Below, in pieces: positions 1 through 49,109 of a DNA stretch of 49,109 nt. Both the position numbers and the translations under genes were made by a program. The DNA is taken from assembly GCA_031274255.1 (NCBI GenBank), contig JAISQK010000268.1, positions 1 to 49,109 of the forward strand, read 5' to 3'. Numbering within the stretch: the stretch's first letter is position 1; every line of letters starts with the position of its first letter. The notes beneath the pieces were generated by a model, which did no database searches, was not told the origin of the DNA, and saw only the letters and a list, made by a program, of their open reading frames with translations. The DNA comes from Planctomycetaceae bacterium. GTDB lineage: Bacteria > Planctomycetota > Planctomycetia > Pirellulales > Thermoguttaceae.

Positions 1-437
1 GAGAGTGTTTACCTAAATAGAGATAGAATCTTTTCCTGAAGCAGCGAGAAGCGGTTGGTGGTTGTGACAGTATGCCAAATACGCAGAGACAGATCAACCA
101 TGAACTCTTTTTTCGAAACAACTTTGGTACGTCTGGTCAATCTCCCCAAATGATGGCGGGTGTTGCTGTTGTCGTGTTCAATAGTAATGGTGTGCGCTTT
201 GCCACCCGGACAGAGGAAAAAGACACGAGGCAAAAGGAAATTGGAGGGCAACAATCCCTATCGGATGAATAATATTTGCCTCCGGGATGCAGCGTCCTTA
301 CACTACACCCCGGTATGCTCCCAGCCTCTTTGAGGCGGTCGCTTTCAGTTAGAAAATCTCTTCAACAAGAAGCCGAAAGCCATCAGCCCGCCGGGGCTTT
401 TCGGCATCGAAGGGGGCGGGGGGTTAGCTCAAATTTC

Positions 438-1403
438 TTAGAATATGTCTTCAAAAGTTATTTGAATGAGTGCATTATGTTTCCGATTGGTATTGCATTG
501 ACCGAAAAAAGCATGTTATACTTCCGTTTTTGAGGAACAATAACCTTATTCACGGAGAGGACATAACATGCAAGTGAGAAGGAATTATAGTACAGACCTG
601 ACGGAAAAACAATGGCGAATCCTCGAAGAATTGTTGCCGAAACACCAAAAAGGCCGCAAGCCGATTGATCACCGCCAAGTGATCAATGCGTTGTTTTATT
701 TGGTTCGTACCGGATGTCCGTGGCGTCATTTGCCGCGAAGTTTTCCCAAATGGAAAACCGTTGACACCGTGTTTTGGCGAGGACGAAATGCAGGAATTTG
801 GGAAAAGATTTACGATGCGTTGTGTCGTTTTGTGCGTAAAACCCAAGGAAAAAAGCCGACTCCTTCGGTCGGAATCCTCGATAGTCAATCGGAAGAAACC
901 ACGGAGGTCGGCGGAGAGGAACGCGGTTACGATGCCGGTAAAAAAGTGAAGGGTCGCAAACGCCGCATCATGGCCGATACGTTGGGTTATTTGGTACTCC
1001 AAACAAAAAACTCTGATGGTGGTCGTTGTTCCTGCGGCAAACATCCGGGATTATGACGGTGCCAAACTTGTTTTGAACGCCATCGGAGACCGGTTCAAGC
1101 GATTGAAAGTGATTTTCGCGGACAGTGCCTGCGGAAAAATGGGCTTGCCCGATGGGGTGAAGCAATGTTTCGGCTGGATTTTACAAACGGTGCTCAGACC
1201 GGTTGGCGTGAAAGGTTTTGCGGTCTTGCCGAAACGTTGGATTGTCGAACGGACATTCGCGTGGATTTCAAAATATCGACGCCACTCGAAAGATGACTAA
1301 CGAAATCCCCAGTCCGGCAAAGCCATGATTCCCATCGCCATGACCGCAAGAATGCTCAAATACCTGCAACATCGAAAAGGATACTTTTGAAGACTTATTC
1401 TCA
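438..1403 (+). mobile_element. IS5-family insertion sequence (~965 bp)
   Basis: The transposase ORFs lie at 568-1300. Imperfect terminal inverted repeats are gaatatgtcttcaaaagttat (441-461) and the reverse complement of atacttttgaagacttattc (1381-1400), matching at 18 of 20 positions. The element sits in a region that otherwise lacks a convincing gene, which fits an insertion. Confidence 0.7.
568..1300 (+). CDS. IS5-family DDE transposase, split into two overlapping frames (orfA 568-1056 in frame 1; orfB 1016-1300 in frame 2)
   Basis: The N-terminal part carries IS5 DUF4096-like motifs (LTEKQWRILEELLP; YLVRTGCPWRHLP). The C-terminal part carries the DDE_Tnp_1 motifs (ADSACG; IVERTFAWISKYRR). 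The two frames meet at the run caaacaaaaaac (1004-1015); deleting one A gives a continuous ORF reading ...DTLGYLVLQTKTLMVVVVPAAN.... This is therefore a +1 frameshift in an A6 homopolymer, which could be programmed, a mutation, or a sequencing error. Confidence 0.8.
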
Positions 1404-1452
1404 GTGTAAGGCTCCTGACCGGATCATCACGACGCGAAAGTCCTCCGTCCTG
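1404..1452. repeat. ~41-49 bp repeat, copy 1 (core ctcctgaccggatcatcacgacgcgaaagtcctccgtcctg)
   Basis: The core matches 23947-23987 at 39 of 41 positions. The flanking gtgtaa is also shared. The copy sits just outside the IS right end and ~130 bp 3' of the minus-strand FGE-like gene. Confidence 0.6.
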
Positions 1453-1579
1453 TTGGAGAAATCTTTCCAAATGATGCCGACCGCACGAAAGTACCGGAAG
1501 GCATACTGCCCGCCGCCAACATTGTCACGTTGGCCGCCGGGCAACGGCTCAAGCAGAGAGCAGAGGACAGATCAGAGAG

Positions 1580-2719
1580 TCAATCCCGCTGATTGACTCT
1601 CTTGTAATCGTCCGCAACTTCAGGAACCGGCTCATAGAGTTTGCATTCCTCGGCGGTTTTCGGAGGATTGAGCGGTCGGAGGACACGAAAACCGACATAC
1701 GGGGCTTCCGTCACCCACCAGATGCTCTTCGGGAATTGCGGGTCTTGAAGTTTCCAGTCCTCGGTCGTAATGTTCCGCGAGGCACTGCGGCACTCATCAG
1801 GAAATTGATCACAGGAACCGCCGCGGGCGATTTCGTCGCGTCCTTTGGAAACCGTCATCATTTTGATCGTTTCCGGCATGTAAAACGGTGTCTTGATTTT
1901 GCCGTCCTTATACTGCTGGTACAAATTCTCTGTGTTGCGGCCGAGCACCCATTCGGAAACATTGCCGTGCATGTCGTAAAGTCCCCAGGGATTCGGCTTT
2001 TTCGTCATCACCTGATGGTAGCTTCCGTCCGCATTGTCCAGATGCCAGGCGTAATCGTCCACTTGGGAAACGTCATCCCCGCTGGAAAATGCGGTTTTCG
2101 TTCCCGCGCGGCACGCATATTCCCATTCCGCCTCGGTCGGAAGCCGGTAGTAGCGTCCTGTGACCGCCGTGAGCCACTTGCAGTAGGACTGGGCACTGTA
2201 ATTGGTCATTCCGCTGGCCGGAAAATTCGGCTTGCTGGAATTTCCGTAACTCAGCGATGTGATGTCATAAGCCGGCGTCGGTGCCGCAAGAGCGTCCGCG
2301 GTGCGTTCGTTGACATTTTTCTCGCCGTCCGCCTTGCTTTTCCGGCTTTCACGGAGAATTTTGTATGCGAACTGCATGAACTCCCCCCATGTCACTTCAT
2401 GTTCTTCGATCCAGAACGGCTCGACTTCCACTTCGATTTGCGGTCCTTCCTCATCGGCGCGACCCTCTTCCGATTCGGGACTTCCCATCAGAAACTTGCC
2501 TCCTTTGATCGGAATCATTTTGAACTTCAATTCCGTACCGAAAATCTGCTCTTCGTACGGTTTCATTTCACTTTCGGACGCTGCCTGAGAATCCTCCACC
2601 GGAATCGGGTTTTTGAGGAATTCAATTCCCGGAGCGTGAGTCAAATCGGCAGTTTGGGCAAACGCTGCGGCACCGAGAACGGTCACACCACACGCAACAC
2701 GGACAAAAAAACGCTTCAT
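1580..2719 (-). CDS. formylglycine-generating enzyme (FGE/SUMF1) family protein, secreted
   Basis: An N-terminal signal peptide is present (MKRFFVRVACGVTVLGAAAFA). FGE-domain motifs present are TEAEWEYACRAG, MHGNVSEWV and RGGSC. The 389-aa antisense ORF at 1736-2905 is an R/F-rich shadow ORF. Confidence 0.85.
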   Translation of the reverse strand: MKRFFVRVACGVTVLGAAAFAQTADLTHAPGIEFLKNPIPVEDSQAASESEMKPYEEQIFGTELKFKMIPIKGGKFLMGSPESEEGRADEEGPQIEVEVEPFWIEEHEVTWGEFMQFAYKILRESRKSKADGEKNVNERTADALAAPTPAYDITSLSYGNSSKPNFPASGMTNYSAQSYCKWLTAVTGRYYRLPTEAEWEYACRAGTKTAFSSGDDVSQVDDYAWHLDNADGSYHQVMTKKPNPWGLYDMHGNVSEWVLGRNTENLYQQYKDGKIKTPFYMPETIKMMTVSKGRDEIARGGSCDQFPDECRSASRNITTEDWKLQDPQFPKSIWWVTEAPYVGFRVLRPLNPPKTAEECKLYEPVPEVADDYKRVNQRD

Positions 2720-3014
2720 AAAAATCTCCTTTGTTATTTCAGTGCAAAATCAAAGATCGAATTTGATTGTTCCACTGAGCAGGTATCAAATGTTTTTGTG
2801 ACAATTTTCACGACTCAAATTTTTATTTTACCAAAAATTGCTATTTTCGCAAACCGCGTCGCGGTGGTTTTTCAAAAAACCCAGGGAAAACAATGTTTTT
2901 CGTGACAAAATAAAAAATCCGGGGCAATCCCGATTGAGTTTCATGCAAAGATAAAGTAAAATTGTCATAATGACAAGTCGCTTTACTGCCTCCAACCCTT
3001 GAAATGGATTTTGC

Positions 3015-3836
3015 ATGAGACCGAATAAGACGCTTTGGTTTTTTATCCTGTTTTTCCTCAGCCTTTGTTTCCTGATCCTGTATTCCCCTGTCGGCTTTTC
3101 ACAAGACAACGATATTATGAACGAAATCAACGCGGAAGCCGCAAAAGCGGAAGCCTCTGCCGAGACGATGCCCGCGTCGGAAAACAGTGAGACCGCCGCA
3201 CCGGAAAAGAAAGTTTACCTCATCTGGATGGTGCAGTCGCTCGGATGGTTTTTTACGCCGGTTTTTATGATAATCTCCATGAGCATGGTTACGCTGGTTG
3301 TAATGAATTTCCTTGCCGTCCGGCAGCAGAATTTCGCTCCGAAAAGTTTTGTCGGTCAGTTTGGGGAATACCTTGACGCAAAACAGTTTCAGGACGCCTA
3401 CGAGTACGCCCGATCGGGGGACTGTATGATTGCCAAAGTCCTCACGGTCGGACTTGCCAAACTTTCCAGCGGTTACAAGGAAGCGGAAAACGCCATGCAG
3501 GCGATCGGTGAGGAGGAAACCTTAAAGCATGAACAGCGGCTGAGTTATATCGCCCTGATCGGCAAGATTTCTCCGATGATCGGACTTTTCGGCACGGTCG
3601 TAGGAATGATCGCCTCGTTCAACACGCTTGCGTCAAGTGCGGGGCAGCCTCCGGTCAACAAATTGGCGGAAGGGATTGCCACTGCACTGTTTACAACGGA
3701 AATCGGTCTGGCGATTGCGATTCCGGCATTGGTTGTTTACGAGATTTTGCGGAACCGGCTGACAAAAAACCTTTTGGATGTGAGTCTCATTACAGAAAGT
3801 CTGATGAGCCGTTTTTCCGGTGTGTCGGCAAAGTAG
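3015..3836 (+). CDS. exbB: MotA/TolQ/ExbB proton-channel family protein
   Basis: The C-terminal region carries the family motif ISPMIGLFGTVVGMIASFNTL...TALFTTEIGLAIAIPALVVYEIL. There are three predicted TM segments. ExbD genes follow immediately. Confidence 0.85.
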   Translation: MRPNKTLWFFILFFLSLCFLILYSPVGFSQDNDIMNEINAEAAKAEASAETMPASENSETAAPEKKVYLIWMVQSLGWFFTPVFMIISMSMVTLVVMNFLAVRQQNFAPKSFVGQFGEYLDAKQFQDAYEYARSGDCMIAKVLTVGLAKLSSGYKEAENAMQAIGEEETLKHEQRLSYIALIGKISPMIGLFGTVVGMIASFNTLASSAGQPPVNKLAEGIATALFTTEIGLAIAIPALVVYEILRNRLTKNLLDVSLITESLMSRFSGVSAK

Positions 3837-3846
3837 GAACAGTAAA

Positions 3847-4293
3847 ATGCGATTCAACCGAACAACCGTTTCCAACATGGAACTCGACATGACACCGATG
3901 ATTGACATCGTGTTTTTGCTCATCACGTTTTTCATGTTTGTGTTCAATTTCAGTCAGGCCGACCAGAATGAGCGGATCAAACTCCCGTCAAGTGAATTGG
4001 CGAAAATTTCAGAGGTGAGCGACACGGAATTTTTGACGCTTCAACTGACGGCGGAAGAGACCATTCTTTTCGGCCGGGAGGAGTTTGCGTTTGACGAACT
4101 CAAGCGTCTGTTGTCCAGGGAATTGAAACTGTTCGAGGCACTCGGCACCGACAAATCGAAAGTCCGCGTCCTCATTCGGGCCGACGCGAGGTCGCAAACC
4201 GGCAAACTTCAGGACATCATGGCGGAATGCCGCCGTTGCGGTCTGGAGAATTTCGGCCTTCCTGTCATAATTGATACGCCGGGGGCCATATAA
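3847..4293 (+). CDS. exbD: ExbD/TolR biopolymer transport protein
   Basis: The ExbD signature (E)LDMTPMIDIVFLLITFFM is present. An RBS aggaa lies upstream of the ATG at 3847. The gene is co-directional with exbB. Confidence 0.8.
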   Translation: MRFNRTTVSNMELDMTPMIDIVFLLITFFMFVFNFSQADQNERIKLPSSELAKISEVSDTEFLTLQLTAEETILFGREEFAFDELKRLLSRELKLFEALGTDKSKVRVLIRADARSQTGKLQDIMAECRRCGLENFGLPVIIDTPGAI

Positions 4294-4306
4294 CGATGAG
4301 GAAAAA

Positions 4307-4816
4307 ATGATGAAAAGACCTCATGCCGCCGTTTCGCTGGATTGGGACATGACACCGATGATTGATGTCGTCTTTCTGTTGATGATTTTTTTCGTGTTCA
4401 CGTTTAAAATCGTCAAGCAGGAGGGGGATTTTTCGATAAAAATGCCGCTTTCCGGCGGAAACAGTTCCTCGTTGAGTCTCGACACTTCCGAACCGGTCCG
4501 CATCCGGCTTTTGGCCGACAGCAACGGGGAACTCGCGTCAATCATGATGGGAGACCGGTCGCTCGGCACGAGTTTTACAATACTCCGGCAACAAGTGATG
4601 GCGTATGTCGGATCGCTTTCACCGCAGGCACGCGGCGAGGCCGAGGCGGAACTCCGTTGCGATTATGAGTTGAAATACAAGTACACGGTGGACGCGATGA
4701 CCGCGATTTCCGGATACTATGAAAACGGTCAGATTGTGCCGCTGATTGAAAAGGTCAAGTTTGCCCAAAAACAGGGACAATCAGATTTAACAGAATCATC
4801 AAATGAAGAAAAATAA
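4307..4816 (+). CDS. exbD: ExbD/TolR biopolymer transport protein, second paralog
   Basis: The motif LDWDMTPMIDVVFLLMIFFVF is present. An RBS gagga lies 5 nt before the ATG at 4307. Confidence 0.8.
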   Translation: MMKRPHAAVSLDWDMTPMIDVVFLLMIFFVFTFKIVKQEGDFSIKMPLSGGNSSSLSLDTSEPVRIRLLADSNGELASIMMGDRSLGTSFTILRQQVMAYVGSLSPQARGEAEAELRCDYELKYKYTVDAMTAISGYYENGQIVPLIEKVKFAQKQGQSDLTESSNEEK

Positions 4817-5693
4817 TGACGGCATCCAACATCCATTGGCGGAAGTTTTCGGCTTTCCCGCAGAGGATATGTCGGATTGTGCCCATAGACATCGTAAGAA
4901 CCGGTTGTGTCCGTTTAACAACAAGATACCGAATTGCACGAAAGATAAAGCCCAGTCTCCGTTGGGAGTGTGCAGTATTTTTCACAGAAAGGAAGTTGTT
5001 ATCACCTGTCCGATTCGATTTCGTCAAGGTTGGAATATTGCCGATGATGCGGCAGGATTCTTTTTTGATGAGTCTTCGAAATGGACGACATTGACTGAAG
5101 TTCGGCTCAAAGATGCTGAAGATGGTTCGGCAGGAAATATTGATCTTGTCTTGTGTGCGTATGATGAGCACGGACAAATTACCGATTTCGGTGCATTGGA
5201 AATTCAGGCCGTTTATATTTCCGGCAACGTGAGAACTCCTTTTGATACATATATGGCGAATCCCCGGACCCAATACAACATGGATTGGACGGAAGAGCAG
5301 CATTATCCGAGACCTGATTACCTTTCCTCTTCGAGAAAACGGCTTGCTCCGCAACTGATTTTTAAGGGAGGGATACTCAATTTGTGGAAAAAGAAAACGG
5401 CGGTTGCACTCAATTCCGGTTTTTTCAGTACACTTCCTCCGTTGCCGGAAGTGCCGAAAGAAAATGCGGATATTGCATGGCTGATTTATGACATTTACCA
5501 ACATAAAAATGAAGGAATTCCTTATGAATTACGTCTTGAACGAACTGTTTACACACAATTTGATACAGCCTTGATGCAGATTACCAAGCCCCATGCGGGG
5601 AATGTTGCTGTTTTTCTGGAAACGCTCCAGAAAAAACTGGATAAAAAACTATCCGTCCCTCCTGTCAACAAAACAATCAAAAAAACTTTTTGA
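4803..5693 (+). CDS. type II restriction endonuclease, NotI-like family (putative)
   Basis: The N-terminus has a Cys cluster (C-x9-C-x7-C ... GVCS). The motifs AEVFGF, CPF, GVCSI, TCPIR and GALEIQ resemble the NotI N-terminal metal-binding region as I recall it, and this recollection is not verified. The ORF overlaps the exbD2 stop by 14 nt. It is followed 7 nt later by a DNA methyltransferase gene. Confidence 0.6.
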   Translation: MKKNNDGIQHPLAEVFGFPAEDMSDCAHRHRKNRLCPFNNKIPNCTKDKAQSPLGVCSIFHRKEVVITCPIRFRQGWNIADDAAGFFFDESSKWTTLTEVRLKDAEDGSAGNIDLVLCAYDEHGQITDFGALEIQAVYISGNVRTPFDTYMANPRTQYNMDWTEEQHYPRPDYLSSSRKRLAPQLIFKGGILNLWKKKTAVALNSGFFSTLPPLPEVPKENADIAWLIYDIYQHKNEGIPYELRLERTVYTQFDTALMQITKPHAGNVAVFLETLQKKLDKKLSVPPVNKTIKKTF

Positions 5694-5700
5694 AAATCAA

Positions 5701-6588
5701 ATGAACCAACGTTTTTTATTTCCTGATTTGGAAAAGGGTACTAAGGAGAAACCGGTCAATGTTGCATCGGTTCCTCAGCGAAGTCCGTTTCGTTATCCCG
5801 GTGGAAAGACATGGCTTGTACCACGGTTTCGGCAGTGGATGAAAAGTTTTCAAAGTGTTCCGCAATTAATGATTGAACCATTTGCCGGCGGCGGAATTTT
5901 GAGTTTGACGGCGGCATTTGAAAATCTGGCTGAAAAAATTTTGATGGTGGAACTGGATGAACAGGTTGCGGCGGTTTGGAAAACAATTTTATCAAAAGAT
6001 ATCAGGTGGCTGATACAGCGGATTCTTTCATTTGAATTAAATGTTGATTCCGTGAGAGAAATCCTTTCGCAAAAACCGATGACAACCCGTGAAACGGCAT
6101 TCCGAACACTGCTGAAAAACCGAACCGCTCATGGCGGAATACTTGCGGAAGGAGCGGGAATCATCAAACATGGGGAAAACGGAAAGGGACTTCATTCCCG
6201 ATGGTATCCTGAAACCATAGCCCGAAGGATTGCGGCGATAGAAACTGTGTCGGAAAAAATTGAGTTTGTCCAAACTGATGCCATTGAAGTATTGGAAGAA
6301 TATCAATTGACCGAAGATGTTGTATTTTTTATTGATCCGCCCTATACTGCCGGAGGGAAACATGCCGGAAGCCGCCTTTACAACCATTGTCGCATTGACC
6401 ATGCAGGATTATACTCGTTATGTGCAAAACTCAATGGAGATTTCCTGATGACGTACGACAATGCGGAAGAAGTCCGGACGCTGGCTGAACAACATGGATT
6501 TAAAACAAAAGCCATCCCAATGAAAAATACGCATCATACTAAATTGAATGAACTGCTTGTCGGAAAAAAACTGGACTGGGCGGAGTAA
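5701..6588 (+). CDS. DNA N6-adenine methyltransferase, D12 class (Dam-like)
   Basis: Motifs present are FRYPGGK, EPFAGGG (SAM binding) and FIDPPYT (catalytic DPPY). The gene lies immediately downstream of the putative restriction endonuclease, which suggests a restriction-modification pair. Confidence 0.85.
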   Translation: MNQRFLFPDLEKGTKEKPVNVASVPQRSPFRYPGGKTWLVPRFRQWMKSFQSVPQLMIEPFAGGGILSLTAAFENLAEKILMVELDEQVAAVWKTILSKDIRWLIQRILSFELNVDSVREILSQKPMTTRETAFRTLLKNRTAHGGILAEGAGIIKHGENGKGLHSRWYPETIARRIAAIETVSEKIEFVQTDAIEVLEEYQLTEDVVFFIDPPYTAGGKHAGSRLYNHCRIDHAGLYSLCAKLNGDFLMTYDNAEEVRTLAEQHGFKTKAIPMKNTHHTKLNELLVGKKLDWAE

Positions 6589-6682
6589 AATTTCCCCCTG
6601 ACAAATTCCTTGCTGTTAAAAAACTGTTGATCGTTTTTTTCGTTTCCAAAACCTTTTAGTATTTAGTAGAGGACCAACTCAA

Positions 6683-8329
6683 ATGAGTAACCTTATGTTT
6701 TTTGCCCTTGGACAAGGAAATTTCGGGTTGTTGATCGGGATAATAGGGATTTTTATCCTTCTCTTTTTGATCAGTCTCGCGGTACTGTTCGTGAAGTGTT
6801 ACCGCCGGTGTCCGAGCAACCGGATTCTGGTCATTTTCGGGCAAACCTCGAAAGGAAGTCAGGGAAACGCACGGACAGCGGAGTGCATTCACGGCGGTGC
6901 ACGATTCATCAAGCCGTTTTTGCAGGACTACGCTTATCTGAGTCTGGAACCGATGCAGATAGAGATTCCGCTGCGCGGAGCGTTGTCGATGGAAAACATC
7001 CGCGTGAACGTGCCGAGTGTTTTTACGGTGGCCATCGGAACAACGCTGGAACTGATGCAGAACGCCGCAATCCGGTTATTGGGGCTTTCCAAAAAGGACA
7101 TCGCCAAACAGGCGGAAGACATTATTTTCGGACAGTTGCGTCAGGTGATTGCGTCCATGCAGATTGAGGAGATCAACCGGGACCGTGAAACATTCCTTTC
7201 CAACATTCAGACATCGCTTGATCCGGAACTGCGGAAAATCGGTCTGATTCTGATTAACGTCAATATCACCGACATCACGGACGAATCCGGCTACATTGAA
7301 GCGATCGGTCAGAAAGCGGCGTCGGAAGCCATTCAGAAAGCACGCGGTGATGTCGCGGACAATGAACGGATGGGCGAAATCCGTGTCGCGGAAGCGGAGC
7401 AGACCAAAGCGATTCAGGTCGCCAACGCCCAGAAAACTCAGATGATCGGAACACGTGAAGCGGAACGGGAACGCGCCGTCAGGGTTGCGGAACTCGACAA
7501 AGATCAGGAAGTGCGGCTTGCGGAACTGTCAAAAGAGAAGAATATCGGTCAGCAAACGGCGGAATTTGAGAAGGAGTCGCAGGTGCGCGAAGCGGAGCGG
7601 GAAATGAGAATCCGGCTTGCCAACGCCAACGCTTCCGCCGTCGATGGTGAAAACAAAGCTCAGGCTGCGATTGCCGCATCTCAGGCGGAACTCAAGTTCA
7701 AACAGGCCGAAGCGTATCAGATGGGGGAAACCAAAAAACGCGAAGCCGAGGCGATGGTTCTCGAAGCGGAACATCGTGCCAGAGCTGTCGCGGCACAGGC
7801 GGAAGCTCTGCGGATCGAGGCTCAGAAACGCGCGGAACTGGAAGCTCCCGCCAAAGCGGAAAAGGCACAGCGGATCGTTGAAGCCGAGGCCGAAGCGGAA
7901 AAGCGGCGTATCGAAGCAGAAGGGGACGCCAAAGCGATTTTTGTGAAACTCGAAGCGGAAGCCCGCGGTCAGTACGAAATTCTGGCGAAAAAGGGGGAAG
8001 GTCTCCGTGAAATCATCACCGCTTGCGGCGGTGCAAAAGAAGCGTTTCAAATGCTGCTTTTGGAACACTTTGACGATCTTGTCCAAGCGTCCGCCCAGGC
8101 GATTTCCAACATCAAATTCGATAAAGTCGTTGTTTGGGAAAACGGACAGAATGACGGCAAATCGGCGACGGCGAACTGGCTGCAAAACATGGCCAAGACG
8201 CTTCCTCCGATGATGCAGGTGATGAAGGATATCGGCGGCGTGGAATTTCCTGATGTTCTGGCGACCATTGCCGGAGAAAAAAAGACGGAGAAATCCGAGC
8301 CGGAGGAGAACAGCCGGAAGGAACCGTAA
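6683..8329 (+). CDS. flotillin / SPFH (band 7) domain protein
   Basis: An N-terminal TM segment is followed by an SPFH domain and a long Ala/Glu-rich coiled-coil (EAEAE repeats), typical of YqiK/flotillin. The minus-strand ORFs at 7529-8374 and 8047-8370 are shadow ORFs. Confidence 0.85.
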   Translation: MSNLMFFALGQGNFGLLIGIIGIFILLFLISLAVLFVKCYRRCPSNRILVIFGQTSKGSQGNARTAECIHGGARFIKPFLQDYAYLSLEPMQIEIPLRGALSMENIRVNVPSVFTVAIGTTLELMQNAAIRLLGLSKKDIAKQAEDIIFGQLRQVIASMQIEEINRDRETFLSNIQTSLDPELRKIGLILINVNITDITDESGYIEAIGQKAASEAIQKARGDVADNERMGEIRVAEAEQTKAIQVANAQKTQMIGTREAERERAVRVAELDKDQEVRLAELSKEKNIGQQTAEFEKESQVREAEREMRIRLANANASAVDGENKAQAAIAASQAELKFKQAEAYQMGETKKREAEAMVLEAEHRARAVAAQAEALRIEAQKRAELEAPAKAEKAQRIVEAEAEAEKRRIEAEGDAKAIFVKLEAEARGQYEILAKKGEGLREIITACGGAKEAFQMLLLEHFDDLVQASAQAISNIKFDKVVVWENGQNDGKSATANWLQNMAKTLPPMMQVMKDIGGVEFPDVLATIAGEKKTEKSEPEENSRKEP

Positions 8330-8426
8330 CCTGCCTGTAAGACAAAGAGAAACGGAGGGTTTTGAGGCAATCAAGGTGTCCGTTTCCGAAAAACCGACAG
8401 AAAGAAATGAAAGAGAGAAGGTGCTT

Positions 8427-9266
8427 ATGAAAATTTACTATAGAATGTTGTGGACTGTGATTGCATTGAGTTGTCCGGTAACGGGACTCTTTGCCGCGGA
8501 ACCGAATCAGGAAATCAAGCCCTATTCCGGCGGTTCGGAGAAGTACGTCAAACTCGTTTGGGCGGATGAATTCGACGGAAAAGGACTGCCCGATCCGGCG
8601 AAATGGAGTTATGAAAAAGGGTACGTCCGTAACAGGGAAATGCAGTATTACGCTGTGGAACGGCTTGAAAATACCGAAGTACGCGACGGAAATCTGGTCA
8701 TCACCGTGAGAAAGGACAACGCAGTGATTGACGGAAAAGAGCGGGAAGTCACTTCGGGAAGTATTGAGACGAAAAAAAAGGGGGATTGGCTCTACGGCCG
8801 TTTCGAGGCACGGATCAAGTTTCCGTCCTGTCTCGGCACGTGGCCGGCGTTCTGGATGATGCCGACAAATCCCAAATACGGCGGATGGCCGAACAGCGGC
8901 GAAATCGACATTCTGGAGCATGTCGGGTTTGAACCGGATAAGCTGCATTTCAATCTGCACACCGGAAAGTATAACCACATGAAGAAAACCGGCCGCGGTA
9001 CGTCAATCCATTATGAAAATCCGATGGCGGACTATCATATTTACGCGGTCGAATGGTTTCCGGACCGCATTGACTGGTTTTTCGACGATAAGAAGGTTCT
9101 CACCGTGAAAAACGACGGGTCGGGCACCGATGCCTGGCCGTTGGATCAGCCGTTTCACCTCAAACTGAATCTCGCGTTCGGCGGAAGTTGGGGAGCGGAA
9201 AAAGGGGTTGACCTCAAACCGCTGCCGATGGAGATGCAGGTCGATTACGTCCGGGTTTTCCAGTAA
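8427..9266 (+). CDS. glycoside hydrolase family 16 (laminarinase-like beta-glucanase), secreted
   Basis: A signal peptide MKIYYRMLWTVIALSCPVTGLFA is present. The GH16 catalytic motif GEIDILEH (E-x-D-x-x-E) is present. An RBS gagaaggtg lies before the ATG at 8427. Confidence 0.85.
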   Translation: MKIYYRMLWTVIALSCPVTGLFAAEPNQEIKPYSGGSEKYVKLVWADEFDGKGLPDPAKWSYEKGYVRNREMQYYAVERLENTEVRDGNLVITVRKDNAVIDGKEREVTSGSIETKKKGDWLYGRFEARIKFPSCLGTWPAFWMMPTNPKYGGWPNSGEIDILEHVGFEPDKLHFNLHTGKYNHMKKTGRGTSIHYENPMADYHIYAVEWFPDRIDWFFDDKKVLTVKNDGSGTDAWPLDQPFHLKLNLAFGGSWGAEKGVDLKPLPMEMQVDYVRVFQ

Positions 9267-9637
9267 GCCGGTGGACTAAGACGGATTAAAAGGCTGACAA
9301 CATGTACAAATGACCGTGTATTGTCATTTCTTCCGCTTTATGATATATTGAATGATGTTTTAAGAATATATTGCAGAAATGGAGAGATTTGCCTTTCCGC
9401 TTCGGAAAACTCAAGGAATCTGCGGACATCCCGCTCCATGCGTCTGGAGACATCAATAAGGCTGTGGAAAAGGTTCCTTCGGTTTTTTGCCGTGCGGTCG
9501 TTTTGTGCCGTCAAACGGGGAAATCCTTTTCATTTCTTCCGTGTTCAACTGTTGTTTTTGATGAAAAAATGCGGTATGATGCAAAAAATACCTTTTCCAG
9601 ACCGACGATGTGTTTTCTTTTCACAGGAGTTCCTTGA

Positions 9638-9853
9638 ATGAGCAAGGTTTACATTGATTTTGACCCGAAAGAGAATTTTCCCAAAGGGGACGACCTGTTC
9701 TATGAATGCCGTTCCTGCGGAATCGAGATTCCTTCTGCACCGCAGGAGAACCTTTGCTGTAAGTGTTTTAACATTTTTTACGATGTGGACGAAGACAAAT
9801 TCACTGTCGGAGACATCGCCAATATTGCACTGTTTCGCAAAAACACCACATGA
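9638..9853 (+). CDS. small zinc-ribbon-like protein (hypothetical)
   Basis: The 71-aa product has two Cys pairs (CRSCG ... CCKC). A good RBS aggag lies 8 nt upstream. Confidence 0.45.
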   Translation: MSKVYIDFDPKENFPKGDDLFYECRSCGIEIPSAPQENLCCKCFNIFYDVDEDKFTVGDIANIALFRKNTT

Positions 9854-9862
9854 ATTTCAATT

Positions 9863-11104
9863 ATGCATGATGAAAAGACTGAGGAATTCCCCTTGTTGAA
9901 GAAGGATTCTTTCCATGACGGTTCCGTACTCCCCGAAATCCCGGCGGAGGTGGTTCCTGTACCGCCGCAGCCGGTGCCGATGGTCACGAAAACAAGTACG
10001 TTTTCTCTTTTGATTTTCGTGTTATGCTTTCTTCTGGCAATTTTCCTTATTCCGTCGTTAGCGTATCAGATTGATTACGCACTGACCAGCGGTTCAGAAA
10101 AAGCCAAGGCGGATGTCGCCCGTGAACTTCTCAAGGAGTTTCCCGACACCGACCGTATCGTCCCCTGGGTGGTGAAGTCAATCCGTCCCAGTGTTGTCGG
10201 AATCCAGCAGGTGGTGCGGGGAGAGGTTCGTTACCGCGGCGGACGGGTTCAGCAGTTTGAAATGCCCGACAACGAAGGAAGCGGTGTCATCGTTGACCCG
10301 GAAGGTTATGTGATCACGAATTATCACGTGATTCGTGACGCACAGGCTCTTTCGGTGCTTCTTAGCGATGACCGGCGGATCAGCGGGGAACGGGTTACGG
10401 TGGCGGGGTTCGATCAGGAGGCGGACATTGCCGTATTGAAGATTGATCTTTCCGAACTGACCGCCATGCCCTGGGGAAACAGTGATAAGCTTGAAGTCGG
10501 AGAAGCGGTGCTTGCCATCGGCAATCCGTACGGACTTTTTCAAACCGTCACAGCGGGAATCATTAGCGGTAAAGAGAGATATAGTGCGGATTCCTCTTAC
10601 AAATTGCAGGAATTTCTCCAGACGGACGCGGCGGTCAATCCGGGAAACAGCGGCGGACCGCTCATCAATCTCAAAGGGGAACTGGTCGGAATCAACACCG
10701 CCATTTACGGGGAAGCGTATCAGGGCATCAGTTTTGCGATTCCAAGTGCTTTAGTGAAAAGGATTTATGAGGAAATCCGCAAAAACGGGAGAGTGACTTA
10801 CGGCTGGCTCGGCATCAATATGTCGCCGTATCCGGTGACGGAAACGCTTGATCCGGGAAGTGAACGGCGGATCGGAGTCGAAATCAATCAGGTGGTGGAA
10901 GATTCTCCGGCGTCGAAAAGCGGTCTTCATGCCGGAGACATTATCACCAATTGGAACGGTCAGGAAATCCGTGATTTCAAACAGCTTCATCACTCGATTC
11001 TTTTCACAAAGCCGGACTCGGAAGTCACCGTGAAGGTGTTACGGGAAAAAGAACCTCGTGAATTCCGCGTTGTCGTCGGCAAACGTCCCATGCGGCGGCG
11101 GTGA
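9863..11104 (+). CDS. HtrA/DegP-family trypsin-like serine protease with PDZ domain
   Basis: The catalytic triad context is present (ITNYHVI; DIAVLKI; GNSGGPLIN). A C-terminal PDZ domain is present. There is an N-terminal TM anchor. Confidence 0.9.
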   Translation: MHDEKTEEFPLLKKDSFHDGSVLPEIPAEVVPVPPQPVPMVTKTSTFSLLIFVLCFLLAIFLIPSLAYQIDYALTSGSEKAKADVARELLKEFPDTDRIVPWVVKSIRPSVVGIQQVVRGEVRYRGGRVQQFEMPDNEGSGVIVDPEGYVITNYHVIRDAQALSVLLSDDRRISGERVTVAGFDQEADIAVLKIDLSELTAMPWGNSDKLEVGEAVLAIGNPYGLFQTVTAGIISGKERYSADSSYKLQEFLQTDAAVNPGNSGGPLINLKGELVGINTAIYGEAYQGISFAIPSALVKRIYEEIRKNGRVTYGWLGINMSPYPVTETLDPGSERRIGVEINQVVEDSPASKSGLHAGDIITNWNGQEIRDFKQLHHSILFTKPDSEVTVKVLREKEPREFRVVVGKRPMRRR

Positions 11105-11202
11105 CAAATCCTCAAGGACCGTCTCCAACGTCGTTTCCCTAATATTCACCAAGTTAGTGTTATTTTTTTGACTTCACTCATTTTAGCATGAAAGGGTTTG
11201 TT

Positions 11203-11514
11203 ATGAAATTTGCCCATGTAGGAATTCCAACAGCGCAGGAAAAAAACTGGTCGGCGTATCTTGCGGAATCGAAACTTCACATCACCGATGCGGAAGCCGA
11301 TCCGTTTCAGATTGAATGGTTGAAATTTGAAGCAGGAAGTCCGATGCCGGAGGAATTGAAAGACCGTGCGCATCTTGCTTATTTTGTCGACGATCTTGCG
11401 GCGGAATTGGCCGGAAAAACGATTCTGATTGAACCGTTTTCACCGATGTCCGGGCTGAAATGTGCGTTTATCATGCACGGAGAAGTCCCCATCGAACTGA
11501 TGCAGAAGGTCTGA
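11203..11514 (+). CDS. small hypothetical protein (possibly VOC/glyoxalase-like)
   Basis: Only the ORF and its position support this call; there are no strong motifs. The start is uncertain (ATG at 11188 or 11203). Confidence 0.35.
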   Translation: MKFAHVGIPTAQEKNWSAYLAESKLHITDAEADPFQIEWLKFEAGSPMPEELKDRAHLAYFVDDLAAELAGKTILIEPFSPMSGLKCAFIMHGEVPIELMQKV

Positions 11515-11719
11515 TTTTTGCGGATTTTTTGCGGATTGGCTGAAACTTTTGCGATTTTCGGGGGTTTCATTACCCTGTCGGAAGGGATAGTGAGCGTTTG
11601 CGAACTATTCATGAAGATATTCCGCAGTGCGTTCCCCTCATAACGTGCTGCGGTTTTTTGTACCATCGGGAAATATTCCGATTCAAAACATCAACAAATC
11701 AAAACAAGGAATTTTATAC

Positions 11720-12880
11720 ATGTCCCGATATTGGATGCTCCTGTTATGGATTTTTCTGTTTGTGACACCGTTATCCGCGGAGGAAAACGGCAATGTTTCC
11801 CAAATTCCCGCGACACTCGAAGAGGCCGGAACAGCCGATGAGGTGTACGCTTATATCAATCATGTCTTTGCGGAAATGCAAAAAAAGATCAAGACGGAAG
11901 AGGACCAGAAACAGTTCTTTGCCGACTATCCTCCCTTTGCGGTAGCGGCGGCGGATAAAATCCTTGCTCTGAGTGCTGAGAATGACGAAATGCTTGAAAC
12001 CGGATACGGCATCAAGTTGTATGCCCTGAGTCTGCTTTGCCGCGCGGCTCCTGAGAATGATGAGAATAAATCGAAACTTCGTGCGGTAACCGAAGAGGTG
12101 AAAAAACTCGGCAAATTCCCTGAACTGATGAAGAGTCAGCGTATTGACGATTTTTACAGCCGTCTTCAAACTCTTGAGGCCAAGACACTTTCTCAGGAGG
12201 ATTTTGACAAATCCAAGGAAGAGGCCAGGGAATTATTGGTTTCCAAGACAAAAGGCTATTCCGCCGCAGGTCCGGTACGGCAAATACTTGAGTTGGCCGG
12301 AGAGATTGAGGACACTCAGAACAAGTCCGGCTTTCTTGAAGCAACCTTGAATGAAATCATTGAATGGGTGAAGTCCGACCGGTTCCTTTCCGTTTACAGC
12401 AAGGAAGCGTCTGAAAAAACGGAAAAACAATTACGGGGTTACTGCCGCCGTCTTGTCGGGTGTCCGTTTGAGCTGTACGGCAAAACCGTTGACGACCAAG
12501 ATTTTTCCTGGGAGGATTATAAAGACAAGACCGTCCTGATTGATTTCACCGCTTCCTGGTGCGGGCCGTGCCGTGCGGAAATGCCGAATCTGCTGGAGGT
12601 GTACGGCAAATATCACGGCAAGGGTTTTGAGATCATTTCCGTCGGCATTTGGGACGGTACGGAGAATCTGAAAAAACAGATTGAGGAGGACAAAATCCCC
12701 TGGCCGATGGTTTCGGAGGAACTGCAAAAGGATAAAAACCGTGAGCTTCCGCACGAATACTACGGTATAGAAGGTGTGCCGACCATTTTCCTTGTCAAAG
12801 ACGGAAAGATTATCGCAACCGGTCTGCGGGGGCCTGTGTTGTATTCCCGAGTCGCAAAACTGTTTGAGGAAAAAGAGTGA
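11720..12880 (+). CDS. TlpA-like thiol-disulfide oxidoreductase (thioredoxin fold), secreted
   Basis: A signal peptide MSRYWMLLLWIFLFVTPLSA is present. The redox motif FTASWCGPCRAEMP (WCGPC) is present. Confidence 0.85.
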   Translation: MSRYWMLLLWIFLFVTPLSAEENGNVSQIPATLEEAGTADEVYAYINHVFAEMQKKIKTEEDQKQFFADYPPFAVAAADKILALSAENDEMLETGYGIKLYALSLLCRAAPENDENKSKLRAVTEEVKKLGKFPELMKSQRIDDFYSRLQTLEAKTLSQEDFDKSKEEARELLVSKTKGYSAAGPVRQILELAGEIEDTQNKSGFLEATLNEIIEWVKSDRFLSVYSKEASEKTEKQLRGYCRRLVGCPFELYGKTVDDQDFSWEDYKDKTVLIDFTASWCGPCRAEMPNLLEVYGKYHGKGFEIISVGIWDGTENLKKQIEEDKIPWPMVSEELQKDKNRELPHEYYGIEGVPTIFLVKDGKIIATGLRGPVLYSRVAKLFEEKE

Positions 12881-12958
12881 CCGCTTGCCGTATGTCGTAA
12901 CAGTTGCCGTGTGTCGTTTCAAACCGGCATCAATTTCCCTTTTTCATCGGAGCTTCGA

Positions 12959-14686
12959 ATGCAGCGTTCCCCACGAACCGGTACGGTGATTGTTTTGGTG
13001 CTGGTGGTCATTGCCATTTTGACGCTGGCCGCACTGACGTTTTCGGAACTGATGCTTTCCGAGCGGCGCGGTGCGGACTTTTCCGTGCGTAAAACGCAGG
13101 TGCGGTTGTTCGCCGAATCGGGAATCGAAGCCGTACGGATGGCGTTACTGTTGGACGGCGACGACAAGGAAGACTTCGGTGAGTTTTACGACAATCCCGA
13201 TCAATTCTGCGGCGTTCTCGTGACCGATTCCCTGACCGACCCTCGTGATGTGGGACGTTTCAGCGTATTGGCTCCCGGACTGGATGAAGACGGTCTCTTT
13301 TCCGATGTCCGGTATGGTCTGCTCGACGAGTCGTCCAAATGGAATCTGCGTCTGGTGATGGAGTACGAAACACTTCAACCGGGAACGGGCCGGACACTTT
13401 TGACGGGACTTCCCGGCGTGGATGAGACTATTGCGGACGCCGTTCTCGACTGGTTGGATGAAGACGATGAACCCCGTGAATACGGTTATGAGCACGATTA
13501 TTACGAATCGCTCGACAGACCCTATTCTCCGCGGAACGGTATGGTTGCGTCCATTGAGGAACTGCTGCTCGTGGAAGGAGTCACACCGGGGCTGTTGTAC
13601 GGGGCCGACTGGAATCAAAACGGGATGATTGATCTTGCGGAGCCGGACGGTGAAACGATCGACGAAGATTACGACAACAGCGACCACCGGCTTGATTGCG
13701 GACTGATTTCGCTGCTCACCATTGACAGTAAGGAGGCCGATACCGATTCCGCCGTCACCTCTTCCGGTACCGGCAGTACGTCGCGGGTTTATGTCAATGC
13801 GGACGACCTCACGTCGCTGCAGTCGGAACTGAATACGGCCTTGGGAAACGAGTCTTATGTCAATTACATTCTCGCCTACCGGCTTTTCGGCACGACCGGA
13901 ATACTCGCGGATTCCGAGGAAACCGCCACATTGCCTTCCTCACAGGGGAACACCGCTTCGTCTCCGCCGTCTTCTTCGCAGTCTTCCGGTTCCGGTCAAC
14001 AGAATCAGCAGACGGGAAATAATCAGGAGGGGGAACAAAACGGAACAGCCTCCAATCAGCTTGACCTTTCTCAAACGCCGAAAGCACGAATCAACAGTCC
14101 GTTTGACCTCATCGGCGGTGCGCTTCAGGTGCAGTATTCCGGGCAAACCGCGACCGCCACGCTTCCGTCGCCGTTTACGGAAGATTTGGAGTCCATGGCA
14201 GGATATTTGCCGACGCTGATTCAGACACTCAAGTTTTCAGAAAATGCGGCATCGGCACGGATTAACATCAATGAAGCGTCGCGCGGTGTTTTGCAGGCGA
14301 TTCCCGGCATGACCGACGACGCTCTTGAGGCGGTTCTGACAAACCGGCTGCCCGATCCGATTGACGCGGAAGAGACCGAGGAAATGGCGACTTATGCCTG
14401 GCCGATTCTGCTGGAACTGGTTGACCTCGACACGATGAAAAAGATCGGCCCGTTTCTCTCGCAGCCGGGAACCGTCAAGTCGGCACAGATTGTCGGACGG
14501 TTTGATTCGCGAAGTCCTGTTGCGCGGCTGAAAGTTCTCTTCGACACCTCGGAACAGCCTGCCAAAATATTGCGTGTGACGGATTTGTCCGACCTCGGCC
14601 CGGGCTATTCGCCGGATTTGCTTGGTGTCTATGAAGATTCGCCGTCCATTTTTTCCACCGGTATTGCCGTGACCGAAAATCGATAG
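12959..14686 (+). CDS. type II secretion minor pseudopilin GspK-like protein
   Basis: An N-terminal pilin-like hydrophobic segment is present (RTGTVIVLVLVVIAILTLAALTFSE). The C-terminus has helix-hairpin-helix-like ININEASRGVLQAIPGMTDDALEAVL, as in GspK. A low-complexity S/Q/G linker is present. No gspG/H/I/J genes are adjacent. Confidence 0.55.
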   Translation: MQRSPRTGTVIVLVLVVIAILTLAALTFSELMLSERRGADFSVRKTQVRLFAESGIEAVRMALLLDGDDKEDFGEFYDNPDQFCGVLVTDSLTDPRDVGRFSVLAPGLDEDGLFSDVRYGLLDESSKWNLRLVMEYETLQPGTGRTLLTGLPGVDETIADAVLDWLDEDDEPREYGYEHDYYESLDRPYSPRNGMVASIEELLLVEGVTPGLLYGADWNQNGMIDLAEPDGETIDEDYDNSDHRLDCGLISLLTIDSKEADTDSAVTSSGTGSTSRVYVNADDLTSLQSELNTALGNESYVNYILAYRLFGTTGILADSEETATLPSSQGNTASSPPSSSQSSGSGQQNQQTGNNQEGEQNGTASNQLDLSQTPKARINSPFDLIGGALQVQYSGQTATATLPSPFTEDLESMAGYLPTLIQTLKFSENAASARININEASRGVLQAIPGMTDDALEAVLTNRLPDPIDAEETEEMATYAWPILLELVDLDTMKKIGPFLSQPGTVKSAQIVGRFDSRSPVARLKVLFDTSEQPAKILRVTDLSDLGPGYSPDLLGVYEDSPSIFSTGIAVTENR

Positions 14687-14691
14687 CTTGG

Positions 14692-15504
14692 TCATCCGGC
14701 GGTGCGTTTTGCTCTCCAAAGCTGTAAAAGGTTGATCAGAAGCAACAGGACAAACGACACAATCAGCATAAAAACCGCGATGGCGACAGCTCCGGTGAAG
14801 TCGTACTGTTCCAGCCGGATGAAAATCAGCAGCGGGACGATTTCAGTCTTGTACGGCATGTTGCCGGCGATGAAAATCACACTGCCGTATTCACCGACCG
14901 CCCTTGCAAAGGCCATCGTGAAACCGGTCAGGAGTGCCGGGAGGAGACCGGGAAACAGCACTTTCCAAAAGGTCTGCCACCGCGTGGCGCCGAGACTTGC
15001 CGACGCTTCCTCAAGTTCTTTCTCAAGACCGGTAAGAGCAGGCTGCATTGTCCGGACAACAAACGGAAGTCCGATAAAAGTCAGCGCGACAAAAATCCCA
15101 AGCGGCGTTTCGGTGACCTGGACGGGAAGAAAACGTCCGAACCATCCCTGCTCCGAGTAAAGCATGCTTAAAGTGATTCCAGAGACCGCCGTGGGCACCG
15201 CAAAGGGAAGATCAATCATTGCGTCAAAGAATCTGCGTCCGGGAAAGGTGTACCGCACAAGCACCCAGGCGGCAATAAATCCGAAAAAGGCGTTCGCCAG
15301 CGCCGCCAGGAAGGAAATCCCGAATGTCACGCGGAACGCCGCCGTCACACGAGGGTCGCCGATGATCTCGCGGAACTCCTGCCAGCTCATGCCGGTCAGA
15401 TGGAGGAACAAACCAGCCAGCGGAATCAATACAATCAATCCCAGATAGCTCAGCGTGAACCCCATCGTTATCCCGAAACCGGGAAGTATGTTTTTCTTTC
15501 TCAT
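14692..15504 (-). CDS. cysT: sulfate/thiosulfate ABC transporter permease CysT-like
   Basis: The ABC permease EAA-like motif LEEASASLGATRWQTFWKVLFP is present. Six TM segments are predicted. No partner ATPase, second permease or binding protein is adjacent. Confidence 0.75.
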   Translation of the reverse strand: MRKKNILPGFGITMGFTLSYLGLIVLIPLAGLFLHLTGMSWQEFREIIGDPRVTAAFRVTFGISFLAALANAFFGFIAAWVLVRYTFPGRRFFDAMIDLPFAVPTAVSGITLSMLYSEQGWFGRFLPVQVTETPLGIFVALTFIGLPFVVRTMQPALTGLEKELEEASASLGATRWQTFWKVLFPGLLPALLTGFTMAFARAVGEYGSVIFIAGNMPYKTEIVPLLIFIRLEQYDFTGAVAIAVFMLIVSFVLLLLINLLQLWRAKRTAG

Positions 15505-15607
15505 CTTATCCGACAGGCTGTCCTTCCGCGGTGAAGATGAAACGAAACGTTTCCGAAACGAATGTCTGGTCCATTACAGGGTGGCAGATTTCTTCATCAT
15601 ATAAAAT

Positions 15608-16588
15608 TCAGGATAATGATGCTTTCTGTTTACGCTTCCACCCCCAACCGGCAAGTCCGCAGCTTCCAAGCGTCCAGAGCAAAAGGATTCCCGGCTCCGG
15701 TGTTGAGCCGCCGCCCAGCGGAGTCATGGGAGTAATGTAGAGAAGGTCCTGTGCCGTTGCACCATTTTGAGTGACATTCATCACAAAAATACTATAGTCT
15801 CCGATAAAATCATAATACGCACTTGGGTCATAGGTTTGCATCCAGAATGCGTTGGCTTCGGTGATATCGCTGAGACCCAGATTTCGGATTGCATATTGAT
15901 TTAACAGATACGTATAACCGGATGCGTTAGACGGTACGTCATCAATTATTCCCAAGTAGTACAAAACCGCGGCTCTCAGCCAGATAATGTCGGATTCCCG
16001 ACCTGCCAGTCCGCCTTCTCCCCACATGAAGCCACCCTGACCGTAGATTTCCTGCCCGACGGAATTGATTTGTTCCGTTGCATACATTTTGTAGAGAAAA
16101 GCGGCGCCAAGCGTCAGCGCATTACCATCCGAGGTTTTGGTCTGCCCGTTGGAATAGTTCAGTGTTCCTGTGGCATTAACTCCTCTGGTGGTTGTTCGGT
16201 TGGGAGAAACACAAAATGTTGAAAAATATTCCGAGCCGGGAGCGGCAGGATTCACTCCTCCCCAAGTATCATCCCTGGTGACTCCCGCCATGTTTACCCT
16301 GTATCCATAACCGCCTGACCTTCCGTAAGCGGAAGTATTTGCAAACTGCGTCCCTCTGTTCTGAACCCATACCTCGCCGGCAGCAAGCAAAGGAGGAAGA
16401 TCAGTACGGGGGGAATAAGTGGGATATTCCGGAGAGGTATGATCGAAAACGAGCCCCCTTCCGTTATTCATTGAATTGAACTCACTTACCGCTTGAGCGG
16501 CATCAAAATCGGCAAATGCCGGTTTTCCGGCGGAGAACAGACCGGCAACGGCTGTCAAAACAGCACAACACACTATCATTCGTTTCAT
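15608..16588 (-). CDS. PEP-CTERM sorting-domain protein, secreted
   Basis: A signal peptide MKRMIVCCAVLTAVAGLFSA is present. The C-terminus reads TPEPGILLLWTLGSCGLAGWGWKRKQK, which is a PEP motif followed by a TM helix and a basic tail. Confidence 0.7.
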   Translation of the reverse strand: MKRMIVCCAVLTAVAGLFSAGKPAFADFDAAQAVSEFNSMNNGRGLVFDHTSPEYPTYSPRTDLPPLLAAGEVWVQNRGTQFANTSAYGRSGGYGYRVNMAGVTRDDTWGGVNPAAPGSEYFSTFCVSPNRTTTRGVNATGTLNYSNGQTKTSDGNALTLGAAFLYKMYATEQINSVGQEIYGQGGFMWGEGGLAGRESDIIWLRAAVLYYLGIIDDVPSNASGYTYLLNQYAIRNLGLSDITEANAFWMQTYDPSAYYDFIGDYSIFVMNVTQNGATAQDLLYITPMTPLGGGSTPEPGILLLWTLGSCGLAGWGWKRKQKASLS

Positions 16589-16784
16589 AGCAATTTCCCA
16601 TATGGTTAAAGTGAACGGCTTGTCTAAAGAGCTAACAGCCTCTATTATAACCAAAGTCGTATTCTTATACAAGTAAAAATTTCATTTTCTTACATTTTTT
16701 GTATTCAATGGCAATTCAAATGAAGTTCATTAACTTAATAACTGTTGTTTCCGCCGCAGACGGTTTTTCCAATAGATCGAAATC

Positions 16785-17411
16785 TCATGAGTTGACGGCG
16801 GCCCAAGTCAGTCCTTCGATGGCGGTTTTTGCATAGAAATCAATTCCGGCACTTTTGGCCATCAGTTCGCTGGCGGCGGCACCTCCGACGCAAATTTTAA
16901 CGGAGTTCCGCAGATTCGCGTTCCGAATCGCTTCCATCGTGTCCATGACCGACTTGTAGCATGTCGTCAAAAGCAGACTCATTCCGAGGACATGCGGGCG
17001 GTGAATGCGGATTCCCTCAATGAATTGCTCCGGTGAAACATCAACCCCCAAATCAATCACATTGAAACCGCTGCTTCGGAAAACCATTGCGGTGATGTCT
17101 TTGCCGATGTCATGAATATCGTGCTGAACCGTGCCGATAATAATCGTTTTCCGGGACGCCGCGTTGTCGTTTTCCGATGTCATCAGCGGCTGAAGTTTCA
17201 ACATGACCTTTTTCATGATCATTCCGCCAAGCATCAGGTCTGGAATGAAAGCGTCGCCATGGTCGAAACGCTCCCCCAAAGCGATCATACCGGCATTGCA
17301 GACATCCACAATCACTTCCGCCGAAATGCCGCTGTCCAGCATTTCCTGAATTTTCTCCATGACAAACGGCTCGTCACAGTTTGCCATCGCGTCTTTAAGA
17401 TTCTCACTCAT
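16785..17411 (-). CDS. cobalamin (B12)-binding corrinoid protein (MtaC/MtbC-like)
   Basis: The DxHxxG motif is present (GTVQHDIHDIGKD). It has the Rossmann-like B12-binding domain with an N-terminal helical cap. Confidence 0.85.
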   Translation of the reverse strand: MSENLKDAMANCDEPFVMEKIQEMLDSGISAEVIVDVCNAGMIALGERFDHGDAFIPDLMLGGMIMKKVMLKLQPLMTSENDNAASRKTIIIGTVQHDIHDIGKDITAMVFRSSGFNVIDLGVDVSPEQFIEGIRIHRPHVLGMSLLLTTCYKSVMDTMEAIRNANLRNSVKICVGGAAASELMAKSAGIDFYAKTAIEGLTWAAVNS

Positions 17412-17503
17412 TTGTCCGTGTCTCTCTGTTCCACTTTCGGGGACTCGCAAAATTGCTTTTCAATAACCGGTCATTCCAATCACATCAGACGGTCAACACA
17501 CTG

Positions 17504-17677
17504 TCAAAACGACAGAAGACACTGCCACAGATAGTCGTAAGCTTCCGCGTCATTCTGCTCCCAGATGTTTTGGATCTGTTCCTCGTTTCCTTTGATTTCA
17601 CCGTACCGCTGTTTCGCTTCCTCCCAGGAAAGACAGGTTCCCGGCGGACGCTTGCACTGCTTTTTCTCTTCCGACAT
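17504..17677 (-). CDS. 57-aa small protein (not in the ORF track), hypothetical
   Basis: The product reads MSEEKKQCKRPPGTCLSWEEAKQRYGEIKGNEEQIQNIWEQNDAEAYDYLWQCLLSF. An RBS caggagtaaagcaATG is present. The ORF sits in the 250-nt gap between the methyltransferase and corrinoid genes on the same strand. Confidence 0.4.
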   Translation of the reverse strand: MSEEKKQCKRPPGTCLSWEEAKQRYGEIKGNEEQIQNIWEQNDAEAYDYLWQCLLSF

Positions 17678-17755
17678 TGCTTTACTCCTGTTTTAACGAA
17701 ACTTCTTGTTTAATCACCCATGGCTCGGCTTGATTGGACTTGATCCTGACAGGAT

Positions 17756-18949
17756 TCAATACTGCCCGAATTCACGGACGGCTTCGCACATCGTCCGGAG
17801 GTTTTCGATTTTCGTGTCGTCCTGCATGATGGCACTGGCGTCACAGATGTAACCGCCGTCCCCCGCGACGCCGTGAATCACCTTTTTGACATGTTCCCGT
17901 ATATCCTCCGGTGTCCCGAAGGCAAGCAGATCGTTCGGAATTCCGCCGCTGAGACAAAACTTGTGACCGACCTCACGGTGAACCTCAAAAATGTCGCCGC
18001 GGTCCACATGGTAGATGATACTCTGTTCGGGAAGCTCTTTGATGTATTTCAAGTTGGGATTCCATGTCCCTTCCGCGTAAAAAAGAGTCTGGATTCCGTC
18101 TTTCCAAAGCTCGCAAATGATGTGCTTCAGCGGCGGCCAGAAAAACTTCTCAAACTGCGACGGCGACAAAAACGGCACACATCCCCGATGCAGCCACAAT
18201 GCGACCGGAAGCTGTTTCGCCGGATCACTCGTCCGTTTGGCCACGTAAAGCAAGTGCGGTGTGAGAGCCTCACATGCCGCGGTCACTTTTTCCGGCTTCG
18301 TGAACATATCCATACAAAGGGCCCTGTAACCACGGAGTTTGTCGGCCAGAATGTCAAACGGCGACTTCAGTATTCCCGCGATAGCACAAGGTGTTCCCGT
18401 CTCGGAACGCAGACGGCTGATATGCGGTCCGTAAGCGTTAAAATAGTTTTTCATCGCCGCCATGCCGGAAAGAAGCGTGATATTGTTCGCGAACGTGTTC
18501 GGTTCGCCCGGCCCCTGAATGGTGTGCGTCACCCGCGGCAGCCAACGGTCGGCAAGAAACGCCGTCGGGTCTTCAATCAACTCGTCGTAATCCTCTTCCC
18601 GCATGTTCGCCCGATTTTCCGGCGGCTCAATATACTGAAAACCGGTCGTCGGCGGAATCTGAACTCCCGGCATGGCGTAATAGTTGAGTGCCGCGGATTG
18701 GACGAGTCCCGTCCAAACGTAAACCATGTTCGGCACGGTCGCGTCCCAGTCAAAATCGCGGCAGCACTTCAGCATGGCCTCAAACGCCAGATTGTAGTCC
18801 TGCGTAACATCCTGACAGGTCATACCGGCGTGCACCGCGGTCACCTCGGCGGCGAAAGGCCGGATCGGCACCATGTCCGGCTTGCCGTTGCGCATGGCCG
18901 TGAAATAACGGTTCATTTTCTGCTGATAAAGCGTTTCCATGTCAGACAT
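17756..18949 (-). CDS. uroporphyrinogen-decarboxylase (URO-D) family corrinoid methyltransferase (MtaA/CmuA/MtvB-like)
   Basis: The call rests on overall recalled URO-D/MtaA-family character and the adjacent corrinoid protein, with no single named motif. The 359-aa antisense ORF at 17873-18952 is a shadow ORF. Confidence 0.7.
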   Translation of the reverse strand: MSDMETLYQQKMNRYFTAMRNGKPDMVPIRPFAAEVTAVHAGMTCQDVTQDYNLAFEAMLKCCRDFDWDATVPNMVYVWTGLVQSAALNYYAMPGVQIPPTTGFQYIEPPENRANMREEDYDELIEDPTAFLADRWLPRVTHTIQGPGEPNTFANNITLLSGMAAMKNYFNAYGPHISRLRSETGTPCAIAGILKSPFDILADKLRGYRALCMDMFTKPEKVTAACEALTPHLLYVAKRTSDPAKQLPVALWLHRGCVPFLSPSQFEKFFWPPLKHIICELWKDGIQTLFYAEGTWNPNLKYIKELPEQSIIYHVDRGDIFEVHREVGHKFCLSGGIPNDLLAFGTPEDIREHVKKVIHGVAGDGGYICDASAIMQDDTKIENLRTMCEAVREFGQY

Positions 18950-19034
18950 TGATTTTCCTGGTTCTTCCTTTCGCAAAATACGGCAAATTTCAAAATACTG
19001 TAGCAATTATCGCAAAGAGAAACAGAAATGTCAA

Positions 19035-19373
19035 TCAACCGGTTGAAAAATTTTCTTCCGGTTCAACGACCACGGCGGTTCCGTAACAGTACAGTTCACT
19101 GGCACCCTGGGTGATCGCACTGGTTGTAAAACGCACATTGACGACCGCATTGGCTCCAAGTTGTTCCGCCTGCTGGATCATGCGGTTCATTGCCTGCCAG
19201 CGGCTTTCGTTGAGAAGTTCCGTGTAACCGGAAAGTTCTCCGCCGACAAGTCCTTTCAGTCCAGCGGCGATGTCGCGTCCGAGATGCTTGGCCCGGACGG
19301 TACTCCCCTGAACAAGTCCAAGCGTCTTTTGGACCCGGTAACCGGCCAAATAATCCGTGTTGACAGTAATCAT
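19035..19373 (-). CDS. ybjQ: YbjQ/UPF0145 family protein
   Basis: The product shows full-length similarity to the YbjQ family (GYRVQKTLGLVQG...GANAVVNVRF...YGTAV). Confidence 0.85.
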   Translation of the reverse strand: MITVNTDYLAGYRVQKTLGLVQGSTVRAKHLGRDIAAGLKGLVGGELSGYTELLNESRWQAMNRMIQQAEQLGANAVVNVRFTTSAITQGASELYCYGTAVVVEPEENFSTG

Positions 19374-19597
19374 AACAGTTTCCTTTCATCAATCATTAAA
19401 AAAAGTTCTTCGTCGGGAATAAGACGCCAACGTAAAACGGCAACGTAATACTCCCTGCAAACCAGAAAATTCATGGCGTTACAAAAGACTCCCAGTGCGA
19501 CAGCCGCAGCAATTCCTGTTACAAATAGACCAAAGAAAGCCGAAGTTCTGCCATATTTTTTTGTTTGGAAGGAATCGGTTGTTTTTTCTTCTGACAT
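19370..19597 (-). CDS. small membrane protein (hypothetical)
   Basis: The 75-aa product has one TM segment. Its stop overlaps the ybjQ start (ATGA). Confidence 0.35.
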   Translation of the reverse strand: MSEEKTTDSFQTKKYGRTSAFFGLFVTGIAAAVALGVFCNAMNFLVCREYYVAVLRWRLIPDEELFLMIDERKLL

Positions 19598-19622
19598 CTA
19601 ATATTTCCGTGAAATAGTCCAC

Positions 19623-20030
19623 TCAATCTGTTTTGGAAAAGGACGCCATGCACTTGAGCGTTTCCCAAAAAGTCACATTCCGGACAGGAAAACCGAGTGA
19701 TTTCGTCTGTTCGTAAATCAAACGGGCGAGATTTTCCGCTGTCGGATTGGCTTCCATCAGGTAGATCGGTTCGCCGAGCTTTTCCAGAACTTCCACCGCC
19801 GGATCGGTTCGGGAAAGCAGCATTTTATGATCGAGATGTTCGTCAATCCAGCGTCCGACCGTCCGCTTCAATTCGCCGAAATCAAGAACCATGCCGCATT
19901 CGTCGAGCGTTTCCGACGCCAAGGTGATCTCGACCCTGCCGTTGTGACCGTGTAAATAGGCACATTTCCCGTTGTAGTTCCGCAAACGGTGTCCGTAACA
20001 AAAATGAAATTCGCGTGTGACCGTATACAT
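19623..20030 (-). CDS. queD: 6-carboxy-5,6,7,8-tetrahydropterin synthase (QueD / PTPS family)
   Basis: The PTPS motifs FHFCYGHRL and HGHNGRVEI (zinc-binding His) are present. Confidence 0.9.
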   Translation of the reverse strand: MYTVTREFHFCYGHRLRNYNGKCAYLHGHNGRVEITLASETLDECGMVLDFGELKRTVGRWIDEHLDHKMLLSRTDPAVEVLEKLGEPIYLMEANPTAENLARLIYEQTKSLGFPVRNVTFWETLKCMASFSKTD

Positions 20031-20098
20031 GGGATACCGGAAGTTGCTTGAAATAATAAATCCTTCGAGGATGACGGACCGATTCCCGACTTCCCTGT

Positions 20099-20668
20099 TT
20101 AGTCTTTTGCGCGGCTGAGAAAAGCACCGTTACGGGTATCGACCTTGATGAGTTCCCCTTCCTCAAGGTATTCCGGCACCTGAACCGTGATACCGGTTTC
20201 CAGCGTTGCAGGCTTGGTGCGGCTCGTCGCGGAATTGCCCCGCACCGCCGGGTCGCACTGCGTCACCCGAAGTTCCACCGAGACAGGAATTTCCACCGCC
20301 ACACATTCGTCATTGTAAATCAACACCCGAACCCCTTCAAGGTTTTCGGAAATATACTGCATCTCTTCACTGATGTCTTCGCGGCTCAGAGAATACTGAT
20401 TATAGTCGAGTTGGTCGAGGAAAAAGCACTCGTTCGCATCGGCGTACATGAACTTCACCTCACGTTTGCGGAAGTCGGCATCCTTGAGAGCTTCCGTCCC
20501 TTTCAAGGTGATGTCCGCTTTTTGCCTGGTGATGAGATTTCTGGCACGGAATTTGTACAGTGTCGCAGCTCCTCTCGCCGACGGTGTTTGAACATTCACC
20601 GACTCAATAATACAAGGGGCTTCATTGTAAACCACGACATGACCACGTTTGATTTCTTTTGCATTCAT
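20099..20668 (-). CDS. efp: translation elongation factor P
   Basis: The product is full-length EF-P (KRGHVVVYNEAPCIIES...GAATLYKFRARNL...). Confidence 0.95.
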   Translation of the reverse strand: MNAKEIKRGHVVVYNEAPCIIESVNVQTPSARGAATLYKFRARNLITRQKADITLKGTEALKDADFRKREVKFMYADANECFFLDQLDYNQYSLSREDISEEMQYISENLEGVRVLIYNDECVAVEIPVSVELRVTQCDPAVRGNSATSRTKPATLETGITVQVPEYLEEGELIKVDTRNGAFLSRAKD

Positions 20669-20734
20669 TGGAACAGATGATTGTGTGTCAATCTAATTGT
20701 TAGTTCGTTTGGTAAATAGGATAACTTGAAGGGA

Positions 20735-21439
20735 TTATAAAACGGTTCCGCTTGCAGGGTCAAATGCCGCACCGCGGCATAATTGCTGCACGAGTTTCAA
20801 TATTTGAATCAGCGTGTTCGGATCAAGCCGTTCCGCCTGTTCAAAATCGTCCGGCGTTTCCGCGTCGCACTCCAAACTCAACTTTTGGATGAAGCTACTG
20901 TAACGCGGAAACGTGATTTTGGCAATTCCACCTTTTCCCGAAAGATGCGTTTTTTCCTGTTCCATCTGCTCGAAGTGGAGAATTTCGATTTTTGCATCGA
21001 AATTTAGTCCCCGTTCGATGCTTTTCAGTTCCCTCGGACTTCCGGTATGCTTTCGGAGTTCCTCGGCAAGGGCGTGAAATTCCCGCCGTACCGCTTCTCC
21101 TTCCTGATAAACAATATCCATCGCAGCGTTATCGTTTGGGGAAAGGACCGTCACGGCCTCCAGGAGACCTGCGTTGTTTTTCTGCAAGTTTTTGATTTCA
21201 AGGAGGTTGTGTGTTTTCTGAATTTCAGCGGCAAGACGGTCCACGCCCGGACGGTTCTCCGACGCAAGCATCACAAGATACGTCTCCCGCCAACAATACC
21301 GGCTATCCTCAAACAGTGACATCGTTTCCTCGCACATGATCATACTTGCCGCATAACGGGCGAAACATCCGAGGAGTATTATACCGGATTTCAATGAAAA
21401 ATAATAGGTGTGATTTTTATCCGGCTGTTGAGGAAGCAC
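20735..21439 (-). CDS. hypothetical protein
   Basis: The ORF has coding-like composition and no recognised motifs. The start is uncertain (several in-frame Met within the first 40 codons). Confidence 0.4.
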   Translation of the reverse strand: MLPQQPDKNHTYYFSLKSGIILLGCFARYAASMIMCEETMSLFEDSRYCWRETYLVMLASENRPGVDRLAAEIQKTHNLLEIKNLQKNNAGLLEAVTVLSPNDNAAMDIVYQEGEAVRREFHALAEELRKHTGSPRELKSIERGLNFDAKIEILHFEQMEQEKTHLSGKGGIAKITFPRYSSFIQKLSLECDAETPDDFEQAERLDPNTLIQILKLVQQLCRGAAFDPASGTVL

Positions 21440-21500
21440 TTGATTCTGTTATAATGCTGGAAATTCTACAAACTTTTTCCGCGAAAGGAACATTTTCCTC

Positions 21501-22310
21501 ATGATTACCTACCTTGAAGGACGCCATTTTCCTGAAATTGATGGCAAAATCGTTATCGTTGTTGCAAAATTCAATAAAACCATCACCGACCGGCTTCTGG
21601 AAGGTGCGCTTGATGTCCTGAAGAAGGCCGGTGTCAGTGACTCCAATATCATCGTGGTCCGCGTGCCGGGAGCGTTTGAGATTCCTATGACGGCGAACCG
21701 CACCGCCCAGTTGTCGGACACCCTTGCCGTGATCTGTCTCGGAGCCGTTATCAAAGGGGAAACCACGCATGACCAGCATATCAACCGGGCTTTGAGCTGC
21801 GAGCTGATGAGTATCGGCTGCAAAACCGGAGTGCCGGTGATTTTCGGCGTCCTGACGTGTAACACGGTGGAACAGGCTCTGGCACGTTCCGCGCAAACGG
21901 ACGAATCCGACAGGGATAAATCGGTTCAGCCGCATACCGGCAATAAAGGTGCCGACGCGGCGGAAGCGGCACTGGAAATGATTCATCTTCTTGCACAGAT
22001 TCCCGATCCCGGTCCGGACCTCAGTGACATGGCCAACATGTTCATGCACACGCTTCTGGCAGGAAAAGAGCATCAGGAAGAGGATATTTTTGACAGCAAT
22101 TTTGATTATGACGACGATGACGACGATGACGATGAGGAAGAAGACGAGGAGGAATTCGGTTGCGGGGCCCGCGGTTGTTCGTGTCACCTTCATTCCGAAT
22201 TGCCTCCCAAGCCCCGTAAGACGAAAAAGGCGGTGAAGAAGTCAACCAAAAAGGCCGTGAAAAAAGCGGCGAAAAAGTCCGCAAAGAAATCCGTCAAGAA
22301 AAAAAGATGA
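21501..22310 (+). CDS. ribH: 6,7-dimethyl-8-ribityllumazine synthase fused to an acidic / Cys-His / Lys-Ala-rich C-terminal extension
   Basis: The first ~160 aa are a canonical lumazine synthase (IVVAKFN...VPGAFEIP...GETTHDQ...). The following ~110 aa contain DYDDDDDDDDEEEDEEE, GCGARGCSCHLH and AKKAVKK repeats. Confidence 0.85.
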   Translation: MITYLEGRHFPEIDGKIVIVVAKFNKTITDRLLEGALDVLKKAGVSDSNIIVVRVPGAFEIPMTANRTAQLSDTLAVICLGAVIKGETTHDQHINRALSCELMSIGCKTGVPVIFGVLTCNTVEQALARSAQTDESDRDKSVQPHTGNKGADAAEAALEMIHLLAQIPDPGPDLSDMANMFMHTLLAGKEHQEEDIFDSNFDYDDDDDDDDEEEDEEEFGCGARGCSCHLHSELPPKPRKTKKAVKKSTKKAVKKAAKKSAKKSVKKKR

Positions 22311-22524
22311 CTCACACTCAAGCCGGTTGACATTGCCTGTAAGAGCAGATCCATTCTCCCGACAAGGTTGCGGAGAGGGAAGCGAATGTTTGTTCCGTTA
22401 CGGGAGGAACTTCGCGGCGGATGTCCGTCCGGAATTTCGGTGTCCGAGTTTCACCGCCGATCGTTTTGCGTGAAATCCTTATGTGTTTCCTTTATTTTAC
22501 ACAAGTTTAATCATCTTTACCTCC

Positions 22525-22995
22525 ATGTTTTTTGAAGAAGACGATTTTTACGTTCCGACCTCAGGAAAGTTTGCCAACCGCAGCCGCGCAAGAGCGGCGG
22601 CATTTCAGATTCTTTATCAGGAGGAGTTGAATCCCCGGTCGTCGCAGAGCCGCTGGGTGGATACGTTTCTCGAACAGGAATTGCCCGACCACGAGGAGGT
22701 TCTCCGCTTTGCCCGGACGCTCATTGAAGGAGTCCGCAAAAATCAGCCCGAACTGGACAGACAGATTGCGGAACAGTCGCGGAACTGGTCGCTTTCGAGA
22801 ATGTCGGTGACGGACCGAAACATTCTACGGCAGTCGCTTTATGAACTTTTATATCTTGAAACCCCGAAACCGGTGGTGATTTCCCAGGCGATAGAACTTG
22901 CGAGGAGTTTCGGTTCCAACGATTCCGCCGCATTCGTCAACGGGATCCTCGACCGTTTCAACAAGACAAAAGTGTCTCCGAATCAGGAAGAATAG
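22525..22995 (+). CDS. nusB: transcription antitermination factor NusB
   Basis: NusB-family motifs are present (RARAAAFQILYQ...). The ribH-nusB gene order is the classic one. Confidence 0.85.
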   Translation: MFFEEDDFYVPTSGKFANRSRARAAAFQILYQEELNPRSSQSRWVDTFLEQELPDHEEVLRFARTLIEGVRKNQPELDRQIAEQSRNWSLSRMSVTDRNILRQSLYELLYLETPKPVVISQAIELARSFGSNDSAAFVNGILDRFNKTKVSPNQEE

Positions 22996-23010
22996 CGTAC
23001 TTCCACTGAT

Positions 23011-23234
23011 CCGACCGGGCAGCGTGGCACGCGGCTCCGGTCGCGAGTCGCGACGGGCGGTTTGCCTCCCGGCTACGCAGTCGGGCAACGTGACGTTGCA
23101 TCCAGTAGCCTCATGGTCACTACGTTCCATTCGGCCTTCGGTAGACAATCTTTTCCAACTACTTCCCTTTTTTTCCGCTCGTGGATTCCAGCGACCAACG
23201 GGAGCGGGTTTATGGCTCTCGGGACGGAAGTCCC
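23011..23234. repeat. GC-rich hairpin-dense repeat element, copy A (5'-truncated?)
   Basis: It shares ggtcgcgagtcgcgacgggcggt and the terminal block ccagcgaccaacg...ctcgggacggaagtccc with the elements at 46381-46646 and 46845-46917. Confidence 0.5.
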
Positions 23235-23929
23235 ATCCGGGCTAACGTTTATACGCAAATCCCAGTGGATAAATTTTAGTTGTATCGTATTTCAATTGGT
23301 CGGGAATGATTATCTTTGCAGAAAAAAAACAGAGATATATGAAAACAAGAGATCTATTGAATCGTTTTCCGGACAAACGTTTGGGAAAAAGGGGTTAGAG
23401 CGGATTCATTATTTACGCAGACAGTATCCATTGTGTTTGAAGTCGTTTTTGCCGTCGGTTGAAGAAAAAACTTTCTCGACCCGCATAGGAACTCTTGCAG
23501 CTTCCCCACATCGCGAATTTTTTCCCGACACAACAAACTTTTCAATATTCGAGAAACTCAGCTCAATCAGATCCAGGTCCGGACAATACGGTAAACAGCG
23601 TAACACACTGTATCACACTTACCTCCTTCCGGTCTATTCGAGACGGTCAGCTTCCGAATAATGATAAAATCCTCCGCGCATCATTATGGGCGAAGTGAAA
23701 CAGTCCCGGCCAAAAGTCAGGCTTGAATGTCAAAAAGATTCCGCGATAAATTCGTGAGGCACGTAGAACTGTTGCATAGGTTTATTGACAACACGTCACA
23801 AACGTAACAATCGCTGTTATGTTTGACTGCGGAAATCATGAATCATTCAATCATTCATTCACTGCGTAGAATCAGGGCTTCCCACGAAGCGGACATCCGG
23901 GTGGATGTCTCCCATTGAGGCGGCTCGTT

Positions 23930-23987
23930 GAACCGGTTGAGTGTAATAAGTATAAGACTCCTGACCGGATCATCACGACGCGGAAGT
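23930..23987. repeat. ~41-57 bp repeat, copy 2
   Basis: The core ctcctgaccggatcatcacgacgcggaagtcttccgtcctg matches 1412-1452. It sits ~165 bp 3' of the minus-strand cdsA. Confidence 0.6.
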
Positions 23988-24150
23988 CTTCCGTCCTGAA
24001 GTTTCTGCGGTCAAACATAACGGCAAGTTTCACTTGCGTTCACTGACGAGCACATTTTTGGTACGCAAAAACCGGGCACAGGGCGTTCGCGGCATTACGG
24101 AAAACACAGGAAAAACATGAGTGTCACTCAAAAATATGCCTCCGGCGGCG

Positions 24151-25041
24151 TTACAGTACCAGCGTCCACCAGAAAAACGCGACCGGTGCGGCGATAAGAA
24201 GCGAATCAAAAATGTCGAGGAAACCGCCGAATCCCGGTACGAGCGTCCCGGAATCTTTGATTTGTACGTCACGTTTAATCAGCGACCCCGCCAAATCGCC
24301 GAGTGCTCCGGCCAGCGCCACCGCAATTCCGTAACTGAACCATTCGATAAAATCCGTGTGCCGCGACATCAAAATGGTCAGCGAGAACCACGACCCGAAC
24401 AGGGCGAACGCAAGTCCTCCCAATCCGCCTTCGATAGTTTTCTTCGGGCTGAGCTCCGGAGCCATTTTGTGACGTCCGAGCAGACGTCCGACGGTGTAGG
24501 CACCGATGTCATTCATTTTGACAATCATCACATACGACAACAGCTCGCCAATCCCGTAAACCATGCGGAGAAGGACCAGAAAACAGGCAAGAAGTCCCAG
24601 GTAGGCCATGGCAAAAACGGCCCCGGCCAGATTGATGGTGACACCGCCCGGCCGTTTGTACCGCCACATTTCTCCGGCGAACGCCACAAGGATTCCGCTT
24701 GCAAAGACGAGAACCATTCCCATACTCGCGCGGCCGGCCGCCCATTCCCAGTGCGTCGCGGCGTGTCCGGCGGAATCCAGACAGACCATGTAATCGTGAC
24801 CGACGCAAATCACCCAACAACTGACCGTCATCAACAGCGTTCCGCCGTAAACGGTGAACCGCCGCGGATACAGCCCTCCGGCGTGCAACAGGTCGAGAAA
24901 TTCCTTGCAGAGAAAAAACAGACAAACTCCGAACAACGGCAAAAGGACAATCCCCTTGATACAAAAGAGATTGTCAAGAATACACAACCCGATGAGCAGC
25001 AGCACCACAGGGACTCCAATGACCATCCGCCAAATCAGCAT
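24151..25041 (-). CDS. cdsA: phosphatidate cytidylyltransferase
   Basis: The C-terminal signature SPKKTIEG...GDL..S..KR...KDSG..PGFGG.LD is present. The protein is multi-TM. Confidence 0.9.
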   Translation of the reverse strand: MLIWRMVIGVPVVLLLIGLCILDNLFCIKGIVLLPLFGVCLFFLCKEFLDLLHAGGLYPRRFTVYGGTLLMTVSCWVICVGHDYMVCLDSAGHAATHWEWAAGRASMGMVLVFASGILVAFAGEMWRYKRPGGVTINLAGAVFAMAYLGLLACFLVLLRMVYGIGELLSYVMIVKMNDIGAYTVGRLLGRHKMAPELSPKKTIEGGLGGLAFALFGSWFSLTILMSRHTDFIEWFSYGIAVALAGALGDLAGSLIKRDVQIKDSGTLVPGFGGFLDIFDSLLIAAPVAFFWWTLVL

Positions 25042-25108
25042 TTCCTTTTTTCCCTTAATTTTGTTGTGATGTCTTGTTGATTAAAGAGGAGACCCTGTTT
25101 TGTCTGTT

Positions 25109-25831
25109 TCACGTGAACCTGTTTAATCCGCCGAAACGCCGCTCTCTTTTGGCGAAAGCCCGAACCGCTTCCGCAAGGAGCACCTCATTGAATTCCGGCC
25201 AGCACTTCTCCGTGACCCATAATTCCGCGTAACTCAACTGCCAGAGGAGATAATTACTGAGCCGTTTTTCTCCGGCGGTACGAATCAACAAATCAGGGTC
25301 AGGCATTCCCTTTGTGTAAAGATACCCGGAAATGACCGTTTCGTCAATTTTTTCCTCAGAAATTTTTCCCGCCAAAACATCGGCGGCAATTTTTCGAACC
25401 GCATCGGTGATTTCCTGACGCGATCCGTAGTTGACCGCCAGACAAAGTGTCATCCCTGTATTTTTCGCAGTTTGCTCAATTGTCTCATCCATCGCGTTGA
25501 GTGTCTCCAGTGGAATCTTTTCACGTCTCCCGATCACTTGCAGTTTCACATTGTTTTTCATCAATGTGGAACGTTCCTCAATCATGTAGTGCCGCAGCAG
25601 TTCCATAAGAAAGCGGAGTTCCTCATCCGGACGCTTCCAATTTTCGCTCGAAAAACAATACAGCGTCAGTTGCGGAAGATTCCATCGGCAGCAAATCTCC
25701 GTGATTTCCCGAACAACGGCTGCTCCCCGGCGATGACCTTCCATCCGCGGAAGTCCCTGATTTTGTGCCCAGCGTCCGTTACCATCCATAATGACGGCAA
25801 TATGTTTGGGCATTTTTTCCGGCAGTTCCAT
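25109..25831 (-). CDS. uppS: isoprenyl transferase (undecaprenyl-diphosphate synthase)
   Basis: The motifs HIAVIMDGNGRWA and ...SENWKRP..E are present. Confidence 0.95.
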   Translation of the reverse strand: MELPEKMPKHIAVIMDGNGRWAQNQGLPRMEGHRRGAAVVREITEICCRWNLPQLTLYCFSSENWKRPDEELRFLMELLRHYMIEERSTLMKNNVKLQVIGRREKIPLETLNAMDETIEQTAKNTGMTLCLAVNYGSRQEITDAVRKIAADVLAGKISEEKIDETVISGYLYTKGMPDPDLLIRTAGEKRLSNYLLWQLSYAELWVTEKCWPEFNEVLLAEAVRAFAKRERRFGGLNRFT

Positions 25832-25871
25832 AAAAATTCCTATCTGTTTGATTTATTTGATTTAATTTCAT

Positions 25872-27008
25872 TCATCTCATGAGTCTTCCATGAAGATAGA
25901 CGTCAGGACCGACCGTTGTGACTTCCATTTTGGGAATTTCTACCGCCTCCAACATTTTTTCAAGCCCGATTCCTCCCAACGGTGTCACCGCATTTTCACC
26001 GCCGATGAGTTTGGGAGCAATAAAAATATGACACTCATCAATTAAACAGAAATCGAAAAGATGCCCCAACAATGTCCCGCCGCCTTCCATAAGAAGATTT
26101 GTCACCCCGCGATCCGCCAAATTTTGGAGAAGTTTCGTCATCCGCTGCGAATAGGAAATTTCCTCTAAAAGGAGAATTTCACACCCCATTTTTTTCAATT
26201 TACACGCATTAACATCATTCAAACCCGTACCGGCGGCAACAATCACCGGTATATCTTTTGCGGTTTGCGCAAGCTGACTTTCCGGCGGCAGTGACGCTTG
26301 AGAATCCCACACCACACGAAGCGGCATTCTCTGCGGTGCGTTTCCTTCCGGCAGCCGAACGGTGAGGAGCGGATCGTCGATTTTTGCGGTCCGCGAACCG
26401 ACCATAACAGCGTCCATACGGCTGCGGATTTTATGTACGATTTCCCGCGACATTTCCGACGTGATCCATCGGCTCGAACCTGTTCGGGCGGCGATTTTTC
26501 CGTCGAGAGTCATCGCCCATTTCGCGTGAATCCAGGGACGCCGCTGCTGAGTCCGCATCAAATACGGGGCGTTCAACTCTGTCGCTTCGTCCGCCAGACA
26601 ACCGAGTGAAACGTCCATTCCCGCAGCTTGAAGACGGGCGATTCCTCCGCCGTCAACAGGAGGAAACGGGTCACGCATCGCCGCGACAATCCGCCGGATT
26701 CCGGTTCGGAAAATCGCCTCGGTACAGGGAGGTGTTTTGCCGTAATGACAGCATGGCTCAAGAGTGACATAAAGCGTTGCATTGCCGGTTGATTCCGCGG
26801 ATTCTGCGGCGGAACGAATCGCCTCCACTTCCGCGTGAGAACCGCCGAACGCCTTGTGGTATCCTTCACCGATGATCTTTCCATCGCGGACGATGACGCA
26901 ACCAACCATCGGGTTCGGCTCGACAGCACCCTCGCCGCGTGAAGCAAGCTCCAATGCCCGCCGCATGAACCGAATATCATCTTCCGAAAAAACGCTCATT
27001 TTATCCAT
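25872..27008 (-). CDS. ribD: bifunctional riboflavin biosynthesis protein RibD (deaminase/reductase)
   Basis: The CMP/dCMP deaminase zinc motif is present (HAEVEA...PCCHYGKTPPC). The C-terminal part is a RibD reductase domain. The likely start is MDKMSVF at 27008. Confidence 0.9.
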   Translation of the reverse strand: MDKMSVFSEDDIRFMRRALELASRGEGAVEPNPMVGCVIVRDGKIIGEGYHKAFGGSHAEVEAIRSAAESAESTGNATLYVTLEPCCHYGKTPPCTEAIFRTGIRRIVAAMRDPFPPVDGGGIARLQAAGMDVSLGCLADEATELNAPYLMRTQQRRPWIHAKWAMTLDGKIAARTGSSRWITSEMSREIVHKIRSRMDAVMVGSRTAKIDDPLLTVRLPEGNAPQRMPLRVVWDSQASLPPESQLAQTAKDIPVIVAAGTGLNDVNACKLKKMGCEILLLEEISYSQRMTKLLQNLADRGVTNLLMEGGGTLLGHLFDFCLIDECHIFIAPKLIGGENAVTPLGGIGLEKMLEAVEIPKMEVTTVGPDVYLHGRLMR

Positions 27009-27206
27009 TTTTTCTACAGAGACATAAATTAAAAACGTAACGGTATGATTCCCCGTTCCAGACAAGTAAAACAAGGAGAGACATTTTAGCAAAAATTCAC
27101 GGCAAATGAACATCCGGCGTAAAATGCCGTAAAATAATTGATCTTTCAAAAAAATCCGTTGTGTGGTAAAATCACAATAACGATTACAGTACAAGGAGGT
27201 ATTTTG

Positions 27207-27854
27207 GTGTCCGTAAATCAAAAAAGGCAAAATTCGTTTTTTACCGCCGTTTCCAATGTTCTTCGCGGGATGATCGTCTTCACTGTTTTAATCAGTCTGC
27301 CGATTTTTGCAATTTTCTGGGACAAAATGCCGGAAGGAGTCCAAAAAGGGCTTAACCGGTTTCGTTATTTTGTGCATAACATCACAGAAGACACCACATC
27401 AAATGACGTGTCAGAAGTTCCGTTATCGGTTCCGTCACCCGTTGCATTGCCCTCCGCTGACAATACGGTGATGAATCGGACGGTAATGAATCCGTCTCCG
27501 GCGTTGACAACCGTTCTTCCTCAAAAAAAACCGCAACCTCTTGCAGCGATTCAACTTGTGTCCAATACTCAGTCGCAGTATGCGAATGCACTTCAATATG
27601 GACCGGAGACACAGTCCTCACAAAGTGCAGAAGTTGTACAGATCGAAATGGAGTTGCAACGGCTTGGAGCGAAAAACTGCCGATTGGAAAATTGGGGAAA
27701 TGACGGGCTTTTCTACAGATATTCCTGTTTCGTTTCTCCAAGTCATGGTAACGAGCGGTTCCGGCGGTATTTTCAGGAAATCGCGTCGTCTCCGGCAGAA
27801 GCAATGAAAAAAGTACATGAGAGAGTCACTCTGTGGCAACAGGAATGGCGTTAA
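27207..27854 (+). CDS. hypothetical membrane-anchored protein
   Basis: A GTG start lies 7 nt after the RBS aaggagg. One TM segment is predicted. Its stop abuts the scpB start. Confidence 0.4.
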   Translation: MSVNQKRQNSFFTAVSNVLRGMIVFTVLISLPIFAIFWDKMPEGVQKGLNRFRYFVHNITEDTTSNDVSEVPLSVPSPVALPSADNTVMNRTVMNPSPALTTVLPQKKPQPLAAIQLVSNTQSQYANALQYGPETQSSQSAEVVQIEMELQRLGAKNCRLENWGNDGLFYRYSCFVSPSHGNERFRRYFQEIASSPAEAMKKVHERVTLWQQEWR

Positions 27855-28547
27855 ATGTCATGGAACAGGAAATTTACACAAAATAAATTGCAGGGGTTTT
27901 CACATCCCTTAGTGAAAAAAATTCCGGTTTTCTCGCTTCAAACACGAGATTGTGTTTGTGAGCATGATTTGTATTCCCCGGAAATTTTGTCTGAATCTGT
28001 TCCCGAACCGCAGCAGTTATGGGATGGAACACTCTCCGAAGAACAGCGTCTTGAAGCGGTGTTATTCCTTGCACAGGAACCGCTTACGGCAAAAAAACTG
28101 ACACAGTTCGCCGATTTGAAGGATGGCCGCCAAGTGAGAAAATTGGTGAAAAATATCAATGAACGGTACGATTCCGCGTCACGGGCATTTCGAATTTATG
28201 AAATTGCAGGCGGATTTCAAATGCGAACCCGATCCCTGTTTGCTTCATGGCTTTGCCGGTTGCATGAAGTGCCGTTAGAAGTGCGTCTCAGTCAACCGGC
28301 CATGGAAACGCTCGCCGTCATCGCCTACAAACAGCCGGTTCTCCGCGCGACCATCGAAAAAATCCGCGGTGTGCAGTGTGCGGAACTGATCCGCCAATTG
28401 CTTGATCAGGATCTGGTGCGTATTTTAGGAAAGTCAGAGGAATTGGGAAAACCTTTTCTGTACGGCACGACAAAACATTTCCTCGAAGTTTTTGGACTGA
28501 ACCATCTGGACGAGCTTCCTGATCGTAATTCCATGGCGGTTTTTTGA
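27855..28547 (+). CDS. scpB: segregation and condensation protein B
   Basis: ScpB winged-helix motifs are present (EAVLFLAQEPLTAKKL...MRTRSLFASWL...LETLAVIAYKQP). No scpA is adjacent. Confidence 0.85.
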   Translation: MSWNRKFTQNKLQGFSHPLVKKIPVFSLQTRDCVCEHDLYSPEILSESVPEPQQLWDGTLSEEQRLEAVLFLAQEPLTAKKLTQFADLKDGRQVRKLVKNINERYDSASRAFRIYEIAGGFQMRTRSLFASWLCRLHEVPLEVRLSQPAMETLAVIAYKQPVLRATIEKIRGVQCAELIRQLLDQDLVRILGKSEELGKPFLYGTTKHFLEVFGLNHLDELPDRNSMAVF

Positions 28548-28812
28548 ATTTTTGACTGGCTTTTTAACAAGTTAATGAGAGACATGTAAAACTTTTTGAA
28601 AATTTTTCTTCCTGAAAAACAGGAGGGTCGCTTGATGGAATCTCGGTTTATATGATATAATGCTCAAAGTGGCGGTTAGCTTACGCAGTATTTGTAAAAC
28701 CGATCAAGTTCCGGAACGATCTTGACGAAATAGCAAAAACTGCCGTTGGCATGAACGGCATTTCAAAAATAGACTTTTTGTTAATCCCCTCAAATATGTA
28801 AAGGATATCAAA

Positions 28813-29160
28813 GTGAGCGTGACTAAATTGTTTGTCTCCGGCGTCTATGGTGTGAATAAAGACTTTGTTAAAAAGCGCACATTGCAATCTTCGAAAATGT
28901 TTCCTGTCATGATGAGCAATGACAGTGAAGACCTTGATGAAGAGGAATGGGAAGATGACGATGATGAAGACGAAGAATGGGAAGATGAAGACGAAGAATG
29001 GGATGATGATTGGGACGACGAAGAGGAAGACGAGGAAGATGAAGAGGAATGGGATGATGAAGACGAGGAAGAATGGGAAGAAGTAGAAGACGAAGAAGAT
29101 GAGGAAGAAGATTGGGATGATGCCGACGAAGAAGATGAGGAAGATATCGAAGAAGAGTAA
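28813..29160 (+). CDS. extremely acidic Asp/Glu/Trp-rich low-complexity protein (hypothetical)
   Basis: A GTG start is present with RBS aaagga. The C-terminal ~85 aa are almost entirely D/E with W roughly every 6-10 residues (EEWEDDDDEDEEWEDEDEEWDDDWDD...). The underlying DNA is a cryptic (GAN)n repeat. Confidence 0.5.
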   Translation: MSVTKLFVSGVYGVNKDFVKKRTLQSSKMFPVMMSNDSEDLDEEEWEDDDDEDEEWEDEDEEWDDDWDDEEEDEEDEEEWDDEDEEEWEEVEDEEDEEEDWDDADEEDEEDIEEE

Positions 29161-29216
29161 AATTTATATGAGTTGAATCTTTTCTGTGAAATAGATAAAT
29201 TGATTTAATTGTGTGC

Positions 29217-29250
29217 GGGGAAGGGGGACAACAACCCTTTCTTCGTTTTT
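29217..29250 (+). terminator. possible intrinsic terminator
   Basis: The sequence gggaaggggg-acaacaa-ccctttcttc is followed by gttttt, downstream of the acidic ORF and before rph. Confidence 0.3.
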
Positions 29251-29271
29251 AAATGGACAACCGGAGTCCCA

Positions 29272-30024
29272 ATGGCAAAGCGTCCCGATCATCGCGGCAT
29301 TATTGATTTGCGTCCGATCCGCATGGAACGGTCGTTTCCAACGGCGGCACCGGGAAGTGTTTTACTCTCTGCGGGGGGGACAGTTGTTTTGTGTACGGCG
29401 AGTATCACGGAAAGTTTGCCTCCATGGATGAAAGCCGCAACGAAAGAGCAGGACACTGTTTCCGGTTGGCTTACTGCGGAATATCGGATGCACCCGGCCA
29501 GTACGAGTCCCCGTTCGGAACGGCGTGACCGTCCGGACGGCCGCGCAACGGAAATCCAGCGGCTCATCGGGCGGAGTCTTCGTGCCGTGGTCGATTTGGA
29601 ACTTCTCGGGCCTCGTACTGTGGCAATTGATTGCGATGTTCTCAAAGCGGACGGCGGAACCCGGACATTGAGTATCACAGGAGCGTTCATTGCTCTTGTT
29701 GAGGCGGTCGTTTCGTGGAATGAAAATTCGCCTTATGAAATTCCGCTGCCGTTTCTCAAGGATTCCGTCGCGGCGGTCAGTGTCGGGATACTGGCGGGCG
29801 AACCGCGGATCGACCTTTGTTATCTCGAAGATGTTGACGCGGAAGTCGATATGAATGTTGTAATGACAGGCACGGGACGTTTCGTGGAAATTCAAGGCAC
29901 CGGTGAAGAGGCCACATTTTCCGAGTCGGAATTGCACGAAATGCTCCGGCTGGCCAAACTTGGAATTTCCCGACTGACGCAGCTTCAAAAAGAGACACTC
30001 GGAACTCTCTGGCGGTTCGGATGA
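29272..30024 (+). CDS. rph: ribonuclease PH
   Basis: The product is full-length RNase PH (RPDHRGIIDLRPIRMER...DCDVLKADGGTRT...). Confidence 0.9.
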   Translation: MAKRPDHRGIIDLRPIRMERSFPTAAPGSVLLSAGGTVVLCTASITESLPPWMKAATKEQDTVSGWLTAEYRMHPASTSPRSERRDRPDGRATEIQRLIGRSLRAVVDLELLGPRTVAIDCDVLKADGGTRTLSITGAFIALVEAVVSWNENSPYEIPLPFLKDSVAAVSVGILAGEPRIDLCYLEDVDAEVDMNVVMTGTGRFVEIQGTGEEATFSESELHEMLRLAKLGISRLTQLQKETLGTLWRFG

Positions 30025-30259
30025 TTTTTTCGTGATGCGCCGCAAAAGACGGGACGCGATGAATCTTCTGACCGTTTCGCTTCCCAAATTTCTGCCCGAT
30101 GCGTTCTCTCATGTCGGATGGAATCTCATGGTATCTCTTTGTGCCGGTCCTGCGGCGGTTGCGGCAGGCGGAGGCGGTCAAAAAGTGGACTTGTTTGAGG
30201 ACTGATTTCCCGGTATAATAAGAGAGTTTTGTGCCGATATTATCACAGAAAGGAATTGT

Positions 30260-32221
30260 ATGAGGAATCACTGCCGTTTTTTTGCTGTTCTCGGACTGTT
30301 TTTTGCGATGTCCCCTTTAGCGGCGGAGACGACGGATTCCCCCCCGCGTGTCTTTTACCCGTGTACGACCTTTTATGCCTGCCGTGCCGAACTATGGGAA
30401 AAATCCGGACCGTTGATGTATGGTTTTATCGGAAATCCCGACCCGGAACATCCCCTTCCCGAGGATGTCGCTAGGGATTGGCCGATTATCGGAGGAACAT
30501 TCACCGACGGCGACGAACTGTACGGAATCGTTGTATTGTTTCTGGATTCACCGCGGATTGACGAGGAGAAATTCAAAAGGCAACTGCTGGCCAATACCTT
30601 TTTTGAGTCGTTTTTCCCCGACAGACAGGTGGCGATTCATCATGGGAATCCTTTTCATATTCCCGAGGGTCCGCGCGGAGTCGCTATCGTGATTTCTGAA
30701 AAAGCGGTTGATTTTTTGTCACTGAAAAACATGACAAATGAAGAGCCCGCGGACTATTTGATTCAAATGATTGGGGAACTGTTCGCGCAAAGAAAAGATT
30801 ACATTGAATCGCGAAGTTATGTCGGAATGCTTCGCGAGTTCCCCGAACCTCAACTTTATCCGGTATTGCCGCCGGAAAACATGACAAGTGAAAAGCTCTC
30901 TGCGTATTTGATTCAAATGATTGGGGAACCGTTCGCGCAAAGAAAAGATTACATTGAGTCGCGATGTTATGCCGGAATACTTCACGAGTTCCCCGAACAT
31001 CAACTTTATCCGGTATTGCCGCCGGAAACGGAAAATGAAGGTACCTTTCTTCGGAAGGTTCGTGAATATCGTGCCGGACACAATGACATTGACAAGATAA
31101 ACGCGACTTTTTGGGGACTCAAGTGGACGGAAACGGACATCGAATTGGTATGGGACCGTTTCGTCGAAGAAGGAACTCCGGCAGCCGAAACCTATCGAAA
31201 CCGGAATACCGGCAAGCCGTTTCAATTGGGAGGTTTTTTCGATGAAGACACTTCCGGCGGAGCGTTTCGTCTGTATCCCAAAGACATTTCGGAAGACAAA
31301 TTTTTCCTGCAATGCGGAACGACGATCATTCCCACGGAAGAGAGAGAGGAAGATGACCGCATTTATACGATGCGGATAGGTTTCTTGTTCAGCAAGACTC
31401 CGTCGCAAGAGTATAACCCTATCGTTGAAGAAGGGATATTTGTTTTGAACACTGTTTACCAGCCGGAAAATCTTCCCGAAGAAAAAGGGGTTCCCGACGC
31501 GGAAACGATGGATGAAATCAATCATGACTTTGTGGAGAGTTTCCACCCGTTGATTCAGAACATCGTTTCCCAATCCGCGGAAATGGAACAAGACGCACCA
31601 TTGGATTTCGCAGTGAAACAGCAGGGAGACATTTTTCTCGCGGCCTGTGCGTTGCCGCCGGGCGGAAAACCTATCGACTGGAAGCTGGCGGAAAACATCA
31701 TTCCTGCAGTGAGAAAGATGTTTGAACACACACCCAATCCCTATAAGAATAAAGATCCAAAAGAACAATCGGAGGTCTTGGAATCCTGGATCATTTCTCT
31801 GTTTTCCCTCTCCGAAAATGGCGAAAACCGCGACGGCATGGATTTTTCGGAGTTTTTCATCAACATTGGCGAACAATCGGCTCATGTGGTGTTCGGATAC
31901 AAACCGGACCTCCTTTGTGCCGCCGCCACGATCGGAGAATTTGACGAAACCGCCAAACAGTTTCGTGACGAATCGCACACATTCGAGGAAATGGTCGGTC
32001 TGCTGCAAGAGTGTATTGAGGCGTCGCAACGATTGGAAACGGAGAAAATGCCTGTCCCGCAAATTGTTTATCAGCATAAAATCGACGGTCGTGACAACCG
32101 TGACATCCTGTTAACGAACGAAACCGCAGAGGGACATACGAAATACACACTGACCGTCACCGGTGAGGCGATTGGTCCGGCGATACAGATTGCGAAAATG
32201 TTCCTGCCGTCACCGCGGTAG
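30260..32221 (+). CDS. secreted hypothetical protein (653 aa) with internal 50-aa tandem duplication
   Basis: A signal peptide MRNHCRFFAVLGLFFAMSPLAAE is present. The antisense 452-aa ORF at 30719-32077 is an R/F-rich shadow ORF. The duplicated segment is NMT(N/S)E...YLIQMIGE(L/P)FAQRKDYIESR. Confidence 0.6.
   Translation: MRNHCRFFAVLGLFFAMSPLAAETTDSPPRVFYPCTTFYACRAELWEKSGPLMYGFIGNPDPEHPLPEDVARDWPIIGGTFTDGDELYGIVVLFLDSPRIDEEKFKRQLLANTFFESFFPDRQVAIHHGNPFHIPEGPRGVAIVISEKAVDFLSLKNMTNEEPADYLIQMIGELFAQRKDYIESRSYVGMLREFPEPQLYPVLPPENMTSEKLSAYLIQMIGEPFAQRKDYIESRCYAGILHEFPEHQLYPVLPPETENEGTFLRKVREYRAGHNDIDKINATFWGLKWTETDIELVWDRFVEEGTPAAETYRNRNTGKPFQLGGFFDEDTSGGAFRLYPKDISEDKFFLQCGTTIIPTEEREEDDRIYTMRIGFLFSKTPSQEYNPIVEEGIFVLNTVYQPENLPEEKGVPDAETMDEINHDFVESFHPLIQNIVSQSAEMEQDAPLDFAVKQQGDIFLAACALPPGGKPIDWKLAENIIPAVRKMFEHTPNPYKNKDPKEQSEVLESWIISLFSLSENGENRDGMDFSEFFINIGEQSAHVVFGYKPDLLCAAATIGEFDETAKQFRDESHTFEEMVGLLQECIEASQRLETEKMPVPQIVYQHKIDGRDNRDILLTNETAEGHTKYTLTVTGEAIGPAIQIAKMFLPSPR
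30724..31029 (+). repeat. perfect-period 150-bp tandem duplication (2 units) inside a CDS
   Basis: Unit 1 starts at atgacaaatg (30731) and unit 2 at atgacaagtg (30881). The units are about 90% identical and preserve the reading frame. Confidence 0.85.
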
Positions 32222-32292
32222 GCCGGCTTTGTTTACAAGATGATAATGATGCGTTCACAGACATCACACACACTGCGTTTAGAAAGACAACA

Positions 32293-33372
32293 ATGACATA
32301 CGAATCGAAAGAGTTCCTGAAAAAGATCATTCAGACACCGAGTCCGTCCGGATTTGAAGAGGACATCCAGGCGGTTGTCCGGGAATACATGAAACCGCAT
32401 GCAAGCCTGATCAAAACAGATGTTCACGGGAATGTGACCGCCGTAAAAAACCCGGATGCACCGTTCCGCGTGATGCTGGCCGGTCACTGCGACCAGATCG
32501 GACTGCTGGTCAACTACATTGACGCCGAAGGGTTCCTTTACGTTTTACCGCTCGGCGGCTGGGACACTCAACAGCTTGTCGGTCAGCGGGTACTGCTCTG
32601 GACGGAGTCGGGGCCGATTCCGGGGGTTATCGGAAAAAAGCCGATTCATCTCCTCAACGAGGAAGAACGCAAAAAGGTTCCCAAAATACAGGATTTGTGG
32701 ATTGACATCGGTGCCGCTGACAAAGAGGAAGCCGAGAAACTCGTGACCGTCGGCACACCGGCGACGCTGGAACTGGAATACCGCGAACTTCAGAACGGCA
32801 TGTTCGCCGCGCCCGCCGCGGACGACAAGACCGGCATGTGGGTTGTTATGGAAGCGTTGAAACGGGCGGAAACTTCCAAGCTGAACTGCGGCGTTTATGC
32901 GGTGTCAACGGTCCAGGAGGAAGTCGGCCTCCGCGGCAGTAAAACGAGTGTGTTCGGGATTGATCCTTCTATCGGAATTGCGGTTGATGTGACGTTTTCC
33001 ACGGATTGCCCGACCATCGAGAAAAAACAGAACGGTGAAGTCAAACTCGGCGGCGGACCGGTCCTTTCACGCGGCCCGAACATGAACAACAAGCTGGTCA
33101 ATCATTTGATCCGTGTGGCGAAAGAGCATGAAATCCCGTATCAGATTTGTGCCGAAAACCGTATCACCGGAACAGACGCCAACCCGATTCAGGTGAACCG
33201 CTCCGGTGTGGCGACGGCTCTGATCAGCATTCCGAACCGCTACATGCACTCGCCGGTCGAGGTGGTTTCGTTTAAAGACCTTGATGCCGCGGCGAATCTG
33301 ATTGCCCGGTTTTTGGAGTCGCTCGACACTACAGAGGATTTCATCCCCGGCAGCATATCCGGTTCATTGTAA
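32293..33372 (+). CDS. M42 family glutamyl aminopeptidase (FrvX/CelM-like)
   Basis: M42 motifs are present (MLAGHCDQIG; DDKTG; QEEVGLRG). Confidence 0.85.
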   Translation: MTYESKEFLKKIIQTPSPSGFEEDIQAVVREYMKPHASLIKTDVHGNVTAVKNPDAPFRVMLAGHCDQIGLLVNYIDAEGFLYVLPLGGWDTQQLVGQRVLLWTESGPIPGVIGKKPIHLLNEEERKKVPKIQDLWIDIGAADKEEAEKLVTVGTPATLELEYRELQNGMFAAPAADDKTGMWVVMEALKRAETSKLNCGVYAVSTVQEEVGLRGSKTSVFGIDPSIGIAVDVTFSTDCPTIEKKQNGEVKLGGGPVLSRGPNMNNKLVNHLIRVAKEHEIPYQICAENRITGTDANPIQVNRSGVATALISIPNRYMHSPVEVVSFKDLDAAANLIARFLESLDTTEDFIPGSISGSL

Positions 33373-33515
33373 TTCACACAAACCTTGAGCGTGTACGCTG
33401 TTTCGTCCGGCTTCATCCGTATTGTGCAAAACCTGTTTTGCAGGATTTTTCCAATCAGTTCCGTGCAACAAAAAACGGCGGGAATTTTTATTGCCGACGT
33501 CAGTAAAATTTCCGC

Positions 33516-34391
33516 TTATCGAGTGCTTGTGAACTGCGGGGTGCAAATGTCAACAGGAGTGTAACCGGCATAGTCCGGCATGATGAATGCGTCTTGATTG
33601 AGTTGGGTCACATTGAACTGGACATTTCCGAGGTCGAGCCGGACGTGAAATGTTTCACTGGATGTTACGAACGTCATTTGCACCGACCGCGGATAAATGA
33701 TATTTGTGGTCGGGTCGGCCTTGTGTTCCGGCGATTCCGCAATCGCTACGATCTGATTGTTCGGTCCGTACAATGTTTGTGAAAGCACGCACGCAGTGTT
33801 CCGGTCAATGACGGTGCGTTTTTTGAAGACGCCGCCCGGAGTGGTCCGCGTCGTCTGAATCACATAAGGACCGTTTCCCGACGCCCGCGGCAGAAGTTCG
33901 TGCTGTTCGGAGCCGTCCATTTTAAAGTTGACGATTCCCATGGATTCAATGAGCCAATCCGGGTCAATCGGAATGAGATTTCGGGCAGGACACGTCGGAT
34001 ATTGGGCGTGGCGGCAGTAGTACATCGCGTTGTCCATCCCCGACTTGCCCCAAATCCAGAACAGCTCCTCATTACTTCCGAGGTCGAAGAGCGGTCCTGT
34101 GACGGCGGTGCTTCCCATGGCGCGAAATTTCCGGCTGCGTTCAAAAGCCAGTGAACAGTTGGAAATCGGAATCGGCGAATTATTGATGTGAATGGTTGCG
34201 TTATTCGTCACGAAATTTTTCATCTGGAGGCTGTTTGCATTCACTGCGTTGACAATTTCCATCGGCTGCGGCGAGTCCGACAATACAGTAGGGAGCGTCG
34301 GCGTCGTTTTTCGCCACAGGAAATGATTAAGACCGCACCCACCGCCGGGCGAAATCAAAATGATGATTAGAAAAAGGCAACGGAATTTCAT
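33516..34391 (-). CDS. hypothetical lipoprotein
   Basis: A signal peptide plus possible lipobox is present (LIIILISPGGGCG). Confidence 0.5.
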   Translation of the reverse strand: MKFRCLFLIIILISPGGGCGLNHFLWRKTTPTLPTVLSDSPQPMEIVNAVNANSLQMKNFVTNNATIHINNSPIPISNCSLAFERSRKFRAMGSTAVTGPLFDLGSNEELFWIWGKSGMDNAMYYCRHAQYPTCPARNLIPIDPDWLIESMGIVNFKMDGSEQHELLPRASGNGPYVIQTTRTTPGGVFKKRTVIDRNTACVLSQTLYGPNNQIVAIAESPEHKADPTTNIIYPRSVQMTFVTSSETFHVRLDLGNVQFNVTQLNQDAFIMPDYAGYTPVDICTPQFTSTR

Positions 34392-34563
34392 GCTTTTGAC
34401 CTGTTTTGTCTGGATTCCAATATTTCTCGGATCATAACAATCTTTTGTGTGAAAAAAAATGTCAAAATCATGATTTTCCGCAAAATTGACAGGAATGATT
34501 CCGTGGATAAAATAATAGAAAGAAATGTTGTCAGATTCCTTTATTTCAGGTACAGGAAATTTT

Positions 34564-34977
34564 ATGAGTGACGCAAATCCCGAAAGGCCCGAAAGGAAAG
34601 AAGAGTGGCTGAATGATCAGTGGAAGTCTCAAGTCAAAGGGGACGAACCTCATGACGAATCGCCTCAAATACCTGATGAGAAAGAACTTCAGAAACATGA
34701 CGTTCCGTTGCCGGCGCCGACGCTGATTTCGCTGGCTTCGGGAATTGCCGCTCAAGCGATGGTTTCCATGGGGGTCTTTCCGAATCCGATGTTGGGCAAA
34801 CCGTGTATGCTTTTGAACCAGGCCAAGCATCTGGTGGATACTGTTGAAATGCTTTTTGAAAAGACAAAAGGGAATCAAACATCGGAAGAAACGAAAACAC
34901 TGGAAAATGTGCTCCACGAGCTGCGGATGCTTTTTGTCGCGGCACAGAACGAAAAAAACCGCCGTAGTGCGGAATGA
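34564..34977 (+). CDS. DUF1844 domain protein
   Basis: The DUF1844-like block is present (LASGIAAQAMVSMGVFPNP...KTKGNQTSEE...LHELRMLFV). Confidence 0.7.
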   Translation: MSDANPERPERKEEWLNDQWKSQVKGDEPHDESPQIPDEKELQKHDVPLPAPTLISLASGIAAQAMVSMGVFPNPMLGKPCMLLNQAKHLVDTVEMLFEKTKGNQTSEETKTLENVLHELRMLFVAAQNEKNRRSAE

Positions 34978-35013
34978 AAATTCCACTTTTTTACAGAAAA
35001 ATCAGGAGAAACC

Positions 35014-35961
35014 ATGAGTCGAAAAATCTGTGTGTTGTCCGCATTTTTGATGATTTCCTCTATAGGAATCGTTTTGGCCCAGGAAAAGTCCGCCGTTTCG
35101 CTGAATGACATTATCGACAAAGATGCTCAAGCGGTGGTTTTGGGAGACGGTTACAAATTTTGCGAAGGGCCTGCCGCCGATGCCGTCGGGAATGTCTATT
35201 TTTCCGATGGAGGTAACGATACGATTCATTTTTACGCCTATGGTCAGCCGGTTCGTGTTTTTGCCGGCAACTGCACCGACGCCAACGGCATGATGTTCAA
35301 TCACAAGGGAGAGCTGATTTCCGTCGAAGGCGGTTTGCGGCGAATCGTTGCGTTTGACATTCGCACGAAAGAGAAACGGGTCTTGGCGGACCAAATTGAC
35401 GGCACGAAATTCAACGAGCCAAACGATGTGACCGTGGATTTCGAGGACGGCTTTTACTTCACAGACCCTTACTACAAACACAGAAATCAGGGGGCACTCA
35501 TGAAGGAAGATGTCTACTATGTTTCCAGTACAGGAAATGTGACACGGGTTTCCACTGTTTGCAAGCGTCCCAACGGTATATTGCTTACCGCCGACTGTAA
35601 AACCCTTTACGTCGCGGACAACGGTTCTTCGAAGATCTACCGATATGATGTCGCCGGTCCGGGAAAGCTGGAAAACGAAACCGTTTTCATTACCGACGCT
35701 CCCGGAGGCGACGGCATGACCCTTGACGCAAAAGACAATCTGTACATCAGTTGCGGCGGAAACGGTATTCTGGTGTACGACAAAACCGGCAAACGGATCG
35801 GCGTAATAGGAAAAGAGTTTGGAATTCCCTATGCGTCGAATTGTGTGTTCGGCGGACCGGGATTTTCCGTACTCTACGTCACTTCCATCGGCAAGTTTTT
35901 CGGTATCCCAATGAAAGTGAAAGGACAACTTTCGCCGTGTGCCGATCTCATCAAACCGTAA
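35014..35961 (+). CDS. SMP-30/gluconolactonase/LRE family protein, secreted
   Basis: A signal peptide is present. Beta-propeller motifs are present (EGPAADAVGNVYFSD...NEPNDVTVD...PNGILLTADCKTLYVAD). Confidence 0.85.
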   Translation: MSRKICVLSAFLMISSIGIVLAQEKSAVSLNDIIDKDAQAVVLGDGYKFCEGPAADAVGNVYFSDGGNDTIHFYAYGQPVRVFAGNCTDANGMMFNHKGELISVEGGLRRIVAFDIRTKEKRVLADQIDGTKFNEPNDVTVDFEDGFYFTDPYYKHRNQGALMKEDVYYVSSTGNVTRVSTVCKRPNGILLTADCKTLYVADNGSSKIYRYDVAGPGKLENETVFITDAPGGDGMTLDAKDNLYISCGGNGILVYDKTGKRIGVIGKEFGIPYASNCVFGGPGFSVLYVTSIGKFFGIPMKVKGQLSPCADLIKP

Positions 35962-36037
35962 TCGTCACGGAATGAGGAAGTCCCGGATGGATGTTTTTCC
36001 CGTCGAAACACTCCGTCCGAGACTTACACTTCACCTG

Positions 36038-36940
36038 TTACGCTTCTTCCCAGCATTTGCGGAGATACTCGACGGATTTGGGCACTTCGGTCTCTTTGTC
36101 GCCGTTGACGCCGCACTCGTAACCGATAAAACCGGCATAACCGATGTACTTCAGACCCCGCATCGCCTTGACATGAGAGTGATTATCCTGACCGGGAAGC
36201 TGACGTTTTGTCCCGTTTCCGAGGTGAACATGCTTGACGAACTCACCGCCGGCAATCAACGCAGCCATGTCGTCCGGTTCCTCAAGATACATGTGATACG
36301 TGTCGGGATTGACGCCGACGCCCGGCACTCCGGCGTCTTTGCAAATGGCCGCGGCATCACTGACCTGACGCAAAAACCACGCTTCATAACGGCGAAGCGG
36401 TTCCAGATTGATACTGGTCTTGTGTTCCGCCGCGAACGGTCCCAGTTCTTTGAGCATTTCCACTGTCAACTCGCGAATCCGCCAATTGGGACGGTCCGGT
36501 TTACCTGTTGCCGGAACATACACAACTCCATTGGCACCAAGGGCACCGGCACGTTCAATTTGAACTTTCAGTTCGTCGAAACCCTGTTTGCGTTTTTCCG
36601 GGTCTTCATCGGTGAGCTTATTGCCGAACGAACCGATACAAATTGATGCGATCAGAAGTCCGGCATCATCGGCACGTTTCTTCCAATCCAGATAATCATC
36701 ACCCAAGCCGCCGATTTCAAATGCTTCAAAGCCGTGGGATTTCATCCATTTCAGTTTGTCTTCCGTACTGTTGCCGGGAATGATTCCAAGCTGACTGCAC
36801 ATTCGGAATTCGGCTTTGGACCGCCGGTCTCCGGGAAAGGGGGCGGAAGCGGTCACGGGTGTCAAGGCGGCGGAAGCAGAGGAAGCGGTCATCACGGAAC
36901 CGGCAAGGACTCCGCTCGTCAGAAAATCACGTCGTTTCAT
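36038..36940 (-). CDS. sugar phosphate isomerase/epimerase (xylose isomerase-like TIM barrel), Tat-secreted
   Basis: A Tat signal MKRRDFLTSGVLAGS...ASA is present. It has a TIM-barrel AP-endonuclease-2 family character. Confidence 0.8.
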   Translation of the reverse strand: MKRRDFLTSGVLAGSVMTASSASAALTPVTASAPFPGDRRSKAEFRMCSQLGIIPGNSTEDKLKWMKSHGFEAFEIGGLGDDYLDWKKRADDAGLLIASICIGSFGNKLTDEDPEKRKQGFDELKVQIERAGALGANGVVYVPATGKPDRPNWRIRELTVEMLKELGPFAAEHKTSINLEPLRRYEAWFLRQVSDAAAICKDAGVPGVGVNPDTYHMYLEEPDDMAALIAGGEFVKHVHLGNGTKRQLPGQDNHSHVKAMRGLKYIGYAGFIGYECGVNGDKETEVPKSVEYLRKCWEEA

Positions 36941-37068
36941 GAAAAAACTCCTGTGGAAAAAAGGACATTTCGGTTCATCATCGCATTTTGCGACTTTTTC
37001 ACATTACTCCCATGAATTATACAGAATTTCGACCGCTCAAACAAGTCTGCCGCGAAAAAAGATAAAAT

Positions 37069-39810
37069 TCATTCCCCCCCTTTGATTTGACATTTGAGGG
37101 TTCGTTCGCCGCGGATTTCACGGGCAACAATCCGAATCGGTTTGCCGGTGAGTTCGCGTCCGTTCTCGATAAAATACGTGTTTTCACGGTGTCCGGTTCC
37201 CTGTTTGGAAATGATGATCCGCTGAATCGGACGGTCGGGAGCATACATCGAACATGAAAAACTGACTTCATCGGCACTGTTATTCGTAAAGGTCTGATAA
37301 ATTTCCAGTTGACCGCGGCGGTTCAAACGGGAAACGGCTTCAATGGTGATTTCGTTCGTGCCGACCTGAATTTCCTGATACACGCTGAAATGCTGCTCCT
37401 CCCAGTCTTCAAGAAAAACATTCATCTCCAACATACCGGAGCCGCTCATCGCGGAAGGGGTTAACATCAATGAGATGTTTTCCTCGTGCGTCTCGCCGGG
37501 TAAAATGGAAAAATGAAAATCTTCCGGCTCCACCAAAATTCCTTCAGGAGGCTGGATTCCTATTTTACCGAAAACCGTCACCGGAAAAGGATTCGTGATC
37601 GTGATTTTGTCGGGATGTTTGACACTGTATTTTTCCGGGAGGATTCCATTTTGCAATCGGGTGTTTTGCCGGATTTTTGTGATTTTCGGCTCGGCGTCCG
37701 TCACGAAAACCGGAATCTGTCCCGCGTTCACCGTCTGATGAAATTCCGTAAACGGTGCCGGAATTTCTTTTCCCCAAACATCCATGAGTTTTGCCCGGCT
37801 GCCGAAATTCATCATTTCCTGAACCGGAGCATTGTTCCAGATCATGTAAACATCTCCCAGCCCTTTCGGGTCGGAGAAGCAGAAATTCCGGCTCCCTTTT
37901 GGCATTCCGATGGACGGCACGGGAATTTTTCCGCCGATGAGCGTCGCGGTGGTTCGCCACGGAAGAAACAATTCCGTCGGCGTTTGGTCCTCTTGATACA
38001 ATCCTGACTGATTATTGATAGGCATGGAAAAAAACGCGGCCTCCGCTCCCTGTTTTCGAACGGTTCCCATCCGCAAAACCAGATCGGTCACCCTTTCCGT
38101 CAGCGGATAACGGTCCGATGGCAAGGGGGTCATGTCGGGAAAACAGCGGAAATCCGAAATGGGCACCACGTCGAGATAGTATTCCAAATCCTCCCATGTG
38201 AGCGGAAAATCATTCGTCAATGAGACAAAATTTTTACGGTTTCCGGTCTGTTTTTGAGAAAGTTCATTCGGTAAAGGATGCATCCAGTCCCAGGGAACTC
38301 CCAACGTGACATCCAAACCGCTTTGATCCAATTGCTGTTGAAAGTCGCCGATAAACCGGTCAAAGATTCCTGATTTCTGGATGGAGCGGTCGTGGTCTTC
38401 TCCCAACTGCCAGTCCGTAATAATCATTCCCAAATTGAGAAGGTTCCTTTCAAGGGAAGGGTACCACACGGAAAACGGCAGTGAAAAAATGCCGGCCGCA
38501 CCGTCATTTTGCTTCACCATGGTCGTAATCTCTTGCGGAGGGTGACTCAAAACACCAATCGGCCGAATCCGTCGGTCCGCCAGCCAGGTACAAAAGTCGA
38601 TGATTTCCGCAATATCCGTTTGTTTGGAATCCTTCGGGAGCCAGACCGGAATTTTGATTTGTCTCGCCCCGCTTTTTTCGATCATCGGTTTGAGAGTTTT
38701 GAGTTCCGCAAGACTCCACTTTCCCGGAAATGAAAGCCCGAACATTCCTGCGGGATCGGAAGGAAGCGGACCAAGAATCACAAACGATGTTTCGCCGAAA
38801 GCGTCTGTTGAAATCTTTCCTGAAGCGGGAACCGTTGCCGGGACGGAAACTCTCAAACGGTAATACCCTGCCGACGGTTGAAAGGGGATTTCCCAGTGAA
38901 ACGCGAAATGAACGGCTTCAGGAGCATCTTCCCGGGGCACACCGGTTTTTTGCGGCGAAAGCGAATGCGGAACCTCCTTTTTTTGCGGAATAAGTGTTTG
39001 CTTCTCCGAAACCAGTTCTTCTCCGAAAGGATTGAAAAGTGAAATCGTCGCCGGATCGCCGGAAGGAGAAACCATCGAAACCGTACCGTCAATCACAACA
39101 GACACGGAAGGGTCGAGTGTATTCCATGGACCGGGGGGTTGAAACTGAACTGTCGGCTGTTCGGAAATCTGCACTTGGGAAAACGCGACCGTACCGCGGA
39201 CATCCTGTTCGTCGTCAAACGGCGTAACATGCAATCCCAGGACAACACCGCGGGAATCAGAATGACTGGCAATTAATGGCGGCGTCACAAGCTGATACCA
39301 GCCGTTTGTGTTGCCGACAGGTTCGGAAAACACGGTTTGGAGAATCATTCCTGTTTCATCCAGCAACGAAAGGGAAATAAAGGTTTTATCATGCGTCAGA
39401 TCATTCGCAAAAACCGAGACCCCCGCGGAATACGTCATGTTACGGCAAACGGCGAGTTGAGGGGAAAAAACGGCGGCACTTCCCCGTTGAATCCGTATCC
39501 GGTAAAACTGGTTTCCCATGAGAGAACGTTGATGAACGATTCCCATTTCGAGATATTGCGGATATCCGGCTCCCTGATAACGCCGCCAGCCGTCCGGCTG
39601 ATCGTTTTTGTTGAGATCATGTTCCGGTCCGAAGATTGTACGGAAAATCGCTCCCGTCGGTGACATTCTCGCCATGGTGTCGGTGGTGATCCGGTCCAGC
39701 GGCATCACCGGTTTTCCCGTTGGTTCTGCTTCCGGGGAATCGGCTCCCCTTACGGCAATCCCGCCGATTCCAAGACAGATCACGACACTCACAAGACGGA
39801 AAATATCCAT
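37069..39810 (-). CDS. large secreted hypothetical protein (913 aa)
   Basis: A signal peptide is present and the ORF has coding-like composition. I did not recognise any domain. Confidence 0.55.
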   Translation of the reverse strand: MDIFRLVSVVICLGIGGIAVRGADSPEAEPTGKPVMPLDRITTDTMARMSPTGAIFRTIFGPEHDLNKNDQPDGWRRYQGAGYPQYLEMGIVHQRSLMGNQFYRIRIQRGSAAVFSPQLAVCRNMTYSAGVSVFANDLTHDKTFISLSLLDETGMILQTVFSEPVGNTNGWYQLVTPPLIASHSDSRGVVLGLHVTPFDDEQDVRGTVAFSQVQISEQPTVQFQPPGPWNTLDPSVSVVIDGTVSMVSPSGDPATISLFNPFGEELVSEKQTLIPQKKEVPHSLSPQKTGVPREDAPEAVHFAFHWEIPFQPSAGYYRLRVSVPATVPASGKISTDAFGETSFVILGPLPSDPAGMFGLSFPGKWSLAELKTLKPMIEKSGARQIKIPVWLPKDSKQTDIAEIIDFCTWLADRRIRPIGVLSHPPQEITTMVKQNDGAAGIFSLPFSVWYPSLERNLLNLGMIITDWQLGEDHDRSIQKSGIFDRFIGDFQQQLDQSGLDVTLGVPWDWMHPLPNELSQKQTGNRKNFVSLTNDFPLTWEDLEYYLDVVPISDFRCFPDMTPLPSDRYPLTERVTDLVLRMGTVRKQGAEAAFFSMPINNQSGLYQEDQTPTELFLPWRTTATLIGGKIPVPSIGMPKGSRNFCFSDPKGLGDVYMIWNNAPVQEMMNFGSRAKLMDVWGKEIPAPFTEFHQTVNAGQIPVFVTDAEPKITKIRQNTRLQNGILPEKYSVKHPDKITITNPFPVTVFGKIGIQPPEGILVEPEDFHFSILPGETHEENISLMLTPSAMSGSGMLEMNVFLEDWEEQHFSVYQEIQVGTNEITIEAVSRLNRRGQLEIYQTFTNNSADEVSFSCSMYAPDRPIQRIIISKQGTGHRENTYFIENGRELTGKPIRIVAREIRGERTLKCQIKGGE

Positions 39811-39816
39811 ACGAAT

Positions 39817-40509
39817 TTATCCTTTCTCTATCGTTCCTTCAATCAGTATTTGCCCTGTCTCCGTTTTGACGGACTCGGCAAGGATTTTCTTTCCTTTGGG
39901 TGCGGGAATGTCCCACATCACCTTGACAGCGACATCACCGCTTTCGTTGACATTCTGATAACGTATCTTTTTGCGGTCCAGCGTTTCCGTAAGCAGACGA
40001 AGAACCGTTTTTCGGCTAAGCGGATAAACACCGAGTTTTGCCGAACGCAGACGCAGCACAAATTGATTCGGTTCCGCAACGGTGACGGAAAATTTCAGAT
40101 GAACCGCACCTTTCCAATTTCCATACTCTGTCATCGCAACAAGTTCAATGACGTTTCCCTGAATGCGGAGACAGGGAGAGTGAAACTCTTTGGTAAACAG
40201 ACTTTCCTTGCCGTTCACGGCACTTGTCGAGAGCCATGCGTTCATTTCCTCCTCTGTCAACATCAACTGCCAGGGAGTGTCCTGCGTCTGAAAATGGGAG
40301 TAAAGATTCAGCGACTTACGGACAGCGGAGTCGTTCCGGTCGAGTTTCTTTTCCCGCGGCACCGACATCCATTGACGGTAAAATCCCGGTGTTCTCCGGG
40401 CGGCAAGAACAAGAAGAAAAATCACCAAAAGAAGAATCCATCCGATAAGGACTCCCATCCCGAAGAGCTTTTTTCGTTTTTGAAAGAAAAATTCCTTTTT
40501 TCGGATCAT
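39817..40509 (-). CDS. hypothetical membrane-anchored protein
   Basis: A start at MIRKKEFFF is followed by a TM segment (GMGVLIGWILLLVIFLLVL). Confidence 0.45.
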   Translation of the reverse strand: MIRKKEFFFQKRKKLFGMGVLIGWILLLVIFLLVLAARRTPGFYRQWMSVPREKKLDRNDSAVRKSLNLYSHFQTQDTPWQLMLTEEEMNAWLSTSAVNGKESLFTKEFHSPCLRIQGNVIELVAMTEYGNWKGAVHLKFSVTVAEPNQFVLRLRSAKLGVYPLSRKTVLRLLTETLDRKKIRYQNVNESGDVAVKVMWDIPAPKGKKILAESVKTETGQILIEGTIEKG

Positions 40510-40597
40510 GGCACTGCCTTTTACTGGTTCTGTTCCATTATTACAGCCAACATAAAATTGAACTTGTCCGGTGAACCGCCGGTGTTCCGTATTCCGC

Positions 40598-41659
40598 TCA
40601 GAAGATGAAATTCTGACCGGCATTAAGGCAGTTTCGCGGATCACCTCCCATGTGCCGGATGCCGTTCACTGTGATGATCCGTCCGCGAGGCGTGCGGACC
40701 AGAAGCTCACTCCGCAGCAGAAACGGCTCGACTTCATCAATGAGCGTATCCGCCGCAACATTCATTGTGTGAGCCACCGCTTCGACACCGACCGGACCGC
40801 CCTGAAAAACGCGGAGAATCGTGTCGAGGTATTTACGGTCCTGGGCATCAAGCCCGACAATATCGACTCCTGCCATTTCGAGAGCTTTTTTCGCAATATC
40901 CAAAGTAATACGGCCGTCCTCACGAGCGTCCGTGTAATCACGTACCCAACGGAGTCTGTTATTGGCCAGTCTCGGGGTTCCGCGGCTCCGCGATGCGATT
41001 TCATGGGACGCCTCATTCGTAATTTCGACATTCAGCTTGTCGGAATTACGGTGGATAATCTCGGAAAGCTCCTCATTCGTGTAAAAATCAAGGTGTTCCC
41101 GCATTTGAAAACGGTCACGCAACGGTGCCGAAATCAGTCCCGTCCGCGTGGTCGCTCCAATCAGCGTGAACGGCTTGAGATGGATATTCAGCGTGCGTGC
41201 GTTGACCCCTTCGCCGAGTGTCAGATCAATCCGAAAATCCTCCATGGCCGGATACAAAAATTCCTCGACCGCTTTCTGCATCCGGTGAATTTCGTCGATG
41301 AAAAGCACCGACCCTTCCTCGGCATTTGTCAGATACGGCACCAGATCTTTCGGCGCACGAAGCGTCGCCCCGTTTCCGATCTGAAAAGGGACCCCCAGTT
41401 CCCGCGGAATGCACATGGCAAAGGTCGTTTTTCCCAGTCCCGGCGGACCGTCGAAAAGGATATGTCCGAGCGGTTCCTTTCGTTTTCGTGCCGCCTGAAT
41501 CGCGATTTCAATCCGGTCATAGACATCCCGTTGGCCGACCATTTCGAACATCCGCTGCGGACGAAGCGCACGTTCCTCGTCAAGAGTCAGTTCGACCTTG
41601 TTTTCCGGGGGCATTTCCGGCGGCTCAACATCGGGGCCGAATATCGCTTCTCTTGGCAC
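40598..41659 (-). CDS. ruvB: Holliday junction branch migration helicase RuvB
   Basis: The Walker A motif GPPGLGKTT is present. RuvB sensor motifs and a C-terminal winged helix are present. No ruvA is adjacent. Confidence 0.95.
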   Translation of the reverse strand: MPREAIFGPDVEPPEMPPENKVELTLDEERALRPQRMFEMVGQRDVYDRIEIAIQAARKRKEPLGHILFDGPPGLGKTTFAMCIPRELGVPFQIGNGATLRAPKDLVPYLTNAEEGSVLFIDEIHRMQKAVEEFLYPAMEDFRIDLTLGEGVNARTLNIHLKPFTLIGATTRTGLISAPLRDRFQMREHLDFYTNEELSEIIHRNSDKLNVEITNEASHEIASRSRGTPRLANNRLRWVRDYTDAREDGRITLDIAKKALEMAGVDIVGLDAQDRKYLDTILRVFQGGPVGVEAVAHTMNVAADTLIDEVEPFLLRSELLVRTPRGRIITVNGIRHMGGDPRNCLNAGQNFIF

Positions 41660-41725
41660 TATTTTATCACCTTAATCTCACCGTTCATTAAAATCATTTT
41701 GCCTGAAAGAGGAAAAGCGGTTCAC

Positions 41726-42628
41726 TCATTCCTCCTCAAAAAAGTCATAATCCATCCGCTTGATTTCATAAGACGCAACGGTGGTAACTCCCAAATTGTA
41801 GTCAATCATCAATTGCATCAATTCCGTACCATCAATCAATACTATTTTCGTATCATTATGGGGTTGGTATTTCCTCGCGTCCTCCGTAAATGTGGAAGTG
41901 GTAATGAAAACACCTTTTTTTGCCCCATGACCCGCAAGTGCCCCAACAAATTTTTGGATTTCAGGACGGCCAATCGAAGAATCTTTCCAACGTTTGGCCT
42001 GAAGATAAACGACATCAAGACCGAGTTTGTCTTCCTTGATAATACCGTCAATTCCACCGTCTCCCGACTGTCCCACCGCTTTTCCTGCATCTTCCATTGA
42101 ACCGCCGTACCCCATCCGCACAAGGAGTTTGACCACAAGACGTTCGAAGAAATCCGATTTTTTGGCATGAATTTGACTCAGTAATTCATCTGCCAGTGCC
42201 TGACGCAATATTTCATAATTCTCATCAATCACTTCTTCCGGTGCCGCAGCTTTTTCATCACCGTCAATTGCCGCATTCTCGTTTTCATTCTTTTTTCCAG
42301 AAACAATGTATTCAGAAAATCTCTTCAAGTATTTAATATCGATGGAGTCCGGTTTTTCTTTGAGAATATCCAAACCTCTTTTTGTGATTTTGACGTATCC
42401 TTTCTCCGGTGTTTCAATCACTGAAACTCTTTTAAAATAAGAACGAACCCAATCAACATTATTTCCGAATCTCTTTCCACCGCTTTTCAACCGCTCGTTT
42501 TTTTCCGCTTCGGTTAATTGAAAGTGTTCTGCCAATGTTTCTTTGATGTCACTGGCCTTGTGAAGTTTATTATCTCCAATAATTTTCAGAAAAGGCAAAA
42601 AACATTCTTGAAATTCCGGTACCGGCAT
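41726..42628 (-). CDS. mrr: Mrr-family type IV (modification-dependent) restriction endonuclease
   Basis: The Mrr_cat motifs are present (GQSGDGGIDGIIKEDKLGLDVVYLQAKRW...IDGTELMQLMIDYNLGV). An N-terminal winged-helix Mrr_N-like region is present. Confidence 0.85.
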   Translation of the reverse strand: MPVPEFQECFLPFLKIIGDNKLHKASDIKETLAEHFQLTEAEKNERLKSGGKRFGNNVDWVRSYFKRVSVIETPEKGYVKITKRGLDILKEKPDSIDIKYLKRFSEYIVSGKKNENENAAIDGDEKAAAPEEVIDENYEILRQALADELLSQIHAKKSDFFERLVVKLLVRMGYGGSMEDAGKAVGQSGDGGIDGIIKEDKLGLDVVYLQAKRWKDSSIGRPEIQKFVGALAGHGAKKGVFITTSTFTEDARKYQPHNDTKIVLIDGTELMQLMIDYNLGVTTVASYEIKRMDYDFFEEE

Positions 42629-42733
42629 AAAAGTAATCCTTAATGAGATAACCGTCTTGGTATCGTAATAAAATCTAATACATTTTGTGCCGATACCCCT
42701 GACGGTGTGCGGTTAAACATGTTGAAACGCCAT

Positions 42734-43828
42734 TCAACCGTTCTTTCGGGCAAAGTCGAGCATGAAATCACGTAAGGCCAGAACGCCTTCTTCCGGCATG
42801 GCGTTATAAATCGACGCACGGCAGCCGCCGACACTTCGGTGACCGGAAAGCTGCGTCAGGTGATGCGTTTTTGCCCCGTCAAGGAACTTTTTCGTCAGTT
42901 CCTCCGACGGCAGCACAAACGGCACATTCATCATGGAACGGTACTCCTTGTCCGCGTGTCCCCGGTAAAAACCATGGGAACGGTCAATCACATCGTAGAG
43001 ATATTTCGCTTTTTCCGCGTTCCGCTGCTCCATTTTTTCAAGTCCGCCGATGTGGTCGAGAAGCCATTCCGTCACGAGTTTGACCATGTAAACCGCAAAA
43101 CACGGAGGCGTGTTGACCATGGAACGTCCGTCGCTGAGGACTTTGTAGTTGAGCATTTTCGGGAGTTCCTTCGGCGACCGCTCCACGAGATCGTCACGTA
43201 TTATCACAATCGTCACACCGGCGGGGCCTGCATTTTTCTGGGCGCAAGCGAAGTAAATCCCGAATCGGGAGATGTCAACAGAACGGCTGAAAATATCGGA
43301 CGAAGCGTCGCACACGAGCGGGATGTCACCGGTGTCGGGATATTCCCGCCACTGCACGCCCTGGATGGTTTCGTTGGAACAGGTGTAACAGTAAGCGGCC
43401 TCCGGATTCCCCGTGTATTCCTCCGGCTTCGGCTTCCGTCTGAAACCGGATTCCGCTCCGTCCCAGAGGATGTTGGTCTCTCCCTGCGTTTTCGCCTCGC
43501 CGAGAGCCGTCTTGCTCCAGGTGCCGGAAATGAGGTAGTCGGCTTTTTTTCCGGTGTTTTTGAGGAAATTCATCGGAATCATCGCGAACTGGAGGAGTGC
43601 CCCGCCCTGCAGAAAAAGGATTCGGTAGTTATCAGGAACATTCAGCAGTTTACGGATGTTGGTCTCGGTTTGGATGATGATTTCGTCGAACGGCCTGGCA
43701 CGGTGACTGACTTCCAGCACGGAACAGCCGGCATCGGGGAGACAAAGCAGCTCTTCCTGAGCTTTGCGCAACACAGAAAGCGGTAAAACAGCGGGTCCGG
43801 CGGAAAAATTGTAAACACGTTCTTGCAT
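42734..43828 (-). CDS. serC: 3-phosphoserine/phosphohydroxythreonine aminotransferase
   Basis: The product is full-length SerC (YNFSAGPAVLP...). Confidence 0.95.
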   Translation of the reverse strand: MQERVYNFSAGPAVLPLSVLRKAQEELLCLPDAGCSVLEVSHRARPFDEIIIQTETNIRKLLNVPDNYRILFLQGGALLQFAMIPMNFLKNTGKKADYLISGTWSKTALGEAKTQGETNILWDGAESGFRRKPKPEEYTGNPEAAYCYTCSNETIQGVQWREYPDTGDIPLVCDASSDIFSRSVDISRFGIYFACAQKNAGPAGVTIVIIRDDLVERSPKELPKMLNYKVLSDGRSMVNTPPCFAVYMVKLVTEWLLDHIGGLEKMEQRNAEKAKYLYDVIDRSHGFYRGHADKEYRSMMNVPFVLPSEELTKKFLDGAKTHHLTQLSGHRSVGGCRASIYNAMPEEGVLALRDFMLDFARKNG

Positions 43829-44078
43829 GGCAACGTCTTTTCGTAGAGGTAAAGGGTGGACAAACTTTGACGGAAACGGATGTTTATTATATCCGAATAA
43901 GGTCTTGTCTTAAATGGGGTGGTGCGTATGCGGAAAAATATTGTTTTATCTGATTGTGTAAGATGGCCTGTGATTCGAAAATGGTCAATGGGGGATATTG
44001 CCATAATCCTCAAAAGCAACGAAAATAGATCTTGGGTGATTGGGATTCTGAAAACGGAGAAGAACGGAGAAGAGACGG

Positions 44079-45359
44079 GTGGGATTTTTTACGGAACATT
44101 TTTCGATACTTCCGGTCATGGGGGCGACGCTTCTTCTTTCGATGTTTTTCTCGATGTGCGAGACGACGTTTTTCACGCTTTCCCCCGCCGAACGCCGACG
44201 CATGAAACACGGCAACCGTTTTCAGCGGCTCGCGGTACGGCTGGCGGAAAATTCGGAAGCGATTTTGCCGGCGATTCTCTTTTGGAACCTGTCGGTGAAT
44301 CTCCTCACTTTTGCCCTGTCGACGATTCTGAGTTTGCAGCTTCAAAAAGCGAACCATCCGACGCAGGCAGGTCTTGCGGCCGTTACGGTATTGGTCATTG
44401 TGGTGGTGTTTTGCGAAATTCTCCCGAAGAATCTCGGCGTTCTGTTTCCGCGATTTTTTGCGATACTGCTTGCGCCGCCTCTTTCATTTGCGGTACGGCT
44501 GGCAAAACCGATTCTCCCGTTTCTCAACGGGGTCAACATTTTGACGCGGCGGCTCTTTTTTCCGAATTTTCAGCCGGAACCGTTTCTTCAAATCAGTGAT
44601 CTCGAAAAACTGGTGGAACTTTCGCAAAAAGACGCCACACTCCTTAAGCGGGAACAGCGTGTGCTGCAAAGCATTGTCCATCTTTCCGAAGTCACCGCGG
44701 AAGAACTGATGCGTCCGCGGAAAATGCTGAAGCTCTACAAACCGCCGCTCACCTTTGCGGCACTGCTCAAGGAACCGCCGGCCGGGGATTATATTTTCAT
44801 CACCGAGCCGGACACGGATGAAATCGCCGCCGCCGTTTCCCTCCGTCACTATAAGATTCCTCCTGACACGGCGGATCAGGACACGGCGGTCTGGGAGGCC
44901 AATACCGTTCCGGTGGTGTATGTTCCGTGGTCAATGAAGCTGGCCGGCGTGCTGGAAGTTCTGCAAAAGCAACACCGCGACATCGCCGCTGTACTCAACG
45001 AATACGGGGAGACCGTCGGTGTCATTTCGATTCAAGACTTGACGTATTTCCTTTTTGCGATGGTTCCAAGCCGGACACGTTTGCTGCTGAAGCGTTCCTC
45101 ACTTCGGAAAACAGGTCCCGGTCACTGGCAGGTTTCGGGAATCACGAATCTTCGGCGTCTGAAACGCTATTTTGCACTGGCTTCGCTGCCGCCGTGTGAC
45201 GCGCTGACCGTCGCGGGGGTCCTCCAGGAGGAACTGCAGCGGATGCCGGAAACCGGTGATGTGTGTTGCTGGGGACCGTTTCAGATGACCGTACTGGACC
45301 AGTCGCAGGAAGAAGGCATGAAGGTGGACATCCAACTGAAAAAGGAGGTCCGGGCATAA
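44079..45359 (+). CDS. hemolysin/CNNM family protein (DUF21 + CBS pair + CorC_HlyC)
   Basis: An N-terminal multi-TM DUF21 domain is present, with a CBS pair (E(E)LMRPR...) and a C-terminal transporter-associated domain. The overlapping ORF at 43919-44599 is rejected. Confidence 0.8.
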   Translation: MGFFTEHFSILPVMGATLLLSMFFSMCETTFFTLSPAERRRMKHGNRFQRLAVRLAENSEAILPAILFWNLSVNLLTFALSTILSLQLQKANHPTQAGLAAVTVLVIVVVFCEILPKNLGVLFPRFFAILLAPPLSFAVRLAKPILPFLNGVNILTRRLFFPNFQPEPFLQISDLEKLVELSQKDATLLKREQRVLQSIVHLSEVTAEELMRPRKMLKLYKPPLTFAALLKEPPAGDYIFITEPDTDEIAAAVSLRHYKIPPDTADQDTAVWEANTVPVVYVPWSMKLAGVLEVLQKQHRDIAAVLNEYGETVGVISIQDLTYFLFAMVPSRTRLLLKRSSLRKTGPGHWQVSGITNLRRLKRYFALASLPPCDALTVAGVLQEELQRMPETGDVCCWGPFQMTVLDQSQEEGMKVDIQLKKEVRA

Positions 45360-46379
45360 ATGGCAACGGCTCTGATTTTACTTGTTCTCGGCTTTGTTCA
45401 CAGTGCCGTGTTCAGCGGCACGGAAACCGGATACTACCGTGTTTCGCGCATTCGGATTCTGGTGGACGCCGTTTCGGGAAAACGTGCGGCGAAGATGATT
45501 CTTTGGCTTATCAATCGTCCGTCGGTGTTCATCGCAACGATTCTGATCGGGAACAACATCGCCAACAATATCGTTTCGACGGGCGGAATCCTTCTTGTGC
45601 AAACCTTTTTTGTCACCGGAAACCACACCGGCGACATCATGGCGACCGTGTTACTGACACCGTTTCTTTTTGTGTTGGGAGAAATGTTCCCGAAATATCT
45701 GGCACTTCACGCCCCTTACCAATTTCTGCGGCGGGTCTGTCCGTTGTTTTTGCTCTACGTGATTCTTTTTCTGCCTGCTTCGATGCTGATCGGGTTTTTC
45801 AACCGGATGCTTTCTTCGCTTCTGCATGGAAAACACGAGGAATGGCGGATGATTCTCGCCCGAAAGGAACTGTCCCGCGGTTTTGACGAAGGGGAATACG
45901 CCGGAGTCTTGTTCTCCGTGCAGCGGGAGTTGACGAAAAATGTTTTTGCGGCGGCGCGTCAGTCGATCCGTCCGTTTGCCAGACCGCTTGACGCCTTCCC
46001 GCGTCTTACGCAGAGCATGCCGCCGGAGACGCTCCTTGCCGAAGCGAAAAAACACGGACTTTGCGAGTTTCCGGTCTTTTCCGAAAATCCTCTTGACGAG
46101 CCAGTCGGTTATCTCAGAACATTTGAACTTCAGCTTGCCGCCGTCCGGGCGAAAGACAAGCCGGTGCCGCTTCCGATTCGCTCTTTGGAATCTTTTGAGG
46201 AGTCGCATTCTCCGCTGAATGCGTTGCTGCTTTTCCAGTCCACCGGGGAATCGCTTGCGTGTCTGGAATCCGAGGACGGTGAAATCACGGGCTTGATTTC
46301 GGTCTCGGAACTGCGAAAAACGATGTTTTCGACAGAGAGTTTTCCCCCGCCAACCAACGCGAGGGCATTGGATCCCTGA
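45360..46379 (+). CDS. DUF21/CNNM-family membrane protein with CBS domain (paralog)
   Basis: The ATG at 45360 directly follows the TAA of the preceding paralog. A DUF21-like TM region and CBS-like C-terminus are present. Confidence 0.7.
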   Translation: MATALILLVLGFVHSAVFSGTETGYYRVSRIRILVDAVSGKRAAKMILWLINRPSVFIATILIGNNIANNIVSTGGILLVQTFFVTGNHTGDIMATVLLTPFLFVLGEMFPKYLALHAPYQFLRRVCPLFLLYVILFLPASMLIGFFNRMLSSLLHGKHEEWRMILARKELSRGFDEGEYAGVLFSVQRELTKNVFAAARQSIRPFARPLDAFPRLTQSMPPETLLAEAKKHGLCEFPVFSENPLDEPVGYLRTFELQLAAVRAKDKPVPLPIRSLESFEESHSPLNALLLFQSTGESLACLESEDGEITGLISVSELRKTMFSTESFPPPTNARALDP

Positions 46380-46380
46380 T

Positions 46381-46646
46381 GGGACTGCCGTCCCGAGAGT
46401 CACGAACCCGCTCCTGATGGTCGCTGGTATCAACCGGCGGAAAACGTTTTCATTTGGTATCCAGTGGGAGAGATTTTCTAACTGGCGGCGAACCGCCAAC
46501 GTAGCACGTTGGATCGGTCGCGAGCCGCGACGGGCGGTATGCCCCCCAGCCTTTTCAAGGCGGTCGGTTTCAGTAGTTATTCTCTTCACGTTGTTCCGCT
46601 TGCCAATTCCAGCGACCAACGCTGTGGTTCTCGGGACGGTAGTCCC
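46381..46646. repeat. GC-rich hairpin-dense repeat element, copy B (complete; ~40-bp terminal inverted repeats)
   Basis: The 5' end gggactgccgtcccgagagtcacgaacccgctcctgatggtcgctgg (46381-46427) is the inverted repeat of the 3' end ccagcgaccaacgctgtggttctcgggacggtagtccc (46609-46646). Internal hairpins are ggcgg-cgaa-ccgcc, ccaacgt-agc-acgttgg and gtcgcg-agc-cgcgac. The element starts 1 nt after the stop codon of the upstream gene. Confidence 0.55.
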
Positions 46647-46844
46647 TTCTGCGGTGAAGCGGCCTACCGCTGCACGCCGGAGGCATTTCTTTTTAGTGGC
46701 TTTTGCGGAGAGTGAAGGGAATTGGGAAGAAAGCAGTCAGGGTTATCTCAATATTCTCTTATGAAACTCTTTCGTCATAAGACTTTAAAAGGGATGTCTG
46801 CCGACCGGTCAAACGTGCCGTTTGATCGCAATATCGCAAGCGGT

Positions 46845-46917
46845 TGGAAACATTGTTTCGCCAGTTGATACCAGTGAGCAACGCGAACGGATTCGTGGTT
46901 TTCTGGACGGAAGTCCC
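46845..46917. repeat. GC-rich repeat element, partial copy C
   Basis: The sequence gccagttgataccagtgagcaacgcgaacggattcgtggttttctggacggaagtccc is homologous to the terminal-repeat block of copy B (the reverse complement of its 5' end) and to the copy A end. Confidence 0.5.
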
Positions 46918-47028
46918 GGCCGGGATACAACGTCCGCACGTTGGCGGGGCTGCCGTTTTGCAGAGAGCGAAGTGAATGTTTGACCCGTTGAGGGACTATC
47001 TATTTTAGTCCCCGTAACAAGTCAGCAT

Positions 47029-47532
47029 TTATTTGTACTCTTCAAGATTAACACTCAGACCGGTTTGTTTTCCGGCAACGTCAATTTTTAGCGGAGTGGT
47101 GTCGGTTTTTGTCAGCTTCGGGGGAATCATTTTGGGAAGGGCAGCCTGCCTGTTTTTCATTTGTTTTGTGTATTCATTCAGTTGGGGTTGAGTCATGGCG
47201 TGCCGCTCCTCCTCGGTTTTAGTATGTTCCACAAAGGGCTCTTTCACAAGAATGACTTTGTAAGTTCCTTCGGGAACGCCGGGTTTCGAGTAACTTGCAT
47301 AAGTTGTTCTGACCTGACAGACTCCGGTAGAGTCCGTTTTGCCGAAAAAGACAATGCTGTCAACCGGCGTGACCGGTTTCAGGGAGACTTCCACATCGGC
47401 AACGGGTGTCGTTCCCCGAAGAACAATGATCTGACACGGAACAACTTTGGGAAAACCTTTCGGCGAGTCCGAACAACCGCAGAATGAAAGGGATAACAAA
47501 CACGTCAACAAAACAAAAAAACGTTCAGGCAT
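47029..47532 (-). CDS. small lipoprotein (hypothetical)
   Basis: A signal peptide plus lipobox is present (LLTCLLSLSFCGCSD). It lies directly downstream of the DUF1559 gene, which is the usual pairing in PVC genomes. Confidence 0.55.
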   Translation of the reverse strand: MPERFFVLLTCLLSLSFCGCSDSPKGFPKVVPCQIIVLRGTTPVADVEVSLKPVTPVDSIVFFGKTDSTGVCQVRTTYASYSKPGVPEGTYKVILVKEPFVEHTKTEEERHAMTQPQLNEYTKQMKNRQAALPKMIPPKLTKTDTTPLKIDVAGKQTGLSVNLEEYK

Positions 47533-47645
47533 CAAAAGTTTCCTTTTCCGAAAAAAAAATAAGCAAATCGGGACGGACATAAAAAGTACCCCGATGATGT
47601 CCGTCCTTTTGTAAAAATTTTGCGGTATTCGCCCCGTTACGGGTC

Positions 47646-48815
47646 TTACAAACCCCCGGCACTTTCACCGCCCGCAATCGTTCCGTAAGCTCCCCAGACG
47701 CCGAACGGACTTGATCCGGCAAATTCATGTTCTGATTTGGGGTAAGTGTTATCATCCGGTTTTCCTTGTTTTGCCCAAGTGGTATTATCAAAATCAATGT
47801 CCTGATTCGATCCCCAGTTCACTGTGTCGGAAACGAACTGAACAGAACCGTCAACCAGTCCGCCATTGGCACCGCCGGTGTGATGACTGCTTGCACTCAT
47901 GATGCCATAATACCAACCTGATTGGTTAAAACTGCTGGCAGTCGCATTTCCTGAGGGGGAGTTCGGGGGAAGAATGGTGTGAAATCCGGTGATGGTACAG
48001 TTCCCTTCCGCATAATTCTGTCCGCGTCCAAACTGAGTGACGCTGTAACTTGAGGCATAAACACTGCGGTTTTGGGGATCAATGCGGCTTAAAAGAGCGG
48101 ACGGAACTTTGGAGTCAATCTGGACAATTCCTCCTTTGACATTCCGGCTGTTTGTTCCGCTGGTGGTTACCGCTTCGGAAAACGCAATGGTATTGAACGT
48201 TCCATCCGTGATACCTCCGAAAGTCCTGAAACGCGGCATCTCTTTTCGTGAGGGGCCGTACAGCGGTCCGCTGAAGAAACCGCGGTTATTCGGAGTGGAC
48301 TGATCACATCCCTGGATCGCATCGGCATAACATCCCATGTAATTGGTGCGGGTGGAATTATTCCGGTCCGTAAAAGGAATTTTGACGTTGGAATCCGAAG
48401 GACAGGCAAGATACGAAATGGACGCATTGTACGCCCCGCTGGTATTTGCTTGTGCATCGGGAAAACCGCTTGCTTGAATGCGCTCATAAAGAGCATTCTG
48501 TTCCGCATACGGCAACATCGCGACATGGAAACTGATCCAGCCCCAGCCTGTTCCGAATCCGCATTTTGACGCGGGAAAAGCACCATTGGCATCGTGATAA
48601 GTGTGCAACGCCAAAGAAATTTGTTTGAGATGGTTGGTACACTGCATCCGCCTTGCGGCTTCGCGGGCGGCTTGAACCGCAGGTAAAAGAAGAGCAATCA
48701 AAATACCGATGATTGCAATCACCACAAGACGCTTCACAACGGTGAAAGCCTTATTATAACGACACAGACAGCCCCCCCCCCCCCCTATTTTAACATTTTC
48801 TAACAGCTTTTTCAT
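47646..48815 (-). CDS. DUF1559 / prepilin-type N-terminal cleavage-methylation domain protein
   Basis: The pilin-like N-terminus reads AFTVVKRLVVIAIIGILIALLLPAVQAAREAARRMQCTNHLKQISLALHTYHD, the hallmark of the PVC DUF1559 family. A strong RBS gaggag lies before the ATG at 48815. Codons 11-15 (GGGGG) are encoded by a G14 homopolymer. Confidence 0.85.
   Translation of the reverse strand: MKKLLENVKIGGGGGCLCRYNKAFTVVKRLVVIAIIGILIALLLPAVQAAREAARRMQCTNHLKQISLALHTYHDANGAFPASKCGFGTGWGWISFHVAMLPYAEQNALYERIQASGFPDAQANTSGAYNASISYLACPSDSNVKIPFTDRNNSTRTNYMGCYADAIQGCDQSTPNNRGFFSGPLYGPSRKEMPRFRTFGGITDGTFNTIAFSEAVTTSGTNSRNVKGGIVQIDSKVPSALLSRIDPQNRSVYASSYSVTQFGRGQNYAEGNCTITGFHTILPPNSPSGNATASSFNQSGWYYGIMSASSHHTGGANGGLVDGSVQFVSDTVNWGSNQDIDFDNTTWAKQGKPDDNTYPKSEHEFAGSSPFGVWGAYGTIAGGESAGGL
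48772..48785. repeat. homopolymeric C14 (G14 on the coding strand) tract inside the 5' end of the DUF1559 gene
   Basis: Fourteen consecutive C at 48772-48785 encode GGGGG. Tract lengths of 13 or 15 place stops within ~15 codons. Confidence 0.9.
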
Positions 48816-48868
48816 AAAAAACTCCTCACAAAGTAAATTTGATTGTAAAATCGTAACATCAGAGATTC

Positions 48869-48897
48869 ATATTAATCAAAAGAGAAAGAAAAGTCAA
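48869..48897 (-). promoter_or_regulatory. near-consensus sigma70 promoter for the DUF1559 gene
   Basis: The minus strand reads TTGACT (48897-48892), a 17-nt spacer, then TAATAT (48874-48869). This lies ~55 nt upstream of the ATG. The surrounding upstream region is pyrimidine-rich. Confidence 0.5.
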
Positions 48898-49109
48898 GAG
48901 CCAAAAAAAGAAAAAGAGAAAAATTTTTTGACCGTTCCCTGTTTTTGACTCCTCCATTTTTCTGTGACGGTTGTTTTTTGCTGTGAAATGCGTTATTCTA
49001 AAGAAAATGTCAGTAAACAATTGTTTTCTCCATGAATTGTCAAAGTATCCAATCAATCGTTACTCAATTCGATTAAGGAAAAAATCATGAAATTTTCACG
49101 CCGTCAATT

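Follow-up and report, generated by a model that had tools for sequence, protein, structure and literature searches.

A charge-segregated C-terminal tail on the lumazine synthase of a clade of Planctomycetota

Why should a lumazine synthase carry, beyond its catalytic core, a long extension that is first acidic and then rich in lysine? The question is raised by contig JAISQK010000268.1 of the Planctomycetaceae bacterium assembly GCA_031274255.1, a stretch of 49,109 nucleotides to which we refer from this point on as the window. An earlier note on the window had read one of its open reading frames as a canonical lumazine synthase (RibH), normally an enzyme of about 155 aa, extended by an acidic stretch, a Cys/His cluster and lysine repeats resembling those of histone H1-like nucleoid proteins, and had suggested a possible moonlighting or packaging role on the grounds that lumazine synthase (LS) forms 60-mer capsids. 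The architecture itself stands; of the interpretation in terms of H1 and capsid packaging, only part is borne out.

The ribH gene and its distribution

The open reading frame is uninterrupted on the forward strand, from an ATG at 21501 to a stop codon at 22308-22310 (21501-22310, 269 aa), and contains DYDDDDDDDDEEEDEEE, GCGARGCSCHLH and PKPRKTKKAVKKSTKKAVKKAAKKSAKKSVKKKR exactly as they had been quoted. Its first 166 residues (21501..21998, + strand) make up the catalytic core of RibH, 6,7-dimethyl-8-ribityllumazine synthase, as judged by Pfam, TIGR00114, AF2 and Foldseek. The Pfam model DMRL_synthase (PF00885) spans aa 16-164 with an E-value of 8.6e-48 and, at 162.2 bits, clears its cutoff of 26.7; the equivalog model TIGR00114, for which the cutoff is 84.6, gives 134.9 bits. 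The AF2 model of the core, with pLDDT above 90, adopts the flavodoxin-like LS fold and matches solved LS structures in Foldseek with TM values of 0.90-0.95 and rmsd of 1.4-1.7 A, the icosahedral-type enzymes ranking first. Residues F22, E58, H88, R127 and K135 of the Aquifex aeolicus enzyme (AaLS) correspond to F24, E60, H90, R129 and K149 here, of which E60, H90, R129 and K149 are invariant in an alignment of 92 sequences. As far as sequence can establish it, the protein is a RibH with its catalytic residues intact, and the chemistry of the enzyme should be unchanged despite the tail and the loop insertion described below. The best matches in both sequence and fold are type I (icosahedral-type) lumazine synthases, such as AaLS (1HQK), Bacillus subtilis RibH (1RVV) and the Salmonella enzyme (3MK3), with which the window protein shares the fold, the catalytic residues, the N-terminal MxxYEG strand, the hydrophobic residues of the pentamer interface and the ribH/nusB gene order. 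Unlike any solved LS, however, it has a 12-aa insertion between alpha4 and alpha5 and a charged C-terminal tail of 103 aa that is predicted to be disordered.

The gene immediately downstream is nusB (22483..22995, + strand; Pfam NusB, E 5.3e-34; TIGR01951), the partner of ribH in a conserved ribH-nusB(-ftsY) order, and nusB is found directly 3' of ribH in every context examined, whether the ribH gene bears a tail or not. In the case of the tail-bearing loci L081, L083, L084 and L085, ribH is followed by nusB in all four and nusB by ftsY in three, with ribBA following once. The tail-less Planctomycetota loci L001, L002, L006 and L017 also show the ribH-nusB-ftsY order, and no separate 'tail gene' occurs downstream of ribH in these tail-less relatives, where nusB comes next. 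This common synteny implies that the long genes are orthologs of ordinary ribH, neither paralogs nor frameshift products, and the window gene is a genuine ribH of a Planctomycetota MAG in its usual position before nusB. Elsewhere in the window, ribD is located at 25872-27230 on the reverse strand. A promoter-like site (TTGAGG-16 nt-TATAAT, with TG upstream; 21428..21455, + strand) lies about 45 nt 5' of the ribH start codon; it comes from a consensus scan, with 10 of 12 hexamer positions matching, and is a pattern match only. An Rfam search of the window returned no family, whether FMN riboswitch or other RNA element.

The same core-plus-tail design within a single ORF, 199-315 aa in length, recurs in all of the 120 closest homologs, which are the best matches and derive from independent NCBI, JGI, ENA and Logan assemblies; the fusion is therefore genuine. 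The window is a single MAG contig. The earlier note had cautioned that a sequencing error or frameshift might have fused ribH with what is really a separate gene, an explanation that is virtually excluded by these 120 single-ORF homologs, by the position of nusB directly after ribH in all contexts examined and by the absence of any alternative-frame gene. Tailed sequences are monophyletic in a neighbour-joining tree built from core columns only (94 of 100 bootstrap replicates). Within this clade core identity falls as low as 53%, and the nearest tail-less sequences average 55-59%. The MAGs that carry the tail are labelled Planctomycetaceae, Thermoguttaceae and Planctomycetia.

For contrast, at least 80 RibH loci of many phyla were taken from species-representative genomes. 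Among the matches listed, RibH ends within nine residues of the core in 75 of 80 other genomes, in good agreement with the normal length given above, and the tail-less proteins listed include those of Schlesneria, Adhaeretor, Stieleria, Lacipirellula and Rubripirellula. Charged RibH tails unrelated to the one described here were also found among the matches listed, in one Actinomycetota MAG and one Selenomonadaceae MAG. It would appear that a RibH of about 155 aa prevails both elsewhere in the Planctomycetota and in other phyla, and that the tail is a clade-defining trait of some depth, neither unique to the window genome nor general to the phylum. The earlier note would have taken the fusion as refuted had such an extension proved common and already annotated in related genomes. 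Common it is, to the point of defining a clade, but the database annotation of the window protein reads 'lumazine synthase' and nothing more, and no publication describing a tailed RibH was found in the literature. The tailed enzyme is apparently an undescribed variant.

Anatomy and charge pattern of the tail

The extension beyond the core amounts to 103 aa (aa 167-269), close to the 110 or so first estimated. Based on the tail alignment and the AF2 model, it can be divided into five elements: a Pro linker, a helix, an acidic block, a hydrophobic-Pro-(K/R)K junction and a Lys-rich end. The Pro-rich linker, IPDPGPD (aa 167-173; 21999..22019, + strand), includes the invariant P168, the very position at which the tail-less relatives L001, L002 and L006 terminate in '...KLP'. 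It leads into a Met/Phe-rich segment, LSDMANMFMHTLLAGKE (aa 174-190; 22020..22070, + strand), modelled by AF2 as a helix with pLDDT of about 71-76 and having a hydrophobic moment of 0.31. The pattern LSxMFxxxM is conserved within the helix (tail alignment A2), which is the best conserved and best predicted element of the tail. The acidic/aromatic block that follows, including DYDDDDDDDDEEEDEEE (aa 191-219; 22071..22157, + strand), has no predicted structure and is encoded by DNA with 9- and 15-bp tandem repeats; over aa 191-225 the charges sum to -19. The junction ELPPKPRK opens the Lys-rich block (aa 232-269; 22194..22307, + strand), a stretch of 38 aa that is 45% Lys with a net charge of +18, contains seven KKxx repeats with a period of four residues, and is underlain by 12- and 24-bp tandem repeats. 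Short tandem DNA repeats thus underlie both charged blocks. In alignment A2, conservation reaches 90% or more at the Pro of the junction and at two Lys positions. Across aa 191-269 AF2 shows no structure, pLDDT being 45-55, and the tail is predicted to be intrinsically disordered. A Pfam search for known domains in the tail gave weak compositional matches only.

Between the acidic block and the junction lies the Cys/His cluster GCGARGCSCHLH (aa 220-231; 22158..22193, + strand), which the earlier note had counted as part of the architecture. Comparison with homologs does not bear this out. The cluster is missing in the nearest homolog, P0002, which is 72% identical over the aligned region, and at least three Cys residues occur in just five of 120 tails, namely that of the window protein (P0001) and those of one subclade (P0051/69/99/102), whose members carry a different motif, CDDEDCxSCxFYxDC, at the same position. 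The cluster is a lineage-specific insert between the charged blocks, outside the conserved design. A conserved metal site at this position as a feature of the clade was considered and rejected, since the cluster is not conserved across homologs; the cluster may have a role specific to its lineage.

In the tail of the window protein, charged residues make up a fraction of 0.45 and net charge averages -0.04 per residue, for a whole-tail net charge of -4, and the charges are strongly segregated, with a kappa of 0.66 as compared to 0.15 for shuffled sequences (z = 10.7). Tail length in the 120 homologs ranges from 33 to 142 aa (median 93.5), with median values for the clade of 22 D/E residues, 17 K/R residues and a net charge of -5. 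This slightly acidic net charge speaks against a simple polycation. An acidic block is present in 120 of 120 homologs and a basic end in 114; some of the six sequences that lack the basic end may be truncated. The centroid of acidic residues is N-terminal to that of basic residues in 114 of 119 tails, and kappa, with a median of 0.54 over the clade, exceeds all 200 shuffles in 116 of 119. Acidic and basic counts also co-vary, with r = 0.68 and a partial r of 0.37 when controlling for other residues, and the standard deviation of net charge is 5.0 versus the 8.8 expected were the two counts independent, both comparisons being uncorrected for relatedness.

The composition of the basic block differs by subclade, taking such forms as KKSAKK, GGFGGK or a Ser/His/Lys-rich sequence, and is positive throughout. 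That the block drifts in composition and stays positive suggests an electrostatic rather than a sequence-specific function, and drift with retained charge points to selection acting on charge pattern and not on sequence. In 989 kb of DNA, comprising the window and the fetched loci with 2280 ORFs 100 aa or longer, an acidic stretch followed by a basic C-terminus was found only in the RibH of this clade; no other ORF of this design occurs in the window or in four related loci. Chance does not account for the pattern. A genome-wide habit of Lys tails was rejected, the design being confined to RibH within these 989 kb.

The interface loop and the state of assembly

A second departure from known lumazine synthases lies within the core. 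PDB alignments place a clade-specific insertion of about 12 aa, TDESDRDKSVQPHT, in the alpha4-alpha5 loop at about aa 133-146 (21897..21938, + strand), that is, 12 residues between R129 and G147 relative to every icosahedral LS in the PDB (4V7G, 1C2Y, 9EZ8, 3MK3, 1HQK). The window protein thereby departs from the short canonical alpha4-alpha5 loop of 60-mer enzymes (G-T/G-K-A/H-G-N). Two residues of the insertion, D139 and K140, do not vary among 92 homologs, and AF2 pLDDT is low across it. The equivalent AaLS loop, 129-133, is situated at the interface between pentamers, where it controls closure of the cage (PMC13376624), and an insertion of four residues in the same loop turns the 60-mer into a 180-mer (PMC7369331). 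With 12 residues added at this interface, a canonical T=1 capsid of 60 subunits cannot be assumed for the window protein, although the earlier note had taken one for granted. The pre-C3 residues of AaLS that bind an amphipathic helix, L26, R29, L121 and I125 (PMC13376624), are retained here as I28, R31, V123 and L127. Since these interface residues are kept, higher-order assembly of some kind remains plausible.

The loop insertion and the tail occur together in the tailed clade, and one explanation of the tail would tie the two to each other. The helix at aa 174-190 would cap the hydrophobic pre-C3 patch of the pentamer, much as the cage-localisation helix of riboflavin synthase does. Helix and loop insertion would jointly determine how far pentamers go on to form cages, and the charged blocks would serve mainly as solubilising or repulsive bristles. 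The retained pre-C3 residues, the standing of the helix as the best conserved and best predicted part of the tail, the co-occurrence of tail and insertion and the change of AaLS from 60-mer to 180-mer all fit such a regulator of assembly state. Nevertheless, the riboflavin synthase helix docks from within the lumen and the C-terminus of LS lies on the exterior, three relatives (L001, L002 and L006) have the loop insertion without the tail, and it would be left unexplained why acidic and basic blocks keep their order and their balance. We consider this explanation unlikely, if still a serious one.

Possible roles of the tail

Both termini of LS are on the outer surface of the capsid, and fusions to the C-terminus leave assembly undisturbed (PMC7369331; PMC8414670). 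A tail at this terminus would decorate the exterior of the particle, which argues against nucleic acid packaged inside. By analogy with these cages, we infer that the tail faces outward.

Our preferred reading, put forward tentatively and with somewhat less than even confidence, is that the tail is an outward-facing, multivalent electrostatic device for tethering the enzyme particle or drawing such particles into clusters. In this deep clade of Planctomycetota, LS has gained both the loop insertion of about 12 aa and a tail of 33-142 aa predicted to be disordered. With C-termini projecting from the outer face of the pentamer or cage, a particle would expose between 5 and 60 tails, each close to neutral overall yet with its charges strongly segregated. 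Polyanions, whether nucleoid DNA, RNA or polyphosphate, would be bound by the Lys block, and the charge-matched acidic block would either compete with these polyanions in cis or pair in trans with the Lys blocks of neighbouring particles. The tail would in this way set the location or the clustering of particles and would not serve to package nucleic acid inside a capsid. What suggests such a tether is the combination of charge segregation, charge balance, drift in composition, a design kept across the clade, specificity to RibH and predicted disorder.

Known systems offer partial precedents. Capsids of B. subtilis RibH, which lacks the tail, are excluded from the nucleoid (PMC8414670). In Pseudomonas, polyphosphate and PHA granules are anchored to the nucleoid by AlgP and PhaF through tails that are Lys-rich and H1-like (PMC9239181), and in mycobacterial Ku Lys-rich repeats modulate DNA binding (PMC3553676). 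Like the tails of AlgP and PhaF (KPAA repeats), chlamydial Hc1 and Hc2, and mycobacterial Ku and HupB (PAKKA), the RibH tail has disordered, Lys/Ala-rich tandem repeats at the C-terminus. It differs from them in that its repeats lack Pro, its Lys block extends over no more than 38 aa (+18) and comes after an acidic block of equal size, so that the tail as a whole is not net cationic, and it sits on a metabolic enzyme; a family-level sequence match is also absent. When both the tail and its basic block were queried by hmmscan at E <= 10, no match to Hc1 (PF07432), Hc2 (PF07382) or other histone-like families was obtained, the weak matches being compositional ones to eukaryotic acidic/basic nuclear proteins (YL1, IFRD, SDA1 and CDC45). 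As to the histone-like repeats of the earlier note, the seven KKxx units and an H1-like composition are real, but no family match to Hc1 or Hc2 was obtained and the tail as a whole is not polycationic.

Another comparison is to engineered cages. In AaLS-IDEA, in AaLS-neg and AaLS-13, and in the lambda-N-fused nucleocapsids 7A4F-7A4J, loop insertions or added charge alter assembly and bind charged cargo (PMC7369331). The natural tailed RibH combines a loop insertion with added charge as these variants do. In the engineered AaLS variants, however, the charges or peptides face the lumen by means of mutation or circular permutation, whereas the RibH tail sits on the native, outward C-terminus and carries both signs of charge.

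A more specific and more ambitious version of the tether proposal, which we regard as quite unlikely as it stands, is that the block-polyampholyte tails, 5-60 or more of them on a particle of possibly non-canonical size, drive reversible clustering of riboflavin-synthesis particles under the control of salt or polyanions, or tether them to the nucleoid or RNA. The eukaryotic proteins nucleophosmin and nucleoplasmin likewise join a pentameric core to disordered acidic and basic tracts. The Lys-rich KKE/D tails of snoRNP proteins act electrostatically in condensates rich in nucleic acid (PMC11528048). In both instances the resemblance to tailed RibH is architectural only, with fold and lineage unrelated. 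If clustering or tethering of this kind did occur, the tailed enzyme would be to bacteria what condensate scaffolds of the nucleophosmin type are to eukaryotes, and would give the engineered supercharged LS cages an analogue in nature.

Some observations sit less easily with an electrostatic tether. A tail of low complexity is free to drift neutrally where the terminus is exposed, six of the 120 homologs are without a basic end, and the loop insertion may alter the assembly state and hence the valency of the particle.

The tail may instead be a neutral, low-complexity expansion, slippage repeats having been tolerated on the solvent-exposed C-terminus of RibH and serving no specific function. 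The short tandem DNA repeats under both blocks, the wide range of tail lengths with rapid turnover of sequence, and the clade members lacking a basic end are all to be expected of such an expansion, and the unrelated charged tails of the Actinomycetota and Selenomonadaceae MAGs imply that the terminus is permissive. Against this, the ordered design persists in a clade whose cores share as little as 53% identity, the Pro of the junction and the motif of the helix have been kept, acidic charge is matched by basic charge, and the design occurs in no other gene within about 1 Mb. Neutral expansion is accordingly a credible explanation but a rather improbable one.

Far less probable is the interpretation closest to that of the earlier note, in which an H1- or Hc1-like nucleoid protein moonlights on a capsid and holds nucleic acid inside it in the manner of a virus. 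The KKxx periodicity and the Lys/Ala/Ser composition of the Lys block would suit such a role. LS cages engineered to carry cationic peptides are able to package RNA, and entries 7a4f-7a4j are among the PDB matches of the window protein. Set against these points are the absence of any Hc1, Hc2 or histone-like family match, the location of the C-terminus on the outer surface of LS cages, an acidic block of equal size preceding the Lys block, and a loop insertion that makes the canonical 60-mer uncertain. Packaging inside the particle is very unlikely on this evidence.

The significance of the tail depends on which of these readings holds. LS is a model self-assembling cage that has been heavily engineered for encapsulation and vaccine display, and the interface-loop insertion and charge-balanced outward tail of this clade would show nature modifying the same scaffold. 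Should the electrostatic tether proposal be correct, tailed RibH could reveal a way in which bacteria position or cluster a metabolic enzyme particle, and the few disordered regions with a conserved charge pattern that are found on housekeeping enzymes of bacteria would be joined by a clear case with a defined phylogeny. Were the tail neutral decoration, it would be a curiosity of annotation only.

Profile searches with the tail alone were also performed. Against a set of 5.8 billion proteins, the candidates were swamped by low-complexity words. Against 1.84 billion representatives, the tail-only profile returned eight matches, most of them unrelated low-complexity sequences. The exceptions are P0122, a RibH with the long loop, and P0124, a TPR protein that carries the same tail design and for which a homolog search found none.

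Charged tails on RibH and on an unrelated carrier

The tail design of the long RibH proteins, an acidic block followed by a Lys-rich basic C-terminus, recurs on a protein of a different kind. P0124, a match of the tail-only profile, is a TPR-repeat protein of 188 amino acids from a 964-bp JGI metagenome contig, and its C-terminus (…PPPPFMFEDDDEDFEDFDEDEEDFDPFFEPPQPKKKAKKAKKKKR) reproduces that design; a homolog search with P0124 returned no detectable homologs. Charged tails of independent origin also occur on RibH outside the Planctomycetota, namely a 58 amino acid C-terminal tail of 'PKEA' repeats in an Actinomycetota MAG (L038, 6001-6615) and a 23 amino acid basic tail in a Selenomonadaceae MAG (L019, 6001-6483). 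Within the tail-bearing clade, the 265 amino acid RibH of a Planctomycetaceae MAG (P0122) carries an insertion of about 30 residues in the alpha4-alpha5 loop, which indicates that this loop is itself expandable inside the clade.

RibH sequences are also present on L012 and L018, two contigs whose labels assign them to Nitrosopumilus and Nitrospirota MAGs. The L012 protein closely resembles RibH from Pirellulales, such as that of Rubripirellula (L020), and both contigs may be mis-binned.

Neighbors of the long ribH

In the window, an ORF of 234 amino acids (20735-21439, reverse strand) lies divergent from ribH. It has no match in Pfam or NCBIfam, and is absent beside ribH in the four related loci examined (L081, L083, L084, and L085). 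In L083 and L085, rho immediately precedes the long ribH and encodes proteins of 843 (7273-9804) and 769 amino acids (7649-9958), about twice the length of canonical Rho. This doubling suggests that large insertions are present in a second housekeeping protein of these genomes. In the closest relative (L081, 14942-16807), bacterial microcompartment shell genes encoding two BMC-domain proteins, together with PTAC and acetate kinase genes, are located downstream of the long ribH at a distance of about 6 kb.

Other reading frames in the window

A small forward-strand ORF (28813-29160), situated between scpB and the RNase PH gene, has no match in a Pfam search; its last 80 or so residues are nearly all Asp and Glu, with Trp at regular spacing (…EEWEDDDDEDEEWEDEDEEWDDDWDDEEEDEE…). 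The ribD ORF (25872-27230, reverse strand) is listed with a TTG start and 452 amino acids, with its deaminase domain beginning at residue 83. Either the true start may lie downstream of this TTG, or the protein may bear an N-terminal extension.

Follow-up and report, generated by a model that had tools for sequence, protein, structure and literature searches.

Next to nothing is known, as far as we are aware, of small mobile DNA in planctomycetes. BOX elements of Streptococcus pneumoniae, located between genes and characterized by stable predicted structures, are modular: a small set of box types is put together in differing numbers and orders. We know of no transposase for them. Bacterial MITEs with ends derived from insertion sequences (IS) include BrickBuilt, MITE293 and MITE700 (Porphyromonas gingivalis), ATR (Neisseria), Correia/NEMIS, ERIC and Nezha. 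MITEs with ends like those of the IS5 family, few intact copies and irregular target duplications were described in Porphyromonas and Neisseria (PMC4596501). REP sequences are defined as imperfect palindromes of 20-40 nt, one end of which bears an unpaired tag, GTAG or CGTC, and a survey of GTAG/CGTC REPs mentions the planctomycete phylum, but the features defining them are absent from the repeats considered here (PMC3733652).

The window, that is, the whole stretch of DNA analysed, is an entire contig of 49,109 bp belonging to a MAG of an uncultured Planctomycetaceae bacterium and has a GC content of 49.7%. Pfam annotation revealed ordinary chromosomal genes throughout it, such as those of NusB (22483-22995, plus strand), CdsA (24151-25041, minus strand) and UppS (25109-25831, minus strand), as well as two CNNM genes (44079-46379, plus strand). 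The protein of the downstream CNNM gene (45360-46379) is present in the protein collection as MDR1959752.1 with 100% identity. A DUF1559 protein, typical of planctomycetes, RuvB, ScpB and RNase PH are also encoded in the window, and an IS5-family insertion sequence with two ORFs (DUF4096 and DDE_Tnp_1) was recognized at 437-1404 of the plus strand from inverted repeat I15 and Pfam; its transposase is encoded at 568-1300. The repeat copies occupy ORF-free gaps beside housekeeping genes or adjoin this insertion sequence. One of the gaps, between nusB and cdsA, is 1155 nt long (22996-24150), the other one, downstream of the CNNM gene, is 649 nt long (46380-47028), and the genes flanking each of them are convergent.

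The elements form units of 100-330 nt and are mosaics to which three or more reusable modules contribute, namely a core, a short block resembling an IS end and a module designated T. The core, about 100-160 nt in length, is built round a GC hairpin block, H, which consists of GTCGCG-AGY-CGCGAC followed by GGGCGGT. Upstream of H there is a small hairpin, GCGT-GGC-ACGC in copy A and ACGT-AGC-ACGT in copy B; downstream of it the core contains more short hairpins and terminates in ...GGTCGGTTTCAG or ...CCTTCGG. The hairpin variants that had attracted attention in the earlier note, acgt-AGC-acgt versus gcgt-GGC-acgc and gtcgcg-AGY-cgcgac, are both present. The short block, TTAGAAAATCTCTTC, adjoins the core and is similar to the inverted end of the resident IS5-family element. 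In the form TAGAAAATCTCTTC(C)AAC it stands directly after the core in copies A and D and on both sides of copy B, and more loosely in copy E'; the versions of A and B differ from that of D by 0-3 mismatches in 14. Module T, about 80-100 nt long, has ends of the type GGGACNNNNGTCCC..., follows the consensus TTGTTCCGC..GTTGATWCCAGCGACCAACG..GAGCGGGTTYGTGRCTCTCGGGACGGNAGTCCCATCCGGGAT and finishes in the hairpin GGGAC-NNNN-GTCCC.

Copy B is a complete foldback composed of inverted T, block, core, block and T. Its left module T is located at 46354-46449 of the minus strand (nhmmer T profile 46367-46449, E 1.5e-23) and contains GGGAC-TGCC-GTCCC at 46381-46394. The core at 46461-46592 of the plus strand (nhmmer core profile, E 3.2e-32) has the inverted block GGGAGAGATTTTCTAA ... 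TAGTTATTCTCTTC on either side and includes block H, GGTCGCGAGCCGCGACGGGCGGT, at 46516-46538 of the plus strand, identical to the UBA8133 and metagenome copies discussed below. The right module T, at 46587-46660 of the plus strand (nhmmer T profile, E 2.7e-17), differs from the other copies by a 9-nt deletion and contains GGGAC-GGTA-GTCCC at 46633-46646. The inverted ends ascribed to copy B earlier do exist but are longer than was thought, 62-70 nt, with 46378-46447 pairing with 46588-46649 in a gapped manner. Similarly, GGGAC was correctly seen to begin at 46381, 1 nt past the TGA stop codon of the CNNM gene at 46377-46379, but the similarity to other copies extends to 46354.

Copy A consists of core, block and T. 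Its core at 23003-23162 of the plus strand (nhmmer profile of the A/B/D cores, E 4.7e-27) begins 8 nt past the nusB stop codon and carries the small hairpin GCGT-GGC-ACGC and then the 23-nt block H, GGTCGCGAGTCGCGACGGGCGGT, with a 6-bp stem and an AGT loop (23039-23061, plus strand, exact pattern match); the right end of this core is ...CCTTCGGTAGACAATCTTTTCCAAC. Its module T (23168-23248, plus strand; nhmmer T profile, E 4.7e-24) has the end GGGAC-GGAA-GTCCC at 23221-23234. Copy C is a solo module T at 46849-46944 of the plus strand (nhmmer T profile, E 2.3e-23), in which the end TGGAC-GGAA-GTCCC has a stem of 4 bp only. This copy had been described as inverted; in fact, it runs in the same direction as the terminal block on the right of A and B, which it repeats directly (repeats D6, D11 and D14), and is inverted solely relative to the left arm of B (inverted repeat I1, 46354-46451 with 46847-46944).

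A check of the window for further copies yielded two extra partial ones. Copy D is a core fragment without H, followed by the block (277-370, plus strand; nhmmer core profile, E 1.1e-18); it is 82% identical to B 46535-46588 by BLAST and terminates in TTAGAAAATCTCTTCAA (349-365). Copy E', a tentative and weak partial core, lies at about 1453-1516 of the minus strand (nhmmer core profile, E 1.3e-4). D and E' face one another with the IS5-family insertion sequence (437-1404) between them. Modules are found in varying combinations at four loci distributed over 46 kb of the window, and one of the four to five copies, B, has a closing helix, while A, C, D and E' have one end or none.

That A, B and C form a repeat family was confirmed by BLAST within the 49-kb window, with E from 1e-8 to 3e-17, and the blocks they share lie where they had been noticed from the letters alone. 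The right part of A (23171-23241) is 84.5% identical over 71 nt to the reverse complement of the left arm of B (46374-46444; E 2.6e-17), the cores of A (23012-23073) and B (46489-46550) are 77% identical over 62 nt (E 1.3e-8), and A 23170-23244 is 75% identical to C 46853-46927 over 75 nt (E 1.3e-8). The hairpin motif GGACGGNAGTCC has four exact matches, at 23222, 46382 (minus strand), 46634 and 46905; allowing a single mismatch raises the number to 6, against 0.96 expected, and none of 100 shuffles reached it. The 23-mer GGTCGCGAGYCGCGACGGGCGGT occurs twice in the window against an expectation of 0.01. Neither a lack of more copies, nor a match to a housekeeping RNA, nor a similarity below significance, each of which the earlier note would have counted against the family, was found. 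Within the region 22996-24120 flagged there, the claim applies to 23003-23250, i.e., about 250 of 1125 nt; the remainder gave no Pfam or Rfam match, and the small ORFs at 23246-24150 contained no Pfam domains. The repeat copies are diverged (64-85% identity), and several are shortened. Since the four T copies show 64-73% mutual identity and ragged outer ends, they are old, and a target-site duplication is unreadable at them; no such duplication could be defined at the T ends.

Searches for coding capacity and known RNAs were negative. Rfam 15 gave no matches at the gathering threshold over the whole window, and at E up to 10 the two gaps matched only snoRNA and lncRNA models at chance level (E 1.5-9.7); ten related loci matched tRNAs only. 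Neither tRNA nor tmRNA genes were detected by ARAGORN within the elements or in their vicinity. The ORFs running across the elements (23062-23661 and 46417-46764) have no Pfam domains. A translation of the elements in six frames and a concatenation of all their open translations had no homologues among 5.8 billion proteins, so that spurious ORFs from other copies were not found there either. Genes of the tnpB, iscB, IS200/605, RAYT or tyrosine-transposase types are absent among the window ORFs according to Pfam.

The repeats have a number of features in common with MITEs. They are 100-330 nt long, non-coding, multi-copy and intergenic and, in the case of copy B, fold back via inverted ends; many of the copies are shortened or one-ended, and elements are nested. 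As in the MITEs of the IS5 type (PMC4596501), one module, in copy D significantly so, is similar to the inverted end of an IS5-family element residing on the same contig. Unlike MITEs, the window elements are mosaics of exchangeable modules and not deletion derivatives of a single IS, their T ends match no IS end examined, neither a target duplication nor a parent element was found, and they are GC-rich, whereas MITEs are usually AT-rich. Block H resembles REP, REPIN and BIME sequences as a short GC-rich stem-loop with a 6-bp stem and a 3-nt loop. Like REPs and BIMEs, it is found downstream of genes, as a single unit, as a tandem array (L028) and as inverted pairs, and forms mosaics with other motifs; like REPs, it is conserved across related genera. 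In contrast to REPs, no RAYT gene was seen among the window ORFs, and the full elements are 5-10 times longer. A canonical GTAG/CGTC REP was considered and rejected, as no unpaired tag stands directly at the stem GTCGCG-AGY-CGCGAC; the GTAG closest to it lies 6 nt downstream of H and, in copies of the UBA8133 type, is paired in GTAGGC...GGCTAC. With BOX elements, the window elements share modularity, intergenic position and predicted structures. They differ from BOX in having no sequence relationship to it and in belonging to another host phylum, and BOX has no long inverted terminal modules like T. The family is previously undescribed but of an ordinary kind; a literature search found no description of this sequence or of such repeats in planctomycetes.

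Relatives of the elements were looked for in other genomes. Pattern scans for T gave no matches in GTDB species genomes (strict pattern), JGI metagenomes (relaxed pattern) or viral contigs, and the 23-mer H was absent from viral contigs as well. Among 185,579 species representatives, an exact H was found in 12 loci, all of them in Planctomycetaceae bacterium UBA8133, a different genus-level relative with a GC content of 57% and a SerC 69% identical to that of the window. Another 42 loci with H come from metagenomes and mostly belong to the UBA8133 organism, because their flanks are 99-100% identical. H-bearing loci are often situated at contig ends, as dispersed repeats would give.

In UBA8133 the host of H is an element of 100-210 nt with inverted ends TATACYGAAGSCNGTTGA... 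and ...TCAACCGGCTTCGGTATA, the inverted parts being 16-18 nt long (TATACYGAAG.../...CTTCGGTATA). A profile of this element produced about 100 matches in 420 kb of fetched, partly redundant loci and also matched the cores of the window copies, A at 23037-23079 (E 1.5e-5) and B at 46514-46566 (E 5.4e-7). Most copies of this related family have TA on both flanks, and 8 of 31 have TA...GA. All paired ends in the 420 kb are 100-210 nt apart, and a longer element sharing these ends and encoding a transposase was not found there. Overlapping metagenome contigs revealed no empty sites or precise excision, the indels between L023 and L040 running through genes, and no insertion polymorphism was seen in the loci compared.

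Among 32 distinct aligned copies, H (48-57 nt) is present in 21 and cleanly missing in 11, and its junction in the UBA8133-type element is clean (GAAGCC, then GACGATTCGG). H was also found in a second subfamily with different flanks (L008, L014, L017 and L058), and a contig with a GC content of 66% (L028) contains 20-nt units of it in tandem. Being optional and present in several contexts, H is a module that can be exchanged rather than a component of a single fixed element, and these contexts point to module shuffling or nesting.

The same 32 copies made it possible to ask whether selection acts on RNA or on DNA. RNAalifold gave 7 consensus pairs, -6.3 kcal/mol and a covariation term of 0.01. 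In the four helices named for the test (the ends, the basal hairpin, the H stem and the second hairpin), 82% of the cells are paired, and yet all measures of covariation are at or below the shuffle mean, with two-sided changes at 1 pair against 3.2 and a score of 0.048 against 0.053. The left end of the UBA8133-type element is variable (GAAGGCTGTTG, GAAAACCATTG) and the right one is constant, so pairing is lost without compensation. Such a pattern in the related family is that of recently amplified selfish DNA and not of RNA under structural selection; it refers to the UBA8133-type family, module T of the window being represented by four copies, too few for such a test.

Summarizing the properties of the repeats, they are multi-copy and modular, have inverted arms, carry no coding or known-RNA signal and have homologues without covariation in another genus. 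It seems to us fairly probable that they are copies and fragments of non-autonomous MITE/REP-like DNA which accumulated in the larger intergenic gaps. The MITE-like reading, one of the two proposed at first, fits them: they are short, non-coding, multi-copy and intergenic, B has long inverted ends, the others have partial or solo ends, and homologues of the core form an abundant inverted-ended element in a related genome. The elements presumably are, or formerly were, mobile and moved by some enzyme. A transposase supplied in trans and recognizing the element ends would have spread them, after which the elements may have decayed, recombined and become nested into one another.

The IS5-family element of the window can be regarded as a candidate source of such a trans-acting transposase, as a lead and not as a demonstration. 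It has 22-nt inverted ends (CTTAGAATATGTCTTCAAAAGT), and the block of copy D, TTAGAAAATCTCTTCAA, coincides in 15 of 17 positions with the IS end TTAGAATATGTCTTCAA (438-454), located 88 nt away; none of 200 shuffles gave as good a match, and the chance expectation over all comparisons is about 0.005 by our own estimate. The A and B versions of the block compared with the IS end are not individually significant, that of D alone being so, and none of the IS ends examined corresponds to the outer ends of T. At least six copies related to the insertion sequence occur elsewhere, on small contigs of this MAG or of the metagenome it came from. These small source-metagenome contigs are IS-rich and nested, and no repeat element was found in the small IS-rich contigs of JGI metagenome 3300042615.

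Several other explanations were considered. According to one of them, which we find unlikely, the repeats act at the RNA level in a REP/BIME-like way, as co-transcribed 3' hairpins that stabilise mRNA, pause exonucleases or aid termination between convergent genes; the mode of their spread is a separate question for this explanation. The positions are suggestive, since the distance from a plus-strand stop codon to the start of the copy is 8 nt for A and 1 nt for B, the genes on the two sides of each gap being convergent, and REPs are typically found downstream of coding regions, where the neighbouring ORFs are unidirectional or convergent (PMC3733652). A single compensatory change in a small hairpin, GCGT-GGC-ACGC in A versus ACGT-AGC-ACGT in B, also agrees with it. 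The stability of the copies does not. The description of the repeats as hairpin-dense is true for copy B, the predicted fold of which (-153.8 kcal/mol, z = -5.5) is one long helix closing a multi-hairpin core, but A (z = -0.3) and C (z = +0.2) fold no better than shuffles. Nor is there a U-tract after the terminal hairpin, GGGAC-NNNN-GTCCC being followed by ATCCGGG, TTCTGCG or GGCCGGG. Scans for terminators and promoters gave counts at chance level, not above those of shuffles, and an intrinsic terminator was rejected on these two grounds, the missing T-run and the shuffle-level scan. Moreover, T is present in both orientations within one gap, the canonical unpaired tag is missing beside the stem, and the related family is devoid of covariation; its classifiable copies occur in all four flanking-gene orientation classes, the divergent-promoter one included, these classes being a longest-ORF approximation of gene calls that is unreliable in detail.

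Another idea, also with a rather small chance of being right, concerns H itself. GGTCGCG-AGY-CGCGAC-GGGCGGT might be the recognition unit of an undescribed REP-like system in Planctomycetaceae, in which a dedicated enzyme would copy H into different host repeats. The latter would include the TATAC-ended MITE of UBA8133, the second subfamily, the tandem arrays of the contig with 66% GC and the T-flanked elements of the window. If true, this would explain the identity of H across genera with housekeeping proteins only about 69% identical.

It is doubtful, too, that the repeats are not a mobile family at all but decayed remnants of old IS ends, together with segmental duplications of local origin or gene-conversion tracts, retained in slack intergenic DNA. 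The divergence and shortening of the copies, which are without definable ends or target duplications, are in accordance with such an origin, as are the IS flanked by D and E', the IS-end-like block of D and the IS-rich, nested state of the source-metagenome contigs with the same IS5-family element. Passive remnants, however, would hardly give modules that recur in varied combinations at four separate loci over 46 kb, and the core homologues of the UBA8133 type are too numerous and too uniform at their ends for leftovers of this kind. Finally, genes of structured non-coding RNAs with a long closing helix, for example, omega-RNA-like guides for a TnpB or IscB encoded elsewhere or some other class of large ncRNA, which the earlier note had named as its other candidate, are very improbable despite the similar length range (150-330 nt), the long helix and multi-hairpin core of B and the conservation of H between genera with SerC only 69% identical, because no Rfam family was matched at either threshold in the window or in the ten related loci, no tnpB, iscB or IS200/605 nuclease gene is adjacent or elsewhere in the window, A and C fold at shuffle level, the related copies lack covariation and have left-end variants uncompensated at the right end, both orientations occur in one gap, and most window copies are without the closing helix. 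Integron attC sites and remnants of group II introns were considered and dropped, the former because the neighbours are housekeeping genes and not cassettes, the latter because no Rfam intron was matched.

The value of recognizing non-autonomous MITE/REP-like repeats of this kind is modest but practical. They fragment MAG assemblies, many related copies standing at contig ends, lengthen the gaps between genes and give rise to spurious ORFs, here of 115-199 aa; their recognition prevents mis-annotation as ncRNA genes or hypothetical proteins. Module H is the most interesting loose end, and its identity across genera, together with its presence or absence in another repeat, offers a concrete starting point in the search for an enzyme by which such modules are moved.

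Repeats can also rewrite gene ends, and the CNNM gene at 45360-46379 appears to be an instance. The outer 26 nt or so of the left arm of B overlap the last codons and the stop of this gene, and this stretch, the stop included, shows homology to copy C in the outer part of its T. The two nearest syntenic relatives have element-free spacers of 67-125 nt after their CNNM genes but, at 60-64% identity, are too distant to serve as empty sites or as proof of end replacement. Judging from these alignments, the left arm of B probably supplied the last 8 codons or so and the stop of the CNNM gene, replacing its original 3' end. CNNM homologues stop 6-9 residues after the conserved MFS motif, and the window protein continues for 15 residues, TESFPPPTNARALDP, so that its C-terminus is 6-9 residues longer than theirs.

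A 50-nt repeat, AGTRTAAGRCTCCTGACCGGATCATCACGACGCGRAAGTCYTCCGTCCTG, which is distinct from the family of mosaic MITE-like repeats represented by copies A, B and C, occurs twice in the window with an identity of 92%. One copy (1403–1452) adjoins the right end of an IS5-family element and the other (23949–23998) lies in the gap between the convergent genes nusB and cdsA. The repeat contains a hairpin of the GGACGGAAG type, which faintly resembles the end of the T module, the terminal block of the MITE-like repeats. The copy in the gap is enclosed by an inverted repeat of 32 nt (23804–23835 versus 24002–24033), the arms of which are 78% complementary and separated by 166 nt. Here, the gap that holds copy A may contain an additional, small foldback element.

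The IS5-family insertion sequence occupies positions 437–1404 and is bounded by inverted ends of 22 nt; its two ORFs, which match DUF4096 and DDE_Tnp_1, overlap, an arrangement that is consistent with a frameshifted transposase. Only 436 nt remain to the left of this element before the contig ends within repeat-rich DNA. Another copy was found in a metagenome locus, L059 (JGI metagenome 3300042615, 837–1517), where it is directly followed downstream by an ORF matching HTH_23, HTH_29 and HTH_32, presumably the N-terminal portion of a transposase of the IS630 type, and this ORF is adjoined by an IS4/5-type DDE gene. Together they form a nested IS cluster in the source community.

Two metagenome contigs, L023 and L040, are 99.9% identical apart from two deletions of 426 and 1030 nt (L023 3874–4299 and 5978–7007). 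Excision of elements was ruled out as their origin, since both interrupt genes; the deletions are therefore population variants or assembly artefacts. In DNA of the type of UBA8133, a related Planctomycetaceae bacterium (L051 1541–1804 and L048 4359–6480), one element stops 1 nt from a tRNA gene, and at the other locus five tRNA genes are clustered with elements close by. A 20-nt hairpin unit, GGTCGCGAGCCGCGACGGGC, is present in 2–3 tandem copies in Ga0265327_10009345 (L028, 4578–4622), the source organism of which is far more GC-rich (66% GC); these units occur there without any MITE-like frame.

Among other repeats of the window, a 38-nt sequence is found in the ribH-nusB spacer (22368–22405) and shortly past copy C, a solo T module (46958–46995; identity of 82%, E 6.5e-5). 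A 150-nt unit is duplicated in tandem at 30716–31015 (identity of 88%) inside an ORF of 653 aa (30260–32221), for which no Pfam match was found. Acidic D/E(/W)-rich codon-repeat runs are located at 22090–22163, as the C-terminal tail of an ORF (21501–22310) that looks lumazine synthase-like by eye from its translation, and at 28813–29172, filling an ORF of 115 aa (28813–29160).

At 4803–6588, the window also carries a D12-class methyltransferase next to a NotI-like restriction endonuclease, the Pfam match of which has an E of 5e-59; an Mrr-type restriction enzyme is located separately at 41726–42628.

Follow-up and report, generated by a model that had tools for sequence, protein, structure and literature searches.

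A G14 tract in the leader codons of a planctomycete DUF1559 pilin-like gene as a probable slipped-strand ON/OFF switch

We propose that a run of 14 G residues in the leader codons of a DUF1559 pilin-like gene of a Planctomycetaceae bacterium places that gene under ON/OFF control by slipped-strand mispairing, and we put the probability of this reading at roughly 80%; variation at this locus itself is inferred. The gene lies in what is called the window below, which is the whole 49,109-nt stretch of DNA that was analysed. An initial annotation of the window had already claimed slipped-strand phase variation for this tract, and comparison with related sequences supports it, with no reads from the window locus: orthologs and paralogs carry a tract in the leader, in-frame and out-of-frame alleles coexist, out-of-frame tracts explain some database start sites, runs of G7, G11, G12 and G13 lie between identical immediate flanks, and in some close orthologs the tract is interrupted or gone.

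In the proposed mechanism, which is read from sequence, the G14 run would be a hypermutable simple-sequence repeat (a contingency locus) within the leader codons of a DUF1559/H-X9-DG gene, and slipped-strand mispairing in replication would gain or lose G's. Only lengths of 14 ± 3k would join the ATG proximal to the Shine-Dalgarno (SD) sequence (48815) to the pilin-like domain; at other lengths translation is predicted to stop after 18–27 codons, so that no pseudopilin-like protein would be made. The tract belongs to a conserved 5' cassette consisting of an SD, an ATG, 5–9 codons, AATGTTAAAnT, G(n), a few codons and [GA]/FTLVELL (slashes mark prepilin cleavage sites here and below), which is common to many DUF1559 paralogs of animal-gut Planctomycetaceae/Thermoguttaceae and to at least one OmpL-like porin gene. 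Since the cassette is found on many envelope genes, the subset of them that each cell line expresses is probably stochastic, heritable and reversible. That switching within one clone is reversible and occurs at a high rate is inferred.

The G14 tract and the gene that contains it

The features of the locus, from upstream to downstream on the minus strand, are these:

48892..48897 (-): -35-like hexamer TTGACT, a consensus match only
48869..48874 (-): -10-like hexamer TAATAT, separated from TTGACT by a 17-nt spacer, a consensus match only
48822..48827 (-): Shine-Dalgarno-like GAGGAG, 6 nt 5' of the ATG
48747..48815 (-): leader-peptide coding region, M1-A23 (MKKLLENVKIGGGGGCLCRYNKA), with a predicted prepilin-peptidase site at A23/F24
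48787..48797 (-): conserved 5' flank of the tract, AATGTTAAAAT, within which TGtTAAAAT resembles an extended -10 element
48772..48785 (-): G14 homopolymer, codons 11–15, the proposed slipped-strand switch, in the ON state as assembled
47646..48746 (-): mature DUF1559/H-X9-DG pseudopilin-like protein and stop codon, N-terminus FTVVKRLVV
47571..47606 (-): intergenic GC-rich hairpin of 10 bp (GGACGGACAU...AUGUCCGUCC) followed by a U-rich stretch
47029..47532 (-): downstream partner gene, small and lipoprotein-like, conserved in orthologous loci

The initial annotation had reported a 14-nt poly-C lying 30 nt past the start, and this is exact: C14 at 48772–48785 of the plus strand is G14 on the coding (minus) strand, and it begins at nt 31 of the ORF 47646–48815(-), that is, after 30 nt. 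It covers codons 11–15 and not 10–15 as first given, a trivial miscount. The rule that only n = 14 ± 3k keeps the frame holds when the length is changed in silico, with G11, G14 and G17 giving the full-length product, G13 a peptide of 26 aa and G15 one of 20 aa. Such a homopolymer is also as rare as had been claimed, for the longest other G or C runs in the 49,109-nt window are of 7 nt, only G14 exceeds that length, and dinucleotide shuffles lead one to expect 0.09 runs of G10 or longer per window. Runs of G7 occur at 29373–29379, 30339–30345 and 37074–37080. All glycine codons of the tract are GGG, and its distance to the contig end is 324 nt. The window makes up one entire contig of a metagenome-assembled genome. 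Its tract locus (protein MDR1959754.1) is known from one contig only in the collections searched, and no second assembly of the organism was found in sequence collections.

The ORF, whose ATG is at 48815–48813, encodes 389 aa, and its description as a DUF1559 prepilin-like gene is borne out by matches to PF07596 DUF1559 (2.8e-45; 155.9 bits against a cut-off of 23.3; residues 48–333) and to TIGR04294 H-X9-DG (30.8 bits against a cut-off of 19; residues 308–329, SSHHTGGANGGLVDGSVQF). Structure prediction gave a confident pilin-like model for the protein, and a Foldseek search of the PDB with the H-X9-DG (DUF1559) globular domain of about 300 aa returned no significant match. Processing had first been placed at K/AFTVV; the predicted site is instead A23/F24 (NKA/FTVV), where F24 aligns with the first residue of mature type IV pilins and of GspG. 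The leader, which had been called atypical, proves to be of a common kind in the gut clade, since NVK-Gn leaders occur in about 35 of the best 120 homologs. Judged by sequence, what is truly atypical in the window copy is its mutated FTVVKRLVV motif, which carries L3V, E5K and L6R relative to the canonical FTLVELLVV. The link to the envelope rests on the pilin-like leader, helix and fold, on the lipoprotein-like partner gene and on the presence of the same cassette on an OmpL-like porin gene; in the literature searched we found no experimental demonstration of where DUF1559 proteins are localised. No other DUF1559 gene was found inside the window.

These substitutions allow the window copy to be read as a decaying or neofunctionalised paralog whose switch is a relic without phenotypic consequence. 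The canonical [GA]/FTL[VI]ELLVV with Glu at +5 is absent from its protein, which has A/FTVVKRLVV where 118 of the 120 best homologs (the paralog from the same metagenome-assembled genome, or MAG, included) have an invariant or nearly invariant FTLVELLVV, and which, unlike most homologs, gives no match to PF07963 N_methyl. Glu5 is important for pilin assembly, and with its loss through E5K the function of the protein may have changed; the window copy may then not assemble like its relatives, and switching might have little phenotypic effect. Against decay stand an intact 389-codon ORF that is in frame, 64% identity to the nearest ortholog over 94% of the length with all remaining invariant family residues conserved, the confident pilin-like model and the conserved partner gene. 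The A/F site and the hydrophobic helix are kept, and we infer that KR together with the hydrophobic segment could still serve as a signal anchor. We consider this reading of the window copy unlikely, without being able to set it aside.

Tract position, length and frame in related genes

A comparison with orthologs and paralogs, which the initial annotation had suggested, places the tract at the same leader position with differing lengths, so the relatives do not carry the same fixed tract. Orthologs of 58–64% identity have G10 (L001), G12 (L002) and G12 (L003) at this position. In a further locus (L004) a G12 tract is out of frame with its ATG, and this is why the GenBank protein (P0020) starts at an internal TTG; P0020 and P0128/P0131 are among the database proteins for which an out-of-frame tract accounts for a start 3' of the leader. 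Leaders of the type ...NVK[MLI]GGGG..RA/FTLVELL make up the roughly 35 of the best 120 homologs mentioned above, and in other homologs the tract is interrupted (GRLG, GHGGG, GWGG) or absent. That some close orthologs have lost or interrupted it means that the tract is not a fixed feature, and interrupted or missing tracts are what one would expect where such repeats are gained, lost and locked.

We gathered 80 loci (373 kb) by protein alone from species-representative genomes, mostly MAGs of termite-gut and ruminant-gut Planctomycetaceae/Thermoguttaceae. They contain 54 runs of G9 or longer, of which 44 lie in a prepilin leader (defined as no more than 220 nt 5' of a prepilin cleavage site, on the sense strand), always with G on the sense strand; two of the remaining ten belong to the same cassette and eight are poly-G junk at contig ends. 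Altogether 44–46 of the 99 prepilin-type genes in these loci (about 45%) carry the tract, at lengths of G9–G16 with a mode of G12. None was seen in loci from the free-living lineages (Blastopirellula, Kolteria, Roseimaritima, Pirellulaceae). A scan of metagenome DNA for the pattern AATGTTAAANTNG8 hit at least 120 contigs, which among the matches listed come mostly from JGI termite-gut samples, and most of the matches listed have the order SD, ATG, 5–9 codons, motif, G(n) and then FTLVELL.

Both in-frame and out-of-frame alleles are present among these homologs. Among the sites found by protein, 25 share the frame of an upstream ATG, 17 do not, and for 6 the only start is a GTG or TTG. When the SD-proximal ATG is taken as the reference, 36 sites keep the frame and 42 break it. 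The out-of-frame alleles are skewed toward one base fewer than the ON length (about 25, versus about 4), which could reflect either deletion-biased slippage or an under-call of one base. Given this skew and the miscalling of long G runs by Illumina sequencing, some OFF calls could be technical.

The closest comparisons show the length change in isolation. In a cluster from ruminant Thermoguttaceae with protein identity of 90% or more among its members (P0069), nine contigs of the locus, 94–100% identical in DNA to one of their number (L209), have tracts of G7, G10-T-G, G11 (two contigs), G12 (four contigs) and G13 between identical immediate flanks. L208 and L209 have no mismatch over 4056 nt, and the one gap between them is the tract. 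The N-termini of the cluster's proteins vary accordingly among a full-length form (MKNSLFVNLGGGGKQGKRG/FTL), forms that use an alternative start (MLIWGGGG... or MLIWGG...), a form truncated to 325 aa and one cut at the tract. Elsewhere, the database proteins P0034 and P0136 are one gene read from two frames, so their tracts are 1 nt apart, and G13 in L039 faces G12 in L062, L058, L034 and L061 in near-identical surroundings. When all fetched loci were searched for pairs with near-identical flanks, one pair within the family differed in length (L039 and L062), and two pairs from unrelated organisms were also returned. Length differences between conserved flanks are, as far as sequences can tell, the signature of a hypermutable repeat.

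Of 94 cassette sites, 37 are no more than 150 nt from the end of a contig, where about 9 would be expected, and the sequence at these ends looks error-ridden. We rejected contig breaks near tracts as evidence for heterogeneity, because poly-G degrades Illumina reads and because searching by motif makes one side of the break likelier to be seen than the other.

The conserved flank and the readings it permits

The consensus AATGTTAAAnT was derived from 26 sites found via protein and not via the motif, and it is 70–80% conserved per position. In 49 genes the flank and tract together encode NVK[MLI]Gn and in 29 they encode MLxWGn, and this use of two frames indicates that it is conserved as DNA and not as a poly-glycine peptide. 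A flank of this kind is not required for simple slippage, and we count it against a slippage account. In a promoter scan the flank was flagged as -10-like (ATGAAA-17-TAAAAT, with TG upstream). An ATG, TTG or CTG codon abuts the tract in some genes; we did not adopt it as the true start, CTG being frequent there.

The cassette is more alike between genes than the genes themselves. A paralog from the same MAG (P0070, MDR1959083, with an accession close to that of the window protein, MDR1959754) has the leader MKKLLENVKMGGGGCLCRSKAA/FTLVELL, about 87% identical to the window leader and with GGGG where the window has GGGGG; the first 60 residues of the two proteins are nearly identical and the remainder about 35% identical. 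An exact-protein search for a contig carrying P0070 found none. In tandem paralogs elsewhere the 5' cassette is 83–93% identical versus 48–52% for the gene bodies, and the same cassette precedes a gene for an OmpL-like beta-barrel porin (PF07642, 1.7e-35; L202).

These observations can be joined into a further reading, which we offer tentatively and regard as somewhat doubtful, namely that AATGTTAAAnT-G(9–16) is a dedicated, portable switch cassette with a functional flank and a three-state outcome. Such a cassette would have spread by duplication and gene conversion to dozens of envelope genes per genome, with DUF1559 pseudopilin-like proteins and at least one OmpL-like porin as its targets. 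Its flank would act as DNA or RNA, by supplying a start codon in each of two frames and/or an element like an extended -10 that would affect polymerase pausing or slippage, and the gene would have not a simple on/off choice but three states, the SD-ATG frame, the internal-start frame and OFF. If true, this would be the first phasome described in the PVC superphylum.

The flank also raises the possibility that the tract acts mainly at the level of RNA or transcription and is not a heritable DNA switch. TGnTAAAnT would then be an extended -10-like element and the G run something like a GGG discriminator or initially transcribed region, at which polymerase pausing, initiation or stutter (transcriptional slippage or reiterative transcription) would yield mixed-frame mRNAs and hence protein at several tract lengths. 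Conservation of the flank DNA across two reading frames and the ATGAAA-17-TAAAAT with upstream TG would suit this view, as would the finding that the genes stay intact even though roughly half of the alleles do not share the frame of the SD-proximal ATG. However, a transcript begun inside the tract would have neither an SD nor a start codon before the FTLVELL site, and we found no Rfam family and no notable structure. In a variant of this explanation a G-quadruplex at the tract promotes recombination between paralogs; the difference between cassette and body identity in tandem paralogs is compatible with gene conversion, but G12–14 is too short for a stable three-tetrad quadruplex. Heritable differences in DNA length are seen directly, so an RNA-level effect can be at most an added layer, and we judge it decidedly improbable that either form of this explanation is the main one.

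A third explanation holds that the G run is a stable, functional poly-glycine stretch of the leader peptide and that its length differences are ordinary divergence. Many homologs do read ...NVK[ML]GGGGN[LV]RA/FTL, and interrupted versions are still rich in glycine; yet only GGG codons are used, the same DNA is also read as M-L-N/K-W-Gn, out-of-frame alleles are common, and near-identical contigs differ only in tract length, including by non-multiples of three, all of which leaves this explanation very little room. Finally, we can hardly credit an artefact of sequencing or assembly, such as a poly-G read tail or a chimeric join, as the source of the tract or of its exact length, for although real poly-G junk occurs at contig ends of related assemblies (L008, L041, L065), assemblies often break near tracts and the window tract is 324 nt from an end, it lies inside the contig between coherent stretches of coding sequence, its leader and downstream helix match those of the same-MAG paralog, and the same position and flanks recur across independent studies and hosts. 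A residual error of ±1 in the length called for the window remains possible.

Known contingency loci and the surroundings of the gene

By analogy, the mechanism favoured here, slipped-strand control of translation by G14, is that of a classical genic homopolymer contingency locus, for which Neisseria pilC and the Campylobacter poly-G phasome are the nearest models; what is new is the phylum and the gene family in which this known mechanism is met. Genic tracts of G9–G21 are a classical signal of phase variation in Neisseria pilC, pglA and lgtA (PMC5953494). Like the planctomycete tract, the poly-G of Neisseria pilC1/pilC2, a run of G9–G20, sits in the 5' part of the coding sequence of an envelope gene related to pili, where frameshifts toggle translation (PMC5953494). 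The lengths seen here (G9–G16) match the Neisseria range. The pilC tract is said, in work of Jonsson et al. from 1991, to lie in the signal-peptide region. PilC, a factor of the pilus tip or of retraction, has a Sec signal and is present in two copies, whereas the planctomycete tract is in the class III (prepilin) leader of a pilin-fold protein with dozens of paralogs, is accompanied by a conserved flanking DNA motif, and belongs to Planctomycetota that are commensals of termite and ruminant guts.

In Campylobacter jejuni and Helicobacter about 20–30 G/C homopolymer loci are found per genome, mostly in genes for surface structures (PMC8355987, PMC2823697). Many tracts, mixtures of ON and OFF states and a gut lifestyle are shared with that phasome (PMC8355987, PMC2823697). 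Its tracts are shorter (G8–G13) and are spread across unrelated genes that share no flanking motif, in contrast to the planctomycete tracts, which are concentrated in one expanded family and at one position. Campylobacter and Helicobacter are not known to have MutS/MutL-type mismatch repair. In Bordetella fim and Neisseria opc and porA, a poly-C/G run in the promoter controls a fimbrial or outer-membrane protein (PMC1891110, PMC3960869). Those tracts alter the spacing between -35 and -10 and give a transcriptional volume control, whereas the planctomycete tract is inside the ORF and 3' of the start codon and is not a promoter-spacer switch. The protein itself differs from type II secretion pseudopilins and type IV pilins (GspG, PilA, minor pilins) in its H-X9-DG globular domain of about 300 aa and, in the window copy, in having no Glu5. 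In the full-text literature searched we found no paper that links Planctomycetes or DUF1559 with phase variation.

DUF1559 is, to our knowledge, the most expanded protein family of Planctomycetes, and we know of no function for it. That nearly half of the gut-lineage members carry a hypermutable tract argues that these proteins are exposed, individually dispensable and under fluctuating selection, of which the agent (phage, host or substrate) is inferred. The on/off tracts offer a concrete experimental handle on DUF1559, and they take contingency-locus biology beyond a few pathogens and into the uncultured commensals that live in termite and ruminant guts. They also account for recurring artefacts in MAGs, that is, N-terminally truncated "DUF1559" proteins and contig breaks, and their length states could serve as metagenome-readable markers of population dynamics.

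The initial annotation had also described a GAGGAG ribosome-binding site and a near-consensus promoter. The former is present at 48827–48822, 6 nt before the ATG, and AAGGAG or GGAG followed by ATG occupies the same place in most homologous loci. The hexamers TTGACT and TAATAT with their 17-nt spacer do exist, and an ortholog (L002) has TTGACA-17-TAATAT at a comparable position by eye, but the match extends to only 9 of 12 consensus positions and three sites of this kind were found in the window versus 2.4 expected from shuffles. We rejected the upstream sigma-70-like promoter as a real signal, its frequency being no higher than chance.

Downstream of the gene, the intergenic hairpin may be a terminator or an attenuator; the evidence for it is weak, because the z-score for the whole folded stretch of 111 nt is only -1.46, and an Rfam scan for structured RNA returned nothing real. 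The product of the partner gene is 167 aa long when counted from the second ATG. It gave no Pfam match; it has an invariant G-C lipobox and is 41–53% identical to the protein of the gene that follows the ortholog in L001, L002 and L003.

Leader cassette and the genes that carry it

The run of 14 Gs in the leader codons of the DUF1559 prepilin-like gene directly adjoins, on its 5' side, a conserved flank that belongs with it to what we call the leader cassette:

48787-48797, minus strand: flank AATGTTAAAnT (TGnTAAAnT, extended -10-like), also present at the motif sites of the loci L001-L204

This flank is conserved in both of the frames in which it is read, NVK[MLI]Gn and MLxWGn, and contains ATGs in two frames. 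The cassette also precedes a different kind of gene on a metagenome contig, with the leader ATG..AATGTTAAAATG-G12:

L202 (Ga0099364_10012259), about 3117-4436, reverse strand: OmpL-like beta-barrel porin (PF07642, 1.7e-35)

This porin has an ordinary Sec signal peptide, and the cassette is therefore not confined to prepilin-type genes. In the ruminant Thermoguttaceae protein cluster P0069, whose members share at least 90% protein identity, two members (P0125 and P0133) carry a different leader without the tract, MQRFVNKRRG|FTL; at the protein level, this suggests that their leader was replaced via recombination.

Tract lengths and assembly breaks

Over L001-L204, G12 is the dominant length in both frame classes among the matches listed, and the out-of-frame alleles among these are strongly skewed, about 25 being one base shorter than an in-frame length and about 4 one base longer. 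Possible explanations of this pattern are slippage biased towards deletion, an equilibrium length, or under-calling of a systematic kind.

Among the matches listed from metagenome contigs (L085-L204), 37 of the 94 cassette sites with at least 10 Gs lie no more than 150 nt from a contig end, as against about 9 expected, and at such ends the sequence just past the tract appears error-ridden; cassette tracts are evidently points at which assemblies break. Contig ends of L008, L041 and L065 have 13-94 nt of poly-G/poly-C junk beside DUF1559 genes. L065 was deposited as part of an Acetobacteraceae MAG and is probably mis-binned, because its DUF1559 gene is of planctomycete type.

Two pairs of chance motif matches in unrelated organisms also differ in tract length between contigs with 100% identical flanks, L098 and L174 having G8 and G10, and L126 and L203 having G9 and G12. 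In the latter pair the tract falls at the beginning of an ORF (MLKWGG...) whose product resembles a membrane acyltransferase, as judged by eye only.

Prepilin motif and neighboring genes

48720-48746, minus strand: prepilin motif A|FTVVKRLVV (residues F24-V32)

FTLVELLVV is present in 118 of the 120 best homologs and in paralog P0070 of the same MAG, but the window protein differs from it by the substitutions L3V, E5K and L6R. Because two basic residues now lie ahead of its hydrophobic helix, the N-terminus looks, from sequence, more like a Sec-type signal anchor.

Downstream of the DUF1559 gene are:

47571-47606, minus strand: GC-rich 10-bp hairpin with U-run
47029-47580, minus strand: mechanically called ORF

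The hairpin, which with its U-run may be a terminator or attenuator, overlaps the first ATG of this ORF. Its true start is probably the second ATG (47532; the stretch before it is 47533-47580, minus strand), giving a 167-aa lipoprotein as in orthologs. Pfam gave no match for several large window ORFs (37069-39810, 40571-42100). Other window genes include:

41726-42628, minus strand: Mrr-type restriction endonuclease
1580-2719, minus strand: FGE-sulfatase-family protein
44079-46379, plus strand: two CNNM/CorC transporters
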